Part shown: positions 1 through 64,000 of the stretch, in pieces
Layout: each line of letters opens with the position of its first letter
How positions within the stretch are numbered: the stretch's first letter is position 1
Virus record (IMG/VR): IMGVR_UViG_3300020465_001196
Direction: 5' to 3' (one strand)
DNA: 64,000 nt
Source: a virus
Taxonomy: Duplodnaviria; Caudoviricetes
Position numbers and translations under genes: made by a program
Notes under the pieces: generated by a model
Told to the model about the DNA's origin: nothing
The model's input: only the letters and a program-made list of their open reading frames with translations
The model's database searches: none

Positions 1-1892
1 TTGTTTGACGTGTTAATATCTAAATCTTTGTTTTCTAAATCTTGCTTAATGTTATTAAGAGATTGTTGTACATTTTGAGCTGGTGCATTTTCTTTTATTA
101 CACCATGTTTAATTAATAATTTTTCTAACTGTTCTTTAATAGGCAACATATAATGATTTTTTTTACCTTTGGTCAAGTATGATAATGTTCTCCAAGTTTT
201 AAACCATTCGTCTGTACCAGGTTTTGCTGTTGATCTCATTTTTTGATTCATTGCTGTTCCTGGATGTGTTAATAAACTCATTGTTCCTGGATCATTTTGA
301 TAAGGAACTTCAGAAGGATTAATTTCACCTTTTTTAATTTTTTTTACTTTTCTTTCTTGAATTACTTTTCTAATACCTTTAGTAATTTCTATTAAATCTA
401 TTTGTTGTTGTAGTGTTAATTCTTTATTTGAACCATTCATTTTAATCAATGCTTCTTTCATACGTTTTACACGTCTCATATTTTTTGGTTGCATAATTGG
501 AGGTACTCCATCTTTGGTTACTTTAAATCCCATTTTTTTAGCTTCAATTGGAATTTGATTAACTCCAACATCTTGTGTAGTGTTTATTCCTTTAACAATT
601 TTTCCACCCCATTCTGTTAAATTGTACTGTCCTTTAAATTGTGTAAGTGCTTGTTCTACTTTTGATAATGGATCTTCATCTGCTTGATACTTAACTCCAA
701 AGCCCCCTCTATCTCTCCAACCTTGAATGTTTCTTCCTCTATCATCAATTAATATGTTTGGCGTACCATCTGGTTGTACTGCGTATGAATCTTTTCTACC
801 AACTATAATAATGTTATCTGGTTTAATAGCAAGTTCACGTTGTATCCATTTACGTTTTTGTTCTTCACTGTTTTTATGATCTCCTCTTAATGGAGATGAC
901 AATATTGAATAACTCCCATACATTGCTGTTACCATTTGTAATAGTTTGTCAGCTGTTGGAAATTTTGGTAATCTATTAAAAAAATCTGTACCTACCATTT
1001 TATTTAATGTAGGATCTGTTTTGGCTGGTGGAATATCTTTATAGTTACCTGACTTAACTCCAGCCAGTTTAGCATACTCTTCAAAAAAGTTTGCTAACAC
1101 ACCATCCATATCAACATAAACAATTGGTTTGCTTTTTGGTTCTTCATTTACACTTTCGTTGATATCATATGACTTACCTTTGTGTTTTTCATAACCACGT
1201 TTGTCTAATGCTTTTTTATCTTTATGTGTTCCAGCCGCTCCACTTTTGCGAAGTGCTTCCATGTCTCTCCAATTTGGATCACGTTTTTTAATTTCTGGGT
1301 CTTTAGGCATTTTTGGTTTTTTTGATTCGTTAACACCCATTCCTTTTCTTACTTTTGTATATAATTCTTTTTTAAGATTTTCTCCACCATCAACTGTTTG
1401 TGAAAATGAACTAAAGTCACCTGCTCTTGCAAATGCTCTTGCCTTAGTTGCTGACACACCTTGTACATCTGTTGCATCTGCATCACGTTCGCCTGAACTT
1501 ACAACTGTAAATTTATCAATACCAAATTCTTTCATATACGGTTTCATCTGAGATTCAAAATCTTGTTTACGATCTGAACCAACAACCAATGTTACTTCTC
1601 TATAATGTTTGCCTAGTTCTTCAAGTGCCTGCCAAGGATTTTTTACATTTGGATCATCAACAATATTTACTGTTGGGTACATAGCTCTCATTAATGTAAT
1701 TTTATCTTCATAGTTTAATGGATTACGTTTTGGATCTTGTGTTCTACCAGTGTAAACATAATGGTCAGCACCATTGGCTCCATTTTTAACCATGTTCAAA
1801 AGGTGTGCGTGACCTTTGGTAGGAGGATTAAACCTACCAAAAGTAAAAACTGCCTTAGTACTTTTTGGCTGTATAAGTTCATTTAGCTTCAT
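1..1892 (-). CDS. Cytidylyltransferase-like (HIGH) domain fused to a HAD 5'(3')-deoxyribonucleotidase and a further C-terminal region; runs off the window edge
   Basis: Missing from the ORF track; translated by hand from the ATG at 1892: MKLNELIQPKSTKAVFTFGRFNPPTKGHAHLL (HxGH-type), VVGSDR, then IVYVDMDGVLANF (HAD motif I) and ILIDDRGRN. The frame stays open to position 1. Confidence 0.85.
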   Translation of the reverse strand, partial: MKLNELIQPKSTKAVFTFGRFNPPTKGHAHLLNMVKNGANGADHYVYTGRTQDPKRNPLNYEDKITLMRAMYPTVNIVDDPNVKNPWQALEELGKHYREVTLVVGSDRKQDFESQMKPYMKEFGIDKFTVVSSGERDADATDVQGVSATKARAFARAGDFSSFSQTVDGGENLKKELYTKVRKGMGVNESKKPKMPKDPEIKKRDPNWRDMEALRKSGAAGTHKDKKALDKRGYEKHKGKSYDINESVNEEPKSKPIVYVDMDGVLANFFEEYAKLAGVKSGNYKDIPPAKTDPTLNKMVGTDFFNRLPKFPTADKLLQMVTAMYGSYSILSSPLRGDHKNSEEQKRKWIQRELAIKPDNIIIVGRKDSYAVQPDGTPNILIDDRGRNIQGWRDRGGFGVKYQADEDPLSKVEQALTQFKGQYNLTEWGGKIVKGINTTQDVGVNQIPIEAKKMGFKVTKDGVPPIMQPKNMRRVKRMKEALIKMNGSNKELTLQQQIDLIEITKGIRKVIQERKVKKIKKGEINPSEVPYQNDPGTMSLLTHPGTAMNQKMRSTAKPGTDEWFKTWRTLSYLTKGKKNHYMLPIKEQLEKLLIKHGVIKENAPAQNVQQSLNNIKQDLENKDLDINTSN

Positions 1893-2032
1893 CTATGTTT
1901 ACCTTGTCCATTATATTTTTTATAACTTCTTTTTTTATCTTTATTCATAGATGATTTTTTAACTTTACCACCGCCTATGCTAGTACGTTTTGGCTTATGA
2001 TCAATACTTGACTCTATACTTTTTAACGCCAT
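1889..2032 (-). CDS. Small basic conserved phage protein (47 aa)
   Basis: Manual translation MALKSIESSIDHKPKRTSIGGGKVKKSSMNKDKKRSYKKYNGQGKHR. It is coupled to both neighbours by TAATG and ATGA overlaps and resembles short K/R-rich peptides of T4-like phages ending in KKY.GQG. Confidence 0.65.
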   Translation of the reverse strand: MALKSIESSIDHKPKRTSIGGGKVKKSSMNKDKKRSYKKYNGQGKHR

Positions 2033-2415
2033 TATCGAGCTCCTCTTTTTAGATCTACATGATCGTATTCACCGTCTTCCATATTACTAATTTCTTCATC
2101 TGCTATTTGTTTTGCGGCTAAATTTCTAACTACACCAGACCATTTATGTCTAGCCATATGCCCTGCATCTTGCTTGGCAACATTATCAATTAAATATCTC
2201 CATAATTTAATTGCTAGATTATGATCGTATGTACCTTTAGCACGTTTACGCATAAGATTTATAATAATAGGAAAGTATTGTCTGTTGTATAAAGCTGGAT
2301 CGTTTTGTGCCAACATTGCTAATTCTTCAGCAGATGCTAATACATCAGTGTCGTTTGCTTGAGCAGGATCACTTTCAACTAGCTTTAAATACTCTTTAAA
2401 TGTTTTATTTGTCAT
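2032..2415 (-). CDS. Hypothetical protein
   Basis: 127-aa ORF with AAGGA SD and a TATAAATA motif upstream. Confidence 0.7.
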   Translation of the reverse strand: MTNKTFKEYLKLVESDPAQANDTDVLASAEELAMLAQNDPALYNRQYFPIIINLMRKRAKGTYDHNLAIKLWRYLIDNVAKQDAGHMARHKWSGVVRNLAAKQIADEEISNMEDGEYDHVDLKRGAR

Positions 2416-2473
2416 GACAATTCCTTAAATTATGTATATACATACATATTTATACTGTCAAGAACTATTTCAA

Positions 2474-3070
2474 TTAATATAATTTTACTGTATTTTTAAC
2501 AGGAACACCTGTTTTAGCCAGTTCACGCATAACATTTTGAACTCCAACTACTTGCCTAAATGCATCGTGTAAAGCATGGTGTTTATCTGCTTTTGGCATA
2601 TTAGGATTAATGCCTAAATCAAATAATGTCCTAGTATCACGTATATCATAGAATTTCCAACGTATTCCAAGCTCTAGACGTTTACATACTTCTTCAATTA
2701 TCATTAAATCAAAACAAGATCCATGACTCCATGGCTTTTTAATTCCAAAAGAAAACTTGTTTAATTCACGCATTGCTTCTTGTATAGTAACTCTATTACC
2801 CTCACCAAATGCTTCATCTTGTGCTTCTTTAGGCTGTGTTCCCCACCATTCAATAGTTTGCTCATTGGTAATAAGTCCAATTTTTAAACAAGAATCTAAA
2901 TCAATTCTTTTGTAATAAACTTGATTTGGTGGTAATTGATCTACAGTTATTTTACTATAATCTGCGTGTGGATCAAACTTAATAGCGGCCATAGTTACAA
3001 TAGCGGCATTGTTTGATGTAGACAGAGTTTCTAAGTCAATCATTAAATCCATAGTTGTATTATAGCACAA
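2474..3070 (-). CDS. DEDDh 3'-5' exonuclease (DexA/Rv2179c-like)
   Basis: MIDLETL (ExoI), FD (ExoII) and HHALHDA (ExoIII) motifs. The probable start is the ATG at 3052. Confidence 0.85.
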   Translation of the reverse strand: MCYNTTMDLMIDLETLSTSNNAAIVTMAAIKFDPHADYSKITVDQLPPNQVYYKRIDLDSCLKIGLITNEQTIEWWGTQPKEAQDEAFGEGNRVTIQEAMRELNKFSFGIKKPWSHGSCFDLMIIEEVCKRLELGIRWKFYDIRDTRTLFDLGINPNMPKADKHHALHDAFRQVVGVQNVMRELAKTGVPVKNTVKLY

Positions 3071-3091
3071 ATAAACTATTTGTAAAGAGTA

Positions 3092-3733
3092 TTATTCTTC
3101 TGATTTATCTTTGTATGACCACTCATCTGTGTGGCCAACTGACCATTTAGGAGTATTTTCAACTGTGTAATTTTGTGTGCAAACTTTGAAGTCTGGCATT
3201 TTGCGTTCTGGATGTACTAAACTTTGATCTGTAAAAATTGTTCTGTTGTTTGGCTGTGCCGCAAACTGGCCGTTATTTAATTTAATAAAGTTGAATGATT
3301 TGTGTTCTGGATCATGTTCTGAAAAATTTGTGTTAAGTGTGCTGTTGTCTCTGTGGCAAGTATCAAGTGTAAACATATATTCTCCCTTGTGCATCTTTTT
3401 ATCTTTACCAAAAAACTCACAATCAGCTAACATTGGTTTTTGAATTACTGTGATATCATAATCAAAACAATCCCATATTTGTAATGTGTCTAATGGAAGT
3501 TGATTATCTTTATCATAATCTTCTTTCCAAACAAATGCACTCAAAGGTAGTTTATCATATAGTGCACCATACTCTGTAAGAAGTGTTTCTATGTATAATG
3601 CTTTGCCCATTATACTTCTAATTGAAATCCAAACACCAGGAGTCAATTCTCCATGACCTTTTTGTAGATCGTAGAGATACTCTTTTTTTACATACACTTC
3701 AATTGGTGGTAGGTTATGCACTAAAAAAGCCAT
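3092..3733 (-). CDS. Conserved hypothetical phage protein
   Basis: 213-aa ORF with GGGAG SD; no catalytic motif recognised. Confidence 0.75.
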   Translation of the reverse strand: MAFLVHNLPPIEVYVKKEYLYDLQKGHGELTPGVWISIRSIMGKALYIETLLTEYGALYDKLPLSAFVWKEDYDKDNQLPLDTLQIWDCFDYDITVIQKPMLADCEFFGKDKKMHKGEYMFTLDTCHRDNSTLNTNFSEHDPEHKSFNFIKLNNGQFAAQPNNRTIFTDQSLVHPERKMPDFKVCTQNYTVENTPKWSVGHTDEWSYKDKSEE

Positions 3734-3760
3734 TTGCTCTCCCTTGTAATATAATAGTAT

Positions 3761-4450
3761 TTATTTTTTATTACTATTTTCAAAGTCATTATACCAATTT
3801 AAAAACTCATTTTGATTATCTATCCAAGTTAATTTTTCTTCATTACTTTGTGGACTTTGCCTAGACATTAAATCACCATTAATGGGCCAGTCTGATAAAT
3901 CTTCAAACCATACTTCACGTTCAATAACTTTTAATTTTTTAACTTCTTTTTTAAACATTTCATGTCGTAATTTTAAATTATCAAACCATTCTTTTTTATA
4001 ATAAAATTTGTTATCACTTAATCCATTTAAGGTAGTATTTTTGTGTTTTGAAGTTTTCCAATGTGCCCATTTACCAGTTGTCCACCCAATTCCATAACTT
4101 ATAAACTGACCTAGCACGTCTTTTCTTTTTACTACAATTACAGGACGATTTTTTATATAATCAAAAATATGTTTGCTCATCTCAGGACCAGGATGTAATT
4201 TAAATACACTTAACTTTGCTAAATCTTCTTTTATTCTTTTTTTAGTTTCTTTGTTAGCACCTTTTTTATCCATCATATCATATGGCCAAGAATCACTGTC
4301 TGGTTCAAAATATTCAAAACCATAATCTTGACCTAATGCCTGATAACCTTGTTCTTTAAACTTATTCCAATACCACGTTGTAACAAATGATGTTCCGGAC
4401 CTAGGTGTACCTAAAATAATTTTATGATCTGGTTTGATCCATTTTATCAT
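3761..4450 (-). CDS. Sulfotransferase-like P-loop protein
   Basis: N-terminal ILGTPRSGTSF (5'-phosphosulfate-binding-like), KxH and RKDV..QF.S motifs. Paralogue of 50592..51272. Confidence 0.6.
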   Translation of the reverse strand: MIKWIKPDHKIILGTPRSGTSFVTTWYWNKFKEQGYQALGQDYGFEYFEPDSDSWPYDMMDKKGANKETKKRIKEDLAKLSVFKLHPGPEMSKHIFDYIKNRPVIVVKRKDVLGQFISYGIGWTTGKWAHWKTSKHKNTTLNGLSDNKFYYKKEWFDNLKLRHEMFKKEVKKLKVIEREVWFEDLSDWPINGDLMSRQSPQSNEEKLTWIDNQNEFLNWYNDFENSNKK

Positions 4451-5115
4451 TATTTTACTCCAGAACTATTAAATGTTAAATTAATTCCTAATTTTGGTCC
4501 TGCTTTATTACTAGTACAATGTATTCTTCTATTATCAAATGCAATAAATGATCCTGGCTCTAATGGATATGCCTTACCTGATAATCCAAAAAAGTTGTAT
4601 GCTCTGCCATGATTAGAAAGATGTTCTTCATATAGACTTTTATCAATTTCTTTATCAGTTTTATTAGTGATATCATAATCATATGGTCTTCCAGGAACTC
4701 CTTTATTATGTTTAAATGGATAAACTTCATCATCTAAACACCAAGTAAGTGATGATTCAAGATAACGTTGATTAAAAATTACTAACTGCGGAACTTCATC
4801 TCCTTCATATCGCAAAGGAACGTTAACATTTATATCTGCTGGATTTGTTGTAATGTTACTGCCACTTGCATGATAATCTGTATGAGGCCAATATAAATTT
4901 TTTGCATCAGTTTGATAAAAATTATAAGCATTAAGAATTGGTTTATGTCCAATACATTGTTTAATAATATTTAAAAATTCTGGTGTTTCGACAATAGTGT
5001 GTGTTACTTTTCTCATTCCATCATCTTCTGTTTGAGAACTGTCATATATCTCAATCATTTCATCAATAAATTTTTGAGATATAACATTTTTACGAATTTG
5101 AACACCTAATAACAT
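4450..5115 (-). CDS. 2OG-Fe(II) oxygenase family protein
   Basis: HxD (WPHTD), NVPL strand and distal His in FDNRRIHC. Confidence 0.7.
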   Translation of the reverse strand: MLLGVQIRKNVISQKFIDEMIEIYDSSQTEDDGMRKVTHTIVETPEFLNIIKQCIGHKPILNAYNFYQTDAKNLYWPHTDYHASGSNITTNPADINVNVPLRYEGDEVPQLVIFNQRYLESSLTWCLDDEVYPFKHNKGVPGRPYDYDITNKTDKEIDKSLYEEHLSNHGRAYNFFGLSGKAYPLEPGSFIAFDNRRIHCTSNKAGPKLGINLTFNSSGVK

Positions 5116-5136
5116 TTTTCTTTCCTTATGATATAA

Positions 5137-6189
5137 TTATTTATTTTTACTACCAAACCGTTTTAGAATATTATTGTAAATTTTATCTTTGCTTTTTATA
5201 CTAACAATATCAGTTGGCAAACAATTTCCGTTATACTCACACACTTCTGCATTTTGTAATAAATCCCAATCTTCATTATACGCATTACCAAGTTTATGTA
5301 CATCATAACAAGCATAACCTCTAAACATAGTTCCATCAAAATCCATCGATACACTTGTATAACCTGAATTACAATAAAACTTATAATAGTTTCTTATATT
5401 ATGCACTACTGTTCTTAATTGATCAACTAGTTCATGTTTATTGCCTTCATCATCAACCCAAATAATTGCAGGTTTATGTTGATCATTATGAGCTTCTTTC
5501 ATATATTTGATCATTTCATCATCATACAAATTATCAACCATTGTATCGTTGTTATCTCTAATATGTTTTAAAACTATTGGTACACCTATTTGCCTAATAA
5601 TTTCACTTTGCTTTGCTTGTTCCCAAAACATTTCTTTTGTCATTACTAAATTTACACTTACATTAATATTATTTTCTTTAAGAAATTTTAACTTATCAAC
5701 ATAATCATTAAATTTTTTATCTGTATTAACAAATTCTTTGTGTAATGTTGTACTAATAGTAAAATCTATATCATGTTTTTTTATAATATCAACTAATTCT
5801 TTTAAAAAATCTAACTTTCTAGAAAGATTTGTAGTTACTGATATATGTGTACTAATATCATATTTTGTAGCACCTTTTATAATATCAATTATTTCAGGAT
5901 GCCATAATGGTTCACCTCCACTATATAAAAGATCTAAAATTTTTATATTTTCTGTTTTACAATGATCAACTATTTTTTGCTGTACTTTAGATAATACTTT
6001 CCAAGGAATATAATCCATTTTATCTTTTGAATTATATCCGTCCCAACAATATGAACATTTATAATTACAATAACGAATTATATTTGATGAAAATATAAAG
6101 AAAAACTTTTTGTTAAAAAAATCTCTATGACCTATTGTGTGCAACTGCTTCATCATTACCTTTACCAATCTCTTGTTTGTATGCATCAA
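5137..6189 (-). CDS. Radical SAM protein with C-terminal SPASM/twitch-like cysteines
   Basis: CNYKCSYC (CxxxCxxC), SGGEP, TTN and C-terminal CNSG..DG..F.C..C..C. The likely start is near 6156. Confidence 0.9.
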   Translation of the reverse strand: MMHTNKRLVKVMMKQLHTIGHRDFFNKKFFFIFSSNIIRYCNYKCSYCWDGYNSKDKMDYIPWKVLSKVQQKIVDHCKTENIKILDLLYSGGEPLWHPEIIDIIKGATKYDISTHISVTTNLSRKLDFLKELVDIIKKHDIDFTISTTLHKEFVNTDKKFNDYVDKLKFLKENNINVSVNLVMTKEMFWEQAKQSEIIRQIGVPIVLKHIRDNNDTMVDNLYDDEMIKYMKEAHNDQHKPAIIWVDDEGNKHELVDQLRTVVHNIRNYYKFYCNSGYTSVSMDFDGTMFRGYACYDVHKLGNAYNEDWDLLQNAEVCEYNGNCLPTDIVSIKSKDKIYNNILKRFGSKNK

Positions 6190-6526
6190 GTCCTACCTCA
6201 ATAGCATTTTTTTCTGGATCAGATAATGTACCAACCACTGGAGTAGTAGATTCAATATCAAAATCGATATTCATTACTATGTCAAGTGCTGTAAATAAAT
6301 CTTGTGTTTCGTCTGGTGTTAGATCTCTTGTGGTAGGCATATCGTATGCATGACGACCATCTTTAATATGATATAGTACGTCAGTTGGAGACTTATTAAC
6401 TCTTACATGAGCTCTTAATATTCCTTCAGGTACAACAAGCTCAACAGTTTTATATACAACTGCTACTGCTTCACTTGGTAGTTCTTGATCTACATACAAT
6501 CTTATGTGATGTTGGTATGGTCTCAT
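6125..6526 (-). CDS. Hypothetical protein
   Basis: 133-aa ORF translationally coupled to the upstream gene (ATGA overlap). Confidence 0.65.
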   Translation of the reverse strand: MRPYQHHIRLYVDQELPSEAVAVVYKTVELVVPEGILRAHVRVNKSPTDVLYHIKDGRHAYDMPTTRDLTPDETQDLFTALDIVMNIDFDIESTTPVVGTLSDPEKNAIEVGLDAYKQEIGKGNDEAVAHNRS

Positions 6527-6966
6527 TTTTTCTTGGTTCCGTTGATTATATCAATTGCTTTTTTATTAGCCAAAATTTGTGTATCTTGAACTTTGTCAAT
6601 AAGTGTTTTCATTTTTGTTGCTTTTTCTTCTTCAGTATCAACATGAAGATCTTTCTTAATAACTTTTTCTAATTTTAAGAAAGGTATTCTTTCATTTGGA
6701 ACATATCTCCAAGTATATCCTCTTTCTGAATATACTCCAAATACAGTTTGGCTTACACCAATTTTAACAATCATTGATAACTCACCATCTAGCAAAACTT
6801 CATCACCTTCTTTAAAAGCAGGATCATATTTAAATTTTAATCCTTTTGCTAATCCAGTAGCAAAATCTTTAAACCATATTGCTACTACCAAAGATATTAA
6901 AACTGCTATCCATGGTAATAGCATAGTTGATAAATCCATTGATAATGTGTTAAGATCCGGTGACAT
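6523..6966 (-). CDS. Truncated MscS-like (small mechanosensitive channel beta-domain) protein
   Basis: One TM helix followed by FKEGDEVLLDGE..IVKIG...YVPNERI, the MscS middle beta-domain pattern. Confidence 0.6.
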   Translation of the reverse strand: MSPDLNTLSMDLSTMLLPWIAVLISLVVAIWFKDFATGLAKGLKFKYDPAFKEGDEVLLDGELSMIVKIGVSQTVFGVYSERGYTWRYVPNERIPFLKLEKVIKKDLHVDTEEEKATKMKTLIDKVQDTQILANKKAIDIINGTKKK

Positions 6967-7250
6967 TAGCTAGATTTACTTCCTGTTTTTGTAGTTTCAA
7001 ATCTTACTTTTTTGCCTGATCCTGAATTTACATATAAACCAAACCAAGCCGCGCCAGCACCAACTATTACTGATACAAAGCCCGCCTGTGCATTGTTTGG
7101 ATTTTCTAATAACATAAACCAATTCATTGTTTGATAAAATACCACTGCATATAAGAATATTAACAATCTTGGAATCATTCTCCAATTGTCAAGCATTTCT
7201 GGTATTTCATACTTAATTGTATTCCACATGATAGAATCTCCTATTAACAT
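6966..7250 (-). CDS. Small two-TM membrane protein (holin-like)
   Basis: Two hydrophobic helices (WRMIPRLL..; AGFVSVIVGAGAAWFGLY) and a basic C-terminus. Confidence 0.55.
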   Translation of the reverse strand: MLIGDSIMWNTIKYEIPEMLDNWRMIPRLLIFLYAVVFYQTMNWFMLLENPNNAQAGFVSVIVGAGAAWFGLYVNSGSGKKVRFETTKTGSKSS

Positions 7251-7277
7251 TAATTTAATTATATTTATCCAGCCAAG

Positions 7278-7315
7278 AAAAAAGGTGCCAGAGTATCATT
7301 TACTTGACACCTTTT
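7278..7315 (-). terminator. Intrinsic terminator
   Basis: Minus-strand AAAAGGTGTCA...TGGCACCTTTTTT hairpin with a T run, downstream of 7339..7563. Confidence 0.6.
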
Positions 7316-7338
7316 AACTTCACGATATAATACGGAAT

Positions 7339-7563
7339 TTATTTTTTAGTAAAGATCCACCAAAGAACCCATAGAGCAACAAGGCCTACAAGCCCTTGGC
7401 TACCAATTTGATTTACAATGTTAATGATATTAGCAACTACGTCTAGGTCATAAAAACCAATTAATTTGTCGCCAAATAGTACTTGTAATACAACACCAAA
7501 TGAAATTAACGTGATTCCTACTTCAGTTAACTTCCTAACACCATTTATAACTTTATCCCACAT
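7339..7563 (-). CDS. Small membrane protein
   Basis: 74 aa with two hydrophobic segments; GGAG SD. Confidence 0.7.
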   Translation of the reverse strand: MWDKVINGVRKLTEVGITLISFGVVLQVLFGDKLIGFYDLDVVANIINIVNQIGSQGLVGLVALWVLWWIFTKK

Positions 7564-7801
7564 AAGTAATCTCCTTAATATGTAGTTGAGTTAATCAACT
7601 CGCTTTTATTTAAGGCCTAGTTATTAGATGGTTAAACACCCATTTAAATGATGTAGTGTTTGTGATAAATGTAACCTTAAACACTACTGTAGGGCCCTTA
7701 AAATAGGATTAAGACACCAATATAACGTTATTTTATCATATAAGTTATTGATATTATGTACTAAAATATGTGTATAAATTGGCCAAAGTTGACCTAGTTG
7801 A

Positions 7802-9223
7802 TTATACTGTATCTGAATCAGTTACAGAACCATATTCTGTTTCTGTAGCATCTGTATCTGTAATACTACCATAGTTAACGTTAGATACTTTCGATGTATC
7901 TGTAATAGCACCATAATCACGTTCATCACCAGTTGGAGTAGAGTGTCCAAGTTTAACCCAACTTACTCCATTGTAGCCTTCAAAATAATCTATATCAGTA
8001 TTAAACCTAATCATGCCCGTTGCTGGAGTTCCAGGTCTTTGTGCTGTAGTTCCAACTGGCATTGTAATAGCACCTGTGTTAGAATCTTTAGTTACAACAG
8101 TACCTGAATCATCTGGTAATGTAATTGTTCTATCTGCTGTTGGATCTGTAATTGCTATCGTTGTTTCATATGCATTTGATGTATCACCTTCAAACTTAAG
8201 ATTACCACCTGTACCAACATATAAACTTGTACCGTTTAATAGTTGGAATTGATCACTTCTAAATCTACCTGATATATTTTGTGAGCCAGCTTTTATAAAA
8301 GCATACTCTAGCATACCATCTTCTGAACCATCAGAAGCATCTAAAATTTTACCAGTTATTTTAGCATAGGTAATTTCTTGATCGTTATCGTTTTCCCCTT
8401 GAAATTTAATTTGACCCATGTAATCAGCATCTGCTGGGCTTGAACTATTTCTTTTTAGTGCAATAACTGGTCCTGCTGTGCTTGAATCTTCTGTAGTTGT
8501 TATTAGTAATGCATCACTAGTTGATGTAGTTGTAATTTCTGCACCTGTTGATGTAGTTTTAAATTTTTCTGTACCGTAATGATATAATTTTACTTCACCA
8601 GTTGAACCATCTGCCAAAATGTAGTTGGCTGTTCCGCCACTGCCGTCATCTGAAGTTATTTTGACATCTTTATCATTAGCATAAGTTCTGATATGTATAT
8701 CACCAGTTGTTTCGTTGATGTTTAGATCACTACCTGTGTGTTTAATATTAGCATCTTCATCAGTACCTAATTTTAATTCTGCACTATCATTAAGAGTAAT
8801 AGTTTTATTTGTAAGTGTTTGTGTAGTATCTGTACCTACTAATGTTGTCGTAGCATTTGGTATAGTAACTGTTCTATCTGCTGTTGGATCTTCAACTGTA
8901 AGTATTGTTTCATGTGCATCTGATGTAGCACCTTCAAATCTAAGAGAATTTTGTACATCAATAGTACTTGAATTTACTGTAGTTGTTGTACCTTGTACTG
9001 TTAAGTCACCAGTTACTACTAAATCTGATGCTGTTGTTATCCCTGACCATGAACCTGAAGATCTAAATTTTAGTGTACCGTTTGTTGTATCAAACCAAAC
9101 ATCGCCATTCTCTACTGAGTATGATCCAGATGGATCTGACGCACCCTGGAATAGGGTAGACCCACTTTTTCCGATCTTAAAATAAGGGTTTGAAGTCCCT
9201 TTTAAGTTATATGTTACTGCCAC
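7802..9223 (-). CDS. Tail fibre / virion structural protein
   Basis: Thr/Gly/Asp-rich; duplicated FEG.T...ET.....DPTADRT.T.P motif; GMIRFNT..YFEGYNG motif typical of marine phage fibres; GTG start. Confidence 0.7.
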   Translation of the reverse strand: MAVTYNLKGTSNPYFKIGKSGSTLFQGASDPSGSYSVENGDVWFDTTNGTLKFRSSGSWSGITTASDLVVTGDLTVQGTTTTVNSSTIDVQNSLRFEGATSDAHETILTVEDPTADRTVTIPNATTTLVGTDTTQTLTNKTITLNDSAELKLGTDEDANIKHTGSDLNINETTGDIHIRTYANDKDVKITSDDGSGGTANYILADGSTGEVKLYHYGTEKFKTTSTGAEITTTSTSDALLITTTEDSSTAGPVIALKRNSSSPADADYMGQIKFQGENDNDQEITYAKITGKILDASDGSEDGMLEYAFIKAGSQNISGRFRSDQFQLLNGTSLYVGTGGNLKFEGDTSNAYETTIAITDPTADRTITLPDDSGTVVTKDSNTGAITMPVGTTAQRPGTPATGMIRFNTDIDYFEGYNGVSWVKLGHSTPTGDERDYGAITDTSKVSNVNYGSITDTDATETEYGSVTDSDTV

Positions 9224-9336
9224 GTTACTCTCTCCATGTCAGCCCAAACAATTTTGAACCGTCCGGGCTTTAGCCCAAGTCATAGAAATATATGTACTTT
9301 TTAATATTTATGCTTTTTGGAATTATATGGGTATTT

Positions 9337-9582
9337 TTACAAGCCCAATTCGTAACGTAAACGCCATCTTTCTAACAATAATTTGTCATATTTGTCGCTG
9401 TTTCTGTATTCTGGCTCAAAAACAATATCTGCTAGTTCTTTATCTATTTGTGATAATCTTTTTGCTTTAGAATTTGGTGATAAACTACGTACTTTATTAT
9501 ATGTGTTATCTTGTGAATAATGAGATTTCCTATGATCATTAGGACGTTGCTTATGCTTTTTATACTGCTTTTTTCTAAACAT
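9337..9582 (-). CDS. Hypothetical basic protein
   Basis: 81-aa ORF filling the gap between the tRNA and the fibre gene. Confidence 0.5.
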   Translation of the reverse strand: MFRKKQYKKHKQRPNDHRKSHYSQDNTYNKVRSLSPNSKAKRLSQIDKELADIVFEPEYRNSDKYDKLLLERWRLRYELGL

Positions 9583-9595
9583 AGTTTTGTGCTTC

Positions 9596-9671
9596 TGGCT
9601 CCGCAGGCAGGACTCGAACCTGCGACCAATTGATTAACAGTCAACTGCTCTACCAACTGAGCTACTGCGGA
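9596..9671 (-). tRNA. tRNA-Asn(GTT)
   Basis: Acceptor stem TCCGCAG/CTGCGGA, D arm AGCTCAGTTGGTAGAGC, anticodon loop CTGTTAA, GGTTCGAGTCC and encoded CCA; 76 nt. Confidence 0.97.
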
Positions 9672-9952
9672 ATAATATGGGCTTCTACTTTGTGTGTGTC
9701 TTCGTCATAAAGTACATCTATTCTCTTGCCCGTTTTTTTATGAACTACAAATGGATATAAACGATAAATTTTATCTTCTAAAATAATGTCCGCATCACCG
9801 TAATAAGAATCAATCAATTCCATTTTTTGTAATTCTTCGTCTATTGAGTCACGACATCTTCTTTGTCGTAATAACAAAGTTATATCAATAATTTCTAAGT
9901 CGTTTTCTGCTTTGCTTTTAATAGACATAATTGTACCTTTGAAAGTGTACAA
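9662..9952 (-). CDS. Hypothetical protein (last 10 nt overlap tRNA-Asn)
   Basis: 96-aa ORF filling the gap between prs and the tRNA. Confidence 0.55.
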   Translation of the reverse strand: MYTFKGTIMSIKSKAENDLEIIDITLLLRQRRCRDSIDEELQKMELIDSYYGDADIILEDKIYRLYPFVVHKKTGKRIDVLYDEDTHKVEAHIIPQ

Positions 9953-9969
9953 TTATTTAGCAAATTTTT

Positions 9970-10905
9970 TTAAGAAAAGAGAGTACTTACTGATTCTTCG
10001 TTACTTACACGTCTAATTGCTTCTCCAAATAATTTATTAACAGATACTTGTCTAATTTTTGTAATATCAGTTGGACAACGATATTCAATTGAATCTGATA
10101 TAACAACTTCAGTTAATTGACTGTTTTGTATTTTTGTACAAGCATCATTTGTTAAAACTCCATGTGTAATATAAGCACGAACACTTACCGCACCTTTGGC
10201 CAATAATATTTTTGCCGCATTACAAAGTGTGCCGCCTGAATCAACCATGTCATCAACAAGTATTGCGTGTTTGTCTTTTACATTACCAATTACGTGCATA
10301 GCCTCACTTACACCTGGCCTTGATCTTCTTTTATCAACAATAGCAATCATTCCACTAAAACCATCTGCAAATTTTCTTGCTCTTACAACTCCACCTGCAT
10401 CAGGAGAAACAAAAACTGTTTTTGTTGCTTCATCACGTAAATTCTTTTTTATATCTTTTGTAAAGATCAATCTTGATGTTAAATCATCAACTGGTATATC
10501 AAAAAATCCTTGTATCTGTCCAGCATGAAGATCCATTGTTAAAATTCTATCTGCACCTGCTTCAGTAATTAAATTAGCAACTAGTTTGGCAGTAATAGGA
10601 GTACGACTTGATGTTTTACGATCTTGTCTTGCATATCCAAAATATGGCATTACTGCCGTAATCCTTTGTGCTGATGATCTTTTTAATGTATCAATCATAA
10701 TTAATAATTCCATTAAATTATTATTAACTGGTGCACTTGTTGATTGAATTACAAAACAATCTTCTCCTCGAACATTCTCTAATAATTCAATCGAACATTC
10801 ACCATCTGCAAACGTTCCAATTTTAGCCGGAACAATTTTTGTAAAGCAATGTTCGGCAATTGATTCAGCTAATTGTAAATTAGACTGACCAGCAATTATT
10901 TTCAT
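9970..10905 (-). CDS. prs: Ribose-phosphate pyrophosphokinase
   Basis: [34 protein letters not shown] and [10 protein letters not shown] motifs. Confidence 0.97.
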
Positions 10906-10918
10906 TTTTCCCCCTGTA

Positions 10919-11971
10919 TTATTTTACTGTATAACTTTCATAAACTTTGTTTATGTTGTTATAAGTGGTTACAAAACTTGCACACTTGGGCATATCTTTT
11001 AATCTTCTAGCACCAATGTATGTACAAGCACTCCTTACCCCGCCTAAAACATCTTCTACTGTTTCTTTTACTGGTCCTCTGTATGGTAAAGAAATTAATC
11101 TTCCTTCATTACCACGATAACCGTCTTTTCTTTTGCCATGTACTTCTCTTGCACGGTCTGAACTCATTCCATAAAATTCAATCTTTCCGTTATTAACTTT
11201 TTGTTCTGATTCATCATGTCCTGCTAACATTCCGCCTATCATTACCATATGTGCACCTGCACCAAATGCCTTTGCAATATCTCCAGGATGTACACAACCA
11301 CCATCTGCCATTATGTGTCCATCAACACCGTTGGCCGCATCTGCACAATCAAGTATTGCACTAAATTGTGGTACACCAACACCTGTCATTGTTCTTGTAG
11401 TACAAACTGATCCAGGACCAATACCAATCTTAACAACATCAGCACCATTTATAATAAGTTCTTCTGTCATTTCTGGTGTTACTACGTTACCTGCTACAAT
11501 AACTTTATCTGGATATTCTTCTCTTACTTTTGCAACAAAGCCTACCATATTTTGATGATACGCATTAGCAACATCAATTGTAATCATTTTAATATCAGGA
11601 AACATTTTTAAAACTTCTTGCATATTACGATAATCTTCTGCATCGTCATCAAATACCTTATTTGTTCCTGTACATACAGATACACTTTGTAATCTAACTC
11701 CGTTGCCTACTGCTTGTTTCCATTGTTCTGGTGTAGTAGTTTTTGTAATAACAGTCATCATTTTATATTCTTGTAATACTTTAGCCATACTAAATGTACC
11801 AACTCCATCCATATTACTTGCAAATATAGGAGTAAAGTTCATTACTTTACCTGAATTTCTAAATGTAAATTTCCTAGTCATATCTACATCTCTACGAGAT
11901 GTAAGTGTAGAACGTTTTGGTTGTAGCAAAACATCTTCAAAATTTAATTTTGTTTCGTAATTAATTCTCAT
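10919..11971 (-). CDS. guaC: GMP reductase
   Basis: [42 protein letters not shown] and EG motifs; E. coli-type length of about 350 aa. Confidence 0.93.
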
Positions 11972-12972
11972 TATTTTAACTTCTTTAATATCTCTGGTCC
12001 AAAAACTTCATCAACTAGCATTGTATATACCCATGGATGAAAATGAACTTTGTCTGAATGCATTTTTTTTATTTCTTCATCAACATTACCGCCTTTTGAT
12101 TCAGCTTTTTTGTATGCCCATTTTTTTACTGACCAATCCATTTTACCTGCCATCCAATAATCTGGTTTATCAATAATTGGTTGGTATGTTTCTTTCCATA
12201 TAAAATGATCTAGCCAATGATGTCTATTTACGTGTGAGTGTAAACAGAATTTAACATTTAGCATTTTTAAAGTATTAATAATATTCATTAAGTTAGCAAG
12301 ATAACAAGATATTTCAAAATCACTTTGATCTATAAACACAGAATGGAAATAACAATAAGCCAACATTGCTTTAAAATTATCATCATTACGTCCTAATGCT
12401 GTATATAGTTCATTAAATTTTTTCTTAACATTATCTCTTTCATGATCACCTAAACTAGCACTTTCATAAAATTCTTGTACTGCTCTACCTGTTTCGCCTT
12501 TAAAAAATTCTTTAATTTTTACAGTAGTGTCTGCACCATGATAAAAGTCTACTGCTTCACCTTTTGAAATACTTTTTCTGTTGGGCCAATTATACTGTTC
12601 ACCTCTTTCCCAATCTTGTGTTAATACTCTTTGCCTTGCATATATTGGATGATACGGTTCTTTGTTTCTACCACCATGCTTTTGTATATAATGTCCTGTA
12701 ATTGCACTTGATATTTCAATATCAACTTTATCTGTGTCAGGTACTTCAATAACAAACATATCTGGTTTATATTCATTATAAAAATTTATAATTTTAGTTG
12801 GATAAAAGAAAGATGAAAAAGAACTTTCACCTCCGTTGTAAACATAATTGTCTACACCGTTATCTTTAAGATACTTACTTAACTGTCCTGGCCAGCCTTC
12901 TTCAAATGTATAATTTCTTTCATTTGCACCACCATATGTATGACTTGTTCCTAAACAAACTATTTTTTTCAT
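11971..12972 (-). CDS. SGNH/GDSL-like hydrolase
   Basis: N-terminal VCLGTSHTYG (block I-like) and C-terminal DKVH (DxxH). Confidence 0.5.
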   Translation of the reverse strand: MKKIVCLGTSHTYGGANERNYTFEEGWPGQLSKYLKDNGVDNYVYNGGESSFSSFFYPTKIINFYNEYKPDMFVIEVPDTDKVDIEISSAITGHYIQKHGGRNKEPYHPIYARQRVLTQDWERGEQYNWPNRKSISKGEAVDFYHGADTTVKIKEFFKGETGRAVQEFYESASLGDHERDNVKKKFNELYTALGRNDDNFKAMLAYCYFHSVFIDQSDFEISCYLANLMNIINTLKMLNVKFCLHSHVNRHHWLDHFIWKETYQPIIDKPDYWMAGKMDWSVKKWAYKKAESKGGNVDEEIKKMHSDKVHFHPWVYTMLVDEVFGPEILKKLK

Positions 12973-13223
12973 TCTTCATTCCTTGTTGTTAATACACAAT
13001 TTAATTTTGGACCTTTTATTAACAATTGTTTGTCTCCAGTGTCCTCTTTTAAAACTTCTAATATTGTATGTCCAGGAAATATATCATCTAACATAATTCT
13101 TGCTTGATCAATATCGCACTTTAGCAAGTCTCCAAGATCAAAACCTTTTAACTTTTTTAAATGTTTTCTTGTTGCTTTCACTTGCTTACGTACATCATCT
13201 AGGTTAACAATATCGTCTTTCAT
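12969..13223 (-). CDS. Hypothetical protein
   Basis: 84-aa ORF with a TAAATA motif just upstream. Confidence 0.55.
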   Translation of the reverse strand: MKDDIVNLDDVRKQVKATRKHLKKLKGFDLGDLLKCDIDQARIMLDDIFPGHTILEVLKEDTGDKQLLIKGPKLNCVLTTRNEE

Positions 13224-13270
13224 ATATGTATTTAATAGTACAATAATTTTTGTAAAAAATCAATAACTTT

Positions 13271-13519
13271 TTATTCATTCCAAAGTCTCCATTTTGGATC
13301 TTTTGGTACCCAACCCCATGGAATAGGCCTATCAAAATCTTCTTCATCCATATCTGCCCACATTCTTTCAAACATTTTATCAATATTGACTTCTTCTTCA
13401 TCATCAAATTGTTCTATTAAATGACTTATTCTTTCTCTTAATTTTTCTTTATTATATTCTCTAAGACGCTGGTAATCGTAATATTCTTTTAAATTACGAT
13501 ATTCCTGCTTAGAAATCAT
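13271..13519 (-). CDS. Hypothetical protein
   Basis: 82-aa ORF coupled to the upstream ORF. Confidence 0.55.
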   Translation of the reverse strand: MISKQEYRNLKEYYDYQRLREYNKEKLRERISHLIEQFDDEEEVNIDKMFERMWADMDEEDFDRPIPWGWVPKDPKWRLWNE

Positions 13520-13782
13520 TATAATTTATGATTAGACTTAAATTCCTGTATAGCATCAATAAATGGACTTTCTAATCCATACTGTTTAGATACTGCGGCA
13601 TGAATAAATTTAAATGCTATTGCAAGGTCTTGTTGGAATTCTGAATCATCAATAGGAAAATTACATTTATGCATTTCATGAAGTAACCCTTTGAATCCAT
13701 ATTGGCATACTGACTCAGCGGCATCCAGTTTTTGTCTATTATGCTTTTGTCTTGCTCTTTTTAAATTAATTACATTATCCAT
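13519..13782 (-). CDS. Hypothetical protein
   Basis: 87-aa ORF in a run of coupled small genes. Confidence 0.55.
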   Translation of the reverse strand: MDNVINLKRARQKHNRQKLDAAESVCQYGFKGLLHEMHKCNFPIDDSEFQQDLAIAFKFIHAAVSKQYGLESPFIDAIQEFKSNHKL

Positions 13783-13948
13783 TATTACCTGCTTGTTTTA
13801 ATATTTTAATTGAATCATTTATATTATACAACTCTTCTTCGAGTGATTCAACCATTTTTTGACTTGAAGAAAATTCTATTTGCGATTCTATATCCTGCCT
13901 TTCAGAATATAATAAATCTAATCTAGATTGTAGTTCTTGTTTATTCAT
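13775..13948 (-). CDS. Small coiled-coil hypothetical protein (57 aa)
   Basis: Manual translation MNKQELQSRLDLLYSERQDIESQIEF...; AAGGAG SD. Confidence 0.5.
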   Translation of the reverse strand: MNKQELQSRLDLLYSERQDIESQIEFSSSQKMVESLEEELYNINDSIKILKQAGNNG

Positions 13949-14114
13949 CGTCTTCTCCTTTTATTTTATGAAAAATTTTTCCTTTTTCAATAAGATGTAA
14001 TTCTTCATCAATTTTTTTAATTTCGTCTTGTAAATGATTTATGTTTTCCATTAAGCCAAGTTTCTTTCCTAATAATGACATTACTTCTGAATGATCTTTT
14101 ATATTAGTTTTCAT
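13941..14114 (-). CDS. Small hypothetical protein (57 aa)
   Basis: Manual translation MKTNIKDHSEVMSLLGKKLG...; ATGA overlap with 14111..14488. Confidence 0.5.
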   Translation of the reverse strand: MKTNIKDHSEVMSLLGKKLGLMENINHLQDEIKKIDEELHLIEKGKIFHKIKGEDDE

Positions 14115-14488
14115 TCGTGTTCTCCTCCTGGATCACCTTCTGGTAATTTTACTTTATATGGATTGCCAAATTTGTCCCTGTATATTACAAACTCTCTAGC
14201 TCTATTATAACTATGATATCCTTCTTGGAATTTGTATCTTGCTTTCTTTACATTATGGAATTGTTTAAATGTAAAATATACTGCAAATACAACTGCAATA
14301 TGACCTACAACTAATCCAGTCCAGATATCTGGTCTCATCATTCCCCAAATATATAATGTAAAGGCAGTAGACCAAACAAAACTTAATACCGTTAGCACTT
14401 GTAATCTAACTGTTTTTGGTAATGCCCTAAGATCGTTCTTTGTATCATCAAACAGTACTGTTGCTGTTGACATCATCCATTGTTTCAT
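14111..14488 (-). CDS. Membrane protein, hypothetical
   Basis: Two TM segments; GAGG SD. Confidence 0.65.
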   Translation of the reverse strand: MKQWMMSTATVLFDDTKNDLRALPKTVRLQVLTVLSFVWSTAFTLYIWGMMRPDIWTGLVVGHIAVVFAVYFTFKQFHNVKKARYKFQEGYHSYNRAREFVIYRDKFGNPYKVKLPEGDPGGEHE

Positions 14489-14862
14489 TTTAACCTCTTA
14501 AATAAATCCAATATTGTTGTTTTTTCTTTTTCTTCTTTTTCAAGTCTTTGTATTCTATTAATAACTAAAAAAATTATAGTTCCGCCAATTAGAATTGCAA
14601 TTAGTCCTACTGCTAACATTCCAACACCGTGTGCAAGATCCATTACATTACTCCTGCGTGATTTGCCGACAGTACCATTCCAAATGTAAACATCAGAATA
14701 ATATAAATTATAGGCAAGTTATCTAAAATCCACCATTTAAATTTTTTCATTGTAAGTGCCCCCAATACATTCCAAGACCACCAAATACAATCCACGTTAA
14801 TATTGCGATGGCTTTAGCATTTTTATCTATAAACTTATCAAACTTTTTCTTAAATTTCTTCA

Positions 14863-16236
14863 TTACATTTTCTCCCCAATTTCAAAACCTCTAAATCTTA
14901 AGAATCTAGGAAACCTTAAACTCCATTCATTATCAGCTTCTTGATTTTTAGTAATAGCATCTGCTCTTACTTCTACAATTTGTCCAATAAGTTTATCTTT
15001 ACTAGCCCAAAACTCATCTCTGTTAGTATCACTTAACCCACTACCAACATTAACTCTAATAAACTTTCCATCATCTGTACCTTCACAAATTAATGCACCA
15101 AGTTTACCTGTGTTTCTACCTGTGCCTTCTTCTGTTGATTTAACTTCTAACGATACTTCAATAAATGGTTTTGCTTTTAACATAAAATGACTTCGCTTAC
15201 ATTCATATACTGCATCTCTATCTTTAATCATTATACCTTCAAAACCTTTGTCAATTGCCATGGCATTATAATCTTTAAATGTTTTCTGACCTTCTTCTGT
15301 ATCAAAATTGCATTCTACTTTATCTACTACAAACATATTACTATCTTCTTTTGTATCAGAAAGTAAATCTTGTAATTGCAAATGTCTATCCCAACAACCA
15401 AGTTCTGACTTACCTTGCATAAACTCTTTTAATGTTAATACATCAAATAGTGCAAACTTGGCATCTGTTGCTTCTACATTGTCTTTTCTGTGTACTTGTT
15501 TCATTAATGCTTGAAAAGAACTAGATACCATTTCACCATCTAGCACCATAGACTCTGTAAATTTACTTGCAAGTGTATCTACTATTTCTTTTTCAATATG
15601 ACCAAAGTTAATAAACTGCTTACCATTTCTTGAATACATTGTAACTGAATCTGCTTCAACATCATATATAGCAAGTACTCTAACACCATCTAGTTTATAG
15701 TCTAATAGTTTTTCACCAACTAGTTTCTTTTCATGATTAGCAGAATCATGTGCCAACATACATTTAAAAACAGGTATAGTATAATCTTTGTTTACTTTTT
15801 TAACAACATTATTAATTGTTTTTTCACTTACACCACAACGTAGGTCTTTAATAAGAATACGTCTATACCACTTGTTCCATTCAGAATCATGCGAAGTATC
15901 CATTGCTTCAATAATAGCATCTCTGGCCGCATGACCTGTAAGTTCACGTTTCATTAATTGATCAGTAAGATCACAAAATTCACCCCATGGTAAACCTCTA
16001 CCATCAGGACCACTTCTTTCAGGAACTTGCTTAACACCAAATGATACCATAGGATCAAGTGCTAATTTACAACCTTCAAAGAAATCAATATTTTCTTCTT
16101 CTGCTTCTCGTTTGATTACATCTTCTTTAAACAATCTTGAATTATTAGATTCAAGTTCTTCTATTACACTATATTGACTAGTATAACTCATATAACACTC
16201 TCTTCCTTTCTTAACGGTGTCATAAATTTTGGACAT
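14863..16236 (-). CDS. ATP-dependent DNA ligase (T4 gp30-like)
   Basis: Adenylation motif KLDGVR, LDGEM, FDV, EGIMIK, LKAK and an OB-fold ending in LRFPRF. Confidence 0.95.
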   Translation of the reverse strand: MSKIYDTVKKGRECYMSYTSQYSVIEELESNNSRLFKEDVIKREAEEENIDFFEGCKLALDPMVSFGVKQVPERSGPDGRGLPWGEFCDLTDQLMKRELTGHAARDAIIEAMDTSHDSEWNKWYRRILIKDLRCGVSEKTINNVVKKVNKDYTIPVFKCMLAHDSANHEKKLVGEKLLDYKLDGVRVLAIYDVEADSVTMYSRNGKQFINFGHIEKEIVDTLASKFTESMVLDGEMVSSSFQALMKQVHRKDNVEATDAKFALFDVLTLKEFMQGKSELGCWDRHLQLQDLLSDTKEDSNMFVVDKVECNFDTEEGQKTFKDYNAMAIDKGFEGIMIKDRDAVYECKRSHFMLKAKPFIEVSLEVKSTEEGTGRNTGKLGALICEGTDDGKFIRVNVGSGLSDTNRDEFWASKDKLIGQIVEVRADAITKNQEADNEWSLRFPRFLRFRGFEIGEKM

Positions 16237-16448
16237 CCGTCATCTGTACAATAATCTTCATTTGGCTTACATGATGCTTCTGCATTAAATTCTATTCCAG
16301 GTAATGAAACTGATATAGAATTAAATTTACTTTCTTCTATTACACATTCTTCATATGAGTCGTATGATGTGCTAAAAGAAAATTCTTTTGGCTCCATTGT
16401 GTCGGTTGGAATAATAGTAAACCAAATTGTCAACAACCATTCACCCAT
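16188..16448 (-). CDS. Hypothetical protein
   Basis: 86-aa ORF. Confidence 0.5.
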   Translation of the reverse strand: MGEWLLTIWFTIIPTDTMEPKEFSFSTSYDSYEECVIEESKFNSISVSLPGIEFNAEASCKPNEDYCTDDGCPKFMTPLRKEESVI

Positions 16449-16696
16449 TATTTTTTCTCCATTGTAATATCAAATGCCCATTGATCCCAAGGTTCTGTAG
16501 TTGTTGCTTTTAGCAAATTCTTAACTACCTTGTAACCAGTAAACACTTGTAACGATTCTACAATAGTTTGTGCTATATCCTCATCAATATAATCACACCA
16601 CATAGTACCGTGTTCAAACCAAGGATTAATTTTTTGTTCATGTTCTATTGCAACATCATATTTTACTTGGTCCATTGCTATTTTTTCAAACGCCAT
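16448..16696 (-). CDS. Hypothetical protein
   Basis: 82-aa ORF coupled by TAATG. Confidence 0.55.
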   Translation of the reverse strand: MAFEKIAMDQVKYDVAIEHEQKINPWFEHGTMWCDYIDEDIAQTIVESLQVFTGYKVVKNLLKATTTEPWDQWAFDITMEKK

Positions 16697-17379
16697 TATT
16701 TGCTCCCTTCTGTTAAAATTTTAAGTCTATTAACTATTGTTTCTTTACCATTAGTATATTTGTTAATTTGATGTCCTTTTACCCAACAACTAACTTGTAA
16801 ATTTGCACCAACTACAATACCGCCATTAGAAGGATTTTCAGATGAAAAAGATTTAATAATATTATTATTTTTATCTAAAAATGTTATAATATGTAAAGAA
16901 CCATCTTTTACAGGTCTTACCATATCAACAATAACATCAAAAATCATTCTTTTTCTTTGCTCTCCAACAAATGAGCTTTTTTCAGCTAATTTATTTTCAT
17001 GTTCTTTTCTTTTTTCTCTTTCAATTGATGAACTATAAGTATGTGGTAAAGATGCTAAAACACCAATTTGCATTGTTTTAACATTTTCACTTGCAATAAT
17101 ATCAAGAACTTTATCTTGAAAGTCATTACCATTGTCACCTAATCTAAGTAATAGTAAACTTTGATAATGTTCAATTTGTTCATCAGCTTTTTTAAGATCA
17201 GCTTTTGTATACTTTGGTGTAGTTGCCAAAGCCTCCATAACTCTATCTTTATTAGATTTACGTTCTCCATGAACTGCTTCAGTAGTTCTAACATATCCAA
17301 ACTTACGGAAAACATTATTTGCTACTGCTAGAGCAATTTTAGTATCATATGTAGGAACAATTTTTTTCATATCACTCAC
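16696..17379 (-). CDS. Hypothetical protein (possible C-terminal OB-like domain)
   Basis: 227-aa ORF with GGAGG SD, downstream of a sigma70-like promoter. Confidence 0.65.
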   Translation of the reverse strand: MSDMKKIVPTYDTKIALAVANNVFRKFGYVRTTEAVHGERKSNKDRVMEALATTPKYTKADLKKADEQIEHYQSLLLLRLGDNGNDFQDKVLDIIASENVKTMQIGVLASLPHTYSSSIEREKRKEHENKLAEKSSFVGEQRKRMIFDVIVDMVRPVKDGSLHIITFLDKNNNIIKSFSSENPSNGGIVVGANLQVSCWVKGHQINKYTNGKETIVNRLKILTEGSK

Positions 17380-17569
17380 TAATGACCTCCCAGTTAATAT
17401 GTTTTGTGCTTAACTGTGGAAATATAGTTTTTAGCTCTTGTGTGTTAAAAAGTTTACCAGGTAAATCTGTATCTAATACATTTACAGTCTTTACTACTTT
17501 GTAAAGTGCTTCTTCTGGTTTATTAGAAAGACTTACGTTTTTAAATATAACTTTTGATGACATTTGCAT
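17372..17569 (-). CDS. Hypothetical protein
   Basis: 65-aa ORF with AGGAG SD. Confidence 0.55.
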   Translation of the reverse strand: MQMSSKVIFKNVSLSNKPEEALYKVVKTVNVLDTDLPGKLFNTQELKTIFPQLSTKHINWEVISE

Positions 17570-17597
17570 CTTCTCCTGTTAATTTAGTTTATATTTT

Positions 17598-17625
17598 AAT
17601 ATAACATAGATCTAAGATCTGTCAA
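17598..17625 (-). promoter_or_regulatory. Sigma70-like early promoter
   Basis: TTGACA-N16-TATATT on the minus strand. Confidence 0.55.
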
Positions 17626-17682
17626 CCAAAAAATACTAAAAAATTGGCCACTATATATAGTACTTTTTAATAAAATAGCCAC

Positions 17683-17690
17683 TATAAATA
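17683..17690 (+). promoter_or_regulatory. T4-like late promoter
   Basis: TATAAATA 5 nt before the ATG at 17696. Confidence 0.6.
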
Positions 17691-17695
17691 TTACT

Positions 17696-18709
17696 ATGCT
17701 TGTACAAGATCTTAAGAAAATAGAAGTAGAATTAACCACTAGATGTAATGCTAGATGCCCAGGGTGTGCTAGAACACTAAAAGGGGAAACAAACCCAGAT
17801 GTAGAACTGGCCGATATAACATTAGAAAATTATAAAAAAGTACTACACTCAAAAGAATATATACAAAACAAAGAAATTTTTTACTGCGGTGTTTTAGGTG
17901 ATCCAATAGTAAACAAAGAATTTAAAGAAATATGTGAATACACATTATCTATGAATCCTAAAATTTTAATTGTTTCTACTAATGGTGGTTTACGTTCAAA
18001 AGAATATTGGTCAGAACTAGGAGCAATAAGCAAAAAAGATCCAAAGTTAGATATACGTTTTTGTGTAGATGGTTTTGCTGATACTAATCACTTATATCGA
18101 GTTGGTGTTAATTGGGATAGGCTTGTAGAAAATATGACTGCATATTCAGAAGCAGGGGGAAAAGGACAATGGGTTTATAATCCTTTTGATCATAATATTA
18201 ATGATATAGAAAAAGCAAAACAACTATCTGCTAAACTTGGTTTTAAATTTACACTACGTTATTCTATGAAACAAGAAAGTACACACAAAGTTGTTAATAA
18301 AAAAACTAAAGAAGTTATAAACAACGTATCGTTAACAAATACAAAATATCAACATCCAGAATTAAAAAAACAAATAGAACAAAAAGAAGAAATTAAAAAT
18401 TTAAATATTAAATGTAAACTTGTACATGAAGGTGAAATATATTTTGGTGCTAATGGGCAAATTTGGCCTTGTTGTTATTTGTATGATAACAATTGGTATA
18501 AACGTGATGATATGTTAGAAAAGTTTTCTAAATATAATTCTAATTGGAATAATTCTTTTAATCATGACATTCAAGATATATTAGATCATGAATGGTTTTC
18601 ACAAATACTAAAAGATAGCTGGAATGAAAACCATCCTATGTTTTTATCAAGATGTCAAAAAAGTTGTTCTCACTTTGGTAAGAAACAACATACATTTGCT
18701 CAAATTTAA
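17696..18709 (+). CDS. Radical SAM protein with C-terminal twitch/SPASM domain
   Basis: CNARCPGC, GVLGDP, STNGG, F.VDG and C-terminal CK...WPCC...CQKSC. Confidence 0.9.
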   Translation: MLVQDLKKIEVELTTRCNARCPGCARTLKGETNPDVELADITLENYKKVLHSKEYIQNKEIFYCGVLGDPIVNKEFKEICEYTLSMNPKILIVSTNGGLRSKEYWSELGAISKKDPKLDIRFCVDGFADTNHLYRVGVNWDRLVENMTAYSEAGGKGQWVYNPFDHNINDIEKAKQLSAKLGFKFTLRYSMKQESTHKVVNKKTKEVINNVSLTNTKYQHPELKKQIEQKEEIKNLNIKCKLVHEGEIYFGANGQIWPCCYLYDNNWYKRDDMLEKFSKYNSNWNNSFNHDIQDILDHEWFSQILKDSWNENHPMFLSRCQKSCSHFGKKQHTFAQI

Positions 18710-19101
18710 TTGGCTAACGGATTTGTTGCTTTTAATCTTACTTGTTCAATTTTTTGATCTTGTAATTCATTTACTTTTGATTGGATCTCAATATCTTTAG
18801 TTGCTTTTAAGATTGTATCTTTTAATGCACTAATGTCTGCCTGGATTGCACCAATATCTGTTTCAGATTCATTTTCAAGTTTTTCTTCAATTGCTTTAAT
18901 TCTATCAATTGTTTCAACTCTAATATTTGCAATCTTATCATTTACATCAGTAAGGTCTACAGTTTCATTAACAACAAAATCTTTATTTTCAATTGCTGAT
19001 AATCTTGTGTTAAACTCGCCCCATGCATAAAATCCACCACCTATTGCACCAATAACACCAATCAAAGATGCCCATTGTGTAAGTTTATTAATTACGTTCA
19101 T
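18706..19101 (-). CDS. Membrane-anchored coiled-coil protein
   Basis: N-terminal TM helix followed by heptad-rich sequence. Confidence 0.7.
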   Translation of the reverse strand: MNVINKLTQWASLIGVIGAIGGGFYAWGEFNTRLSAIENKDFVVNETVDLTDVNDKIANIRVETIDRIKAIEEKLENESETDIGAIQADISALKDTILKATKDIEIQSKVNELQDQKIEQVRLKATNPLAN

Positions 19102-21004
19102 TTCTAAGTACCTCTATTTCGGCTTCAAGCCTACTAATTTTATCATTTACTATATTTAGTTCTTGTTGATGCTGTGCTATAGGATCATTGCCCGTATATG
19201 CTGTTAGTGTAACATCTTGGTATATTGATCTACCGTAAGCATCTAATATGGTATCTTCTGCATACCAATCTGGATTATCTGGAATTTTTCTTGAATCATA
19301 AAACTGTTGATTTGTATATTCTGACATATCTGGTTGTTCTTCAATCATTGCTTGTTGTGTTACTAGCGATACAACTTTTAATTTTTGATCAATAGTTTTT
19401 AATTTTGATTCTAACTTTTTAATAATTCTATCAACTTTTTTAGCTATTTCACTAACTTCAGATTCTATACTATCGGTATCAACACTTGTATCTGCACCAT
19501 CTTGTTCATCAGCGGATGCTTCCTCGTTACCGTCCTCCACTGACTCTTCCTCATTACCAGTGGACTCTTCTTGTTCAGTTGTTTCACCCTCTTCATTTTC
19601 GCTAGACTCGGTTTCACTCTCTGTGCTTTCAGTTTCCGTTTCTGACGGTTCAGACTCTGTTGATGTTTCAGTACTAGGTTCATTTTCAGTTGGTTCCGTT
19701 TCTGTAGTTGGTTCTGATTCTGTTTCAACTGTTTCTTCACTAGTATTTACTGTTTCTGTTTCTGTTGTAGGTTCTTCTTCTACTACTGAACTTTCTTCAA
19801 CTGGTGCTTCTTCTTCAACTGTTGGTTCTTCTACAGTAGGTTCTGATTCTGTAGGAGTTGAAAATTCTTCTGTTATCATTTCTGTTACTGATTCAAAAAA
19901 CTGTTCTTCTGTAATACCTTCTTCAACTAATGCTTCTTCAAACGTTTCTTGTAAACCTTCTTCTTCAAGTAATGCTGTAAAGTTTTCTTCAAATGATTCT
20001 TGAAATGCTTGTTCTTCAATCTCTACTGTAGGTTCTTCTATTGTAGGTTCCACTACTTCAACTGTGGGTTCTTCAATAGCAATTTCTTCAACACCTTCCA
20101 CTATTTCTTCTACAGGAATGTTTTCAATAATGTTTTCCACTTCTTCAATGGTTTCTTCTGCTTCTTCAATTTCTTCCTGTGTTTCTTCTGATATAGGTGG
20201 TGTTGGTGAATAGTCTATATCTGCCAGCGTCATTTCCAATGCCGCACCTATTAAATTTGGTCCTTGTAGGCTACTAGTGTTACTTGAATTATTGCCATCT
20301 GTACCTGTCCATTGCCAGTCAAAGTTTCTAGAACCTTCTCCTGTGTAGGTCACTGTGTCTTCGTGTATGGCTGTGTTATTATAGTAACCAGCGTCTGTGT
20401 TCCTCTGTTGTTCCACTGTGGCTAACACATTACCACTGGCATCTTTGATCTGTACTCTTACTGTGAATGTGTCTCTTGAGCCAGCAGATGATCCACATCT
20501 ATAACTTGATCCTGTCCATTCACAGTTCTGCGTTTCTGTTGTTGACTTTAGTGTGACACCACCATCTAGCATATCTGCTGTGGTTGTAGTTGTTCCACCG
20601 TTTTGTTTTGTTACTGTGATGTTTTCTAGTGATCCTGAATCACCTACTGTTATGTTACCATTTGCTTCTATATCATTAGTACCAGTGGCACCCCATTCTT
20701 TACCTGTACCTGATCTTACATCAAACCCTTGATTGGTTGTGTCACCTTGTCCGAAACCACTTGAACTGCCTTGACCTGTACAACCTGCACCTGCAGGTCC
20801 ATTACCACTTGCTCTGACGTTTGTACAGGCTTGGTTGCCTGTGTTAGGTAGCAAGTTATCTGATGTGGCTGTTTCCGCATAAACGTCTGTGTTTTGCACA
20901 AAGGCTTGAATAGCCATCAGTGCTAATACAAAGTACAAGGATCTGAGCCAAGTGCTCATTTTATTTCCCTGAAGTGTTAAATTCTTCTTCTTCAACCTCT
21001 TCAA
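19088..21004 (-). CDS. Secreted protein with Gly/Thr-rich domain, long Glu/Thr low-complexity linker and coiled coil
   Basis: Signal-like MSTWLRSLYFVLALMAIQA (likely start 20959), repeated EPTVE units and a C-terminal heptad region. Confidence 0.75.
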   Translation of the reverse strand: MKRLKKKNLTLQGNKMSTWLRSLYFVLALMAIQAFVQNTDVYAETATSDNLLPNTGNQACTNVRASGNGPAGAGCTGQGSSSGFGQGDTTNQGFDVRSGTGKEWGATGTNDIEANGNITVGDSGSLENITVTKQNGGTTTTTADMLDGGVTLKSTTETQNCEWTGSSYRCGSSAGSRDTFTVRVQIKDASGNVLATVEQQRNTDAGYYNNTAIHEDTVTYTGEGSRNFDWQWTGTDGNNSSNTSSLQGPNLIGAALEMTLADIDYSPTPPISEETQEEIEEAEETIEEVENIIENIPVEEIVEGVEEIAIEEPTVEVVEPTIEEPTVEIEEQAFQESFEENFTALLEEEGLQETFEEALVEEGITEEQFFESVTEMITEEFSTPTESEPTVEEPTVEEEAPVEESSVVEEEPTTETETVNTSEETVETESEPTTETEPTENEPSTETSTESEPSETETESTESETESSENEEGETTEQEESTGNEEESVEDGNEEASADEQDGADTSVDTDSIESEVSEIAKKVDRIIKKLESKLKTIDQKLKVVSLVTQQAMIEEQPDMSEYTNQQFYDSRKIPDNPDWYAEDTILDAYGRSIYQDVTLTAYTGNDPIAQHQQELNIVNDKISRLEAEIEVLRNERN

Positions 21005-22025
21005 CTATTACTGGCTTTGGTAAAGGAATAATAATTGCTTCTTCTGGTCCATTGTTATTGTTAGCTGGTTCTTCTGGAATTGGAGTTTCTTCTGCTTTAA
21101 GATTTGTAGTCATGCTTTCATGTACATTTATTGATGTACTTTGTTTCTTTTCTTCAAATCCTTCAACAGGTTCTAATTTTTCAACTTTTACTGGTTCTGG
21201 CAACAATGATTCTGCTTCTTCTGCCTTTGCTTTAGCTTCTTCAAGTTCTTTCATTGCTTCTTCTGCCAATCTTAATTTTTCTTCAGCTTCTTTAAGTAAT
21301 TTTGCTTGAGTCTTTTGTAGTTTCTTAATATCTTTTTCAAGATTTTTGTTTTCTTTAACAACTTGTTTGATATTAGTTTTTAATGACTCGTTTTCTTCAA
21401 GTATACCGTCGTCTTTCATAATACGTTCATCAATTTTTAAACGATCATCCATTTTTTCAACATACTTGTCGTAATCTGGTCTTTCAATATCGTACTTGTC
21501 CCATTGTGCTTTTGCGTCTTTACCAATTTTACCTTCAAATGGACATGGTGTACCTGCTTGTTCCATTGCTTCAAATACACGTGGATCTTGACAGAGTATA
21601 GCAACTGCGGCAACTTTCATACCATAGTCGTTCAATAGTTTTGAAAGTTTCATACGTTCACAATTCATATCTCTTGCTGTACCGCCACCTGATAAACCTA
21701 CGCCAGGCAATTGTACACCACCTGATCTACCAACTGCACAAACATCTTGCGAATAAGCACTCATACTTGGAGCGCCTGCACTTGGAACTGGTATTGTTGA
21801 TTTGTTGTTTGTTGTATTAGTTGTGTCGTTGTTAGTTGTAGTGTTGCTTGACGAACCCGATGAATATGTTGTTGTACTTTCAGACGCATAACCACCTGAA
21901 ATAGTAGTGTTTGACCCTGACGTATTTGTTTGTGTATTTGTAGTTGCTCCTGAGTTTGTAACATCAGCCAATGCTGGAGCCACACCCAAGAGTACCATTA
22001 CTGCAATAATTTTTAATAATTTCAT
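20961..22025 (-). CDS. Secreted Cys-containing conserved phage protein with coiled-coil tail
   Basis: Signal peptide MKLLKIIAVMVLLGVAPALA, Thr/Ser-rich segment, C..GG...DMNCER...LCQD....AGTPCP domain. Confidence 0.75.
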   Translation of the reverse strand: MKLLKIIAVMVLLGVAPALADVTNSGATTNTQTNTSGSNTTISGGYASESTTTYSSGSSSNTTTNNDTTNTTNNKSTIPVPSAGAPSMSAYSQDVCAVGRSGGVQLPGVGLSGGGTARDMNCERMKLSKLLNDYGMKVAAVAILCQDPRVFEAMEQAGTPCPFEGKIGKDAKAQWDKYDIERPDYDKYVEKMDDRLKIDERIMKDDGILEENESLKTNIKQVVKENKNLEKDIKKLQKTQAKLLKEAEEKLRLAEEAMKELEEAKAKAEEAESLLPEPVKVEKLEPVEGFEEKKQSTSINVHESMTTNLKAEETPIPEEPANNNNGPEEAIIIPLPKPVIVEEVEEEEFNTSGK

Positions 22026-22123
22026 GAACTAGTTCTACCTTATTCTCTGCTACTATTATTTACAAATTTTTTGCAAAAAATTAAGTATGTACTTTATAAG
22101 GTAAAAACTAAAATGTGCACCAA

Positions 22124-24742
22124 CTATTCTCTAAAATCTTCTTCTTTATAGTCTGTGAAGCTCATATAATTTTCTACTTTATCATATATTCTTGTTTCAC
22201 AAGTATGACACCAAAAACCAGGGTTTGATGGTAAATCAATACAAACAACATCCTTGTTACAATTATCACATTTCATAATAGTAAGTGGACTAATGCTCTC
22301 TGCCATTTTAAATAGTGTGCTGTGGTTATTTCTGTATGGTTTAATATATTCTAATTTTTCTGCAAGTTCTGGAAAATCAGAATGTACATATTCTACACCT
22401 TTATCTTTTTGTATATATGAAAGTAATTCAGCTGAATCTTCTTCAGTTGGCTCATAGTAGTTTACATTATTACCACTAATTTTTCCTATATCTGTTTTTA
22501 AAGCATCGTCTATTGAAATAGAATACTGCTGAACGTTGCTGTCATTAAATATATGGCCACCATTACATACTATAACATCAGTATACCCTAACTTTTTTAA
22601 TAATTGTAGTGTACTTTTTATGTTTGATGTTGCTACTATATTTTTAATATTTTGCTCTTGTGCATTTTGTAATGATGCTATTGAAAACCAATCAGTTATT
22701 TTTGTATGAACTTTGTTAAATGCTTTATTCCACACAACATAACAAGTGGTATTATTTCTTTCATAGTTAAAAATTCTTTTTGTTTTTTGAAACTCTAGTT
22801 CTATTGTCCATCTTACTAACAATGACTTCCTACTAACTCCCATTGTTGGCTTATGCCAAGAGTTATTATTTGATTGCATTATGTAACCTTGATTTGGTAA
22901 AAACTTTTTATGATACAATGTTTCACCACTATTACTTACAAATTGTGTTCCGTAATTTTCAATACTATTATCTTGTGGCAAGTATATTTGTAATGTAAAT
23001 GTTGATAACGTAAATTTTTGATCAGAATGAATGTTATCAATTTGATGAGGATACTCTGTATGAAACGTTATTGATTGGGGCATACATTTTAAAATTTGAG
23101 ATGGGTCTTTTTTATAACCAAATATTTTTAATATTTCTCTTTTCATTATATCTGTATTAAAATATTTCCACATATTACCATAAAAGTTATCATCTTCATG
23201 TTTTTCAAACTGATCAAACGTAATTATGGAAGGTTCAACTCCATCGATTGGATATTCTTTTTTAGTCCATTCATGTGCATCAATTACATCTTGTGCTATT
23301 TTTTTATAATCATCGTCATTAAAAAAATTAGACAAATGAAATGCTGAAACTTTTCCCGTTGTTTCATTTATTGGTTTGAGGTTTTCTAATTTACAATCTA
23401 AATAGGCAAACTGATCACCGTAAGGTGCCCATGTTACACTTTTTATTGCTTTTTGGTATTGCTCTAAGGTTGTTTTTGTTTGATGTTTTTTAATATATTC
23501 TAATTTAGGAAAATCATCAATATTATTTGAATTATATAAACAACTAGAAACTATTTTGTCTTCATCAACTTCTGGATGATAATAGTTTCTTGGTAACCAC
23601 ATATCTTCTATACTAATATGCCTTCCAATAAACCTTTCAAAAAATCCACCATCGCCATGTGCATCATCAATATCAAGTTCATCTAATTTATCTAAATTAA
23701 TAATTACACATTGCCTTAAAAATTGATCTTCATCAGGTAATCCTGCTATAACTTTATCTTTCATATCTAAATTTACAGCATATTCATATACTTCTTTATT
23801 TTTCCATTCAAATCCTCCAAAGAATATAAATGCTTTTTTGAATCCATATGAATATTTGAATATTTTTAAAGCATACAAATCCCATTTAAATGGTTTGTTT
23901 ATTACTGATATATTTTCAAATCCTAAATCTATACAATTATGAAACGTCATATTAGCAAACCAATCAGTAATTTTTAAAAAGACTTCCATGTCTTTATTCC
24001 ATATTATACAACAAGTATCGTTTTGTCTGTTTCTATTAAAAACTAATGGTTGGTTTTCATTTTCATAAAATTCATGGCCGTCAACCCATCCATATTGATC
24101 TGTTTTGTATACGTCAAATGGAACACTATATCTAACTACTATTGATTTTCTAAAAACACCATTTATTGATTTATGCCAAGCATTATTATTTGACAGCATT
24201 AGGTATCCACTATTTGGAATAAAGTCTGTTTTGTAAATTTTTTCATTTTTACTATTATAGAACTGTGTTCCGTATTCTTTAATAGAATCATCATCTGGAA
24301 GATATATTTGTAATGTTACTGTAAAAAGATTATTTTTTTGATCACTGTGTATATTATCTGACTGATGTGAATAATCAGTATGCAAAGTAGTTGTTGGCAT
24401 AACAAAGTTTACTAATTTTTCAGCTTCTTGATCAGTAAATTTTAATGTTGTTAAAACTGTTTTAATTGTGTTGTGGGTTTTAAAAAATTTAATTAGCTCA
24501 TAATAAAAATGTTTACTATCTATTACATCTGTACGTATATCATTTAAAGATATAACAGTTGGCTCTTTTCCATCATGTGGAGAATCTTTTTCTTCGTACT
24601 CCTTAAAAGTTTCAGTTTCTTTAGATAACTTATTATAGTGTTCTTGTGTAAAAAAATTATCAAGTGTATGTAAGTCAACTGTACTTTTTAAAGTTTCGTT
24701 GTACTGGCCGTTTTTTATTTTTTCTAAAAGGTACTCAAACAT
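22124..24742 (-). CDS. Protein with tandemly duplicated 2OG-Fe(II) oxygenase modules
   Basis: Two copies of IHSDQK..TLQIYLP..GTQF..SNNN.WH..RKS, each followed by a WNK..KITDWF domain; C-terminal CDNC/CHTC. Confidence 0.8.
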   Translation of the reverse strand: MFEYLLEKIKNGQYNETLKSTVDLHTLDNFFTQEHYNKLSKETETFKEYEEKDSPHDGKEPTVISLNDIRTDVIDSKHFYYELIKFFKTHNTIKTVLTTLKFTDQEAEKLVNFVMPTTTLHTDYSHQSDNIHSDQKNNLFTVTLQIYLPDDDSIKEYGTQFYNSKNEKIYKTDFIPNSGYLMLSNNNAWHKSINGVFRKSIVVRYSVPFDVYKTDQYGWVDGHEFYENENQPLVFNRNRQNDTCCIIWNKDMEVFLKITDWFANMTFHNCIDLGFENISVINKPFKWDLYALKIFKYSYGFKKAFIFFGGFEWKNKEVYEYAVNLDMKDKVIAGLPDEDQFLRQCVIINLDKLDELDIDDAHGDGGFFERFIGRHISIEDMWLPRNYYHPEVDEDKIVSSCLYNSNNIDDFPKLEYIKKHQTKTTLEQYQKAIKSVTWAPYGDQFAYLDCKLENLKPINETTGKVSAFHLSNFFNDDDYKKIAQDVIDAHEWTKKEYPIDGVEPSIITFDQFEKHEDDNFYGNMWKYFNTDIMKREILKIFGYKKDPSQILKCMPQSITFHTEYPHQIDNIHSDQKFTLSTFTLQIYLPQDNSIENYGTQFVSNSGETLYHKKFLPNQGYIMQSNNNSWHKPTMGVSRKSLLVRWTIELEFQKTKRIFNYERNNTTCYVVWNKAFNKVHTKITDWFSIASLQNAQEQNIKNIVATSNIKSTLQLLKKLGYTDVIVCNGGHIFNDSNVQQYSISIDDALKTDIGKISGNNVNYYEPTEEDSAELLSYIQKDKGVEYVHSDFPELAEKLEYIKPYRNNHSTLFKMAESISPLTIMKCDNCNKDVVCIDLPSNPGFWCHTCETRIYDKVENYMSFTDYKEEDFRE

Positions 24743-24802
24743 TGTTCTTCCTTATTATCTTATTATATATATACTTATCAGATAAATCAACGAAAGAATT
24801 TT

Positions 24803-24877
24803 TGGCGACCCCTAGGAGAATCGAACTCCTCTTTTCAGGATGAAAACCTGATGTCCTAACCGATAGACGAAGGGGTC
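24803..24877 (-). tRNA. tRNA-Glu(TTC)
   Basis: Acceptor stem GACCCCT/AGGGGTC, anticodon arm TCAGG-TTTTCAT-CCTGA, GTTCGATTC and encoded CCA; 75 nt. Confidence 0.95.
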
Positions 24878-24883
24878 AAAACC

Positions 24884-25105
24884 TTATTTGGATTGATATT
24901 TTATATCAATCTTTGCTTGACCGTATGCATAAAATATCATTCCTACTAGAAATATAAATCCAATAGCAACAATATGTGAGTATGCTTCGTTTTCTAATTG
25001 GCCGCCTACAAACTTACCAATTTCAACTCCAGCCCAACCAAAACCAATTACTGCTATTAAAAACAATAATGCTTGGCCAAAATGTTTTACAAAGTGTTTC
25101 AACAT
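24884..25105 (-). CDS. Small two-TM membrane protein
   Basis: 73-aa hydrophobic ORF with GAGAGG SD. Confidence 0.6.
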   Translation of the reverse strand: MLKHFVKHFGQALLFLIAVIGFGWAGVEIGKFVGGQLENEAYSHIVAIGFIFLVGMIFYAYGQAKIDIKYQSK

Positions 25106-25168
25106 ATAACCTCTCTTGTTAAATTGTTAATATGTCATTATAATAACACGATACTATATATTGTCAAG

Positions 25169-26386
25169 TTATTTTTTTGAATTAATTATGTCTTCTAGTC
25201 CAGGAGCAATATCAAGGATATTTTGCTTACGTGTTTTGTCTAAATGTTCAGTATATTCAATAAATTTATCTGTATGTTGCGACCAATCTTCGTCCATCAT
25301 ATAATTTATTAAGCCTTGTACTTTTGGCTTGTCTATGTATTTTTGCAAGTCTTCTGCAACACATTCCTTTAAGTGTAATGGTAACACTCTAACATTTAAG
25401 TAATCTGGATGATCAAGTATGTTTAAATATGGAAAATAATTATACTGTTCCAAATACTTAAACAAATCAGATATATCAAGAATATTATATATTTGTACAG
25501 TAGTATGAACTTGTACTCTCATTTTACCTTCTTTTTCCATTTCATAAAATGCTGATAAGTTTTTGTGTACTGATTTCCAATTTGTTGGATATCTAATATA
25601 TCTGTTTAGTTCATCATATCCATCTATAGATGCGTTGATCTTAATCTTTTTAAAGTGTTTCCAATATTCAATCATCTTTGGTGGAATATTAGTTAAGTTG
25701 GTATTGTACTTTAAAATAATATCTTTTGCTTTGTCTAATTCAATACAACGATCAAACAATTTATATTGTTCAAGTGCAAGTGTTGGCTCACCACCTGTTA
25801 AGTATATTTCCTCTACACTATTAATAATTGGCATTAAATTTTCCCAAGTCTTTTCATTAGTGGGCCAATTCATATGTTTTAATCTTGTACGTTCTTCTTC
25901 TGGTATATCTGTTCCATCATATGATGTTGTTGTATTCCATTCTTCTGTCCATTGATTACTTGCCCATGGATTACACATTCTACATTTTAAATTACATAAA
26001 TTACCTAAACGCAAATCAACATAACCTACAGTTAAAGGAGCATTACCTTCTTTGTCTGTGTTAGAAAGTGCACCTTCTATAAAATGTGAATATGCTTCAT
26101 TAAAACTTTGTCTTGCTGATTTAATATCACTTGCTTCTTCTCTCCAACAACGTTGACACATCGTTGGCTTTTCTTCATTTAGTAACTGCAATCTTAAATC
26201 CTTATATGTTTCTGAATTCCACATTTCTTTTACATCAGAATTATAAATTTTATAAGGAGCACCAGTTTTATCTAAAATAAAATTTTTGCCAGGGGTTGAA
26301 TTACAACATACTCTATAATTTCCACTAGAATTGGTTGCTAAATGCATCCATGGTAATATACAAAATGTTTTAGACTCTTTCTTCAT
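25169..26386 (-). CDS. Radical SAM protein with N-terminal twitch/SPASM domain
   Basis: FCILPWMHL..G.YRVCC, CQRC, CNLKCRMC, TGGEP and YNTN. Confidence 0.92.
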   Translation of the reverse strand: MKKESKTFCILPWMHLATNSSGNYRVCCNSTPGKNFILDKTGAPYKIYNSDVKEMWNSETYKDLRLQLLNEEKPTMCQRCWREEASDIKSARQSFNEAYSHFIEGALSNTDKEGNAPLTVGYVDLRLGNLCNLKCRMCNPWASNQWTEEWNTTTSYDGTDIPEEERTRLKHMNWPTNEKTWENLMPIINSVEEIYLTGGEPTLALEQYKLFDRCIELDKAKDIILKYNTNLTNIPPKMIEYWKHFKKIKINASIDGYDELNRYIRYPTNWKSVHKNLSAFYEMEKEGKMRVQVHTTVQIYNILDISDLFKYLEQYNYFPYLNILDHPDYLNVRVLPLHLKECVAEDLQKYIDKPKVQGLINYMMDEDWSQHTDKFIEYTEHLDKTRKQNILDIAPGLEDIINSKK

Positions 26387-27671
26387 TTACTTCCTCGAAT
26401 AGTTCTGCTAACTGCGGAACAATTTTTTTAATATCTGTTTTTCGTAAACTATCAACATCACGTGTAAACTGAACAAATTCTTTTATACGTTGCTTATTAT
26501 ATGTATCATTGCTTTGTAAATTCTTCATAATATTGCCAAATCCTATATCCCCTTGACTAAAAACTCCTTCATTTGGATTTCTATCTTGTGGCCAATATTC
26601 ACCTTGTGGCAACTCAGCATCTTTCATTATTTCATATGCTTTTAATTTTAATCTATTAGGTAATATTTGAAAATTTAAATGTGGTGGATTAACAACAACA
26701 TTTTTAAAATAAATTTCATTTGTTGGTTTACGTATTTTTAAATACCATTTCCATATATCTGATAAATTAAAAATATTATATATTTGTACTGTTACTGTAT
26801 AAATTATAACCGTGTTTGGTAATCTATTAAATTCAAGTATGTTATTTTCTAATTGTTCTATAGTGAAGTTATCTCCTCCACGTATATATTGATACAACTC
26901 TCCTGTTCCTTCTAAACTAATATGCAACTTAACTAATTTAAAATGTTTAGCAATATTCATTAATCTTTCATTCATATATGTTCCGTTAGTATTAATATCA
27001 AGCATAACATTTTTTGCAATATCCCATTCAATAAATTGTTCCATTAATTGATAATTTTGTTCTTCCATTAATGGCTCACCACCTGTTAATTTTAAAAATT
27101 GCAAATCTTTAAAATATTCTCTTTTTTCTAAAACATTTTTAATTACTTCAAAATCAACTTTTGAATATTTTCCAGTTTTACGTTCAGGCATCCAACTAGG
27201 GGTTATTTTTGCTAACTGAATTTCTTCTTTTACCCAACTACTAGAAACTTGTCCATTGCACATCCTACATTTTAAATTACATTTGTTAGATGAGTTAATT
27301 TCTAAATACCAAATATTTGGTTTATCAAATGGATTATATGTTGCTGTTTTTAAAAGTTCAGATGGTATATTTCTATAAAAGTATTGACGTCTTGAACTTC
27401 CTACTGTTTCTTCTTTTTTAATACAACTAGCACATATTTCTTTATGTGGTAATCCTGCTGTCCATGACTTACGTAAAGATTGTGCTCTAGGAGAATCCCA
27501 TAACTCTGTTAAAGTTTTTTCATATATACTTCCATATGGAGAAAATGATACAGCATCAGCATATACTAAACCATCCCATTCGATAGTTAGACTATGCCAA
27601 GGTGCTACACATTTTTTAGTGATTGTTTTGTGCCAATCCCAATCACGTTTTTTCCATTCTTGATTGTCCAT
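26370..27671 (-). CDS. Radical SAM protein with degenerate N-terminal twitch domain
   Basis: CVAPW..DG.VYADA (CC lost), CASC, CNLKCRMC, TGGEP and INTN. Confidence 0.92.
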   Translation of the reverse strand: MDNQEWKKRDWDWHKTITKKCVAPWHSLTIEWDGLVYADAVSFSPYGSIYEKTLTELWDSPRAQSLRKSWTAGLPHKEICASCIKKEETVGSSRRQYFYRNIPSELLKTATYNPFDKPNIWYLEINSSNKCNLKCRMCNGQVSSSWVKEEIQLAKITPSWMPERKTGKYSKVDFEVIKNVLEKREYFKDLQFLKLTGGEPLMEEQNYQLMEQFIEWDIAKNVMLDINTNGTYMNERLMNIAKHFKLVKLHISLEGTGELYQYIRGGDNFTIEQLENNILEFNRLPNTVIIYTVTVQIYNIFNLSDIWKWYLKIRKPTNEIYFKNVVVNPPHLNFQILPNRLKLKAYEIMKDAELPQGEYWPQDRNPNEGVFSQGDIGFGNIMKNLQSNDTYNKQRIKEFVQFTRDVDSLRKTDIKKIVPQLAELFEEVNEERV

Positions 27672-28714
27672 TAGAAATAATTTTCCTGCTCTCCTTTACG
27701 TCTTACATCTGCTGTTAAACAATGTACTCCGCCATCCCAAAAATATTGGTGTCTAAATTTCCAATATATAGGTGTTACTCCATGCTGTTCTAGTTTTGCA
27801 AATACTTCTTTATCTGTTCCTGTGCAAATAACTTTATCTTCTGATACACTTAACATATTAACATCGAATACAGTTTCATCAACATAGCCAATCCAATGTG
27901 ATAACCATTTTTCAATATAATCTTTATAAAAATGTTCTTTACGTGTTTGTTTAAAATCTTCAGGAAATTTTGTTCCTGATTCTGTTATAATACAATCCCA
28001 AGATTTTAACTTTTCTGGTATCCATGCTTTTTTCCAAGTAACAAGTAAACCTGGTTTAATTAATGCTACTTTACCATCAGCATGACCACCAACTGGTATT
28101 TCATTAAACGTAAATTCAGGTAATTGTCTTTTATACCATTTTAGTCCTTGTTCTGTACCTTTGCCTTTTATAGGATCTTTTTGATTTGATTGTGAATAAA
28201 ATATATCTTTACCACACTTTATTAAATTAGCATTATGAAAAAGTATTTCGCCTTGATTATAATAATCTTCATATGTTTTTTGATTAAGATTTGGCTTAGG
28301 CATTGATATCCATTCCGCCCCTTTATTATGATACTCTTTTAATATATGTGATGTGTTCCAATTTTCAAAATACCTTGTTCTATCTTTTGTGTATGCTTCT
28401 ATAATTTTATTACCATAAAATCCTAATATATCTCTTGGCTGTAAAGGTTGGTTTGCATATTCAATATCAAATTCACCCATATCATACTTTGCAAGTGGAT
28501 CTTGCATTACTTTAGGACGTTGTACTACTACACCTTCTTTTTGTAATATATCAACAAGTACTTCTAAATCTTCTGCTGTTTCTGTAAACACTCTTTTTAA
28601 AAGATCTTTAGCTTCTTGGTTAAAATCACTTTTATCAAAACAATCAGGTGCGTATGTATTACCTACTATAACTTCTTCTAATTGTTGAAACTCTGAATAT
28701 GCTTTTACTATCAT
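27671..28714 (-). CDS. Arginine-dependent amidinotransferase (glycine/inosamine-phosphate amidinotransferase family)
   Basis: SEFQQLEEVIVG start, QPRD, HADG (His/Asp) and C-terminal DGGVHCLT (catalytic Cys) of the pentein fold. Confidence 0.88.
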   Translation of the reverse strand: MIVKAYSEFQQLEEVIVGNTYAPDCFDKSDFNQEAKDLLKRVFTETAEDLEVLVDILQKEGVVVQRPKVMQDPLAKYDMGEFDIEYANQPLQPRDILGFYGNKIIEAYTKDRTRYFENWNTSHILKEYHNKGAEWISMPKPNLNQKTYEDYYNQGEILFHNANLIKCGKDIFYSQSNQKDPIKGKGTEQGLKWYKRQLPEFTFNEIPVGGHADGKVALIKPGLLVTWKKAWIPEKLKSWDCIITESGTKFPEDFKQTRKEHFYKDYIEKWLSHWIGYVDETVFDVNMLSVSEDKVICTGTDKEVFAKLEQHGVTPIYWKFRHQYFWDGGVHCLTADVRRKGEQENYF

Positions 28715-29277
28715 TTTTCAAATTCCTCACTATCATATTTGCTGTCTTTGTATCTTCTTTTTACAATAGCATCATAATATTTTTTATCCCAATTATCATA
28801 ATACTTTGTGTTCCTATGAATCCACTCTGACTTTTCATTTAAATCTGCAAGTCCTTGTATTTGTATAATTGCTAAACCTTTATTACCAGATCCTAATCCA
28901 GGAATAAGTTTATCTGTATTTTTTTCAACTCCTACAGAACCTTGTTTTTCTTCTGATTTATAAGATGTATAAATGTATAAATCATTAGCAACTGCTGTTG
29001 GTTGATTTTCATTTTCCCATTCTTCTAATTGTTCTAATGAATAATCGTTAGGGTCACCTATACACAATACCAATTGTTTTTCTTCTGGATAATTTTCAAT
29101 AGTTTCATCTGCAATTTTAAACATATCTTTTTTAACCCATTTAACTTCAACTTCATTACGTTTGAATCCCATTTTTGCAAATGGACATATAGCCATACCG
29201 TCTAATTCTTTACGTGGCTTTGTAACGTGGTCTTTCATTTCTTCCCACTTTTTATGTAGATCAGATTGTTCCGCCAT
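28711..29277 (-). CDS. Hypothetical protein (DUF1415-like CPFA motif)
   Basis: ICPFAK motif; coupled to the amidinotransferase gene. Confidence 0.55.
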   Translation of the reverse strand: MAEQSDLHKKWEEMKDHVTKPRKELDGMAICPFAKMGFKRNEVEVKWVKKDMFKIADETIENYPEEKQLVLCIGDPNDYSLEQLEEWENENQPTAVANDLYIYTSYKSEEKQGSVGVEKNTDKLIPGLGSGNKGLAIIQIQGLADLNEKSEWIHRNTKYYDNWDKKYYDAIVKRRYKDSKYDSEEFEK

Positions 29278-30730
29278 CTTCTAATTCTTTCTCAGTTTTT
29301 TTATCAACCATTTCACCTGTGTTGACTTCAACCATATTATCTTTAGATTCATCTAGTAAGTCTGCCATCTCTGGAAATACTTTAGTAAAGTCAGTTCCTC
29401 TTTGCTTATCAAATTTTACTATGTATTCTCTAAACTGTGGCATACGTTGTGACCAATCTTCACTCATCATAAATTTGATCATGCCTTGTAATCTTTTAAT
29501 TCCGTAACTTGCTTCCATAAATGCTTCTTTGTTTGGTGCCCCTGATAATTTCCAATTGTTTAATAACCATGGATAAAATTCTTCATATTTTTGTTTTGTT
29601 TTATCTTTCATCCATTGTGGCAATGCTTTTACATTTAGATGTCCAGGCCAATATACAAAATGATAATTAATCATTCCTGCTCCAAAAGGCCATATGTTAA
29701 TTTTTTTAAAATTTTGCTCCCATTTCCATTTAATAAAATCTGGTATATAATAAATGTTTAGTGCCTGTACTGCACACGCCACAGTAACTTCAACTTTATC
29801 TTCTGTATTATCTAACAAATGAAATTGCTTAACTGTATTATCCCAGTCTGCTGGAAAACGTATATAACGATTCATTTCTTCAATTGAGTCTACACTATAA
29901 TGAAACCTTACTCTTTTAAAATGACTCCATAATTCAAATAATCTATCTGGCATTTCAACACCATTTGAATTATAACGTAATTCTATTTTGTGTGCATATC
30001 CACGTTTTATAACTTCTTCTAATAATGTATAATGTTCTTCAATAATTGTTGACTCACCACCTGCAAAGTATAACTGATACATATGAGGTATTTGTTCGTA
30101 TAACTGATCCCAAAACGTTGGATTATTTTTATGCCAGTTATATGTAGCACCATGCATTTTTCCTTTATTGTCCCATCCCATTGTTTGCTTTAATTCTTTA
30201 TTTTCAATAGTAGGGTAAACTTCTGTCCAATCTTTAATCCATAGTGATGAATCATGTGGGCTACACATAATACATTTTAAATTACATTTAGATCCCATAC
30301 GTAGATCTAAGTATCTAATTTTTGGAGGAATAGAACCATCTTTTGCTGTTTCACCAATAATTTCATCTATGTCATATCTGTTTAACCAGTATTCAGTTTC
30401 CCACATACGTTTTGAATTATGTCCTGCGTCTTCTTCTTTGTAACATTTTAAACAAGCAGGTGGTTTATCTCCGTTTAACATTTGTAAACGAACATTTTTC
30501 ATATAGTCATTATTCCATGCTTCCATTAAATTTGAATTATTTAAGTTTGCAGGTTTACCACTTTGTGTTTTTAAAACACCTACCTGACCGCCATGTTTTT
30601 TATCATTAGTTGCACCTACTGAACTTGCGTTCGCTGTACAGCATACACGCATATTACCGTCTGGTCTAGTTGATAAATGCATCCATGGTAAAGCACAAAA
30701 AGTTTTTGATGGTAGTTTATTATTGCTCAT
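29261..30730 (-). CDS. Radical SAM protein with N-terminal twitch/SPASM domain
   Basis: FCALPWMHL..DG..RVCC, CLKC, CNLKCIMC, AGGE and YNSN. Confidence 0.92.
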   Translation of the reverse strand: MSNNKLPSKTFCALPWMHLSTRPDGNMRVCCTANASSVGATNDKKHGGQVGVLKTQSGKPANLNNSNLMEAWNNDYMKNVRLQMLNGDKPPACLKCYKEEDAGHNSKRMWETEYWLNRYDIDEIIGETAKDGSIPPKIRYLDLRMGSKCNLKCIMCSPHDSSLWIKDWTEVYPTIENKELKQTMGWDNKGKMHGATYNWHKNNPTFWDQLYEQIPHMYQLYFAGGESTIIEEHYTLLEEVIKRGYAHKIELRYNSNGVEMPDRLFELWSHFKRVRFHYSVDSIEEMNRYIRFPADWDNTVKQFHLLDNTEDKVEVTVACAVQALNIYYIPDFIKWKWEQNFKKINIWPFGAGMINYHFVYWPGHLNVKALPQWMKDKTKQKYEEFYPWLLNNWKLSGAPNKEAFMEASYGIKRLQGMIKFMMSEDWSQRMPQFREYIVKFDKQRGTDFTKVFPEMADLLDESKDNMVEVNTGEMVDKKTEKELEDGGTI

Positions 30731-30739
30731 TTTATATAT

Positions 30740-31849
30740 TTACCTTGCCGTTGTAACGAAGTTATCTTCAAACTGTGCACCAAAAGGATCAAACTCTGTA
30801 CCGCATTTAACTGAACACACTTTTAATTTTCCATCTCCGCCTTCACAAGAATCTTTCTTCCAACTTGATTTTATGTTGTTAAAAAATTCTCCTTCTAGTA
30901 CTTTTTTAAATCCATGTTGTAAAACTGATAACTCATCTAAACCTCCAACCTCTTCTATAAATCTCCAAATTTGATTTTGTCCTGGCTTCTCCCACCATTT
31001 ATACATTTGTCCTGCTACCCAACAACAAGGCATTAGATGTCCTGTAGCACTAACATAAACATTCATATCTTTTAATACTTTACAATTAATTCTTGCTTGG
31101 TTGTAATACTCATCCATAGAACCATATTTTTCTACAAGTGGATCTAATTTTTTAAGAGCTTTATTTACATACTTTTCATCTGGCTTTGTTAGTTTTTGTG
31201 TTTCTTTACCTTTACGGTTTACACCTTGGTGTTCTTCTTTACCTTTTGCTTTTACATTACTAAAAAACCTACCAGTTTTTTTACTCATAAATTTTTCAAA
31301 TCCCATACGTTTCGATAATGCTTCTGCTTCTTCTACTTGATGTTGATTATGACCAAATATTAAATAATCCCATCTTGCTCTACCACCAGCATCAATAAAT
31401 GCTTGTGATGAATCCATACATATATCCCAATTAACATTTTGTCTATATAAATGGTTAGTATCTTTTAATCCGTCAAAACTAAAAATAACATGACCTTTAC
31501 GTCCTATTACTTTTGCAAGTTCACGCCACCATTCAGGTTTTTTAGCACCAGCATTTGTGTTCATGCTTAACCATATATTTGAATTTTGTTTTCGTAAATA
31601 TTCCATTACTTCTAATGAATCTTTAGCCACTACAGGATCTCCTAAATTACCACACATAAACAAACTATCTAATTGTTTTACTAAATCAGGTGTAAAAATT
31701 TTTTTACAATCCTCAAGTGATAGCTCATCTAAGTTTATATTAGGATTAAGTTCTCCACCATTTATATTACGATCACATTGCAAACAAGCGGCTTGGCATT
31801 TTGCAGTGATTTCTAAGTGGACTGTTCTTATGTCGCTGTACCTGTACAT
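30740..31849 (-). CDS. Radical SAM protein with C-terminal twitch/SPASM domain
   Basis: CQAACLQC, CGNLGDP, FSFDG and C-terminal CK...MPCCW...CSVKC. Confidence 0.92.
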   Translation of the reverse strand: MYRYSDIRTVHLEITAKCQAACLQCDRNINGGELNPNINLDELSLEDCKKIFTPDLVKQLDSLFMCGNLGDPVVAKDSLEVMEYLRKQNSNIWLSMNTNAGAKKPEWWRELAKVIGRKGHVIFSFDGLKDTNHLYRQNVNWDICMDSSQAFIDAGGRARWDYLIFGHNQHQVEEAEALSKRMGFEKFMSKKTGRFFSNVKAKGKEEHQGVNRKGKETQKLTKPDEKYVNKALKKLDPLVEKYGSMDEYYNQARINCKVLKDMNVYVSATGHLMPCCWVAGQMYKWWEKPGQNQIWRFIEEVGGLDELSVLQHGFKKVLEGEFFNNIKSSWKKDSCEGGDGKLKVCSVKCGTEFDPFGAQFEDNFVTTAR

Positions 31850-31860
31850 ATATGTATTTA

Positions 31861-32118
31861 CTACTCAAATTGTAGTTTGAAAAGTAGCATATCTTCTTTG
31901 CTTTTAAAATCAATTACAATTTTGTCATTGCCCATATAATCATAACTTTCAAAGAATTCTATAACGGCTTTTTCACTACAATTTTCTTTTATCCATTCTT
32001 CAATCTTATGTACTACTTCAAGTTCATCTTCTTTCATTGGAATCTCCAAAACTTTTCCTGTTTCTTTAAAAAGCACTGGCTGATTTAATGTTCTTAATGT
32101 GTATGTTAGTTTAGGCAT
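31861..32118 (-). CDS. Hypothetical protein
   Basis: 85-aa ORF inside the modification cluster. Confidence 0.6.
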   Translation of the reverse strand: MPKLTYTLRTLNQPVLFKETGKVLEIPMKEDELEVVHKIEEWIKENCSEKAVIEFFESYDYMGNDKIVIDFKSKEDMLLFKLQFE

Positions 32119-33182
32119 TACTTAATACCTATTAACATATACCTCGTGTATTTTCCTAAGACTAGTTCACCTGTATAAAGATAGTTAGACATTGGTGCTA
32201 TTGATTTAAAATCATCTACATCTTTTACACAATTAATATGCTCTGGCAAATCAAAATAATCATTTGATTGTAGTATGCAAAGTTTTCCATTAGGAATTCC
32301 ATCCCACCAATTATTCCAATTTTCTATATGTTCACAAGATGTATTAATAATAGTTTTTGGTGAATCAAATAATTCTCTTTCTGTACCGTTGGATCTTAAG
32401 GTTGTATATGTATGTTCTTTAAAATTAATTTTATGTATATCTTCTGTTGTTGCTTTAAATTGCCACTCATTCATTACCCAAGGTTTATTAATTGATTCAG
32501 CAATTTGCCAACAAGTAGAATCAATATCAAAACTTCTTATTTTATCTAAATGTATTTTTTTAGATTCAAACAACATAGTTGCTAGTGTGCCATACCAACC
32601 TGCACATAAAAATACTGTACCTAAATGCATACCAATTTTTTCAACTTCTGACACTAACCATTTTTTACTATGTAATTGTCCTCTTGCATAAGCATCTTTT
32701 ACATTAAGTCTTGGAAAACTTTTAATTGTTTTTGGTAATGTAATTAATACTTCACTATCAACAAATAATTTTAATACTTCAAAACTTTCACCTTTGTTAA
32801 TAATTGCTTTTCTAAGCATTTCCATTTTTGGATTATTTTCAATGTATTCTAGTACTCTAAATATCGAGTGTATATTTTTTTCAAGTACTGCTTTTCTAAA
32901 TTCATCATAATGTTCACTATCTAGATTATCAATAATTCTAAAAACTGAATATAAATTTGATTCTATAATGGCTTTTCTAAATTCTTCAAACTTCTCAGGA
33001 TCCGCAGATATAGATTGTGCTAGTCTAAATATAGATGATAAATCTTCATCAATAACTGCACGTCTAAGATCTTTTAGTTCTTCTATATTGTCATACAATA
33101 ATTCAAATCTATCCAATAACTCGTGCGTCTCTAGATGAGATTTGGATTTTGTTGAACTGTTGTTCAAGCCAGCCAAAGTCAT
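32118..33182 (-). CDS. Class I SAM-dependent methyltransferase-like protein with N-terminal helical repeats
   Basis: LCAGWYG (Gly-rich motif I-like), SFDID (acidic motif II) and INTSCEH; four RxA(I/V)...S(I/V)FR repeats. The start codon is uncertain. Confidence 0.65.
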   Translation of the reverse strand: MTLAGLNNSSTKSKSHLETHELLDRFELLYDNIEELKDLRRAVIDEDLSSIFRLAQSISADPEKFEEFRKAIIESNLYSVFRIIDNLDSEHYDEFRKAVLEKNIHSIFRVLEYIENNPKMEMLRKAIINKGESFEVLKLFVDSEVLITLPKTIKSFPRLNVKDAYARGQLHSKKWLVSEVEKIGMHLGTVFLCAGWYGTLATMLFESKKIHLDKIRSFDIDSTCWQIAESINKPWVMNEWQFKATTEDIHKINFKEHTYTTLRSNGTERELFDSPKTIINTSCEHIENWNNWWDGIPNGKLCILQSNDYFDLPEHINCVKDVDDFKSIAPMSNYLYTGELVLGKYTRYMLIGIK

Positions 33183-33840
33183 TTATCTTACTCAATGCCT
33201 CCATATTGTTTTTATTTGTTTCGCCATATTCTCTACCAGCAATAGCACCAGCAATTGCATATTCACCAAAGCCTCTATCATTACCAACACTACACCATAT
33301 ATTTAAACGTTGTTCTGTTTCATGATCTTTTTGTTTGTCAATTACTTTTGCCGCTAACTTTGTACATTCTCTAAATGCTGATTTAAAAGTATTAAAAGGA
33401 TCTGTGTTAAATGCTGTAACATTACTAATCGTTGGCATTGCCTTAAATGCTCCTTTTTCTCCAGGCTTATTTGATACTGATGTTGTAAAATCAATTCTCC
33501 ATTCATTTGCAGATCTACAAGTTTCAGTTGGAAATAGTTTAACTCCACCATAACCATATACTAAATCATTTATTGGATTACGGCATCGCCAAACGTGAGT
33601 ACAATGCTCATCCCATTTACTTGGCTTAAAACTAAAATCAAAATCTGGTTCTAGTATTGCATCTGCATCAACTACATAAAAACTTTTTGTATAGGCCAAT
33701 TCTGCACAACGTTTGTGTGCATTAAAAATTCCTTTTACACCTTTTACACGTCTAGCATAAGGAAACTTTTTTACAAGTGATTTCCAAGTTTTATCTGCAT
33801 AAGGCTCTTGGTAACTTAAATGAAATATATCTAGTGCCAT
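33109..33840 (-). CDS. GT-A-like glycosyltransferase domain protein
   Basis: FYVVDAD (DxD), AHKRCA and YGYGGVKLF motifs. Confidence 0.6.
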   Translation of the reverse strand: MALDIFHLSYQEPYADKTWKSLVKKFPYARRVKGVKGIFNAHKRCAELAYTKSFYVVDADAILEPDFDFSFKPSKWDEHCTHVWRCRNPINDLVYGYGGVKLFPTETCRSANEWRIDFTTSVSNKPGEKGAFKAMPTISNVTAFNTDPFNTFKSAFRECTKLAAKVIDKQKDHETEQRLNIWCSVGNDRGFGEYAIAGAIAGREYGETNKNNMEALSKINDFGWLEQQFNKIQISSRDARVIG

Positions 33841-33858
33841 AATACTATTATACTTGTT

Positions 33859-34059
33859 TTAATCAAAATAATCAAGTGGAAATGAATAAAAACCTAATGT
33901 TTCTATGTCAGGATATCTTAATTTTATTAAAACATATTGCTTGTCAGTTACAGCAATAATATCATCTGCATGATTAGGTATGTATGTTCTTGGCAAATTT
34001 TTTTGGTTTGCTAATTCCGAATGCTTTTCGTGATCAAAATATCCAACTAATCTGTACAC
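33859..34059 (-). CDS. Hypothetical protein
   Basis: 66-aa ORF with a GTG start coupled to clpP. Confidence 0.45.
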   Translation of the reverse strand: MYRLVGYFDHEKHSELANQKNLPRTYIPNHADDIIAVTDKQYVLIKLRYPDIETLGFYSFPLDYFD

Positions 34060-34667
34060 TATCGTTTTTCAACAATTTTGTCAATTAGGCCAAATTCTAA
34101 TGCTTGATCTGGATTCATATAATTATCACGTTCCATAGCATCTTCAATTGTTTTTAAATCTTTTCCACAATGTTTTACATACAATTCATTTAATCTTTTC
34201 TTTGTATCTAAAATATCTTTTGCATGAATTTCAATATCAGTTGCTTGTCCTTGGAAACCTGCTGATGGTTGGTGTATCATTATTTTTGAATTAGGTAATG
34301 ATATTCTTTTACCGGCTGTACCTGCCATTAATAATAACGATCCTGCACTTGCTGATAATCCAATACTTACTGTTGAAATATCTGGCTTAACATATTGCAT
34401 AGTATCATACATTGCCAACCCTGCTGTAACACTACCTCCTGGCGAGTTAATATACATATAGATATCCTTGTCTTTAGATTCTGATTCTAAAAACAATAAT
34501 TGGGCACATACTAAACTTGCTACTGTATCAGTAATTGGACCAGTTATAAAAATAATTCTTTCTTTTAATAAACGTGAAAAAATATCATAACTTCTTTCAC
34601 CTCTTGACGATTGTTCAACAACCATTGGTACTAGATTCATATTCATCTCCTTAGACATTAAATTCAA
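34059..34667 (-). CDS. clpP: ATP-dependent Clp protease proteolytic subunit
   Basis: [23 protein letters not shown], catalytic Ser (ASAG), His (MIHQP) and Asp (ERD). Confidence 0.97.
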
Positions 34668-36141
34668 CTCCTTGTGCCAACGGCAAGTCTGTTGAGTAAT
34701 TTACAGTTACCGTGCTTCTACGCATATATTGTTTCCATGCGTCTGAACCACTTTCTCTTCCACCGCCTGTGTGTTTTTCTCCACCAAAGGCTCCGCCAAT
34801 TTCAGCCCCACTAGGACCAATATTAACATTTACAATACCACAGTCAGATCCATTTGCTCCAATAAACAATTCAGCTTCTTGTAAATCTTTTGTAAAGATA
34901 CAACTGCTTAAACCTTGTGGTACATTATTATTAATTGCTATTGCTTCTGCTAATTCATCATATGGTATAATGTAAAGCAAAGGTGCAAATGTTTCTGTTT
35001 TTGTAATTTCTTCTGCTTTAGATAATTCTACTATTGCAGGTTTAACATATACTCCTGGCATATCTAATCTTGATCCACCAGTTACTTCCCCTAGTTCTTC
35101 ACACTTATCTAATGTTGATTTCATACTTTCATATGATTGTTCACTAACTAAAGGACCTACAAGTACTCCTTCATCTAAAGGATTACCAACTGTAATTTTT
35201 GCATAATATTTTTTTAAATATTTTGCTAATTGTTCATATATTGATCTATGTACAATTACTCTACGTAAAGTAGTACATCTTTGTCCTGCTGTACCTACAG
35301 CACTAAACAATATGGCTCTTATCGCTAATTTCATATCTGCATTTGGTGTAACTATCATTGCATTGTTACCACCAAGTTCCATTAGCACTCTACCAAATCG
35401 TTCTGTAACATTTTTACCTAATGCTTGACCCATTGCTGTTGATCCTGTTAATGAAACTAAATTAATATGTTTGTCATTTGCAATCCATTCTGCAGGTTCA
35501 TTAGCACCAATAACTAATTCTAAAATATGTTCTGCTTGAGATATACCTGAACGTTCAACTGCTTTTTTAAATATTGTTTGACAAGCAAGTGATACAAGTG
35601 GTGTTTTAGGTGATGGTTTCCAAAGTGTTGCATTACCACATACTGTTGCAATAGCAAAGTTCCAACTCCATACTGCTACAGGAAAGTTAAATGCTGAAAC
35701 AACTCCTACCACCCCTAAAGGATTCCACATTTCTTGCATACGGTGACCAGGTCTTTCACTTGGCATTGTTAATCCGTATAACTGTCTTGATAATCCAACT
35801 GCAAAATCGCAAATGTCTATCATTTCTTGAACTTCACCTAAACCTTCTTGAAATATTTTACCATTTTCAATAGTAACTAATCTTCCAAGTTCGTTTTTGT
35901 ATTTACGAAGTTCTTCACCAAACAATCTAATAACTTCACCACGTTGTGGTGCAGGTATTGTTCTCCAGTCAATTTGTGCTTGTTTTAAATTAAGCACTTT
36001 TGCTTCATATTCTTGTCTAGTAGTATTTTTAACTTTGGCAATTTCATTAGCATCAATTGGAGATACTACTGATTCACCATTTAGTACATTGTATAGATTT
36101 TCATCTACACCAATTTCTTGTAATAGTTCTTTAATTGTCAT
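34651..36141 (-). CDS. Aldehyde dehydrogenase family 7 (antiquitin/AmaB-like)
   Basis: [27 protein letters not shown] (Glu), GQRCTT (Cys), ETFAP and [26 protein letters not shown]. Confidence 0.93.
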
Positions 36142-36349
36142 ATTCGTTAAAATATTTTTTTAAAGCATTTAGATTATCTTCAGCATGGGCTATTTGTCCT
36201 AACAACTTATCCATTTCTTCTGTGTGTTGAGGATGTTCACCAATTGCAACTGATTTTTCAAAATAAATTGCTACTCTAACTCTTGCATCTTCAATGTCAG
36301 CAAGGTATTTTGATTCTAATGCTTTGTATAAACCTTTTGTAATATTCAT
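36131..36349 (-). CDS. Small helical conserved hypothetical protein
   Basis: 72-aa ORF with a VAIGEHP motif. Confidence 0.6.
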   Translation of the reverse strand: MNITKGLYKALESKYLADIEDARVRVAIYFEKSVAIGEHPQHTEEMDKLLGQIAHAEDNLNALKKYFNEYDN

Positions 36350-36381
36350 TTTTTTAATCCTTATGTTTTATTATACTACAA

Positions 36382-36741
36382 TTATTCAAAAATGCCAAGC
36401 ACTAATTTGGCATCTTCACTCATCATTTCTGGACCAAAAGGTGGATCAAAAGTAGTTGTAATTTCACAACTTTCTACACCTTCTACTGATTCAGTCGCTG
36501 AACGTATGTCGGCCACAATTTGATCTGCGGCTGGACAAAATGCTGAAGTTAACGTATGTGTAACGTGAGCTTTAGGAAGCTCTTCTAAATCTATTCTATA
36601 TATTAATCCTAAATCATAAATGTTAACCGATATTTCTGGATCGTAAACTTCTTTTAAGTTTTTAACTATTTGATCAAATACTGCTAGTTTTGTTTTATCT
36701 AATTCTTCGCTCATTTTATTCCTTAGGTAATTTAGCTTCAA
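36382..36741 (-). CDS. sufT: Fe-S cluster assembly protein SufT/PaaD (DUF59)
   Basis: LKEVYDPEISVNIYDLGLIY, TLTSAFCP and FDPP..PEMMS. Confidence 0.88.
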   Translation of the reverse strand: MKLNYLRNKMSEELDKTKLAVFDQIVKNLKEVYDPEISVNIYDLGLIYRIDLEELPKAHVTHTLTSAFCPAADQIVADIRSATESVEGVESCEITTTFDPPFGPEMMSEDAKLVLGIFE

Positions 36742-37687
36742 ATTCTCTTAAACGTTTGTAAACACTTGCCAGTTCTATGATAGTAGGCCATGCTTTTAAT
36801 AGATATTGCATTGAGCCTTCAACTCTTCCAAATGCTCTAATAATTTGTTGCATAACCCCAAGTGTTACTACACCTGCTACAATGGCTGGTGCTAAAAATA
36901 CATAAGCACTTAATACGTTTGCTTGTAAGTATGCCATACGTCCTACATTAAAATACAAATAACGCACATAACTTAAAAAGTGAATACTACGAACATCATC
37001 AAATAATTCATCAATTCTTTTTGGTCTTACATTACCATCATCTTCTGCAATAACTAATATTTTTCTATAGGCCGCTTCTTTCTTTTGTAAGTCATATTCT
37101 ACACCTACTAGTCTAAGTATCCATCCTAATCCTATTAAGAATGCAGTACCACCAAGTGTCCAAAGTAAAGCACCAGTAATTAAACCATATTGCCAATCTC
37201 CAAAAAAGAATATTGGTATACCAATTGATAATCCAAGTAGTATAGGAACAAATTGTACTAGTACCATTATTGACTCGATAAAACTTGTACCTAAGCCTTC
37301 CATAATTCTTGTAAACTTAATTGTGTCTTCTTGTACCCTTTGTGATGCACCTTCTATATTTCTTGCTTTATCATAAACTGAATGATACCATTCAACCATT
37401 GCTGTACGCCATCTAAATAAAAAGTGTGCTGTAAAAAAACTAATTGCAACATATAACGCAATATAAATTCCTGCTAGTGTTATAAACGAAAGCAAACTTG
37501 CAAAGTATTCTTGTAGTGTAATTGCATTTGGTGTAGCAAGTGCTTTTTGAATCATATCATAAAATACACCAAACCATTCATTTATTTTAACATCAATTTT
37601 TACTTGTACCCAAAGTGATCCTAAAATAATTGCTGAACCTAGCCAGGCCCATAGTAACCATTTTCTAGTGGTAAAAAATCTAAACAT
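36716..37687 (-). CDS. sbmA: SbmA/BacA family peptide transporter
   Basis: HFLFRWRTAM, IEGASQRVQEDT, QKKEAAYRK.LV.AED and QQI.RAFGRVEGS motifs. Confidence 0.9.
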   Translation of the reverse strand: MFRFFTTRKWLLWAWLGSAIILGSLWVQVKIDVKINEWFGVFYDMIQKALATPNAITLQEYFASLLSFITLAGIYIALYVAISFFTAHFLFRWRTAMVEWYHSVYDKARNIEGASQRVQEDTIKFTRIMEGLGTSFIESIMVLVQFVPILLGLSIGIPIFFFGDWQYGLITGALLWTLGGTAFLIGLGWILRLVGVEYDLQKKEAAYRKILVIAEDDGNVRPKRIDELFDDVRSIHFLSYVRYLYFNVGRMAYLQANVLSAYVFLAPAIVAGVVTLGVMQQIIRAFGRVEGSMQYLLKAWPTIIELASVYKRLREFEAKLPKE

Positions 37688-37702
37688 TTTTATTCCTTAT
37701 TA

Positions 37703-38020
37703 TTATTCTTTTTCAACTGTACAATTAAGCGGATGTCCTTGCGACCTTGCTTTTGCTGTAGTTTCAATTGCTTTTTGTTCTGCTATTTCAAATACATAAG
37801 TTCCGGCAACACCTTTGCCTTCTTCGTGAATTTTTAACATGACAGCTTCAGCTTGTTCTTTTGTTTTTCTAAAAATATCCATCAATACTTCTGTTACAAA
37901 GTCCATAGGTGTATAATCATCATTTAACAAAATAACATTATACTTACTAGGCTCATCTAATTCTGTACTAGTTGTTGTTTGTATATTTGCTGTTGCGTTT
38001 GCATTACCTTGTTCTGTCAT
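37703..38020 (-). CDS. clpS: Clp protease adaptor ClpS
   Basis: YNVILLNDDYTPMDFV, IH.EGKG and EIAEQK...HPL. Confidence 0.95.
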   Translation of the reverse strand: MTEQGNANATANIQTTTSTELDEPSKYNVILLNDDYTPMDFVTEVLMDIFRKTKEQAEAVMLKIHEEGKGVAGTYVFEIAEQKAIETTAKARSQGHPLNCTVEKE

Positions 38021-38029
38021 TTTAATCCT

Positions 38030-38596
38030 TTAATTTACATTTTTTTCAATTAGTACTGTATCTGGTAAAATGTACGGTACAAATTCTTGTCTATCTTCAC
38101 GATCATTACCTTGATGTGCTTGACCTCTTTCACCTTCATCTTTTGGTGCAAGAGTTATTGGAAAAGGTTGTCCTTTTCTTTGCTCATCTATTCTTTGTAA
38201 TTCTTCATGCATTTGTCTATTGTATTGTATAGTATAAACACGCGGTTGTCTACCATTAAATAGATCACTTAACTTATCTACCCAAGTTAAATTCTCTACA
38301 TTGGCCTCTCTAATAATTAACCATAGATAAATTGCTCCTGGATCACCACTTTTAATATTTGGTTCTTTAACGTGTTGGCCTATTAAAAAATATTTTTCAT
38401 GATTTGGATATGAATCATATGGATACCCATACATTGTTTTTAATCCAATCCAAGAACTTAAGATTGCTAATACAACTAATAAAGTCATTATTGCTTTCAT
38501 TCCCCATCTACTTCCAGATGAAGATATAAACGTCCATAGTACTGTTGCTCCTATAATCATTAAAAGTAGTACTAAAAATATATGTCCTTGTATCAT
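38030..38596 (-). CDS. Membrane-anchored hypothetical protein
   Basis: Two N-terminal TM helices followed by a soluble domain; third gene of the MotA/ExbB cassette. Confidence 0.65.
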   Translation of the reverse strand: MIQGHIFLVLLLMIIGATVLWTFISSSGSRWGMKAIMTLLVVLAILSSWIGLKTMYGYPYDSYPNHEKYFLIGQHVKEPNIKSGDPGAIYLWLIIREANVENLTWVDKLSDLFNGRQPRVYTIQYNRQMHEELQRIDEQRKGQPFPITLAPKDEGERGQAHQGNDREDRQEFVPYILPDTVLIEKNVN

Positions 38597-38599
38597 AAA

Positions 38600-39310
38600 C
38601 TATGGTGCTCCAAAATATTGATTTTGCCCAGCCCCCAGGTTAGATGTTGGATTAATTCCATCATCTGTACCAGTATATGGATTACCTATCATTTGATATG
38701 GTAACTGATTTACATTTGAAACGTTTCCTTCTTCATCTACTGTAAATCTAACTGCTGTAATTTCTTGTCCTTTTTCTGTTAATGTAATTTCTCTAACTGT
38801 TACGATTCCATATGGATTTAATTTTTCTACTGTAATCGTTACAGGTATGTTAGGATAGTATTTACTCTTTCTTTTAACTTGTTTTTCTAATTTTTTATTA
38901 TATAAGTGAATATTAACAATATACTCTCCTGGTATAATTCCTCTAATTGTCATATGTTCTTCATTGTTATATACTTTAATTGGTTTACCATCTGCACCAA
39001 TAACTGTATCGTTTGAACCTCCAAGATCATCTCTATCTAAACTCATAAGCCCAACGTCTTTAGATTTAAATCCAGCAATATTTCCTAATGGATCTCTTAC
39101 CCAAAGATCTACATCATCTTCTGATTTTTTTGGCCATTTTAATGTAATAATAAATTCTGCGTTTAGCTCAACATTAGATTTTTTAGCAATTGGATTTATT
39201 AAAACAAATGCCATAACGAATAAAAATACAAAACCAACTAGTGTATTGAATAATAAATCTATGAAAGCAACTTGTGACCCGTAACTGCGATGGCGTCGTG
39301 ATGTAGACAT
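38600..39310 (-). CDS. Single-TM MotB/ExbD-like partner with YfaP (DUF2135)-like periplasmic domain
   Basis: TM helix AFIDLLFNTLVGFVFLF contains an Asp; DVDLWVRDP.G...LDRDD...NEE...PGEY.V..HLY. Confidence 0.65.
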   Translation of the reverse strand: MSTSRRHRSYGSQVAFIDLLFNTLVGFVFLFVMAFVLINPIAKKSNVELNAEFIITLKWPKKSEDDVDLWVRDPLGNIAGFKSKDVGLMSLDRDDLGGSNDTVIGADGKPIKVYNNEEHMTIRGIIPGEYIVNIHLYNKKLEKQVKRKSKYYPNIPVTITVEKLNPYGIVTVREITLTEKGQEITAVRFTVDEEGNVSNVNQLPYQMIGNPYTGTDDGINPTSNLGAGQNQYFGAP

Positions 39311-39313
39311 TGT

Positions 39314-39886
39314 TTAATCCTTTTGTTTTTCAACAACCTGTTCTATTAGGTTGGATGCTTGTCTTTGTCTATACCTCTCTAAGTCTTGATCTAATCTAAA
39401 ATACTGAAATTTTAATATTGTACTTGTAATTAATCCTGTCAACGTTGTATATAGTGCTGTCGACATACCAACTGCCATTCTTGCTAATGCGGCCTGAACT
39501 GAAGATACGTCAGCAATATTAATTCCGCTGAATGCTCCAGCTAACATTAATATAAATCCAGATACAGTTCCAATTAGACCTAATGTTAATAAAATATCTG
39601 ATGCAAACCAACCTGGTTCATGTCTTGTATCTAAATTATCTAATTTTTTTATATCACCATTTGCAAGTTGACTTAATTTCCAACTTTCATAACCACAATG
39701 AAACGTCATTGCATAAAAAATAGATAGTATAAAAAAAGATAATTTTGTTTTATCGTTTTGCCATAGTAACTCATGTACTTGAAAATTTATTAATAATGCT
39801 GTTGCGGCAAATAATAAACAAAAAAACCACCACCATTTTAAAAAAATTCCGTGTTTTTTTATTTTAGTTACGTTCATTGTTAACAA
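39314..39886 (-). CDS. MotA/TolQ/ExbB proton channel family protein
   Basis: LGLIGTVSGF and GMSTALYTTLTGL motifs; multiple TM helices. Confidence 0.85.
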   Translation of the reverse strand: MLTMNVTKIKKHGIFLKWWWFFCLLFAATALLINFQVHELLWQNDKTKLSFFILSIFYAMTFHCGYESWKLSQLANGDIKKLDNLDTRHEPGWFASDILLTLGLIGTVSGFILMLAGAFSGINIADVSSVQAALARMAVGMSTALYTTLTGLITSTILKFQYFRLDQDLERYRQRQASNLIEQVVEKQKD

Positions 39887-39933
39887 GCCCTTCTTGAAAG
39901 TGTTTTATAAAAGTATTTATCGTTATTCAAGAG

Positions 39934-39962
39934 AAACCCCGGAAAAGATAGTCCCGGGGTTT
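39934..39962 (-). terminator. Intrinsic terminator after dnaK
   Basis: AAACCCCGG-N11-CCGGGGTTT perfect 9-bp stem just downstream of the dnaK stop. Confidence 0.7.
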
Positions 39963-39976
39963 AACAGTACAGTTAA

Positions 39977-41860
39977 TTATTTTTTAACTTCTTCAAAGTC
40001 TGCATCAACAACATTATCGTTGTTTTTAGTATCATTAGAAGTATTTTCTGATGTTTGCTGTTGTTGGTCTTTATACACAGCCTCTCCTAATTTCATTGCA
40101 GATTCAGTTAAAGATTTTACTTTATCATTAATATCTTGATTATTTTCAGATTTTAATGCTTCTTTTAATGCAGTAAGATCATCTTCAACTTTCTTTTTAT
40201 CTTCAACAGATAGTTTGTCGCCGTGTTCTTTAAGAGTTTTTTCAGTAGAATGTACTAATGTATCTGCTTGATTTCTAGTTTCTACTGTTTCTCTTTTTTG
40301 TTTGTCAGCTTCTTTGTTGGCTTCAGCGTCTTTAACCATTTGTTCAATGTCAGCATCACTTAATCCACCTGATGCTTGTATTTGTATCTTCTGTTCTTTG
40401 CCAGTGCCTTTATCTTTTGCACTAACATTTACGATACCATTAGCATCAATATCAAATGTTACTTCAATTTGAGGTACACCTCTTGGTGCAGATGCAATAC
40501 CTACCAAGTCAAAGTTACCTAGTAACTTATTATCAGCGGCCATTTCACGTTCACCTTGCATTACTCTAATAGTAACTGCCGTTTGACCATCATCAGCAGT
40601 TGAGAATACTTGACTTTTCTTTGTTGGAATAGTTGTATTCTTCTCAATTAGCTTCGTGCATACACCTCCAAGTGTTTCAATACCAAGTGATAACGGTGTT
40701 ACATCTAAAAGTAACACATCTTTAACATCACCTTGTAATACACCACCTTGAATTGCGGCTCCAATTGCTACTACTTCATCTGGATTTACACTTTTATTTG
40801 GTTCTTTACCAAAAAAGTCTTGAACTGCTTTTTGAACCTTAGGCATTCTTGTCATACCACCTACAAGAATAACTTCACTAATGTCTCCAGCACTAAATCC
40901 TGAATCTTTTAGAGCTTGTTTACATGGTTGTAAACTTTTATCAACTAAATGATCAACCAATGCTTCAAATTTAGCTCTTGTTAATTTAAGATTTAAATGT
41001 TTTGGTCCAGATTTGTCAGCAGTAATAAATGGTAAACTAATATCTGTTTGTGTTGCAGATGATAATTCACATTTTGCCTTTTCTGCCGCCTCTCTTACAC
41101 GTTGAAGTGCAAGATTATCATTTTTTAGATCTACACCTGAGTCTTTTTTGAACTCTGCTAGTATATAATCTACTAATGCATTGTCAAAATCTTCACCACC
41201 CAATGATGTATCACCATTTGTTGACTTAACTTCAAATACTCCGTCACCTATTTCTAAAATAGAAATATCAAAAGTACCCCCACCTAAGTCATATACAGCA
41301 ACCGTACCAGTTTTTTTCTTATCTAACCCGTAAGCAAGTGCCGCCGCAGTTGGTTCATTCACAATTCTTTCAACTTCAAGTCCTGCAATTTTACCTGCAT
41401 CTTTAGTTGCTTGTCTTTGTGAATCGTTAAAGTACGCAGGAACAGTAATAACCGCTTTAGTTACTTCTTGTCCTAAATACTTTTCTGCTGTTTCTTTCAT
41501 TTTTTGAAGAACGAAAGCCGAAATTTGTGATGGTGAGTATTTTTCGTTGTTAGCTTCTACCCAAGCATCTCCATTTTCCGCCTTTACAATTTTAAATGGT
41601 GATGTCTGTATGTCTTTTTGTACAGAATCTCCATCAAATTTTCTTCCTATTAAACGTTTAGAAGCAAAAACCGTATTAGTAGGATTTGTAACAGCCTGTC
41701 TTTTTGCTGGTGTACCTACTAATTGTTCATCTCCAAACGATACTACAGATGGTGTTGTTCTAGTACCTTCTGCATTTTCTATAACTTTGGCTCCCTTACC
41801 TTCCATAATGGATACGCAAGAGTTTGTTGTACCTAAGTCAATACCAATTATTTTACTCAT
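39977..41860 (-). CDS. dnaK: Chaperone DnaK (Hsp70)
   Basis: [25 protein letters not shown] and alphaproteobacterial-style C-terminus [11 protein letters not shown]. Confidence 0.98.
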
Positions 41861-41888
41861 GGTTCTAATATATCTCCTTTCCTGTTAA

Positions 41889-42329
41889 TTACTTAATTTT
41901 GATAGTTCTTGGCTTTTTAGATTCTGGAATAATTCTTTCCAAAGAAACTTTAAGCAAACCATCTTTAAGTTCTGCACCTTTAACTTCAACATCATCTGAA
42001 ACAGTAAAAGATTTAGAAAACATTCTTTTTGAAATACCTCTATGAAGTACTGCATCGTTTTCTTGAACTTCTTCTGCTTTTTTGATTGATTTTACAGTTA
42101 AAACATTATTTTCGTATTCAACATCAATATCATCTTTGCTGAATCCTGCTAATGCTAATTCAATATCGTAGGTGTTTTCACCTGTCTTTACGATATTATA
42201 TGGTGGATAATTAACCTGTGGAATGTTCATAACGTCTCCGTCAAACATTCTTTCAAAGTGGTCAAATATATTATCGAACCCTACAGTTACTGGACGTAAC
42301 TGATTAAAAATAGATAGATTTCTAGTCAT
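41889..42329 (-). CDS. ibpA: Small heat-shock protein Hsp20/IbpA
   Basis: NYPPYNI, ALAGF, LHRGIS.R.F and LKDGLL. Start moved to the ATG at 42329 behind a GGAGG SD. Confidence 0.93.
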   Translation of the reverse strand: MTRNLSIFNQLRPVTVGFDNIFDHFERMFDGDVMNIPQVNYPPYNIVKTGENTYDIELALAGFSKDDIDVEYENNVLTVKSIKKAEEVQENDAVLHRGISKRMFSKSFTVSDDVEVKGAELKDGLLKVSLERIIPESKKPRTIKIK

Positions 42330-42332
42330 TTT

Positions 42333-42389
42333 AACTCCTCCTTTAAGCAAGTTTATATTTTATATGTAGACCCTATCATAGCAATCTAC
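42333..42389 (-). promoter_or_regulatory. ROSE-like RNA thermometer in the ibpA 5' UTR
   Basis: AACUUGCUU-AAAG-GAGGAGUU hairpin pairs UUGCU (bulged G) with the SD; a second upstream hairpin GUAGA..UCUAC. Confidence 0.6.
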
Positions 42390-42471
42390 ACACATATTTA
42401 TACAACTAATGTTGTACAATATATAATATAAGCACTTTTTTTAAAAAGTCAAGAGCCAAAATAGGATTTTT

Positions 42472-43524
42472 TTAAATTTCTTGAAATTTATAGCTCTGTC
42501 TGGCCGCATTATCGCCACATTGTTTAAAACACGTAGGATTATAATAGTTTGATTGTTGGCCATTCCAACTTTCATGTAACAAACGACTATAATATTTGTG
42601 TCCTAGTATTTCGTTCCAACTATGATGTTTTAAACTATTCCAATCATCACCAAATTGGTCAATTAACATATGAAAGTATTCGTGTTGTTCAAAATTTTCA
42701 GTAGCAAACCAACAGCATGGCCAAACTTTATAATTCCAATCTATAAACACAGTTTTGTCATGATACATTTTACAAGAAATACTTTTACCTTCTTTTTGAG
42801 TAACTTCAAATTTATCATTATATTTTGTTACTCCTGCTGTTTCTGGATGTTGGAATTTATCAGTTGTTTTTACTTCAAACTCTTTAGTTACTATTTTGCC
42901 TTCTTCTTTGATTTTACTTTTACTAAACCAACTACGATTATTTCGTACGTTTTGTCTTAACACAAATTTAATATCTAATTGCTCTGCTAATTTTTTTGCA
43001 TTATCTATATCATCATAATTATGATCAAAAACTAGGTATTCCCATTTACAAAGTCCCTTTGCTGTTGCATAAGCCGTCATATTTTCAACAACTTTCTTCC
43101 AATTAACATTTACTCTATATAAATGATTTGTATCTTTATAACCATCTACAGAAAAAACTACTAATAGTCGTTGAGATTCATTACTCATTTTTCCCATTTC
43201 TGCAAATGTTTCTTTAGTGTTTGCTCCTGTGTTTGTGTGCATTTCAATCGAACCGCCATTATCTAAAATATATTTTGTAATAGTAACAATATTTTTATTC
43301 ATAAATGGATCATCAACTGTACCACCAAAAATAAATTCTTTATCTGCTATTAGTTCTTTTGGAAATATATTAGAAAATTCTTCCAATGACCATTCAGTTA
43401 TATTTTGTTTTAAAAATGGATGTGTATCACCATCAACTGTACGGATACACCCTGGACATCTTGCGTTACACTTATTTGTAATTTCGACATCGAACTTTGT
43501 TATGTTATTAATACTAAATGACAT
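42472..43524 (-). CDS. Radical SAM protein with C-terminal twitch/SPASM domain
   Basis: CNARCPGC, GTVDDP, FSVDG and C-terminal CK...WPCCW...CFKQC. Confidence 0.9.
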   Translation of the reverse strand: MSFSINNITKFDVEITNKCNARCPGCIRTVDGDTHPFLKQNITEWSLEEFSNIFPKELIADKEFIFGGTVDDPFMNKNIVTITKYILDNGGSIEMHTNTGANTKETFAEMGKMSNESQRLLVVFSVDGYKDTNHLYRVNVNWKKVVENMTAYATAKGLCKWEYLVFDHNYDDIDNAKKLAEQLDIKFVLRQNVRNNRSWFSKSKIKEEGKIVTKEFEVKTTDKFQHPETAGVTKYNDKFEVTQKEGKSISCKMYHDKTVFIDWNYKVWPCCWFATENFEQHEYFHMLIDQFGDDWNSLKHHSWNEILGHKYYSRLLHESWNGQQSNYYNPTCFKQCGDNAARQSYKFQEI

Positions 43525-43528
43525 AGTA

Positions 43529-43762
43529 TCAATATTTATCGGATACTAATGATACTTCTTTTCCTGGTCCAGCTTTACTTGGTAAATCGCCAAATTCTTT
43601 AATATACAATTTAAGTACTTCTTTGTAAAAAATTGTTGAATCATGATTACATTTTTTATTAATTTCAGCCAGTCCATTATTTGTAGGTTCTAGATAACTT
43701 GCTAATACTTTTGCCGCTTCTGTTTGTAGTGTACGTAAATCTAATGTTTCTAAATCAATCAT
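43529..43762 (-). CDS. Hypothetical protein
   Basis: 77-aa ORF. Confidence 0.6.
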   Translation of the reverse strand: MIDLETLDLRTLQTEAAKVLASYLEPTNNGLAEINKKCNHDSTIFYKEVLKLYIKEFGDLPSKAGPGKEVSLVSDKY

Positions 43763-43763
43763 A

Positions 43764-44042
43764 TTACTTACTCAGTTTATCTATTACACGATCGTTTTCT
43801 GATATTCGTGTTTGTACTATAAAACCTTTTGCACCATTATATGGATTTTGCATATAAGTTTCATTTACCCAATAGTATTTAAACAAAATTATATCACCAT
43901 TATCAAGTTTAACAGGATACCAAGCAAAACGTCTTTTCCATCTTGAATTCCATTTTGGTAAACTATTCATTGTGCGATGTCTCCAATTTCCTATATAGTT
44001 GACATCTATAATTTGTATTTTTCTTGATAGCCACTGTAACAA
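43764..44042 (-). CDS. Hypothetical protein
   Basis: 92-aa ORF with a W...FAWYPV motif. Confidence 0.5.
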   Translation of the reverse strand: MLQWLSRKIQIIDVNYIGNWRHRTMNSLPKWNSRWKRRFAWYPVKLDNGDIILFKYYWVNETYMQNPYNGAKGFIVQTRISENDRVIDKLSK

Positions 44043-44062
44043 TTTTTTTCATACCTTTTTTC

Positions 44063-44139
44063 TGGCGGAGTGTAAGGGACTCGAACCCTCAACCTCCCGC
44101 GTGACAGGCGGGTGCTCTAACCAATTGAGCTAACACTCC
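44063..44139 (-). tRNA. tRNA-Asp(GTC)
   Basis: GGAGTGT/ACACTCC stem, anticodon arm CCCGC-CTGTCAC-GCGGG and encoded CCA; 77 nt. Confidence 0.97.
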
Positions 44140-44140
44140 A

Positions 44141-44216
44141 TGGTGGGTAGTAAAGGACTCGAACCTTTGACCCCCTCGGTGTAAACGAGGTGCTCTACCA
44201 ACTGAGCTAACCACCC
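44141..44216 (-). tRNA. tRNA-Val(TAC)
   Basis: GGGTGGT/ACTACCC stem, anticodon arm CCTCG-TTTACAC-CGAGG and encoded CCA; 76 nt. Confidence 0.97.
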
Positions 44217-44217
44217 A

Positions 44218-44294
44218 TGGTAGGCGATATAAGACTCGAACTTATGACCTTTCCGTTATCAACGGAATGCTCTAACCAACTGAGCTAATCGCCT
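44218..44294 (-). tRNA. tRNA-Ile(GAT)
   Basis: AGGCGAT/ATCGCCT stem, anticodon arm TTCCG-TTGATAA-CGGAA and encoded CCA; 77 nt. Confidence 0.97.
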
Positions 44295-44664
44295 ATAGTT
44301 CAATCTCTGTTAAGCCACGTTCTCTATTTAAAAACTTATACTCTACTTTAACAGGATCAAATTGTTTAATTTCTTCAAATATAACATCTGTTGGAAGTTC
44401 GCCACAAGTGTAAACATCAAGTTGTAATAAACCTGGATCTGTTTCATCCCAACAATGTAATGCTATATGTGATGTTTCGATAATTACCAAACCAGTTAAA
44501 CCTCTGTTGCCTGGCATATCTAAATATGTTGTAATAGGTCCTTGGCATATTTGCATACCAATTTTTGACACTAATTCTGTTAACCAAGTGTGAGCCCACT
44601 TTTGATTAGTAGGTGGCTTTTTAACTTCAGCCCTTACGATTAGATGTTTGTGTTGTACTGTCAT
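44293..44664 (-). CDS. speD: Pyruvoyl-dependent S-adenosylmethionine decarboxylase family protein
   Basis: HLIV, GLTGLVIIETSHIALHCW and LDVYTCG motifs. Confidence 0.85.
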   Translation of the reverse strand: MTVQHKHLIVRAEVKKPPTNQKWAHTWLTELVSKIGMQICQGPITTYLDMPGNRGLTGLVIIETSHIALHCWDETDPGLLQLDVYTCGELPTDVIFEEIKQFDPVKVEYKFLNRERGLTEIEL

Positions 44665-45415
44665 TTTTAAATACCGGTATTGGTTCCATTTTATGTAAAT
44701 TTGGTTTCCTTATCTTTTGATATTTATCGTAATATTCACTGTCTGGTCCATGTACCATTGCGTGTTCCATTTGCTCATATGACAGTCCATGTAGTTGATC
44801 TTTATCTGTTCTACCATCTTCCCACAAACCATCTGTAGGTTCAGCATCTATAATTTCTTGCAATACACCAAGATCTTTACCTAGTTGCCAAACTTCAGAT
44901 TTCATTAAATCTGCTATTGGAGAAATATCAACACCACCATCTCCATACTTTGTATAAAATCCTACTCCAAAATCTTCAACTTTATTTCCTGTGCCAACAA
45001 CAATACCTTTTTTAGCACTAGATATTTGATGTAGTGTAACCATTCTTAATCTTGATTTTGAATTTGCAAATGCCAGTTCACTACCATATTCATTAAATAG
45101 TTCTAACCAAAACTTATCGTAGACTTTATCTAAATCAATTATGTCGTGCTTTACATTATTAAACTTTTGTTCTAGCCATTCACCGTGTGCTATACTTAAA
45201 TCATGTTGTGATTCTATTTGTGCTATTGGCATTGAAATTGCATAAACAGGTAATTTTGTTTTTGCACATAAGGTACTTACTACTGCTGAATCTATTCCGC
45301 CTGATATTCCTACAACTAAAGACTTTCTATTATGAGCCAAGGCGTAGTCCTTGATCCACTTCGAAATCTTATCAATCATGATACTAACGTCTGCTTCGTT
45401 TAGGAGGTAATCCAA
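44627..45415 (-). CDS. nadE: NH3-dependent NAD+ synthetase
   Basis: GISGGIDSAVV, NSKSRLRM, GTGNKVE, GFYTKYGDGGVD..PI.DL.K and PTDGLW. Confidence 0.95.
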   Translation of the reverse strand: MDYLLNEADVSIMIDKISKWIKDYALAHNRKSLVVGISGGIDSAVVSTLCAKTKLPVYAISMPIAQIESQHDLSIAHGEWLEQKFNNVKHDIIDLDKVYDKFWLELFNEYGSELAFANSKSRLRMVTLHQISSAKKGIVVGTGNKVEDFGVGFYTKYGDGGVDISPIADLMKSEVWQLGKDLGVLQEIIDAEPTDGLWEDGRTDKDQLHGLSYEQMEHAMVHGPDSEYYDKYQKIRKPNLHKMEPIPVFKNDSTTQTSNRKG

Positions 45416-45707
45416 GCTCTTCTAATTTTCTATCTCTTCGAGCTCTTCTTATCGCGGCTTTTTTCGCTACTCTTTTCTTTTCAGAAGGTTTAACGTAATA
45501 TTTTCTATCACGAAGTTCTTGCATTATTCCTTCTTTCATTAGCATTTTTTTAAGACGTCTAATTGCTTTTTCAACATTATTGTCTTGAACTGCTACTGCC
45601 ATTCCTGGAAGTTTTTCGTATCTTGGTTTCTTATCTTTCCATTTTGGCTTATCGCTTTGAAATTTGCCGATTTCAAATGTTTTTCTTGGTTTTGAGTTAT
45701 ACTTCAT
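45384..45707 (-). CDS. rpsU: Ribosomal protein bS21 with N-terminal basic extension
   Basis: VAVQDNNVEKAIRRLKK...EGIMQELR.R.YYVKPSEKKR. Confidence 0.92.
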   Translation of the reverse strand: MKYNSKPRKTFEIGKFQSDKPKWKDKKPRYEKLPGMAVAVQDNNVEKAIRRLKKMLMKEGIMQELRDRKYYVKPSEKKRVAKKAAIRRARRDRKLEELGLPPKRSRR

Positions 45708-45737
45708 ATTATTATAATAACATCATTTAGATTATTG

Positions 45738-46292
45738 TCAAGCATTTTTTTTATCAATTGCTTTAGTAACTGTAGCAATAATTTTATTACCAAATTGTTT
45801 TGGAGGCGAATCAAACTTACCTTGATTTAATTGGCCAGAAATCATAAGTTTAAACTGATCTATAAATATTGGTCCGTTACCAATTTCTCTTCCTCTAAGT
45901 TTCATAACCATTTTAACTTTATCACCATCATCAATAAATTCTTGCACTTTTTTTAATTTAACATTTAGATCATGAACATCTGTTCCAGGACGTAATTGTA
46001 CTTCATGTAAATCAATACGATTTTCTCTTTCTTTTTTCTTTTTTTCTTTATCTGCTTTTTGTTTTTCGTAATTCCATTTACCAAAATCCATAACACGACA
46101 AACTGGTGGATCTGCCTTTTGAGCAATACAAATTAAATCTAGCCCTGCTTCTCTTGCCTTTTGCTGTGCTTCTTGATTCCTTACTATTCCTATAAAATCA
46201 CCATTTGGATCAATTAACCTAATAGTAGGAAAAGTGATTGCAGAATTTAATAAAACAGATGGTTTATTTTTTTTAAAAAATGGTTTTCTCAC
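45738..46292 (-). CDS. infC: Translation initiation factor IF3
   Basis: IRLID..G, GLDLICIA..ADPPVCRVMDFGK..YE and EVQLRP..D.HDL..K...F...GDKVK...RGRE. Confidence 0.93.
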   Translation of the reverse strand: MRKPFFKKNKPSVLLNSAITFPTIRLIDPNGDFIGIVRNQEAQQKAREAGLDLICIAQKADPPVCRVMDFGKWNYEKQKADKEKKKKERENRIDLHEVQLRPGTDVHDLNVKLKKVQEFIDDGDKVKMVMKLRGREIGNGPIFIDQFKLMISGQLNQGKFDSPPKQFGNKIIATVTKAIDKKNA

Positions 46293-47581
46293 TACGCCCC
46301 GTTCTTTTTATCTACTTCTTTATAAATCAACATAGGTGGTTTATTTTTAGTAATAAAAGTTTCATTTATAGCAATACGTTCTACACCTTGTTCTTTTAAC
46401 ATAGGTAATTCATATTGTAATTGCAATAGATGTTTTTCTAAAACTGATCTCAATCCCCTTGCACCAATATCTTTCTCTAATGCTAAATCACAAACAATGT
46501 CAACAGCATCTTCACTGAACTCTAATTCTATTCCATCTAGTTGGAACATTTTTTGAAATTGTTTTAGTATTGCACTTTTTGGTTTAACAAGTATATCTTT
46601 TAAATCTTGTTTTTGTAATTTATGACAAGCAACCACTACTGGCAATCTACCTACCATTTCTGGTATTAAACCAAATTTAACAATATCATCTGGTTCAACT
46701 TTTTCTAGTGATTGTTCAAACTCTTTTTCTGAAACTACAGAAGCACCAAATCCAATTGATGTATTCATGTTTAATCTTTTTCTTATAATGTCATCTAATC
46801 CAACAAACGCACCACCAACTACAAATAATATGTTTGTTGTGTCTACACTAATCATATCTTGTTGTGGGTGCTTTCTACCGCCTCCTGGTGGAACTCTAAC
46901 TACTGTTCCTTCAAGTAATTTCAATAATGCTTGTTGTACACCTTCTCCTGATACATCTCTTGTAATTGATGTATTTTCAGACTTACGTGATTTTTTATCT
47001 ATTTCATCTATATAAACTATACCTTTTTCTGCACGTTCAACATCAAAGTCACAACTTTGTAAAAGTCTTAAAATAATGTTTTCAACATCGTCACCTACAT
47101 ACCCTGATTCAGTTAATGTTGTTGCATCTGCTTGAGCAAAAGGCACATCTAAATAATCTGCTATTTTTTTAGCAAGTAATGTTTTACCACAACCACTTGG
47201 ACCAACTAGTAGTACATTTGATTTTTCTAACTCAACACCATCTACTACAGGATTTGCTAATCTTTTATAATGATTATATACTGCTACACTTAAAACTTTT
47301 TTTGCTTGTTCTTGTCCAATAACGTGTTCATCAAGATGTGCTTTTAATTCATCTGGTACTATTTTTTTTAATTCTTGTGAATCTTTTTCAATTGCTCTTA
47401 CTTCACTTTCTTCTAAAATTGAATGACACAAATCAATACATTCATTACAAATATATACTTTAGGCCCAGCAATTAATTTTTTTACTTTTTCTCTTGTTTT
47501 ACCACAAAATGAACAGGTAAATTGATCGTCTTTTTTCTTAACCATTATTTTTCTTTCTTTGTTGAGCAAAGAGATGAACAT
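46292..47581 (-). CDS. clpX: ATP-dependent Clp protease ATP-binding subunit ClpX
   Basis: Zinc domain CSFC/CNEC, Walker [32 protein letters not shown] loop and IGF loop. Confidence 0.97.
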
Positions 47582-47829
47582 ACCTCATCGCAATTGTTTT
47601 TATCATTCCAATGTTTTTCATTAAAATGTTCCGTAAATGCCTTATGTTTTAAAATTTTTTCTAAAGAATGTTTTTTTAAACTATTCCAATTTTCTTCTAA
47701 CTTACTCAAGTACTTACTTCTTTCTTCAGGAAATGCTTCCCTAGTTAACAAATAACAGCAAGGATAAACTTTGTTATCATAGTCAATAATAATACCTTTT
47801 GACTGACATTTAATTGCCATATGATCCAA
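47545..47829 (-). CDS. Stand-alone twitch/SPASM Fe-S domain
   Basis: IKC...D..VYPCCY...CDEVC. Likely start is the ATG at 47820. Confidence 0.75.
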
Positions 47830-48505
47830 CCCTTTCTACCAATGCTTCTTTGTTATATATATTAGCACACTTTTCTTCTAATTGCACTCTTAAAGTTAAA
47901 TCTTTAATTAAGTGATTGTAGTATGCTGATGTCCTATTGTTCATATGTGGAACAAATTCAATATTGTTTTCTTTAGATATTTTATAGGCCTCATCAAGTT
48001 GATCGTAATTAAAATCAAATACTAAAAAATTCCAAACTGTCATTTGATTACTATGTTTTGCATGAGTCATCATATTTTCCCATGCACGATCAAATTCAAC
48101 TCCAACTCTATATTTTGAGTTTGTTTCTTCATCTATTCCATCTATAGCAAATATTACTGAAACTTTATTTTTATATTTTTTTGCAATTTTTTCATACCAA
48201 TCTTTTGTACGTATTCCACCATTTGTATGTAATTGTACTCTATAATTATTTTCTACAGCATAATCAAGAAAGTCTTCAACTTGTGGATGCATAACTGGAT
48301 CACCATAATCTCCGCAAAAACTTATAACTTTATTAGGCTTGGTTTGATCTAATGCATTTTTATATTCGTCCAAAGGAAGATGTTGCAAAGGTAACCAGTC
48401 AATTTTTTCTAAAGTTTTTTTATTAGTTCTTGCACACAAAGGGCATTTAGCCTGGCAATATGTTGTTATAGAAAATTCTACGGTGTTTAATGATGTCCAA
48501 TCCAT
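47810..48505 (-). CDS. Radical SAM core domain (lacks the C-terminal SPASM domain)
   Basis: CQAKCPLC, CGDYGDP, HTNGG and FAIDG. Confidence 0.88.
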   Translation of the reverse strand: MDWTSLNTVEFSITTYCQAKCPLCARTNKKTLEKIDWLPLQHLPLDEYKNALDQTKPNKVISFCGDYGDPVMHPQVEDFLDYAVENNYRVQLHTNGGIRTKDWYEKIAKKYKNKVSVIFAIDGIDEETNSKYRVGVEFDRAWENMMTHAKHSNQMTVWNFLVFDFNYDQLDEAYKISKENNIEFVPHMNNRTSAYYNHLIKDLTLRVQLEEKCANIYNKEALVERVGSYGN

Positions 48506-48843
48506 TATTTGTCACCCTCATCAACTTTACCAACATAGCCTTTTAGCCATCCGACCTTTTGATGAGTTTTAGTTTTCTTTATAGAATCGTTTTTCATAGT
48601 TTTATTAATAATAACACGATTTTGCTCTGTGTCAATCTTTTTTTCTACTTCTCTCATTTTGATTCTGGCCTCATCTTTGAATTTCATTTCAACTTCTGGT
48701 CTTGGATTAATTTTAACAGTTTCAACTGAAATTTCTTTTGGCCTAACAACTTCGTATTCTTCAACTGTTGAAATTGATGCTTTTTCGCTTACAATGTCTT
48801 GTGTTTTAATTTTATTATCGTCAACTAAATTAACATTAATCAC
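48505..48843 (-). CDS. Hypothetical protein
   Basis: 112-aa ORF with a GTG start. Confidence 0.5.
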   Translation of the reverse strand: MINVNLVDDNKIKTQDIVSEKASISTVEEYEVVRPKEISVETVKINPRPEVEMKFKDEARIKMREVEKKIDTEQNRVIINKTMKNDSIKKTKTHQKVGWLKGYVGKVDEGDK

Positions 48844-48854
48844 GTCGGACTTGG

Positions 48855-50249
48855 TTATCCTTTTTTTTTCTCAGTGCTGTCGTCAGTATCAATTTTGGCA
48901 GTTTCGTCTATGTTGATAACCAACTTTTCTGGTTTATCCTGCTCTAAACTTTTTTGATAATCTAACTGTTCTTGTAATTCTTTTTCTGCTTCAGATAATT
49001 TTTCACCAAATTCTTTTATTTCTTGTTCATGCCTTTTTTTTAGATCATTTATTTCTTGTTCATTATTATTTTCTTCAGGTTGTTTTTTTGGTGCTTCACC
49101 TGTGTATGCTTTTATTAATTCAGGATCATACTCATATTGTTTTTCAAATCCTCTTCCAAATCTTCTAATAAATGACATATTAGCCGCTACTAATAAACAT
49201 ACTGCTAGTGGATCAAATACAAATATAATTGTAATAATAACCCAACGTACTGCTTCTTCTAACAAATTTTTATCTGCTTCTTGACCGTATATAAATTCTG
49301 CAATATATTTCAATGGACCAACTTCTACTTCAAGTTTTTGCTGTTCCATTACAATAATAATTTTATCTTCATTTACTTGATTTAATGCATCTTGTTCTTT
49401 TTCAATGAATATTTCTAACTCATCAATTCTTACATCAATATTTTCTGTTTTAACGTTTGCTTCTGATCTTAAACCTGTAATTGTAGCATTAATATCTTCA
49501 ATTTGTGATGAATATTTTTCATCAACTTTTGTAAGATTTTCTTGTAATTTATTTTGTATTTCTACAATAATTCGCTGTGCCGCAGATGCTACTGCAAGTT
49601 CATTTGCTTTAGCTTCTGCTATTGCTGTATCTAACTTCTTCTTACTAAAAGAACCTTTAAATCTTTCTTGTGCCGCGGCAATATCTGCTTCTTTACGTTC
49701 TTTTGCTTGAGCAAGTCTATTATTTTGTATTTCAATATCTTTGTCTGCTTGAACTCTTAAAGTATTCTTTTCTTCTTTAATTCTTTCGTATAATACTGCT
49801 AGTTCTTCATTTTGCTTGTCAATTAAAATATCAACACGAACATTCTGTCCACTGTTAAGTCTTGCAATTTCATCTGACCATCTAGTAATTTTGTTTTCTG
49901 ATCTTATAATTTTTTCATTTATATTATCTAACTTAACTTGTTGAGTTGATCCTAATGATGATTGTTCAACGTGTGCTTTAGATAAAAATCCAAATATACC
50001 CATTGATGTAATAAGCATTAATACAACAACTGCTATTGATAGATACGTTTTAATTGCGAGACCTGCCGCCTTCCAGTTTTGATATAACCAAGAGGCTGTA
50101 ACTAATTTACCTACTTCAAGTACAGTACCCATAATCATAATAGGAATTGCGGCCGCGGCAAAAATAGCCGCCAACCCTGCAATTGAATAGTAAATTGCTA
50201 CCGCTGAAATACTTAATGCGGTCAATAATGTTAGTATTGCCATAAACAT
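48855..50249 (-). CDS. Multi-TM coiled-coil membrane protein (conserved in T4-like phages)
   Basis: N-terminal TM helices with LEVGKL and SMGIFGFLSKAH, a long coiled coil and IIFVFDPLAV. Confidence 0.75.
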   Translation of the reverse strand: MFMAILTLLTALSISAVAIYYSIAGLAAIFAAAAIPIMIMGTVLEVGKLVTASWLYQNWKAAGLAIKTYLSIAVVVLMLITSMGIFGFLSKAHVEQSSLGSTQQVKLDNINEKIIRSENKITRWSDEIARLNSGQNVRVDILIDKQNEELAVLYERIKEEKNTLRVQADKDIEIQNNRLAQAKERKEADIAAAQERFKGSFSKKKLDTAIAEAKANELAVASAAQRIIVEIQNKLQENLTKVDEKYSSQIEDINATITGLRSEANVKTENIDVRIDELEIFIEKEQDALNQVNEDKIIIVMEQQKLEVEVGPLKYIAEFIYGQEADKNLLEEAVRWVIITIIFVFDPLAVCLLVAANMSFIRRFGRGFEKQYEYDPELIKAYTGEAPKKQPEENNNEQEINDLKKRHEQEIKEFGEKLSEAEKELQEQLDYQKSLEQDKPEKLVINIDETAKIDTDDSTEKKKG

Positions 50250-50269
50250 AGTATTATTTATGTTAAAAT

Positions 50270-50608
50270 TTAGGTAGTTTTAGGTTTATTATTAAACACC
50301 ATTGTGAGATATAATTCTTCATTACCTGTATTTGTAATATAATGTTCTTCTTTACCATCATATAAAATAACGTTTCCTGCGGAAATTTCAAAGGTGTTTT
50401 CTCCAATTGTCATTGTTCCGTTGCCTGAATGAATATAATATATTTCATCGTTGTTTGGATGTGAATGGCTAAAGGACTTTTTACCAGGTTGAATTTTTAT
50501 TCCGCCAACTGATATTGTTTCTAATGCATTAGTTTCAATTACAGAATAATCATCATTACTATCTGTTGTTTCGCCAATTATCTTATAATCTTTAAAAATA
50601 GTTTTCAT
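50270..50608 (-). CDS. Cupin domain protein
   Basis: HSHPNNDEIYYI.SG.G and H.I.N metal-binding motifs. Confidence 0.85.
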   Translation of the reverse strand: MKTIFKDYKIIGETTDSNDDYSVIETNALETISVGGIKIQPGKKSFSHSHPNNDEIYYIHSGNGTMTIGENTFEISAGNVILYDGKEEHYITNTGNEELYLTMVFNNKPKTT

Positions 50609-51272
50609 TTTTTTCTTTCATTTCAAAGTTACTATAAAAATTTAAAAACCAATCCATAAATTCATCTGAATTATTTAAAAATGTTAGTTTTTTTCTATTA
50701 CTAAAAGAGTTTAGTTTTTCTGGTAATTTACCATTAACTTTTAAGTTTGGAATATCTTCAAACCATACTAATTTTTCAATATTTAAATTTTTTTGCTTTT
50801 TTTCTAACTCTTTTAGTCTTGATGCTAAATCATCAAACCATTCTTTTTTATACGTAAATTTTTCTTTTGCTTTTAACATATAATCAAACTTTAATTTAGA
50901 TTCATAATTAACCCATAGTTTAGTTGTAAATCCTAAACCATAACTTAAAAATTGTCCTAATACATCTTTTCTTTTTACAAGAATAACTGGCATTTTAAAT
51001 ATGTAATCAAAAATATGTTTGCTCATATCAGGTCCTGGATGTACTTTAAATATACTTGGTTGAGATAAATCATTTTTAATTCTTAATTTTGTTTCTTGAT
51101 CAATACCTTCTTTATCATGTATATCAGGCCATCCATCATAATGTGGTGAAAAGTGTGCAAATCCAAATTTTTCAGATAGTGGCTTATGCTTTGGATATTC
51201 ATTAGCATACCATTTAGTTATAAAGTTTGTTCCACATCTAGGATTTCCATAAATGATTTTGTGTGGTATCAT
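50592..51272 (-). CDS. Sulfotransferase-like P-loop protein (paralogue of 3761..4450)
   Basis: YGNPRCGTNF, FKVHPGP.MSKHIFDYI, KRKDVLGQF.SYG and YKKEWFD shared with 3761..4450. Confidence 0.6.
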   Translation of the reverse strand: MIPHKIIYGNPRCGTNFITKWYANEYPKHKPLSEKFGFAHFSPHYDGWPDIHDKEGIDQETKLRIKNDLSQPSIFKVHPGPDMSKHIFDYIFKMPVILVKRKDVLGQFLSYGLGFTTKLWVNYESKLKFDYMLKAKEKFTYKKEWFDDLASRLKELEKKQKNLNIEKLVWFEDIPNLKVNGKLPEKLNSFSNRKKLTFLNNSDEFMDWFLNFYSNFEMKEKNENYF

Positions 51273-51715
51273 TTTTCATAAATTGCAGAATTGGCCCCAT
51301 GCTCTGCACATTCAACTTTTACAACATAACATCTATTATCAGTTTTTTCTCTAATAAGTTTGTCTGCAAAGTTAAAGGCGTGTTCCGCAAATTTTTCTGT
51401 GCCAACACCATCCATGATAACAATACTTGCAAGATCCATTTCTTCAAGTTCTTTAAACTTATCTAAATGTGGATCCTTTGCGTCTAATACAAGTTTGTGA
51501 TCAAATGAATCTTCAAGCCATTTTTTTAAAGGCTTTAATCCACCAAAATCAACTGCCCAGTTTTTATTATCTAATTCATCACAACCAAATGTAAATGTAA
51601 ATGCTAGACTATATCCGTGTAGCAAGTGACAATGTGAATGATCTGCGTTGGGCTGTCTAAAAACTGCACTCAACCCAATATTGTGTCCATAGTGTTTTGT
51701 ACTATAATGTGCCAT
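51269..51715 (-). CDS. queD: 6-carboxy-5,6,7,8-tetrahydropterin synthase
   Basis: SHCHLLHGY, VDFGGLK, FDH and E...NSA motifs. Confidence 0.92.
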   Translation of the reverse strand: MAHYSTKHYGHNIGLSAVFRQPNADHSHCHLLHGYSLAFTFTFGCDELDNKNWAVDFGGLKPLKKWLEDSFDHKLVLDAKDPHLDKFKELEEMDLASIVIMDGVGTEKFAEHAFNFADKLIREKTDNRCYVVKVECAEHGANSAIYEK

Positions 51716-51731
51716 ATGTTTCTCCTGTTTC

Positions 51732-51772
51732 TAACGGCAGAGTGTTTTGTGAGGGTTGACGTTGAGTCCTCA
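51732..51772 (-). promoter_or_regulatory. Candidate preQ1-I-like riboswitch
   Basis: UGAGG-13 nt loop ending AAC-CCUCA stem, followed by an A-rich tail, between a sigma70 promoter and the queD SD. Confidence 0.45.
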
Positions 51773-51801
51773 TATGCAAAGTGCGTTGTATCATAATGTA
51801 T

Positions 51802-51830
51802 ATAATACACTCAACAACGCACCTTGTCAA
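51802..51830 (-). promoter_or_regulatory. Sigma70-like promoter for queD
   Basis: TTGACA-N17-TATTAT. Confidence 0.7.
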
Positions 51831-51835
51831 GAAGA

Positions 51836-52054
51836 TTACTTATGTGGGTCAAAATCCTTTGTTATATTGGATTCTTTCCCTCTTAAGTAGTGTTTAGATG
51901 GTTCGTAGGATAACCATCTTTTGAACTTTTTCACCTGATCCGACTGGTCGGCTGGCTCTTTCAACGATCTTTGCTGTTTACTAAACACAGCATTGAGCAT
52001 TAAGATCCCGTCGCCCATGGATCTAAATATTTTTTCCATAGACTTATACTCCAA
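51836..52054 (-). CDS. Hypothetical protein (doubtful; may instead be structured RNA)
   Basis: 72-aa ORF with a TTG start in a hairpin-rich, GC-richer stretch. Confidence 0.35.
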   Translation of the reverse strand: MEYKSMEKIFRSMGDGILMLNAVFSKQQRSLKEPADQSDQVKKFKRWLSYEPSKHYLRGKESNITKDFDPHK

Positions 52055-52137
52055 TTATTAATTGGGATCGGCTTACCGTCTTTTGATGTAATCTGAGGCG
52101 TTGGGCTTACTACCATTTGTACTTATATTTTTTCTCT

Positions 52138-52158
52138 AAAAAGAAGCCTATAATAGGC
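52138..52158 (-). terminator. Possible intrinsic terminator downstream of rplK
   Basis: GCCTA-TTA-TAGGC followed by TTCTTTTT. Confidence 0.4.
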
Positions 52159-52271
52159 CAAATTTTAAATCCAAAATTGTCAAGACTATATTAATAGATT
52201 TATTCGAAAACAAATTATTTCAAAAATGCTGATATGCAAATAATACATAACAAAATTATTTTGCTATGCGT

Positions 52272-52694
52272 TTATTTTACAACTTCAATACTCATTGATC
52301 GACATGAACCTTCAACTTGCTTCATTGCTTGTTCTACTGTAAAAGCATTCATATCTACCATTTTCTTTTCAGCTATTTCTTTTACTTGAGCTTTGGTGAT
52401 TCGCTTTATTATCGAACGACCAGGTGTTCTTCCACCCTTTTTTAAACCAACGGCTTTAAGTATGAAATAAGAAACAGGAGGTTGTTTTAGCTCAAAGTCA
52501 AAGGACTTGTCCTTATATACCTTAATAGTAACTGGTATTGGACCTTCAAGAGATTTTGTTTTATCATTAAACTTCTTACAGAAGTCCATGATATTCACAC
52601 CTCTTTGTCCTAGAGCTGGTCCTACCGGTGGGGCAGGTTTGGCTTGTCCGGCTTGAATCTGTAACTTAATTAAGCCAACAACTTCTTTTGCCAT
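52272..52694 (-). CDS. rplK: Ribosomal protein uL11
   Basis: [44 protein letters not shown] and G.CRSM. Confidence 0.96.
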
Positions 52695-52705
52695 AAGTCT
52701 CCTTT

Positions 52706-52975
52706 TTATTGTGCTGGTGTATTATCAGCAGGTGCTTCGTTAGATGCTTCTGCAGACGCTTCACCAGGTGTTTCTAATAACTTTAATCCAGTAGCAACCG
52801 GTTTGCCATTATGCTCTTTAACTTCGTACTCAAGAGCTTGACCTTGGTCTACTTTTGTAATGTTTGCTTCTTTAAAAGCAGTAACATGAACAAAAACATC
52901 TTTGCCACCATCATCTGGTACTATGAATCCAAAACCTTTTGCTCCATTATACCATTTTAGTTTACCTGTACTCAT
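52706..52975 (-). CDS. cspA: Cold-shock protein
   Basis: [15 protein letters not shown] (RNP1) and DVFVHVTA (RNP2), with an acidic C-terminal tail. Confidence 0.92.
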
Positions 52976-52985
52976 TTGGTCTCCT

Positions 52986-53243
52986 TTATGTCCTATTAAT
53001 ATTTATAGAGGATGACTCGCCTCTATTCTTGTTGTAATATACCTTGTAAGCACCACCAGTTGGTAGCAACTCACAGGATTTCAACTTTGGATTTGTATCA
53101 ACCCAATGTTGGAATTCTTCTTGCATTTTACCTTTGCCTGTAATAACTGTTACGTATTTCATATCTTTACTATCATCAATAAATTTTTTAAATTCTTCCC
53201 AAGCCTCGTGTATGTAATAACCATGTAAATCTAATATTGGCAT
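52986..53243 (-). CDS. Stand-alone Smr domain protein
   Basis: LDLHG, VITGKG and GGA..V motifs. Confidence 0.85.
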   Translation of the reverse strand: MPILDLHGYYIHEAWEEFKKFIDDSKDMKYVTVITGKGKMQEEFQHWVDTNPKLKSCELLPTGGAYKVYYNKNRGESSSININRT

Positions 53244-53246
53244 ACA

Positions 53247-55316
53247 CTATTTGTTTGCTCCTACTATTTCTTCTTGTACGTTACTTGGTACAATTTCATA
53301 ACTATTAAATTCCATGCTGTATGACGCTCTACCGCTTGTTAAAGAACGTAAATTACCAACATAACCAAACATAGATGCTAATGGAACTAGTGCATCTAAT
53401 ACTAAACCATTACCTCTTGGTTCTTGTCCTCTAATCTGTCCTCTACGTGAACTTAAATCACCTATTACATCTCCTAAATATTCTTCAGGTGTAATAACTT
53501 CTACTTTCATCATAGGTTCTAATAATACTGGGCCTGCTTGTTTTATGCCTTCCCTAAAAGCGGCTCTTGCCGCAATTTCAAATGCAATTGCTGATGAATC
53601 AACGTCGTGATATTTTCCATCTAGCAATGTTACTTTATAATCTACTGTTGGCCATCCTGCTAATACTCCTGAATAACCTTGTGTTTTAAATCCATCTTCT
53701 ACTGATGGTATAAATTCTTTTGGCACGTTACCACCTTTAATTTCATCTGTAAATGAATAACCATCACCACGTTCACCTGGTTCAATATTACAAACAATAT
53801 GTGCAAACTGTCCTGAACCACCTGATTGTTTTTTGTGTGTGTAAGTTACTTCATATGATTTTGTTATTGTTTCTCTATAAGCAACTTGTGGTTTACCAAT
53901 ATTAGCACCAACTTTAAATTCTCTTTTCATTCTGTCAACAATAATTTCTAAATGCAACTCACCCATTCCACTTAAAATTGTTTGACCTGTTTCTTGATCT
54001 GTTTTAACTCTTAAACTTGGATCTTCTTGTACAAACTTACCAAGTGCTTCTCCCATTTTTTCTTGGTCGTCTTTTGTTTTTGGTTCTACTGCAATATCAA
54101 TAACTGGTTCTGGGAATACCATACGTTCTAATACTACTTCACTATCTTGTGCAACTAGTGTATCACCAGTTGTAACATTTTTTAATCCTACAAATGCAAT
54201 AATGTCACCAGCTTGAATACTTTTTACTTCTTCTTTAGAGTCGGCGTGCATTTCATATATTCTACCAATACGTTCTTTTTCATCTCTTGTTGAGTTATAA
54301 AGTGTATCTCCTGAACTTGCTTTACCACTATATACTCTAGCAAATGTTAATGCACCATATTTGTCATTAATAATTTTAAATGCTAATGCACTAAATGGTA
54401 GTGATGGATCTGATTTAATTGGATCTTTTTGTTCACCGTTTTCATCTATAGACCATATTGCATCAACTTCAGTTGGTGCAGGCAGATAACTTACTACAGC
54501 ATCTAGTAATGGTTGTACACCTTTGTTTTTAAATGCACTTCCACAAAGTACTGGAACAAAGTCAAATGCAACTGTACCTTTTCTAATACAAGATTTAATT
54601 TGCTCTACTGTAGGTTCAGTTCCTTCTAAATATAATTCCATAATTGCTTCATCTTGTTCAACTACAGTATCAATTAATTCTGTTCTATACTTTTCAGCAT
54701 CAGCTTTCATATCTTCTGGAATTTCTTGTTCACTAAATGAAGCACCTAGTTGCTCACCGTCCCAAACTATTGCTTTCATAGTAACTAAATCTACAATACC
54801 TTTTAAATTAGATTCTGCTCCAATTGGTAATGTTAAGATAACCGGTGATGCTCCTAATCTTTCTTTGATCATATCAACACATCTTAAAAAGTCAGCCCCT
54901 GTTCTATCAAGTTTGTTTACAAAACAAAGTCTTGGAACTCTATATTGGTCTGCTAAACGCCAGTTTGTTTCTGATTGTGGTTCTACACCTGCTACACCAT
55001 CAAATACTACAACAGCACCATCAAGTACTCTTAATGATCTGTTTACTTCAATGTTAAAGTCAATGTGACCTGGTGTATCAATAATATTAATTCTGTGATC
55101 ATCCCAAAAAACTGTAGTTGCCGCGGATGTAATTGTTATACCACGTTCTTGTTCTTGTTCCATGTAATCCGTTGTCGCGGCCCCATCATGAACTTCACCA
55201 ATTTTATGTGATTTTCCTGTGTAATATAGTATCCGTTCTGTCGTTGTTGTTTTACCAGCATCAACGTGTGCTATAATACCTATATTTCTATATCTATTTA
55301 AATCTTTTATATTCAT
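53247..55316 (-). CDS. fusA: Elongation factor G
   Basis: [45 protein letters not shown] and YHDVDSS; full length at 689 aa. Confidence 0.98.
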
Positions 55317-55343
55317 TTGTATTAAGTATGTAGTTTACTCTAT

Positions 55344-55754
55344 TTATATTTTACCTTCTTTAATCAGCCTCTTACGATTGCTTAAATGCATTTTTTGTAT
55401 ATCATCTTTACTCTGTCCATTGTACACTACTGCATAGCCTTCGTCAACCATTTTCTGATTAATTGTGGTTTTATCATATATAAACTCTCCCAATATACGA
55501 CCAAACTTACCTGTTTTGTCTTTATGGGTTCTTAATACTGCTGATGATCCCACTGGATAGTGGGTTTTTAAATAATTTTTTGATAATATTCCAAATTTCT
55601 TTTCTTCTTTATCACGTGTTCTAGATTCTGGAGTATCTATTCCTAGTAATCTAACACGTTCTTTGTGCATCCATGTACCAAATCCTAGATCTACATCTAC
55701 GTCAACGGTATCACCATCCACTATTCTAAGTATTTTACATCTATATTCGTACAT
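55344..55754 (-). CDS. Thermonuclease (SNase-like) family protein
   Basis: VDGDT, RVRLLGIDTPE and GKFGRIL. Confidence 0.9.
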   Translation of the reverse strand: MYEYRCKILRIVDGDTVDVDVDLGFGTWMHKERVRLLGIDTPESRTRDKEEKKFGILSKNYLKTHYPVGSSAVLRTHKDKTGKFGRILGEFIYDKTTINQKMVDEGYAVVYNGQSKDDIQKMHLSNRKRLIKEGKI

Positions 55755-55761
55755 TTATTTT

Positions 55762-55944
55762 TTAATTAATTTGTGCTAACTGTTGGTTATTTTCAATATG
55801 TAATATTTTGTCTTTAATCCAAAGTTTTCTTTTTTTCATTACTGTGAGCTTAACTTCATCATCACCATTTGTTGTTAATTTTTCAATCGCAATGTGTAAT
55901 CTTGCGTGTTCGTCCTTTAGTTGTTCTAATTCACCATTTACCAT
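55762..55944 (-). CDS. YdcH/DUF465-like small coiled-coil protein
   Basis: L..EH..L...I...MKKRKLWIKDKI. Confidence 0.7.
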   Translation of the reverse strand: MVNGELEQLKDEHARLHIAIEKLTTNGDDEVKLTVMKKRKLWIKDKILHIENNQQLAQIN

Positions 55945-55945
55945 T

Positions 55946-56197
55946 TTACTCGTCTCCTTTTTTATCTAATTCTACGTCTAAATGTTCAACTGTGTATTCA
56001 GAATCATCATCTTTAACTGTTGGAGTAACTATTATTTTAGCACCTTTACTTTCAGAAAGTTCAAAAACTAACGTTCCTTCAGATTCTTCGTTACCTAACA
56101 TTCCTTTATCATAAAGATATTGTGCAAATGCATCTACTACTTCTTGATATGTTAAATTAAAAGTTTTAGAATCGTTGTTATTGTTATTATCTGTCAT
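55946..56197 (-). CDS. Hypothetical acidic protein
   Basis: 83-aa ORF. Confidence 0.55.
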   Translation of the reverse strand: MTDNNNNNDSKTFNLTYQEVVDAFAQYLYDKGMLGNEESEGTLVFELSESKGAKIIVTPTVKDDDSEYTVEHLDVELDKKGDE

Positions 56198-56208
56198 TAT
56201 TTTGCCTG

Positions 56209-56700
56209 TTACAAGTATTTCCTAATATTTACTAACCTTACTAACATTTTTGTATCTTCCGTGCTGTATAAATCTTGCATTTTTTCAGCATGACGACATT
56301 GATCCATAAATTTTTTATACTCTGGATTTGTGTCTTCTGTTGTATTTAGCCATTCGTCTTTAAATTCACCAAATGATTGATCAATCCCCTCCCATGGTTC
56401 TGATCTTTTTACTCTTAAATCAACCCACCATGTGTATAGAATTCTAATTTCATCTAGTGCAGATTGATATGTTGGGTTTTTTTTATTTTGTGATTTTAAC
56501 CAATCAATACCATTTAGTCCATCTTCTTTACTTCTATATGTTGTATCTGTTGTCATTTTGTAAATTTGTGCAATTACACACTCAACATAGTCCACAAGTT
56601 GTATAAAATTGTTTTCTAATATGTTATCTCCAAACGTTTTTTTATCACTAGGATGTTTAGATGATGGGAATAACTCTTTTATTTTACTAATCAATGTCAT
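56209..56700 (-). CDS. Hypothetical protein
   Basis: 163-aa ORF downstream of TTGACT-N17-TAATAT. Confidence 0.6.
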   Translation of the reverse strand: MTLISKIKELFPSSKHPSDKKTFGDNILENNFIQLVDYVECVIAQIYKMTTDTTYRSKEDGLNGIDWLKSQNKKNPTYQSALDEIRILYTWWVDLRVKRSEPWEGIDQSFGEFKDEWLNTTEDTNPEYKKFMDQCRHAEKMQDLYSTEDTKMLVRLVNIRKYL

Positions 56701-56735
56701 ACTATAATATTACTATATTTTTTAGTAAAAGTCAA

Positions 56736-57659
56736 TTAGTTGTCTTTTTTTACTAAAGTAAATTGCTCACTTATATTACCCTGAAATGAGTAATTGCCAT
56801 AATGATCTAAATCAACTGACGGATCCATCCAAATTTCTCCATCTATATCTTGCCAACGTCTGCAAAATGTATAATCTTCTGATAGATATCTTTTACTAAT
56901 TGGATCAATCATTGTGTCAAATAACGAATAAAAATACGGATTATATTTTGGATTTGTATTGAGATCGTTGTTGTATTTTAAATCAGAATATTTTTCTGTC
57001 ATTTTTTGAATACAAGATTTTTTAATCATCATAAATCCAGTTCCAGCATCTAGTACAGGAATAAGTCCTTCAACAATTGGTATCTCTTCTTGATCTCGAT
57101 GTTCACGTTTAATATTGATAACGTATTGAGCTTGATGCTTTGCTAGATTCCAAGCATCATCTGAACTGTATGTACTTGCCATTTGATGTACACCTGGCCA
57201 GTTAATTGATTTTTTAGGATATGCTCCTGTTACTACTTCTTTATCTCTGTGCATAAGTTTAATAACATCTTGAGGATTAAATCCAATGTCTGCATCAATA
57301 AACATAAGATGAGTATAAATTGGATTTTCTAAAAACATTGCTACCAAAGTATTACGAGCTCTAGTAACTAAACTTTCATTTGCAATTGTTGCCAATGTAA
57401 ATTGTAAATCGTGATGCTTAAAAAGAATTGATAATTGTGTCATTGCCTTTAAATATGGTTCACCAATCATACCACCATAACACGGTGTTGCTATAAACAC
57501 ATGGTTGTCTCTTAATTTTTTTAAATCAACATTTATTGTTTCTTGCATTTCAGGACGTAAAGGAACACCTGCTTTTTCTTTTTCTTTTTTTGCTTGACTT
57601 TCAAGTTCAGCTAATTTTTCAGCTTTTCTTTTTTCAAATGCTTCATCTTTTTTACTCAT
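56736..57659 (-). CDS. GT-A fold glycosyltransferase-like protein
   Basis: IATPCYGG, SLVTRARN, FIDADI (DxD), GTGFM and LSEDYTFC..W. Confidence 0.82.
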   Translation of the reverse strand: MSKKDEAFEKRKAEKLAELESQAKKEKEKAGVPLRPEMQETINVDLKKLRDNHVFIATPCYGGMIGEPYLKAMTQLSILFKHHDLQFTLATIANESLVTRARNTLVAMFLENPIYTHLMFIDADIGFNPQDVIKLMHRDKEVVTGAYPKKSINWPGVHQMASTYSSDDAWNLAKHQAQYVINIKREHRDQEEIPIVEGLIPVLDAGTGFMMIKKSCIQKMTEKYSDLKYNNDLNTNPKYNPYFYSLFDTMIDPISKRYLSEDYTFCRRWQDIDGEIWMDPSVDLDHYGNYSFQGNISEQFTLVKKDN

Positions 57660-58021
57660 TACTCATCTCCTGGTCCTGGTTTTTCAGATAACAATGATGT
57701 TTTATCTTCTTTATAAGTTTCAGGATCATATTCTTTATGTTCTGGCATTGCATCTTTCTTTTTTGTTATGTTTGGCCATTGTTTGCTATACATAGTATTT
57801 AGTTCTACCCATTTGTCAATTTCTTCTTTAGGAACAGATGTATCAGTATCTGCTCGAATGGCATCAACTGGACATTCTGGTTCGCAAACGCCACAGTCTA
57901 TACACTCATCAGGATTAATTGCTAAAAAATTTTCGCCTTCAAAGAAACAATCTACAGGACAAACTTCAACGCAATCTGTGTGCTTACACATTACACATTT
58001 GTCATTTACATAATACGTCAT
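57659..58021 (-). CDS. fdxA: 7Fe ferredoxin FdxA
   Basis: [18 protein letters not shown] and [12 protein letters not shown], with a C-terminal WPNIT motif. Confidence 0.95.
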
Positions 58022-58064
58022 AATAAATAATACTATATTTTATGGTATTTAGTCAAGGATAATT

Positions 58065-58841
58065 ATGGGTATTTTAAATGATAAATCAATAGCATCTTTA
58101 AAAAACATTACTGATGCTGTTAATGACAGAGGAAATTATAAATGGTATGATTTGGATCGCGATCTTTCTAATGAACAAACTGATTGTATTTTAAATAGTA
58201 TTCAAAAAGCCCCATTTAAAGCATATCCTTTTTATGATCAAACAGATTTATTACAATTCCCACATTCAGTTAGTCATAGTGATTATTTAAAAATAGCACT
58301 AACTAATTCTGAACAAGGACAACTAATTAAACAATACATTTGGGCAAATATATCCATAACTGAAGACAATGATACATGGGTTTGGAGTAAAGAAGATCTT
58401 GAAATATATAAAAATTTTGTTAGTGAACAATATAAAGCAATATTTGATAATCCTACAGAACTTATAAAAAGAAATAATACGCAATTATTTGCTCCACTTG
58501 TTATACTATACTTTCAAAAAGAGTGTAATTCATATGACGATGGTCCTAGCTGTAGCAAAGGAGTTAATCTTGGTGTAATGGCTACGTCTGCATTATGGTG
58601 CGGTATGTCAATGGGATTACACAATACTTTTTGTGGATGTATAAATTATGCACAAGTTGATACAAAGATGTTTGATGAATTAAATCGATTATTAGGTATA
58701 TCTAATAACTTTAAACTTTCATTAATGTCATGCCATGGATACTCATATATTAAAAATAAAGTAAAGGCCAGTGCAACAATTAAAGAAAAAAGAGAACGAA
58801 GTCTTGGTCCAAGCATTCACACAAAAATTAAAAAATATTAA
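58065..58841 (+). CDS. Nitroreductase-like flavoprotein
   Basis: 258-aa plus-strand ORF with AP..., and G+.MGL...FCGC patterns reminiscent of the nitroreductase fold; weak assignment. Confidence 0.5.
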   Translation: MGILNDKSIASLKNITDAVNDRGNYKWYDLDRDLSNEQTDCILNSIQKAPFKAYPFYDQTDLLQFPHSVSHSDYLKIALTNSEQGQLIKQYIWANISITEDNDTWVWSKEDLEIYKNFVSEQYKAIFDNPTELIKRNNTQLFAPLVILYFQKECNSYDDGPSCSKGVNLGVMATSALWCGMSMGLHNTFCGCINYAQVDTKMFDELNRLLGISNNFKLSLMSCHGYSYIKNKVKASATIKEKRERSLGPSIHTKIKKY

Positions 58842-58851
58842 TTAATAATTA

Positions 58852-58941
58852 TGGCGGAGAGGGTGAGATTCGAACTCACGAAAGAGTTGCCCCTTTGCCG
58901 GTTTTCAAGACCGGTGCTTTCAACCGCTCAGCCACCTCTCC
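58852..58941 (-). tRNA. tRNA-Ser(TGA)
   Basis: GGAGAGG/CCTCTCC stem, anticodon arm CCGGT-CTTGAAA-ACCGG, long variable arm and encoded CCA; 90 nt. Confidence 0.97.
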
Positions 58942-58954
58942 GTGTATTAGATTA

Positions 58955-59845
58955 CTACGTAAATTTCTTTATTGTTTGTAATAATCCAAAGCCTGCTATG
59001 CCGGCTGTAATTAAATGTTTTAAACAAGGATCACTCATTAATCCATCTAACAAGCCCGCGATTGCGGCATTAGTAATTCTTAGTACTGCACCTGCTAAAT
59101 TTTTTAAATCTTGTAAAATCATATTTGCTAACTGTGTGATAAAACCAATTATCCCAGATATTAAATTTAACAAACCAAGTGCTTGGCTAATAAATCCTAA
59201 AACTTTAGAAAGTATAGCACCACCTCTTGATATTGCACCAAACAAATCGTCAATAAATTTACAAGGTCCTGTGCCTACTTGAGCCGCGGCGCCTAGTGAT
59301 GTATTAAGTGCATTTAATCCTTGACCTATTGACAACATTTGTCCAACTGGTTTTGGCAATTGTCCACTTGGTAAATGAAATGATTTGTGCTTACCAATCA
59401 TACTGAATAAATTATTTTGTCCCCAATCGTTTTGTTCAACACCACTTTGTATATTTCCATGTCTATGGAAATCATTTAATATACCATTTACTTGTTGTAA
59501 TTGATCTACTTCGGCATCATTCATTGGTCGACCAAGTTCAGTAACAGTAGCTCTATTTGATGCATTTGGATTATCCCAACCATGTGGCATAGCATTCATA
59601 CCAACCCAACCAGTACCGTTACCATTATACAATTTATCTTTTATTGCCGCTTCAGTATCGTAGTTTGGATTTTTCCATGCTGTTTGTGTTTGTATTGAAT
59701 TGCCATATAAGTCTGTTGTATCTTTTAAATCAAAATATCCATTTTTTAAACTTTCTTTTGCAATTGATCCTAGACTTTGTGATACTGCTGTACCATCAAA
59801 ATTTGAAAATATACTCGACCCATCACCTGGTAAAATTGTTGACAT
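58955..59845 (-). CDS. Hypothetical protein, probably virion/baseplate-associated
   Basis: Directly downstream of the PAAR gene; Gly-rich amphipathic C-terminus. Confidence 0.6.
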   Translation of the reverse strand: MSTILPGDGSSIFSNFDGTAVSQSLGSIAKESLKNGYFDLKDTTDLYGNSIQTQTAWKNPNYDTEAAIKDKLYNGNGTGWVGMNAMPHGWDNPNASNRATVTELGRPMNDAEVDQLQQVNGILNDFHRHGNIQSGVEQNDWGQNNLFSMIGKHKSFHLPSGQLPKPVGQMLSIGQGLNALNTSLGAAAQVGTGPCKFIDDLFGAISRGGAILSKVLGFISQALGLLNLISGIIGFITQLANMILQDLKNLAGAVLRITNAAIAGLLDGLMSDPCLKHLITAGIAGFGLLQTIKKFT

Positions 59846-59854
59846 AATTATTCC

Positions 59855-60145
59855 TTATCCATTTGCTATCACGTTTAATGACCCTGCATTTACTTTTATA
59901 CCACAACTGTATGAGTCACCAATTCTACCAACTTGTATATTGTTAGCAAACACATTTGGTGATCCTGTTGATAATTGAGTAACGTGTGGAACACACAGAA
60001 TATAACCATGAGGTGTGTTTGTATCACCTACTCTATGTACAGGTATATTATTTGCAAATACATTTGGTGATCCTGTCGCACATTGCCCTGCCGCACATGG
60101 CGGATGGTTTGTATCTGCATCACCTATTCTTGCTACTTGTGGCAT
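59855..60145 (-). CDS. PAAR-repeat spike tip protein (T4 gp5.4-like)
   Basis: VARIGD..H, GSPNVFANNIPVHRVGD..H and GRIGD...CG....GS.NV repeats. Confidence 0.92.
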   Translation of the reverse strand: MPQVARIGDADTNHPPCAAGQCATGSPNVFANNIPVHRVGDTNTPHGYILCVPHVTQLSTGSPNVFANNIQVGRIGDSYSCGIKVNAGSLNVIANG

Positions 60146-60182
60146 ATCAATTATCCTTTATAGTAGTATTTATTTCTACAAA

Positions 60183-60539
60183 TTAAGTAATGATTGATTC
60201 TTTTGGTGGTTGTACTATATTAGATATACTTTGTGCGTATGCATCTTTAGCCTGCGAATTTGCTTTTCCTACAGTAATTATTGTATTTTTTTGGAATTCA
60301 AACTCACTTTCTTTATCAGCCATAATCATAAATTGTGTCATACCAACACCTTTTGCTGTCATTGCCAATGCTAAAGGTTTCTTTACACGATAAGAAGTAT
60401 CAGATTCATCAACAAATGTAGCGATAACTTCATCACTGCCTACTGTTCTAAATACTACAACATCATCTTTGTTTAGTTTTTGTTTTAACATTTTTTCTTT
60501 CTTATTATAGTTTAAAGTCTTCAAAAGTTTTATCATCAA
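60183..60539 (-). CDS. Conserved small phage protein (beta-rich)
   Basis: Follows nrdB; likely start at MLKQKL. Confidence 0.6.
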   Translation of the reverse strand: MMIKLLKTLNYNKKEKMLKQKLNKDDVVVFRTVGSDEVIATFVDESDTSYRVKKPLALAMTAKGVGMTQFMIMADKESEFEFQKNTIITVGKANSQAKDAYAQSISNIVQPPKESIIT

Positions 60540-61617
60540 CGTCTTGTTTTAATCCGCCAATAATATAACTTTCAACTTCTGTTTCTTGTGGTGCAACTTG
60601 CATTCCTGCACTTGATAACCAATGTTGCGTCCACGGTAGTGGGTTTTGCGAAGCAGGAATATCATAAATTGGATCAAAACCAATTGCTCTTAATCTTTTG
60701 TTTGCTGTCCATTCTACATAGTCACCTAATAGTTTTGAATTAAGACCAATAATAGATCCATCTTTCATTAAATGACTTGCCCATGCTTTTTCTTCATTGA
60801 CAGCTTCTTTATACATTTTAATTACATCATCTTTTGTTTCTTTAATAATTTTTAGCATTTGAGGATCATCACCTTTTTGCCAAGCCTTAATTACGTGAGT
60901 AGTTAAATTTAAATGTGTTGCTTCATCTCTAGCAATTAATGAAATAATTTTTGCTGAACCTTCCATAAGTTTAAGTTCACCAAATGCAAATGTACAAGCA
61001 AACGAAACGTAGAATCTTAATCCTTCTAATATGTTTACATTTACCATCGCAAGATAAAGTTTTTTCTTAACATCATATAAGTCGCCTTTACCTTTAACAA
61101 AATAATCTTGAGCCGCTTTTCCAAACGAATCATAATTTTTAGTAACTGATACAGCACGTTTTAAAATTTCTTCATCATTAACAATAGTATCAAATACTTC
61201 TGCAGGATCAGAATATACGTTCTTCATAATATGTGTGTATGAACGTGAATGAATTGTTTCAAAGAAATCCCAAGTAACAATGCATCCTTCTAATTCTGGA
61301 TTAGAAACATAAGGTAAAAACATTAAACTTGGTCCTCTACCTTGTACACTATCTAATAATGTTTGATATTTTAAGTTTGCTGTAAAAATATGTTTTTGTT
61401 CAGGCCTAAATGTTTGAAAGTCTGCTCTGTCTTTTTGCAAACTAACTTCTTCAGGTCTCCAAAAATATCCAAGCATTGTTTGATTAAGTTTATCAAATTG
61501 TGGATATTTAAATACATCATATCTTTGGACAGATTGATCTGCTCCAAAAAACATTGGCTCTTTTGTAAAATCTATGTCTTCTCTATTAAATACAGTTTTC
61601 ATAATTCTATTATACAC
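60505..61617 (-). CDS. nrdB: Ribonucleotide reductase class Ia beta subunit
   Basis: FWRPEEV, LLDSVQ, ETIHSRSY (radical Tyr), EGLRF, RDEATH and PQETE. Confidence 0.97.
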   Translation of the reverse strand: MYNRIMKTVFNREDIDFTKEPMFFGADQSVQRYDVFKYPQFDKLNQTMLGYFWRPEEVSLQKDRADFQTFRPEQKHIFTANLKYQTLLDSVQGRGPSLMFLPYVSNPELEGCIVTWDFFETIHSRSYTHIMKNVYSDPAEVFDTIVNDEEILKRAVSVTKNYDSFGKAAQDYFVKGKGDLYDVKKKLYLAMVNVNILEGLRFYVSFACTFAFGELKLMEGSAKIISLIARDEATHLNLTTHVIKAWQKGDDPQMLKIIKETKDDVIKMYKEAVNEEKAWASHLMKDGSIIGLNSKLLGDYVEWTANKRLRAIGFDPIYDIPASQNPLPWTQHWLSSAGMQVAPQETEVESYIIGGLKQDVDDKTFEDFKL

Positions 61618-61636
61618 TCTTTCGTTGCATTGTCAA
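61609..61636 (-). promoter_or_regulatory. Sigma70-like promoter for nrdB
   Basis: TTGACA-N16-TATAAT consensus match. Confidence 0.65.
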
Positions 61637-61644
61637 TACTTATC

Positions 61645-64000
61645 CTAAATTGAACAAGAGTCGCAGTATTCTTCGTATTCTTCATCAGACCCTTGAAACT
61701 CTTTCCTATCCATTGGTTGTTGCTTTAATGCTTCATCAATTGTTAATGCACTTTCATTATCTGTAATGTTTGGCTCTTCGCCTTTAAAATCATATGTGTT
61801 TTGATAATAACTTGTTTTCCAACCCATTTTATAAGTTGTTAAAAAATCTTTTGTTAGTACACTCATTGGTACTTCATTGTTATCAAAATGTGTTGGATTA
61901 TAACTCCAATTACCACTAATTGCTTGATCAAAATACTTCTGCATAACAGAAACTACATTAATATATCCTTCATTACTAGGCATATCCCATAGTAAAGTAT
62001 AATAATCTTTTAATGTTTTATATTGTGGAACAATTTGTTTTAATGGCCCTTTTTTGCTTTTTTTAACTGACAAATAATCTCTTGGTGGTTCAATTCCGTT
62101 AGTAGCATTACCTACTACTGATGAGCTTTCACTTGGCATTTGTGCTGACAATGTTGAGTGTCTCATACCATGCGTAGTTACTTCTTTACGTAATTTTTCC
62201 CAGTTTAATTTTAATTTACTACCAACGATTTCATCTACATCTTTTTTGTAAGTATCAATTGGAAGAATACCTTTTGAATATTTTGTTTTTTTAAAGTAAT
62301 CACAAGCACCTTTTTCTTTTGCAAGTTCAACACTTGCTTGTATTAATGCATACTGAAATGCTTCAGTTAATTCATTTACTACTTTCCAAGCCTGCTTATC
62401 ATTAAATTTAACTTTGTGTTTAGCCAAGTAGTGTGCTAAACCAATATATCCAATACCTAAACTTCTTCTTGCTTTTGTAGAAACTTCTGCGGCTTTAACT
62501 GGATAGCCTTGGTGCTCAATTATTTCATCTAATGCTCTTACTGCCAAGTCACATAAATGAGTTAGTTCTGTTACATCTTTTATTACTCCAACATTAATTG
62601 CTGATAAAATACAAAGTGCAATTTCACCACGACCATCAATGTGTTGTAATGGATCAGTTGGTAACGTAATTTCTTGACATAAATTAGACATATTAACTTT
62701 ATCTATAAATGAACTATGCTCATTTGCGTGATCCATATTCATAATATAGATACGTCCTGTTTCAGCACGTTCTTTTAATACATCACCAATAAGTGTTCTT
62801 GCTTGTATAGTTTTCTTTGGTATTGTTTCATCTTGTTCATATTTTTTATATAATGCATCAAATTTCTTTGTACCAAATGCTTCGTAAAGTCCTGGTACTT
62901 GATGTGGAGAAAATAAAGTAATGTCTCCACCTTTAATAAATCTTTCATAAAATATTTTTGACATTTGTATTGAATAATCAAGTTTACGTACTCTATTATC
63001 TTCTGTACCTTTATTATTTTTAAGTACAAGTATGTCTTCAATTTCTTGATGCCAAATAGGGAAATGCACAGTTGCACTACCTCCACGTACTCCGTTTTGT
63101 GTACAGCATCTTACAGTTGATTCAAACTTTTTAAGAAATGGGACAACTCCTGTGTGTGCTACTTCTCCACCCCTAATACGAGAATTAATTCCTCGTATTC
63201 TACCTGCATTAATACCTATGCCGGCTCGTTGTGCAATGTATCTACCAATTGCCATATCACTAGTAAAGATTGAATTTAAAGTATCATCAACATCAACTAA
63301 CACACAAGAAGCATATTGTCTTAATGGTGTACGTACTCCTGCCATTACTGGCGTAGGAATATTAATTTTAAAAGTAGAAATTGCATCATAATATCTTTTT
63401 ACATATGATAACCTTGTTTCTTTTGGATAGTTACAAAATAATGTTGCCGCAATTAGCATATACATATATTGTGGTGTTTCATATACATTACCTGAACTTC
63501 TATCTTGTACAAGATATTTGTCTGAAACTTGTCTTAAACCTGCGTATGTAAAGTTGTAATCTCTTTCATGTTTAATATATGAATCTAGTCTTTTAAATTC
63601 ATCATCGTTATACCATTTCATAATGTTTGGATCATACAAACCTTTTTCAACATTTCTACCAACTAAAAATTGCAATGGTACTTGATAGTTACCATCGATA
63701 TGTTTTCCAAAAACTTCTTTTCTAATTGTAAACAACAAAAGGCGTGCCGCAACATATTGATAGTTCGGTGCTTCAAGTGTAATTAAATCATTTGCTGATC
63801 TAATTAATATTTCTTGAATTTGTTTTGTTGTCATATTGTCTGAAAATTGTAGACCAGAATTCATTTCAACTAATGATGGTGATACTCCTGTAAGACCATT
63901 ACAAGCGGCTTCTGTCATTTTGTGTACTTTGTTAATGTCCAACGGTTCTTTTTGACCATTGCGTTTTACTATATAGATTTCTTTTTTATTATTTTGTGCG
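61645..64000 (-). CDS. nrdA: Ribonucleotide reductase class Ia alpha subunit (N-terminus off the window)
   Basis: The frame is open to 64000 (IVKRNG ATP-cone). Motifs SCVL, SNLCQEI, MPSESSS and C-terminal CDSC. Confidence 0.97.
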   Translation of the reverse strand, partial: AQNNKKEIYIVKRNGQKEPLDINKVHKMTEAACNGLTGVSPSLVEMNSGLQFSDNMTTKQIQEILIRSANDLITLEAPNYQYVAARLLLFTIRKEVFGKHIDGNYQVPLQFLVGRNVEKGLYDPNIMKWYNDDEFKRLDSYIKHERDYNFTYAGLRQVSDKYLVQDRSSGNVYETPQYMYMLIAATLFCNYPKETRLSYVKRYYDAISTFKINIPTPVMAGVRTPLRQYASCVLVDVDDTLNSIFTSDMAIGRYIAQRAGIGINAGRIRGINSRIRGGEVAHTGVVPFLKKFESTVRCCTQNGVRGGSATVHFPIWHQEIEDILVLKNNKGTEDNRVRKLDYSIQMSKIFYERFIKGGDITLFSPHQVPGLYEAFGTKKFDALYKKYEQDETIPKKTIQARTLIGDVLKERAETGRIYIMNMDHANEHSSFIDKVNMSNLCQEITLPTDPLQHIDGRGEIALCILSAINVGVIKDVTELTHLCDLAVRALDEIIEHQGYPVKAAEVSTKARRSLGIGYIGLAHYLAKHKVKFNDKQAWKVVNELTEAFQYALIQASVELAKEKGACDYFKKTKYSKGILPIDTYKKDVDEIVGSKLKLNWEKLRKEVTTHGMRHSTLSAQMPSESSSVVGNATNGIEPPRDYLSVKKSKKGPLKQIVPQYKTLKDYYTLLWDMPSNEGYINVVSVMQKYFDQAISGNWSYNPTHFDNNEVPMSVLTKDFLTTYKMGWKTSYYQNTYDFKGEEPNITDNESALTIDEALKQQPMDRKEFQGSDEEYEEYCDSCSI

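Follow-up and report, generated by a model that had tools for sequence, protein, structure and literature searches.

The leader of a queD-like gene in the 64,000-nucleotide stretch of DNA analyzed here (the window) carries, with near certainty, a conserved regulatory RNA. Our comparative analysis points, with somewhat better than even confidence, to the pseudoknot in this leader being the predicted sensor domain of an uncatalogued class of ligand-sensing riboswitches. A more specific form of this prediction is that the class, to date seen only in phages, has a 40-nt pseudoknot that detects an intermediate of the 7-deazaguanine or pterin pathway, or an unexpected ligand, and responds by turning ON the translation of a lone QueD; in our estimation, this falls slightly short of an even chance.

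The window is phage DNA of approximately 31% G+C, with ribonucleotide reductase, DNA ligase, and phage-only protein families. It is represented in metatranscriptome assemblies and in marine metagenomes from many studies, and megablast of positions 48000 to 56000 against isolated phages gave no match. A first-pass annotation had proposed a preQ1-I-like riboswitch upstream of queD, assembled from a TTGACA-17-TATTAT promoter, a UGAGG/CCUCA stem, a 13-nt loop (ACUCAACGUCAAC) whose final base is C (51755), an A-rich tail, a CGUU segment complementary to AACG of the loop, and a Shine-Dalgarno (SD) sequence. All of these parts are present on the minus strand, and the locus is arranged as follows:

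51802-51830, minus strand: sigma-70-type promoter, TTGACA (51830-51825), 17-nt spacer, and TATTAT (51807-51802), with 11 of 12 matches
51777-51826, not assigned to a strand: 13-nt inverted repeat, 12 of 13 positions complementary, with arms at 51826-51814 and 51789-51777 that bracket the -10 box
51733-51772, minus strand: the whole aptamer-like H-type pseudoknot, 40 nt, identified by covariation and by a covariance model match of 50.7 bits (E 4e-13)
51722-51726, minus strand: SD sequence AGGAG, separated by 6 nt from P2 on one side and by 6 nt from the ATG (51715) on the other, as read from the sequence
51269-51715, minus strand: QueD-like (PTPS-fold) gene of 148 aa, matching PF01242 (E 2e-14) and phrog_2389 (E 1.6e-39)

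The queD promoter is the top-scoring promoter-like site within positions 51200 to 52300, and the transcript start is expected near 51795. The pseudoknot separates this promoter from the ribosome-binding site, and relatives have the -10 box 7 to 12 nt ahead of P1. RNA contigs from two metatranscriptome studies stop at 51772 or 51774, with others resuming at 51818 or 51892, and those of a third study run through. These contigs are at most a faint indication that a transcript 5' end lies close to the aptamer, given that contigs cannot show RNA ends and that the uncovered gap is itself not evidence. Two other forms of leader-based control were considered and rejected. Transcription attenuation was set aside because the leader holds no terminator-like site, and an upstream ORF or leader peptide was set aside because the AUG within P1 is not conserved (many leaders have AGAGG or AAAGG at this position).

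Alignment with relatives resolved the pseudoknot into two helices and three loops, all on the minus strand:

51768-51772, minus strand: P1 5' strand, UGAGG, pairing with 51754-51750
51764-51767, minus strand: L1, ACUC; the family consensus is A-C-U-U plus 0 to 7 variable nucleotides
51757-51763, minus strand: P2 5' strand, AACG (51763-51760), an unpaired invariant U (51759), and CA (51758-51757), assigned from the alignment
51755-51756, minus strand: L2, AC, 2 nt; W followed by an unpaired C (51755) at the P1/P2 junction
51750-51754, minus strand: P1 3' strand, CCUCA, assigned from covariation
51740-51749, minus strand: L3, CAAAACACUC, approximately 10 nt; an A-rich stretch followed by a conserved A-Y-U-C (51743-51740)
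51733-51739, minus strand: P2 3' strand, UG (51739-51738), C (51737, opposite the invariant U), and CGUU (51736-51733), assigned from the alignment

P2 is bipartite, with 4 + 2 bp around the invariant U facing a nearly invariant C. The two pairs beyond the four seen originally are an invariant C-G and a pair that is A-U in 42 and G-C in 17 of 60 distinct sequences, with none unpaired. Because P2 extends by these two pairs, L2 is only 2 nt long. The loop-ending C beside P1, which had been singled out from the window sequence alone, proved to be invariant in all 58 distinct sequences compared. The same 58 sequences have an A as the first base of L1 in 50 cases, matching the deviation from U that had been pointed out, followed by a C in 58 and then a U in 57, and the A, U, and C of the L3 A-Y-U-C are invariant. 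Altogether, 11 positions are invariant, 8 of which are unpaired: the top G-C pair of P1, the C and U of L1, the mismatch U, the C-G pair of P2b, the C of L2, and the A, U, and C at the 3' end of L3. Invariant unpaired nucleotides of this kind are typical of what would be a binding pocket.

Aligning the queD leaders of related phages and looking for covariation, as the first-pass annotation had proposed, indicated that the H-type pseudoknot is real and that its structure is conserved before queD homologues, with both P1 and P2 covarying. Across 42 distinct elements, 88.5% of cells pair compared with 40 to 62% when the partners were slid, and the covariation score was 0.545 compared with at most 0.21 after sliding; none of 500 shuffles reached the observed value. 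With the extended P2, 60 distinct sequences gave 90.2% pairing (37 to 59% when slid) and a score of 0.52 (at most 0.18 when slid). The inner four pairs of P1 occur in relatives as GAGG/CCUC, GCGG/CCGC, AAGG/CCUU, GUGG/CCAC, CCGG/CCGG, GUCG/CGAC, and GACG/CGUC, and one P2a pair varies as GC (17), AU (15), CG (15), and GU (11). A covariance model from the 42-sequence alignment of relatives found the pseudoknot as its single match in the 64-kb window and identified 86 copies in the fetched loci, with E-values from 1e-9 to 1e-17. Since the window sequence gave no signal when folded alone (z = -0.54), support for the structure comes from this comparison with relatives.

The compensatory changes keep both Watson-Crick and G-U pairs, and the latter are sensible only in RNA. 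This covariation already contradicts the alternative that the leader holds a DNA-level element without any RNA function, be it an operator or a promoter module, or that its complementarity is due to chance. The inverted repeat bracketing the -10 box in the window would suit a DNA-level element, as would the coincidence of the L3 region with a TTTACA-17-TATAAT promoter-like site in three contigs (L060, L067, and L079), but the repeat is outside the conserved element, and the element itself is strand-specific and always located between a -10 box and a ribosome-binding site. The covariance model E-values argue against chance as well, and we regard this alternative as having next to no likelihood. 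The two arms of the inverted repeat fall within the -35/-10 spacer and the early transcript, respectively; the repeat is probably separate from the RNA element and could be an operator for a dimeric repressor that adds transcriptional control.

The protein encoded by this queD has more than 590 relatives in IMG/VR at 84 to 92% identity, and most of 80 fetched relative loci carry the element before the gene. We also searched IMG/VR in a gene-blind manner, using a strict DNA pattern derived only from the RNA. The search returned 120 matches, 118 of which satisfy the P1, P2, and R-Y pairing rules. All 116 testable copies precede a PTPS/QueD-family ORF within about 750 nt, and the remaining 2 run off their contigs. 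These downstream ORFs all match PF01242 and fall into three subfamilies (42 window-like, 44 in a second, and 30 in a third), with the second and third being approximately 38 to 44% identical to the window's protein. We found the element in many uncultured aquatic phage backgrounds in which the neighboring genes vary. When IMG/VR was searched for exact copies of the window's promoter with its leader, or of its aptamer, none turned up.

Two contigs (L019, positions 2840 to 3030, and L009, positions 2880 to 3030) have flanks that are 90 to 93% identical and differ by the exact presence or absence of a 44-nt element. The allele without the element starts queD with TTG instead of ATG. Judged from this pair of alleles, the element is modular. 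In a further contig (L060), the whole leader occurs twice (2123-2168 and 2920-2965), each time with the aptamer and an SD hairpin (CCUAUG/CAUAGG); one copy lies before queD and the other before a 236-aa ORF of no known family, which is the only non-QueD copy seen.

Two looser DNA patterns gave mostly chance matches. As scored by the covariance model, 21 of the 119 viral loci obtained with a loose pattern were true copies; in bacterial genomes, the same pattern matched at least 120 loci, and none of the matches listed was a true copy, a result that cannot show absence. Among 806 bacterial genomes sampled, none matched the strict pattern, although these are a sample and not proof of absence; the bacterial samples included 401 genomes of the phylum of a Flavobacteriaceae genome and 401 of the class of a Roseicyclus genome.

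We examined how the pseudoknot might be connected to translation of queD and identified one further segment in the leader:

51734-51739, minus strand: anti-start segment, UGCCGU, the alternative partner of AUGGCA (51715-51710), paired in the MFE fold

This segment takes in five of the six bases that pair in the P2 3' strand, along with the unpaired C at 51737. Predicted energies for the window are -5.6 kcal/mol for the anti-start hairpin and about -0.8 (nested) or -3.8 (as a duplex) for P2. Because the anti-start hairpin is stronger, P2 would need added stabilization, such as from tertiary contacts and a ligand, to win. In the window, the predicted probability that the AUG pairs with the anti-start segment is 0.89 compared with 0.23 for shuffled sequences, 9% of which reach the window's value. 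Across predicted ensembles of the leaders, AUG pairing with the P2 3' region had a mean of 0.45 compared with 0.17 when shuffled, and 18 of 46 leaders individually reached 5% or less; given the relatedness of the sequences, these shuffle p-values overstate independence. The start-codon helix exceeded shuffles in two subtypes and in the window. In other subtypes, the helix appears as GUCAUUG/CAAUGGC, GUCAUC/GAUGGC, or CCCAUAA/UUAUGGG, with matching differences on both strands (AUUG/CAAU versus AUC/GAU and CC/GG versus GCC/GGC).

Two broader tests of this wiring were null. Accessibility of the whole ribosome-binding site did not differ significantly from that of shuffles (mean z = -0.2), nor did pairing of the SD and AUG to the 3' half of the aptamer (0.32 compared with 0.27 when shuffled; 0.41 compared with 0.44 for the window). 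In the largest subtype (GAGG with UCGAC), we found no start-codon pairing and only a weak 4-bp CUCC:GGAG helix. Among the leaders, the SD lies 5 to 29 nt beyond P2 and never within it, so P2 cannot hide the SD directly. The OFF logic of preQ1-I is not borne out by this arrangement, and the alternative pairing points to ON. Because the P2 3' strand competes with the start-codon helix, the element is predicted to be an ON switch; these models suggest ON as the better-supported direction, with the shuffle tests of wiring mixed. A point against this reading is that biosynthetic enzymes are, to our knowledge, seldom governed by ON switches.

Considering these features together with the pathway of the downstream gene, we propose a model in which a small molecule would bind at the P1/P2 junction, beside the invariant unpaired C (51755). 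The junction C and the pathway suggest that this ligand would probably be a heterocycle presenting a guanine-like face, for instance an intermediate of 7-deazaguanine or pterin metabolism. In the ligand-free state, UGCCGU (51739-51734) would pair with AUGGCA (51715-51710) and translation would be low. Ligand binding would lock the pseudoknot and free the start codon, turning QueD translation ON.

preQ1-I riboswitches are compact H-type pseudoknots in which P1 has 5 to 6 bp and its minor groove accommodates an A-rich L3; the specificity base is a conserved cytidine in L2, a uridine of L1 and an adenine of L3 read the ligand edge, and the SD is sequestered (PMC10622847). If the queD element were a divergent member of this class, it would bind preQ1 (or preQ0) and repress queD. 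With preQ1-I (RF00522; represented by B. subtilis queC, T. tengcongensis, and E. coli yhhQ, types I to III), the element shares its topology, being likewise a very small H-type pseudoknot in which P1 has 5 bp, P2 is short, and L3 is A-rich, as well as predicted translational control and a link to genes of the queuosine/7-deazaguanine enzyme family. It also shares the invariant C that ends L2, directly preceding the P1 3' strand beside the P1/P2 junction, which is a positional likeness only. In contrast to preQ1-I, L1 of the element starts with A and consists of A-C-U-U plus an insert rather than being U-rich, and L3 ends in an invariant C instead of A, with the invariant A located 3 nt further upstream. 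Furthermore, L2 is 2 nt long, P2 is bipartite and, at 6 to 7 bp, includes an invariant U/C mismatch, and the SD falls beyond P2. The logic predicted from the competing helix is ON rather than OFF, and the regulated gene is a solitary phage queD instead of a bacterial que operon or transporter gene.

Covariance model searches also failed to place the element in preQ1-I. At gathering score, Rfam 15 gave no preQ1 match across the whole window and no family of any kind at this locus. At E <= 10, no preQ1-I, preQ1-II, preQ1-III, guanidine, SAM, or THF family matched any of three leader types (window 51600-51900, L046 355-460, and L005 2915-3005), although the PreQ1 model (RF00522) does detect the B. 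subtilis sequence used as a control. We consider membership in preQ1-I very unlikely; the accompanying hedge of the first-pass annotation, that the leader might represent a variant class or bind another ligand, fits the evidence. By these comparisons, the element is a small pseudoknot aptamer of the preQ1-I type in its predicted working and is not a preQ1-I member.

Guanidine-III (ykkC-III, RF01763) and SAM-II/SAM-V riboswitches are likewise H-type pseudoknots of approximately 40 to 50 nt with a loop docked in a helix groove, but they had no Rfam match here and differ from the queD element in their conserved nucleotides and in having an unrelated gene association. Guanidine-III is an ON translational switch with GGAC after the P1 5' strand. 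THF-II (the folE motif) is a functional analogue in that it is a cis-regulator of a neighboring step in the GTP-to-pterin pathway. Unlike the queD element, THF-II is a bacterial OFF switch formed by a simple hairpin with an internal loop, and it has no sequence or structure match in the leader. We found no paper in the literature describing the element.

A different possibility is that the leader contains a real cis-regulatory RNA that does not sense a metabolite. Such an RNA could be bound by a protein, either QueD itself in autoregulation or a phage translational regulator, or it could be a ligand-free folding, stability, or temperature element that sets the openness of the start codon. A protein operator travelling with its gene would fit the covariation and the gene association as well as a riboswitch does, and the mixed outcome of the wiring tests counts toward a non-metabolite RNA. 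The natural aptamer-less alleles count in the same direction, because their existence indicates that the element is dispensable. The T4 gene 32 leader, which contains a 5' pseudoknot, is a precedent for a translational regulator of this kind. Pseudoknot operators bound by the product of their own gene are known, with rpsO/S15 as an example (PMC3985624).

Like the queD element, the T4 gene 32 and rpsO-S15 operators are 5'-leader pseudoknots governing translation initiation. However, those operators bind their own protein and repress, whereas a stabilized pseudoknot in the queD leader should open the start codon and activate, which for a protein-bound element would amount to positive autoregulation and would be rare. 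In addition, the conserved loops here are common to divergent QueD subfamilies, so that binding by protein would need a common surface for 8 unpaired invariant positions across three subfamilies with about 40% identity. An operator bound by QueD is also at odds with the copy in L060 that precedes a non-QueD gene. A dedicated phage regulator would have to account for the many backgrounds and unrelated neighbors in which the element is found, with no accompanying regulator gene evident. Weighing both sides, we view an RNA without metabolite sensing as unlikely while granting it an appreciable share of the probability.

For a ligand-sensing riboswitch as preferred here, the nature of the downstream gene bears on what might be sensed. 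QueD in the window shares 49.6% identity with its counterpart from Pseudomonas phage Iggy, a protein encoded within a QueE-QueC-QueD-FolE-DpdA cluster. Because the Iggy homologue sits in this que cluster, the QueD-like family belongs to 7-deazaguanine synthesis. With TIGR03367, the NCBIfam QueD equivalog, the window protein scored 36.9 bits, below the cutoff of 89.25. Residues 28 to 36 of the window protein contain C-H-L-L-H-G-Y in the region corresponding to C-x-x-S-I-H-G-H in a solved QueD (7v0f), and Iggy QueD likewise has HGY. The phage QueD subfamily with HGY may bind metal or substrate differently.

The regulated queD is solitary and not in a que operon, which makes its pathway and the ligand harder to assign and counts against the riboswitch model. 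The 64-kb window contains no homologue of Iggy QueC, QueE, FolE, or DpdA, and across 118 neighborhoods of about 10 kb, we found QueC in 0, DpdA in 0, QueE in 1, and FolE in 5. Gene content around queD varies, with 2OG-Fe(II) oxygenases, cupins, and methyltransferases among the neighbors. The window has six tRNAs, among which we found tRNA-Asn(GUU) and tRNA-Asp(GUC), the Q-family tRNAs that had been noted in the first reading of the sequence.

If the riboswitch prediction is correct, the phage would read the metabolic state of its host to time expression of an auxiliary metabolic gene. New riboswitch classes with strong comparative support are rare, and those apparently confined to viruses are rarer. 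At 40 nt, the sensor would be among the smallest natural aptamers, and its combination of a preQ1-I topology with a different core would be useful for understanding how small pseudoknots change ligand or logic. The ligand would show the role of solitary QueD in abundant marine and freshwater phages and the cue that is monitored during infection. The hundreds of natural variants, together with the aptamer-less alleles, constitute a ready experimental series.

Several additional observations concern the surroundings of queD. Radical-SAM proteins are encoded on the minus strand of the window, three in a row (405, 433, and 489 aa; 25169-30730) and a fourth of 231 aa (47810-48505), and none of them scores as QueE. 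A 226-aa ORF (50592-51272, minus strand) overlaps the queD stop by 4 nt and, because of this overlap, is probably translationally coupled to queD; its product matched nothing in Pfam, PHROG, or NCBIfam, and the fetched loci contain no relative of it. After queD, many other contigs carry a conserved protein of 232 to 237 aa whose family is unknown. Bacterial-type translation genes lie next to queD on the minus strand (52272-55316). They encode EF-G, which at 689 aa has the full set of five domains, along with an Smr-domain protein, a cold-shock protein, and ribosomal protein L11. Between a terminator-like hairpin (52159-52145) after the L11 gene and the queD promoter, the region from 51836 to 52160 contains only a 72-aa ORF, which has no family match, and this region is covered by metatranscriptome contigs.

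Follow-up and report, generated by a model that had tools for sequence, protein, structure and literature searches.

The stretch of viral DNA analysed here, termed the window, is the 64,000-nt IMG/VR record IMGVR_UViG_3300020465_001196 (Duplodnaviria; Caudoviricetes). Four contiguous open reading frames on its minus strand (positions 52272-55316) encode, in order of descending coordinates, elongation factor G (EF-G), a Smr protein, a cold-shock-domain (CSD) protein and ribosomal protein uL11. None of rpsL, rpsG, tuf or rplA adjoins these genes in the window, and the contiguity of fusA, smr, csp and rplK that an earlier note on this DNA had described is confirmed by the open reading frames. The coordinates of the cluster, its neighbours and the promoter-like and terminator-like elements are collected in Table 1.

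Table 1. Genes and sequence elements in and around the EF-G-Smr-CSD-uL11 cluster.
Feature	Position	Strand	Basis or remark
DUF465 (YdcH-like) small protein, 60 aa	55762..55944	-	PF04325, E 1.2e-9; conserved left border of the variable slot
SNase-like (staphylococcal nuclease) endonuclease, 136 aa	55344..55754	-	PF00565, E 3.7e-16; phrog_452 'endonuclease', E 2e-36
TATAAATA motif (T4 late-promoter consensus)	55341..55348	-	24 nt before the EF-G ATG; overlaps the SNase stop codon
fusA, full-length elongation factor G, 689 aa	53247..55316	-	TIGR00484; five domains; collinear with 6not
Minimal Smr-domain (SMR) nuclease, stand-alone, 85 aa	52986..53243	-	PF01713; fold matches
Second TATAAATA motif	53000..53007	-	24 nt before the CSD ATG, inside the Smr 3' end; same spacing in L001
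Cold-shock-domain protein, 89 aa, acidic Ala-rich C-terminal tail	52706..52975	-	PF00313
rplK, ribosomal protein uL11, 140 aa, both domains canonical	52272..52694	-	TIGR01632; alignment to 1mms and 1mj1
Terminator-like hairpin and T-run	52145..52159	-	Consensus scan; ~110 nt after the uL11 stop codon
Small conserved ORF, no known family	51836..52054	-	Likely start ATG 52039, 67 aa
IF3	45738..46292	-	IF3_N, E 3e-26; IF3_C, E 3.5e-17; 6 kb downstream, same strand
bS21 with N-terminal extension of ~37 aa	45384..45707	-	PF01165, E 3.6e-18 over residues 38-90

Features of the encoded proteins

EF-G scores 1070.9 bits against TIGR00484 (equivalog cut-off 659.4), and the Pfam domains GTP_EFTU, EF-G_D2/GTP_EFTU_D2, EFG_III, EFG_IV and EFG_C all exceed their cut-offs, which gives the five-domain architecture G, II, III, IV and V. 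Its sequence runs collinear with that of the EF-G structure 6not (960 bits). Alignment to this structure bears out the earlier observation that the G1-G5 nucleotide-binding motifs are all intact, including the switch II histidine and SAFK. Ribosome-dependent GTPase activity and translocation may be expected of the phage EF-G, the one indirect pointer being its dN/dS of 0.075.

At sites where alphaproteobacterial EF-Gs are near-invariant, the phage protein has 14 changes; cellular EF-Gs of this class have a median of 1 such deviation and at most 10. Nine of the 14 (M15I, I18V, M49T, W51Y, V85I, T88N, E92N, V118N and Q121L) fall within residues 1-125, near the nucleotide pocket and the switches, where they lie beside the P-loop and in switch I, switch II and helix 3; only one falls in domain V. 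This clustering in the G domain is non-random (Fisher p 0.014). The changes near the nucleotide pocket could reflect a modified instead of a merely supplementary function.

The Smr protein scores 40.1 bits against PF01713 (gathering threshold 25.7). The motifs DLHG, TVITGxGK and GAYxVxY are invariant in eight orthologues, the catalytic DxH and the GxG loop are kept, and dN/dS is 0.10-0.21. Foldseek matches 1-11 of an AF2 model (pLDDT 74) in the PDB are all Smr domains (TM 0.63-0.76), and the model superposes on the Smr domains of SmrB and MutS2 solved on disomes, with a TMq of 0.72 on SmrB in disome structure 7qgr. A single-sequence PDB search returned spurious crystallin matches, which profile and fold searches resolved to Smr.

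The phage protein shares the SMR fold, DxH and GxG with E. coli SmrB, but is only 77-85 aa long and has no N-terminal extension, as it begins 2-4 residues before DLHG. In SAR11 Smr proteins, which are 37-42% identical to it over ~37 residues, the N-terminus is extended by ~45-55 aa that include a D-x-K-D-W motif. Ribosome binding by SmrB requires its N-terminal, uS2-binding hook, and SMR-only SmrB binds no ribosomes (10.1101/2021.08.16.456513). Since the phage Smr lacks such a hook, the role at collided ribosomes that the earlier note assigned to it is unsupported. That proposal is further weakened by the oldest genomic partner of Smr, which is a nuclease, SNase, and not a translation gene.

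The CSD protein matches PF00313 (71.2 bits, E 6.5e-20), and its best solved match is the alphaproteobacterial Csp 2lss. In common with CspA/CspE-type Csp and phage Csp (phrog_729), it has a single CSD with RNP1 (KGFGFI) and RNP2 (VFVHV), both of which align with CspA and 2lss. It differs from CspA/CspE-type proteins in its variable acidic C-terminal tail and in falling under every NCBIfam Csp equivalog cut-off (best 67.3 bits vs 120 for CspE). A strong SD (AAGGAG) precedes its ATG, and its dN/dS is 0.14-0.28.

uL11 scores 187.9 bits against TIGR01632 (equivalog cut-off 141.85). Its domains PF03946 (N-terminal) and PF00298 (RNA-binding) are both full length, and an alignment to solved L11 structures (1mms and 1mj1) spans the entire protein. 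The conserved Pro-rich motif of the N-domain is present and canonical, as the earlier note had recognised. The C-terminus, which the same note had called divergent, aligns end to end with Thermotoga L11 IEGTAKSMGIEVV and forms a canonical rRNA-binding helix, and that description was mistaken. Of the columns with 90% or higher conservation in cellular L11, only three are changed in the phage clade (N19K, E37D and A131C). Virtually all residues conserved in cellular L11 are thus kept in the rRNA-binding domain and in the factor-binding one, as a ribosomal function would predict; such a function would place the protein at H43/H44 of the 50S subunit. The gene is preceded by a strong SD, and dN/dS values are 0.028 and 0.12.

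Genomic context and order of acquisition

The order EF-G, Smr, CSD and uL11 recurs in the independent marine assemblies L001, L147, L148 and L149. A complete, syntenic relative, G005, has a genome of 328,149 bp with direct terminal repeats (CheckV 100% complete) and a T4 Gp23 capsid match (E 6e-97); genome-level statements made here rest on this close relative. Ribosomal proteins and EF-G commonly serve as markers of cellular contamination, and most EF-G, DnaK and L11 matches in 'phage' records are mislabelled or contaminated cellular contigs. One example is L002 (EF-G 60% identical), in which a cellular rpsL-rpsG-fusA stretch lies beside phage tail genes and which was used as an outgroup only. 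The frameshift-ridden long-read contig L142 was left out of interpretation.

For the present cluster, however, the junctions are seen in at least five independent assemblies, including the terminally repeated 328-kb genome with its T4 capsid gene. Both flanks are phage backbone, and the encoded proteins form phage-only clades that are 62-68% identical to the nearest cellular homologues. The same gene order in independent assemblies and in a complete T4-like relative establishes that the cluster is phage DNA, neither a chance arrangement nor a chimera. The concern of the earlier note that the contig might be cellular or chimeric is already refuted by the recurrence, the flanks and the phage-only clades, and an artefact retains a negligible probability. 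The phage is an uncultured marine T4-like jumbo phage. In DNA sequence, its RNR genes in the window share ~73% identity with those of Pelagibacter phage HTVC008M. The host is probably a marine alphaproteobacterium of the SAR11 neighbourhood with low GC and a small genome.

Upstream of the cluster, the SNase is 97% identical to the L001 copy (dN/dS 0.047), and the DUF465 gene is likewise found upstream in L001, L006, L131, L132, L135, L137 and L147-L149. Downstream, the small conserved ORF is 91% identical in L006 and 74-83% identical in L001 (dN/dS ~0.2), with no Pfam or PHROG match. The genes for IF3 and bS21 are both present in G005 too.

With 6 copies found against 14.7 expected, the TATAAATA motif is depleted in the window, and five of the six are closely followed by a start on their own strand. 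Relatives have kept the motif: it precedes EF-G in L001, L137 and L147, whereas in the EF-G-less L006, L131-L133 and L135 it precedes Smr. As in a T4-type late unit, a copy stands close upstream of the first gene, and both copies listed in Table 1 are putative promoters. Scans of the window for sigma-70-type promoters and for terminators gave counts not above chance. A contig from an RNA library spans the terminator-like hairpin at 52145..52159, so that termination at this element, if any, is leaky or unproven.

Comparison of relatives reveals the order in which the locus was assembled. L138-L141, which have the same ferredoxin...PTPS...ClpX backbone, carry SNase-Smr only; in the distant relatives L138-L140 SNase overlaps Smr, and CSD, uL11 and EF-G are absent. 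L131-L133 and L135 hold SNase-Smr-CSD-uL11, and L006 holds Smr-CSD-uL11, all with no adjacent EF-G; a search of the 65-kb L006 record for translational GTPases found none. L137 carries EF-G, as does the window group. A 4-nt overlap between Smr and CSD is seen in most relatives. The motif TATAAATA heads Smr in genomes that lack EF-G and heads EF-G where it is present. SNase-Smr is thus the oldest pair, and CSD and uL11 were added behind Smr. EF-G was inserted last, in one shallow sublineage only, directly after the conserved TATAAATA motif.

Origin, selection and expression

Phylogenies of EF-G and uL11 with host homologues, an analysis that the earlier note had proposed, yielded phage-only clades within or next to marine Alphaproteobacteria and SAR11. 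The EF-G clade sits inside Alphaproteobacteria on a stem of 0.82 subs/site and is weakly placed (support 82) as sister to the AG-325-B13-type SAG clade. In the uL11 tree, phage clade A (support 100/99) is sister to SAR11 plus phage clade B. AU tests did not reject a common origin for both phage uL11 clades (p 0.14), and they did not reject a grouping with AG-325-B13-type alphaproteobacteria either (p 0.42). On these phylogenetic grounds, EF-G and uL11 are both assigned to marine low-GC Alphaproteobacteria of the SAR11 neighbourhood.

Purifying selection acts on every gene of the cluster (dN/dS 0.03-0.28). The cluster genes are also covered by marine metatranscriptome contigs of three studies, which bridge uL11-CSD, CSD-Smr and Smr-EF-G, although DNA carry-over is possible and these contigs give no strand or 5' ends. 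RNA depth was also high over conserved EF-G segments; this signal stems from cellular EF-G transcripts, matched at 90% likeness, and was set aside. The earlier reading of the cluster as genuine phage translation genes holds: the genes are real, under selection and all oriented the same way, and a conserved late-promoter-like motif stands in front of them.

The wider theme of phage-made ribosome parts also stands, with bS21 and IF3 encoded in the window and bL12, bL31 and bL33, together with bS21 and IF3, in G005. In G005, uL1, uL10, bL32, S1, RRF and HPF were not found, and the single GTP_EFTU match is EF-G, hence there is no tuf. An Rfam search of the window returned tRNAs only, with no leader or riboswitch near rplK. 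Candidate host genomes each contain one RelA/SpoT homologue, G005 contains none, and no HPF over the cut-off was found in the candidate hosts. The idea that EF-G, IF3 and RRF split idle ribosomes and so wake a hibernating pool was rejected for the lack of RRF and HPF in G005 and of HPF in these hosts.

Role of the phage-encoded translation genes

The best reading of the cluster is that it probably supplies exchangeable ribosome parts and factors that sustain translation late in infection; ribosome incorporation, expression timing and benefit to the phage are the inferred elements of this reading. An old nuclease pair, SNase-Smr, occupied one genomic slot, to which a CSD RNA chaperone and a host-derived uL11 were added behind Smr. 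A host-derived EF-G was then inserted in one shallow sublineage, directly after the late-promoter-like TATAAATA heading the unit, so that the four proteins (EF-G, Smr, CSD and uL11) are probably produced jointly in the late phase of infection. The most likely mechanism would be supply and replacement, in which phage uL11, bL12, bL31, bL33 and bS21 exchange onto host ribosomes and phage EF-G and IF3 add factor capacity. Enrichment of exchangeable ribosomal proteins in viruses has been reported, as has the entry of phage-encoded bS21 and bL12 into E. coli ribosomes (PMC6375957). The Csp would keep mRNA free of structure, and the mini-Smr more probably cuts host or early RNA or DNA together with SNase than acts as an SmrB-type collision sensor. 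Together, the exchanged proteins, the added factors and the Csp would let translation continue in a slow-growing host with few ribosomes once the expression of host genes has been shut down.

The earlier note proposed instead that a co-adapted uL11 and EF-G act at the GTPase-associated centre, that Smr cleaves mRNA at collided ribosomes and that an altered uL11 blunts RelA activation. The lineage does encode uL11, bL12 and EF-G, which interact physically at this centre; EF-G was inserted in the same late unit as uL11; its G-domain changes are clustered; Smr keeps its catalytic DxH and superposes on disome-bound Smr domains; and the RelA/SpoT homologue of each candidate host has no counterpart in G005. 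The model is nevertheless unlikely. A matched L11/EF-G pair is not supported, because uL11 occurs with no adjacent EF-G in most relatives (L006, L131-L133 and L135), is solitary in a second T4-like phage group and has almost no lineage-specific change, whereas EF-G is a late arrival in a shallow sublineage. Only three such changes are seen in uL11, and its canonical, RelA-relevant Pro-rich N-domain argues mildly against a blunted stringent response. The single EF-G change in domain V, the hookless Smr and the precedence of SNase-Smr over every translation gene at the locus also count against this model. A further reading, in which the phage rebuilds the GTPase-associated centre with its own uL11 and bL12, plus a switch-diverged EF-G in one sublineage, and so insulates virocell elongation and recycling from host control, such as (p)ppGpp/RelA signalling or a hypothetical EF-G-targeting defence, is decidedly speculative.

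Insensitive phage EF-G, and perhaps uL11, might alternatively replace host versions that are inactivated during infection, for example when (p)ppGpp inhibits translational GTPases, or through modification by toxins or cleavage in abortive infection. The long EF-G stem, the excess of deviations over any cellular alphaproteobacterial EF-G, their crowding around the nucleotide pocket beside intact catalytic motifs, the strong purifying selection and the RelA/SpoT of candidate hosts are all consistent with such counter-defence. It is doubtful all the same, as the EF-G changes are mostly conservative, uL11 is nearly unchanged, and no defence system targeting EF-G or uL11 is known for the candidate hosts. 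Accelerated change after transfer into a phage is, moreover, common and needs no special explanation. An extraribosomal role, in which Smr, CSD and uL11 form an RNA-binding and RNA-cleaving set that regulates phage or host mRNAs (cf. T4 RegB with S1), is very improbable. Smr-CSD-uL11 is an invariant core whose members all bind nucleic acid, the Smr and CSD genes overlap, and the nucleases SNase and Smr flank the set. Against this, uL11 retains nearly all conserved residues of its rRNA-binding and factor-binding domains, as a ribosomal function predicts, and a second phage lineage keeps uL11 alone.

Phage-encoded ribosomal proteins and translation factors are already known. Mizuno et al. described virus-encoded ribosomal proteins such as the bS21 of HTVC008M and phage bL12, which share with the present case a host-derived, peripheral and exchangeable character, aquatic phages, purifying selection and a SAR11-like donor (2019; PMC6375957). 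In that study, by contrast, more than 99% of contigs had a single ribosomal protein, and the main text names uL11 only as the stalk partner of bL12; the present lineage has at least five ribosomal proteins, EF-G and IF3, with uL11 in a conserved Smr-CSD-uL11 cluster. The Microcystis jumbo phage PhiMa05 (MaAM05; PMC13157829) encodes uL11 among six ribosomal proteins, and its uL11 is the only isolated-phage match to the window uL11 in the phage collection (H67, 49.6% identity). There, however, uL11 lies next to uL1 as a cellular operon fragment of Vampirovibrionia-like origin, with no EF-G reported, whereas the present phage has no uL1, an alphaproteobacterial origin and different neighbours.

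As the earlier note stated, EF-G is known from huge phages, where its proposed role is keeping translation efficiency (PMC7162821). Al-Shayeb et al. found EF-G, IF3, S21 and L7/L12 in phages >200 kb, as in the present lineage (2020; PMC7162821). The huge-phage EF-Gs (H12-H17) are, however, only 48-51% identical to that of the window and belong to unrelated phage clades, L11 is not mentioned in the main text of that study, and the present phage is T4-like. uL11 itself is documented in one cultured phage only and was noted once in a marine survey, and the literature search found no paper on a conserved Smr-CSD-uL11 core with later EF-G insertion.

Phages of the G005-type lineage are cosmopolitan in ocean metagenomes. 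With at least five ribosomal proteins (uL11, bL12, bL31, bL33 and bS21), EF-G and IF3, G005 comes close to the published record of six. Pipelines that drop viral bins with more than one ribosomal protein (e.g. PMC9123017) would remove such phages, and the frequency of phages with multiple ribosomal proteins is therefore probably underestimated. The relatives of the window provide a rare stepwise record of translation genes accumulating at one promoter-headed slot. As uL11, bL12 and EF-G meet at one ribosomal site, the lineage is a concrete case in which the tailoring of a single functional centre of the ribosome by a virus can be tested.

The cluster and its phage setting

EF-G (fusA), Smr, a cold-shock-domain (CSD) protein and uL11 (rplK) are encoded by four contiguous open frames on the minus strand of the window, an observation of the earlier note that ORF calls and family and domain matches bear out. 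The intergenic gaps are 3, 10 and 11 nt, and strong AAGGAG-type Shine-Dalgarno sequences precede CSD and uL11. As that note also saw, no rpsL, rpsG, tuf or rplA adjoins the cluster in the window; its neighbours are an SNase-type nuclease, a DUF465 protein and a small ORF. The small ORF is conserved at the protein level (91% identity in the related contig L006; dN/dS about 0.2).

Coordinates of the features discussed (window, unless the complete relative genome G005 or contig L152 is named)
Feature	Location	Strand	Details
uL11	52272-52694	-	140 aa; TIGR01632 188 bits (cut-off 142); both domains
CSD protein	52706-52975	-	89 aa; PF00313 E 6.5e-20
Smr	52986-53243	-	85 aa; PF01713 40 bits (cut-off 25.7)
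EF-G	53247-55316	-	689 aa; TIGR00484 1071 bits (cut-off 659); 5/5 EF-G domains
SNase-type nuclease	55344-55754		upstream of EF-G
DUF465 protein	55762-55944		upstream of EF-G, beyond SNase
Small conserved ORF	51836-52054	-	67 aa; downstream, between rplK and PTPS/queD-like gene
464-aa ORF	48855-50249		
Sigma-70-like pairs	58027-58056 and 56707-56735	-	TTGACT...TATTAT/TAATAT
Proteostasis and translation neighbourhood	39977-47581	-	DnaK, HSP20, radical-SAM gene, tRNA-Asp/Val/Ile, SAM decarboxylase, NAD synthase, bS21, IF3, ClpX on one strand
IF3	45738-46292		
bS21	45384-45707		
bL12	G005 C1:141618-141824; ORF at L152:1930-2328		full-length, 132 aa
bL31	G005 C1:122685-122888		
bL33	G005 C1:327240-327395		
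bS21	G005 C1:275501-275656		
uL11	G005 C1:268839-269258		

The phage origin of the cluster is confirmed. Gene order around it is the same in L001, the IMG/VR contig of a close relative, whose complete genome record G005 (328,149 bp, direct terminal repeats, CheckV 100% complete) has a T4 Gp23 capsid match (E 6e-97). Contigs from separate Tara and ENA assemblies (L147-L149) also show the full order DUF465-SNase-EF-G-Smr-CSD-uL11. Both cellular contamination and chimeric assembly are ruled out. The window itself has a GC content of 31.5%, codes almost entirely on one strand, and carries six tRNAs, RNR, an ATP-dependent DNA ligase, many radical-SAM enzymes, DnaK, ClpX, HSP20, IF3 and bS21; its RNR genes share ~73% DNA identity with those of Pelagibacter phage HTVC008M. 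On the IMG/VR 'viral' contig L002, phage tail genes stand directly beside a cellular rpsL-rpsG-fusA operon; this contig probably represents the edge of a prophage, or else a chimera, rather than a case of phage EF-G.

Assembly, origin and expression of the cluster

Relatives at increasing distance differ in arrangement. L138-L141, which have the ferredoxin...PTPS...ClpX backbone in common with the window and an Smr ~38% identical, hold only an overlapping SNase-Smr pair; CSD, uL11 and EF-G are absent from this locus. DUF465, a ~240-aa ORF, SNase, Smr, CSD and uL11 are found in L131, L132, L133 and L135; DUF465, a 233-aa ORF, Smr, CSD and uL11 in L006; DUF465, EF-G, Smr and CSD in L137; and the full set in the window, L001 and L147-L149. 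Smr-CSD-uL11 is therefore the invariant core, usually with a 4-nt overlap of Smr and CSD among relatives, and the variable slot lies between DUF465 and Smr. The best-supported reading of these gene orders is that SNase-Smr is an older nuclease pair around which the cluster was assembled stepwise. EF-G is, on the same comparison, the last arrival, limited to a shallow sublineage: its phage copies form three protein clusters of 88-96% identity, and identity then falls to 69%. A search of the L006 record (65 kb, a genome fragment) found no translational GTPase. In a second group of T4-like marine phages (gp13, gp15 and sheath genes; L007-L013, L150, L151), uL11 is solitary, with a dNMP-kinase-like gene on one side and the tail sheath gene on the other.

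The motif TATAAATA, the consensus of T4 late promoters, is rarer in the window than expected (6 copies vs 14.7), and five of the six copies precede a start on their own strand by 5-44 nt. One stands 24 nt ahead of EF-G and another 24 nt ahead of CSD. In EF-G-less relatives the motif is 13 nt ahead of Smr; in EF-G-bearing genomes it lies just past the SNase stop, 23-24 nt ahead of EF-G, and Smr follows EF-G without a new copy. EF-G was therefore inserted right behind an existing promoter-like element, so that it now heads the unit; that the motif acts as a promoter is inferred.

Synonymous divergence from L001 is 0.30-0.43 across the SNase-EF-G-Smr-CSD block, 1.39 for uL11 and 0.57-1.07 for most flanking genes; the 464-aa ORF (0.41) is the sole other tested gene as low as the block. 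This low divergence suggests that the block (within 52272-55754) was recently exchanged by recombination between phage lineages. Nei-Gojobori dN/dS of window genes against L001 and L006 was 0.028 and 0.12 for uL11, 0.21 and 0.10 for Smr, and 0.28 and 0.14 for CSD, with values of 0.047 for SNase and 0.075 for EF-G.

Phylogenies of EF-G and L11, as proposed in the earlier note, point to low-GC marine alphaproteobacteria as donors, which the trees indicate can be assigned no more finely. The best 80 cellular EF-G matches are nearly all from Alphaproteobacteria (62-68% identity). A long stem (0.82 substitutions per site) leads to the phage EF-G clade, which falls outside Pelagibacterales, itself a well-supported clade, and has AG-325-B13-type marine single-cell genomes as its weakly supported (82) sister. 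In the uL11 tree, SAR11 and phage clade B together form the sister group (92/88) of phage clade A (100/99), and uL11 of the second T4-like group is sister to SAR11 uL11. In AU tests on uL11, one shared phage origin (p 0.14) could not be rejected, nor could placement with AG-325-B13 (p 0.42). These assignments do not depend on the unpublished genome G045. The phage host is probably also a low-GC marine alphaproteobacterium.

The cluster region is present in marine metatranscriptome libraries of three studies. One 2170-nt contig, identical to the window, runs from PTPS through the small ORF, uL11, CSD and Smr into the 3' end of EF-G; in the other two studies, contigs join uL11 to CSD and CSD to Smr. 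The pattern is consistent with co-transcription, although the contigs carry no strand or transcript ends and may reflect DNA carry-over. A terminator-like hairpin lies 3' of uL11; such sites are no commoner than chance, and one RNA-library contig runs across it. Upstream of the cluster, two sigma-70-like pairs stop 5-6 nt short of an ATG, one that of the ferredoxin gene and the other that of a 163-aa ORF, which suggests leaderless early transcripts.

Residues and predicted functions

The G1-G5 motifs of EF-G are complete, as previously described, by motif check and by alignment to a solved alphaproteobacterial-type EF-G, with which the protein is collinear. Among 285 near-invariant columns of 60 cellular sequences, 14 are altered in all three phage sequences (cellular median 1, alphaproteobacterial maximum 10). 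Nine of these fall between residues 1 and 125 (Fisher p 0.014), on either side of the P-loop and within both switch regions (I and II) and helix 3 (M15I, I18V, M49T, W51Y, V85I, T88N, E92N, V118N, Q121L); only Q661S falls in domain V, which faces uL11. The catalytic motifs are unaltered, and the clustered G-domain changes are worth biochemical testing.

The uL11 C-terminus, formerly called divergent, aligns end-to-end with Thermotoga L11 and is canonical. Only N19K, E37D and A131C separate the phage clade from 39 cellular L11 sequences at columns conserved at >=90%, and uL11 is essentially canonical. The CSD protein keeps RNP1 and RNP2 and is nearest to alphaproteobacterial Csp.

Smr consists of the SMR domain alone, with DLHG, TVITGxGK and GAYxVxY invariant in 8/8 orthologues. 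Its AF2 model (pLDDT 74) has only Smr domains as top PDB fold matches, including SmrB and MutS2 on disomes. SmrB requires an N-terminal hook that binds uS2, and a construct reduced to the SMR domain fails to attach to ribosomes (10.1101/2021.08.16.456513). In SAR11, the Smr proteins (137-148 aa as open frames) have an N-terminal extension with a D-x-K-D-W motif, whereas phage Smr has none and is 37-42% identical to them over only ~37 residues.

The earlier note's observations largely stand, its phage assignment stands in full, and its functional account stands only in part. Comparative and residue data do not support three of the possible roles it names: a co-adapted uL11/EF-G pair, collision rescue by Smr and a blunted stringent response. 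uL11 and EF-G co-occur in the window, L001 and L147-L149, but L131-L133, L135 and L006 have uL11 without EF-G at the locus.

Ribosomal complement of the lineage

In the window, IF3 and bS21 adjoin ClpX, three tRNAs, HSP20 and DnaK. The complete G005 genome also has IF3, and EF-G is its single translational GTPase; searches of it for uL1, uL10, bL32, S1, RRF, HPF and RelA/SpoT found none. By the G005 searches, at least five ribosomal proteins (uL11, bL12, bL31, bL33 and bS21) are encoded in this lineage, and every one is of a peripheral, exchangeable type; uL11, bL12 and EF-G meet at the GTPase-associated centre.

Mizuno et al. found mostly a single ribosomal protein per viral contig, with bS21, bL31 and bL33 enriched in aquatic viruses; they list bS21, bL31, bL33, bL12 and bL9 as dynamic and exchangeable, and their main text names uL11 solely as a stalk partner (PMC6375957). 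Huge phages with EF-G, IF3, S21 and L7/L12 were described by Al-Shayeb et al. (PMC7162821), and Luo et al. retained a single viral population carrying L11 (PMC7174320). No PHROGs v4 family matches this uL11 or Smr protein, and no description of the Smr-CSD-uL11 core or its EF-G-bearing form was found in the literature. According to its methods, a study that binned marine jumbo phages dropped bins in which two or more ribosomal proteins were present (PMC9123017), a filter that would have removed phages like this one. With at least five ribosomal proteins, EF-G and IF3, G005 comes near PhiMa05, whose six ribosomal proteins, uL11-uL1 among them, are the largest number published for a virus (PMC13157829). 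For the cluster as a whole, the best-supported reading is that its products are expressed late and serve to supply and replace ribosome parts of exchangeable types, together with translation factors.
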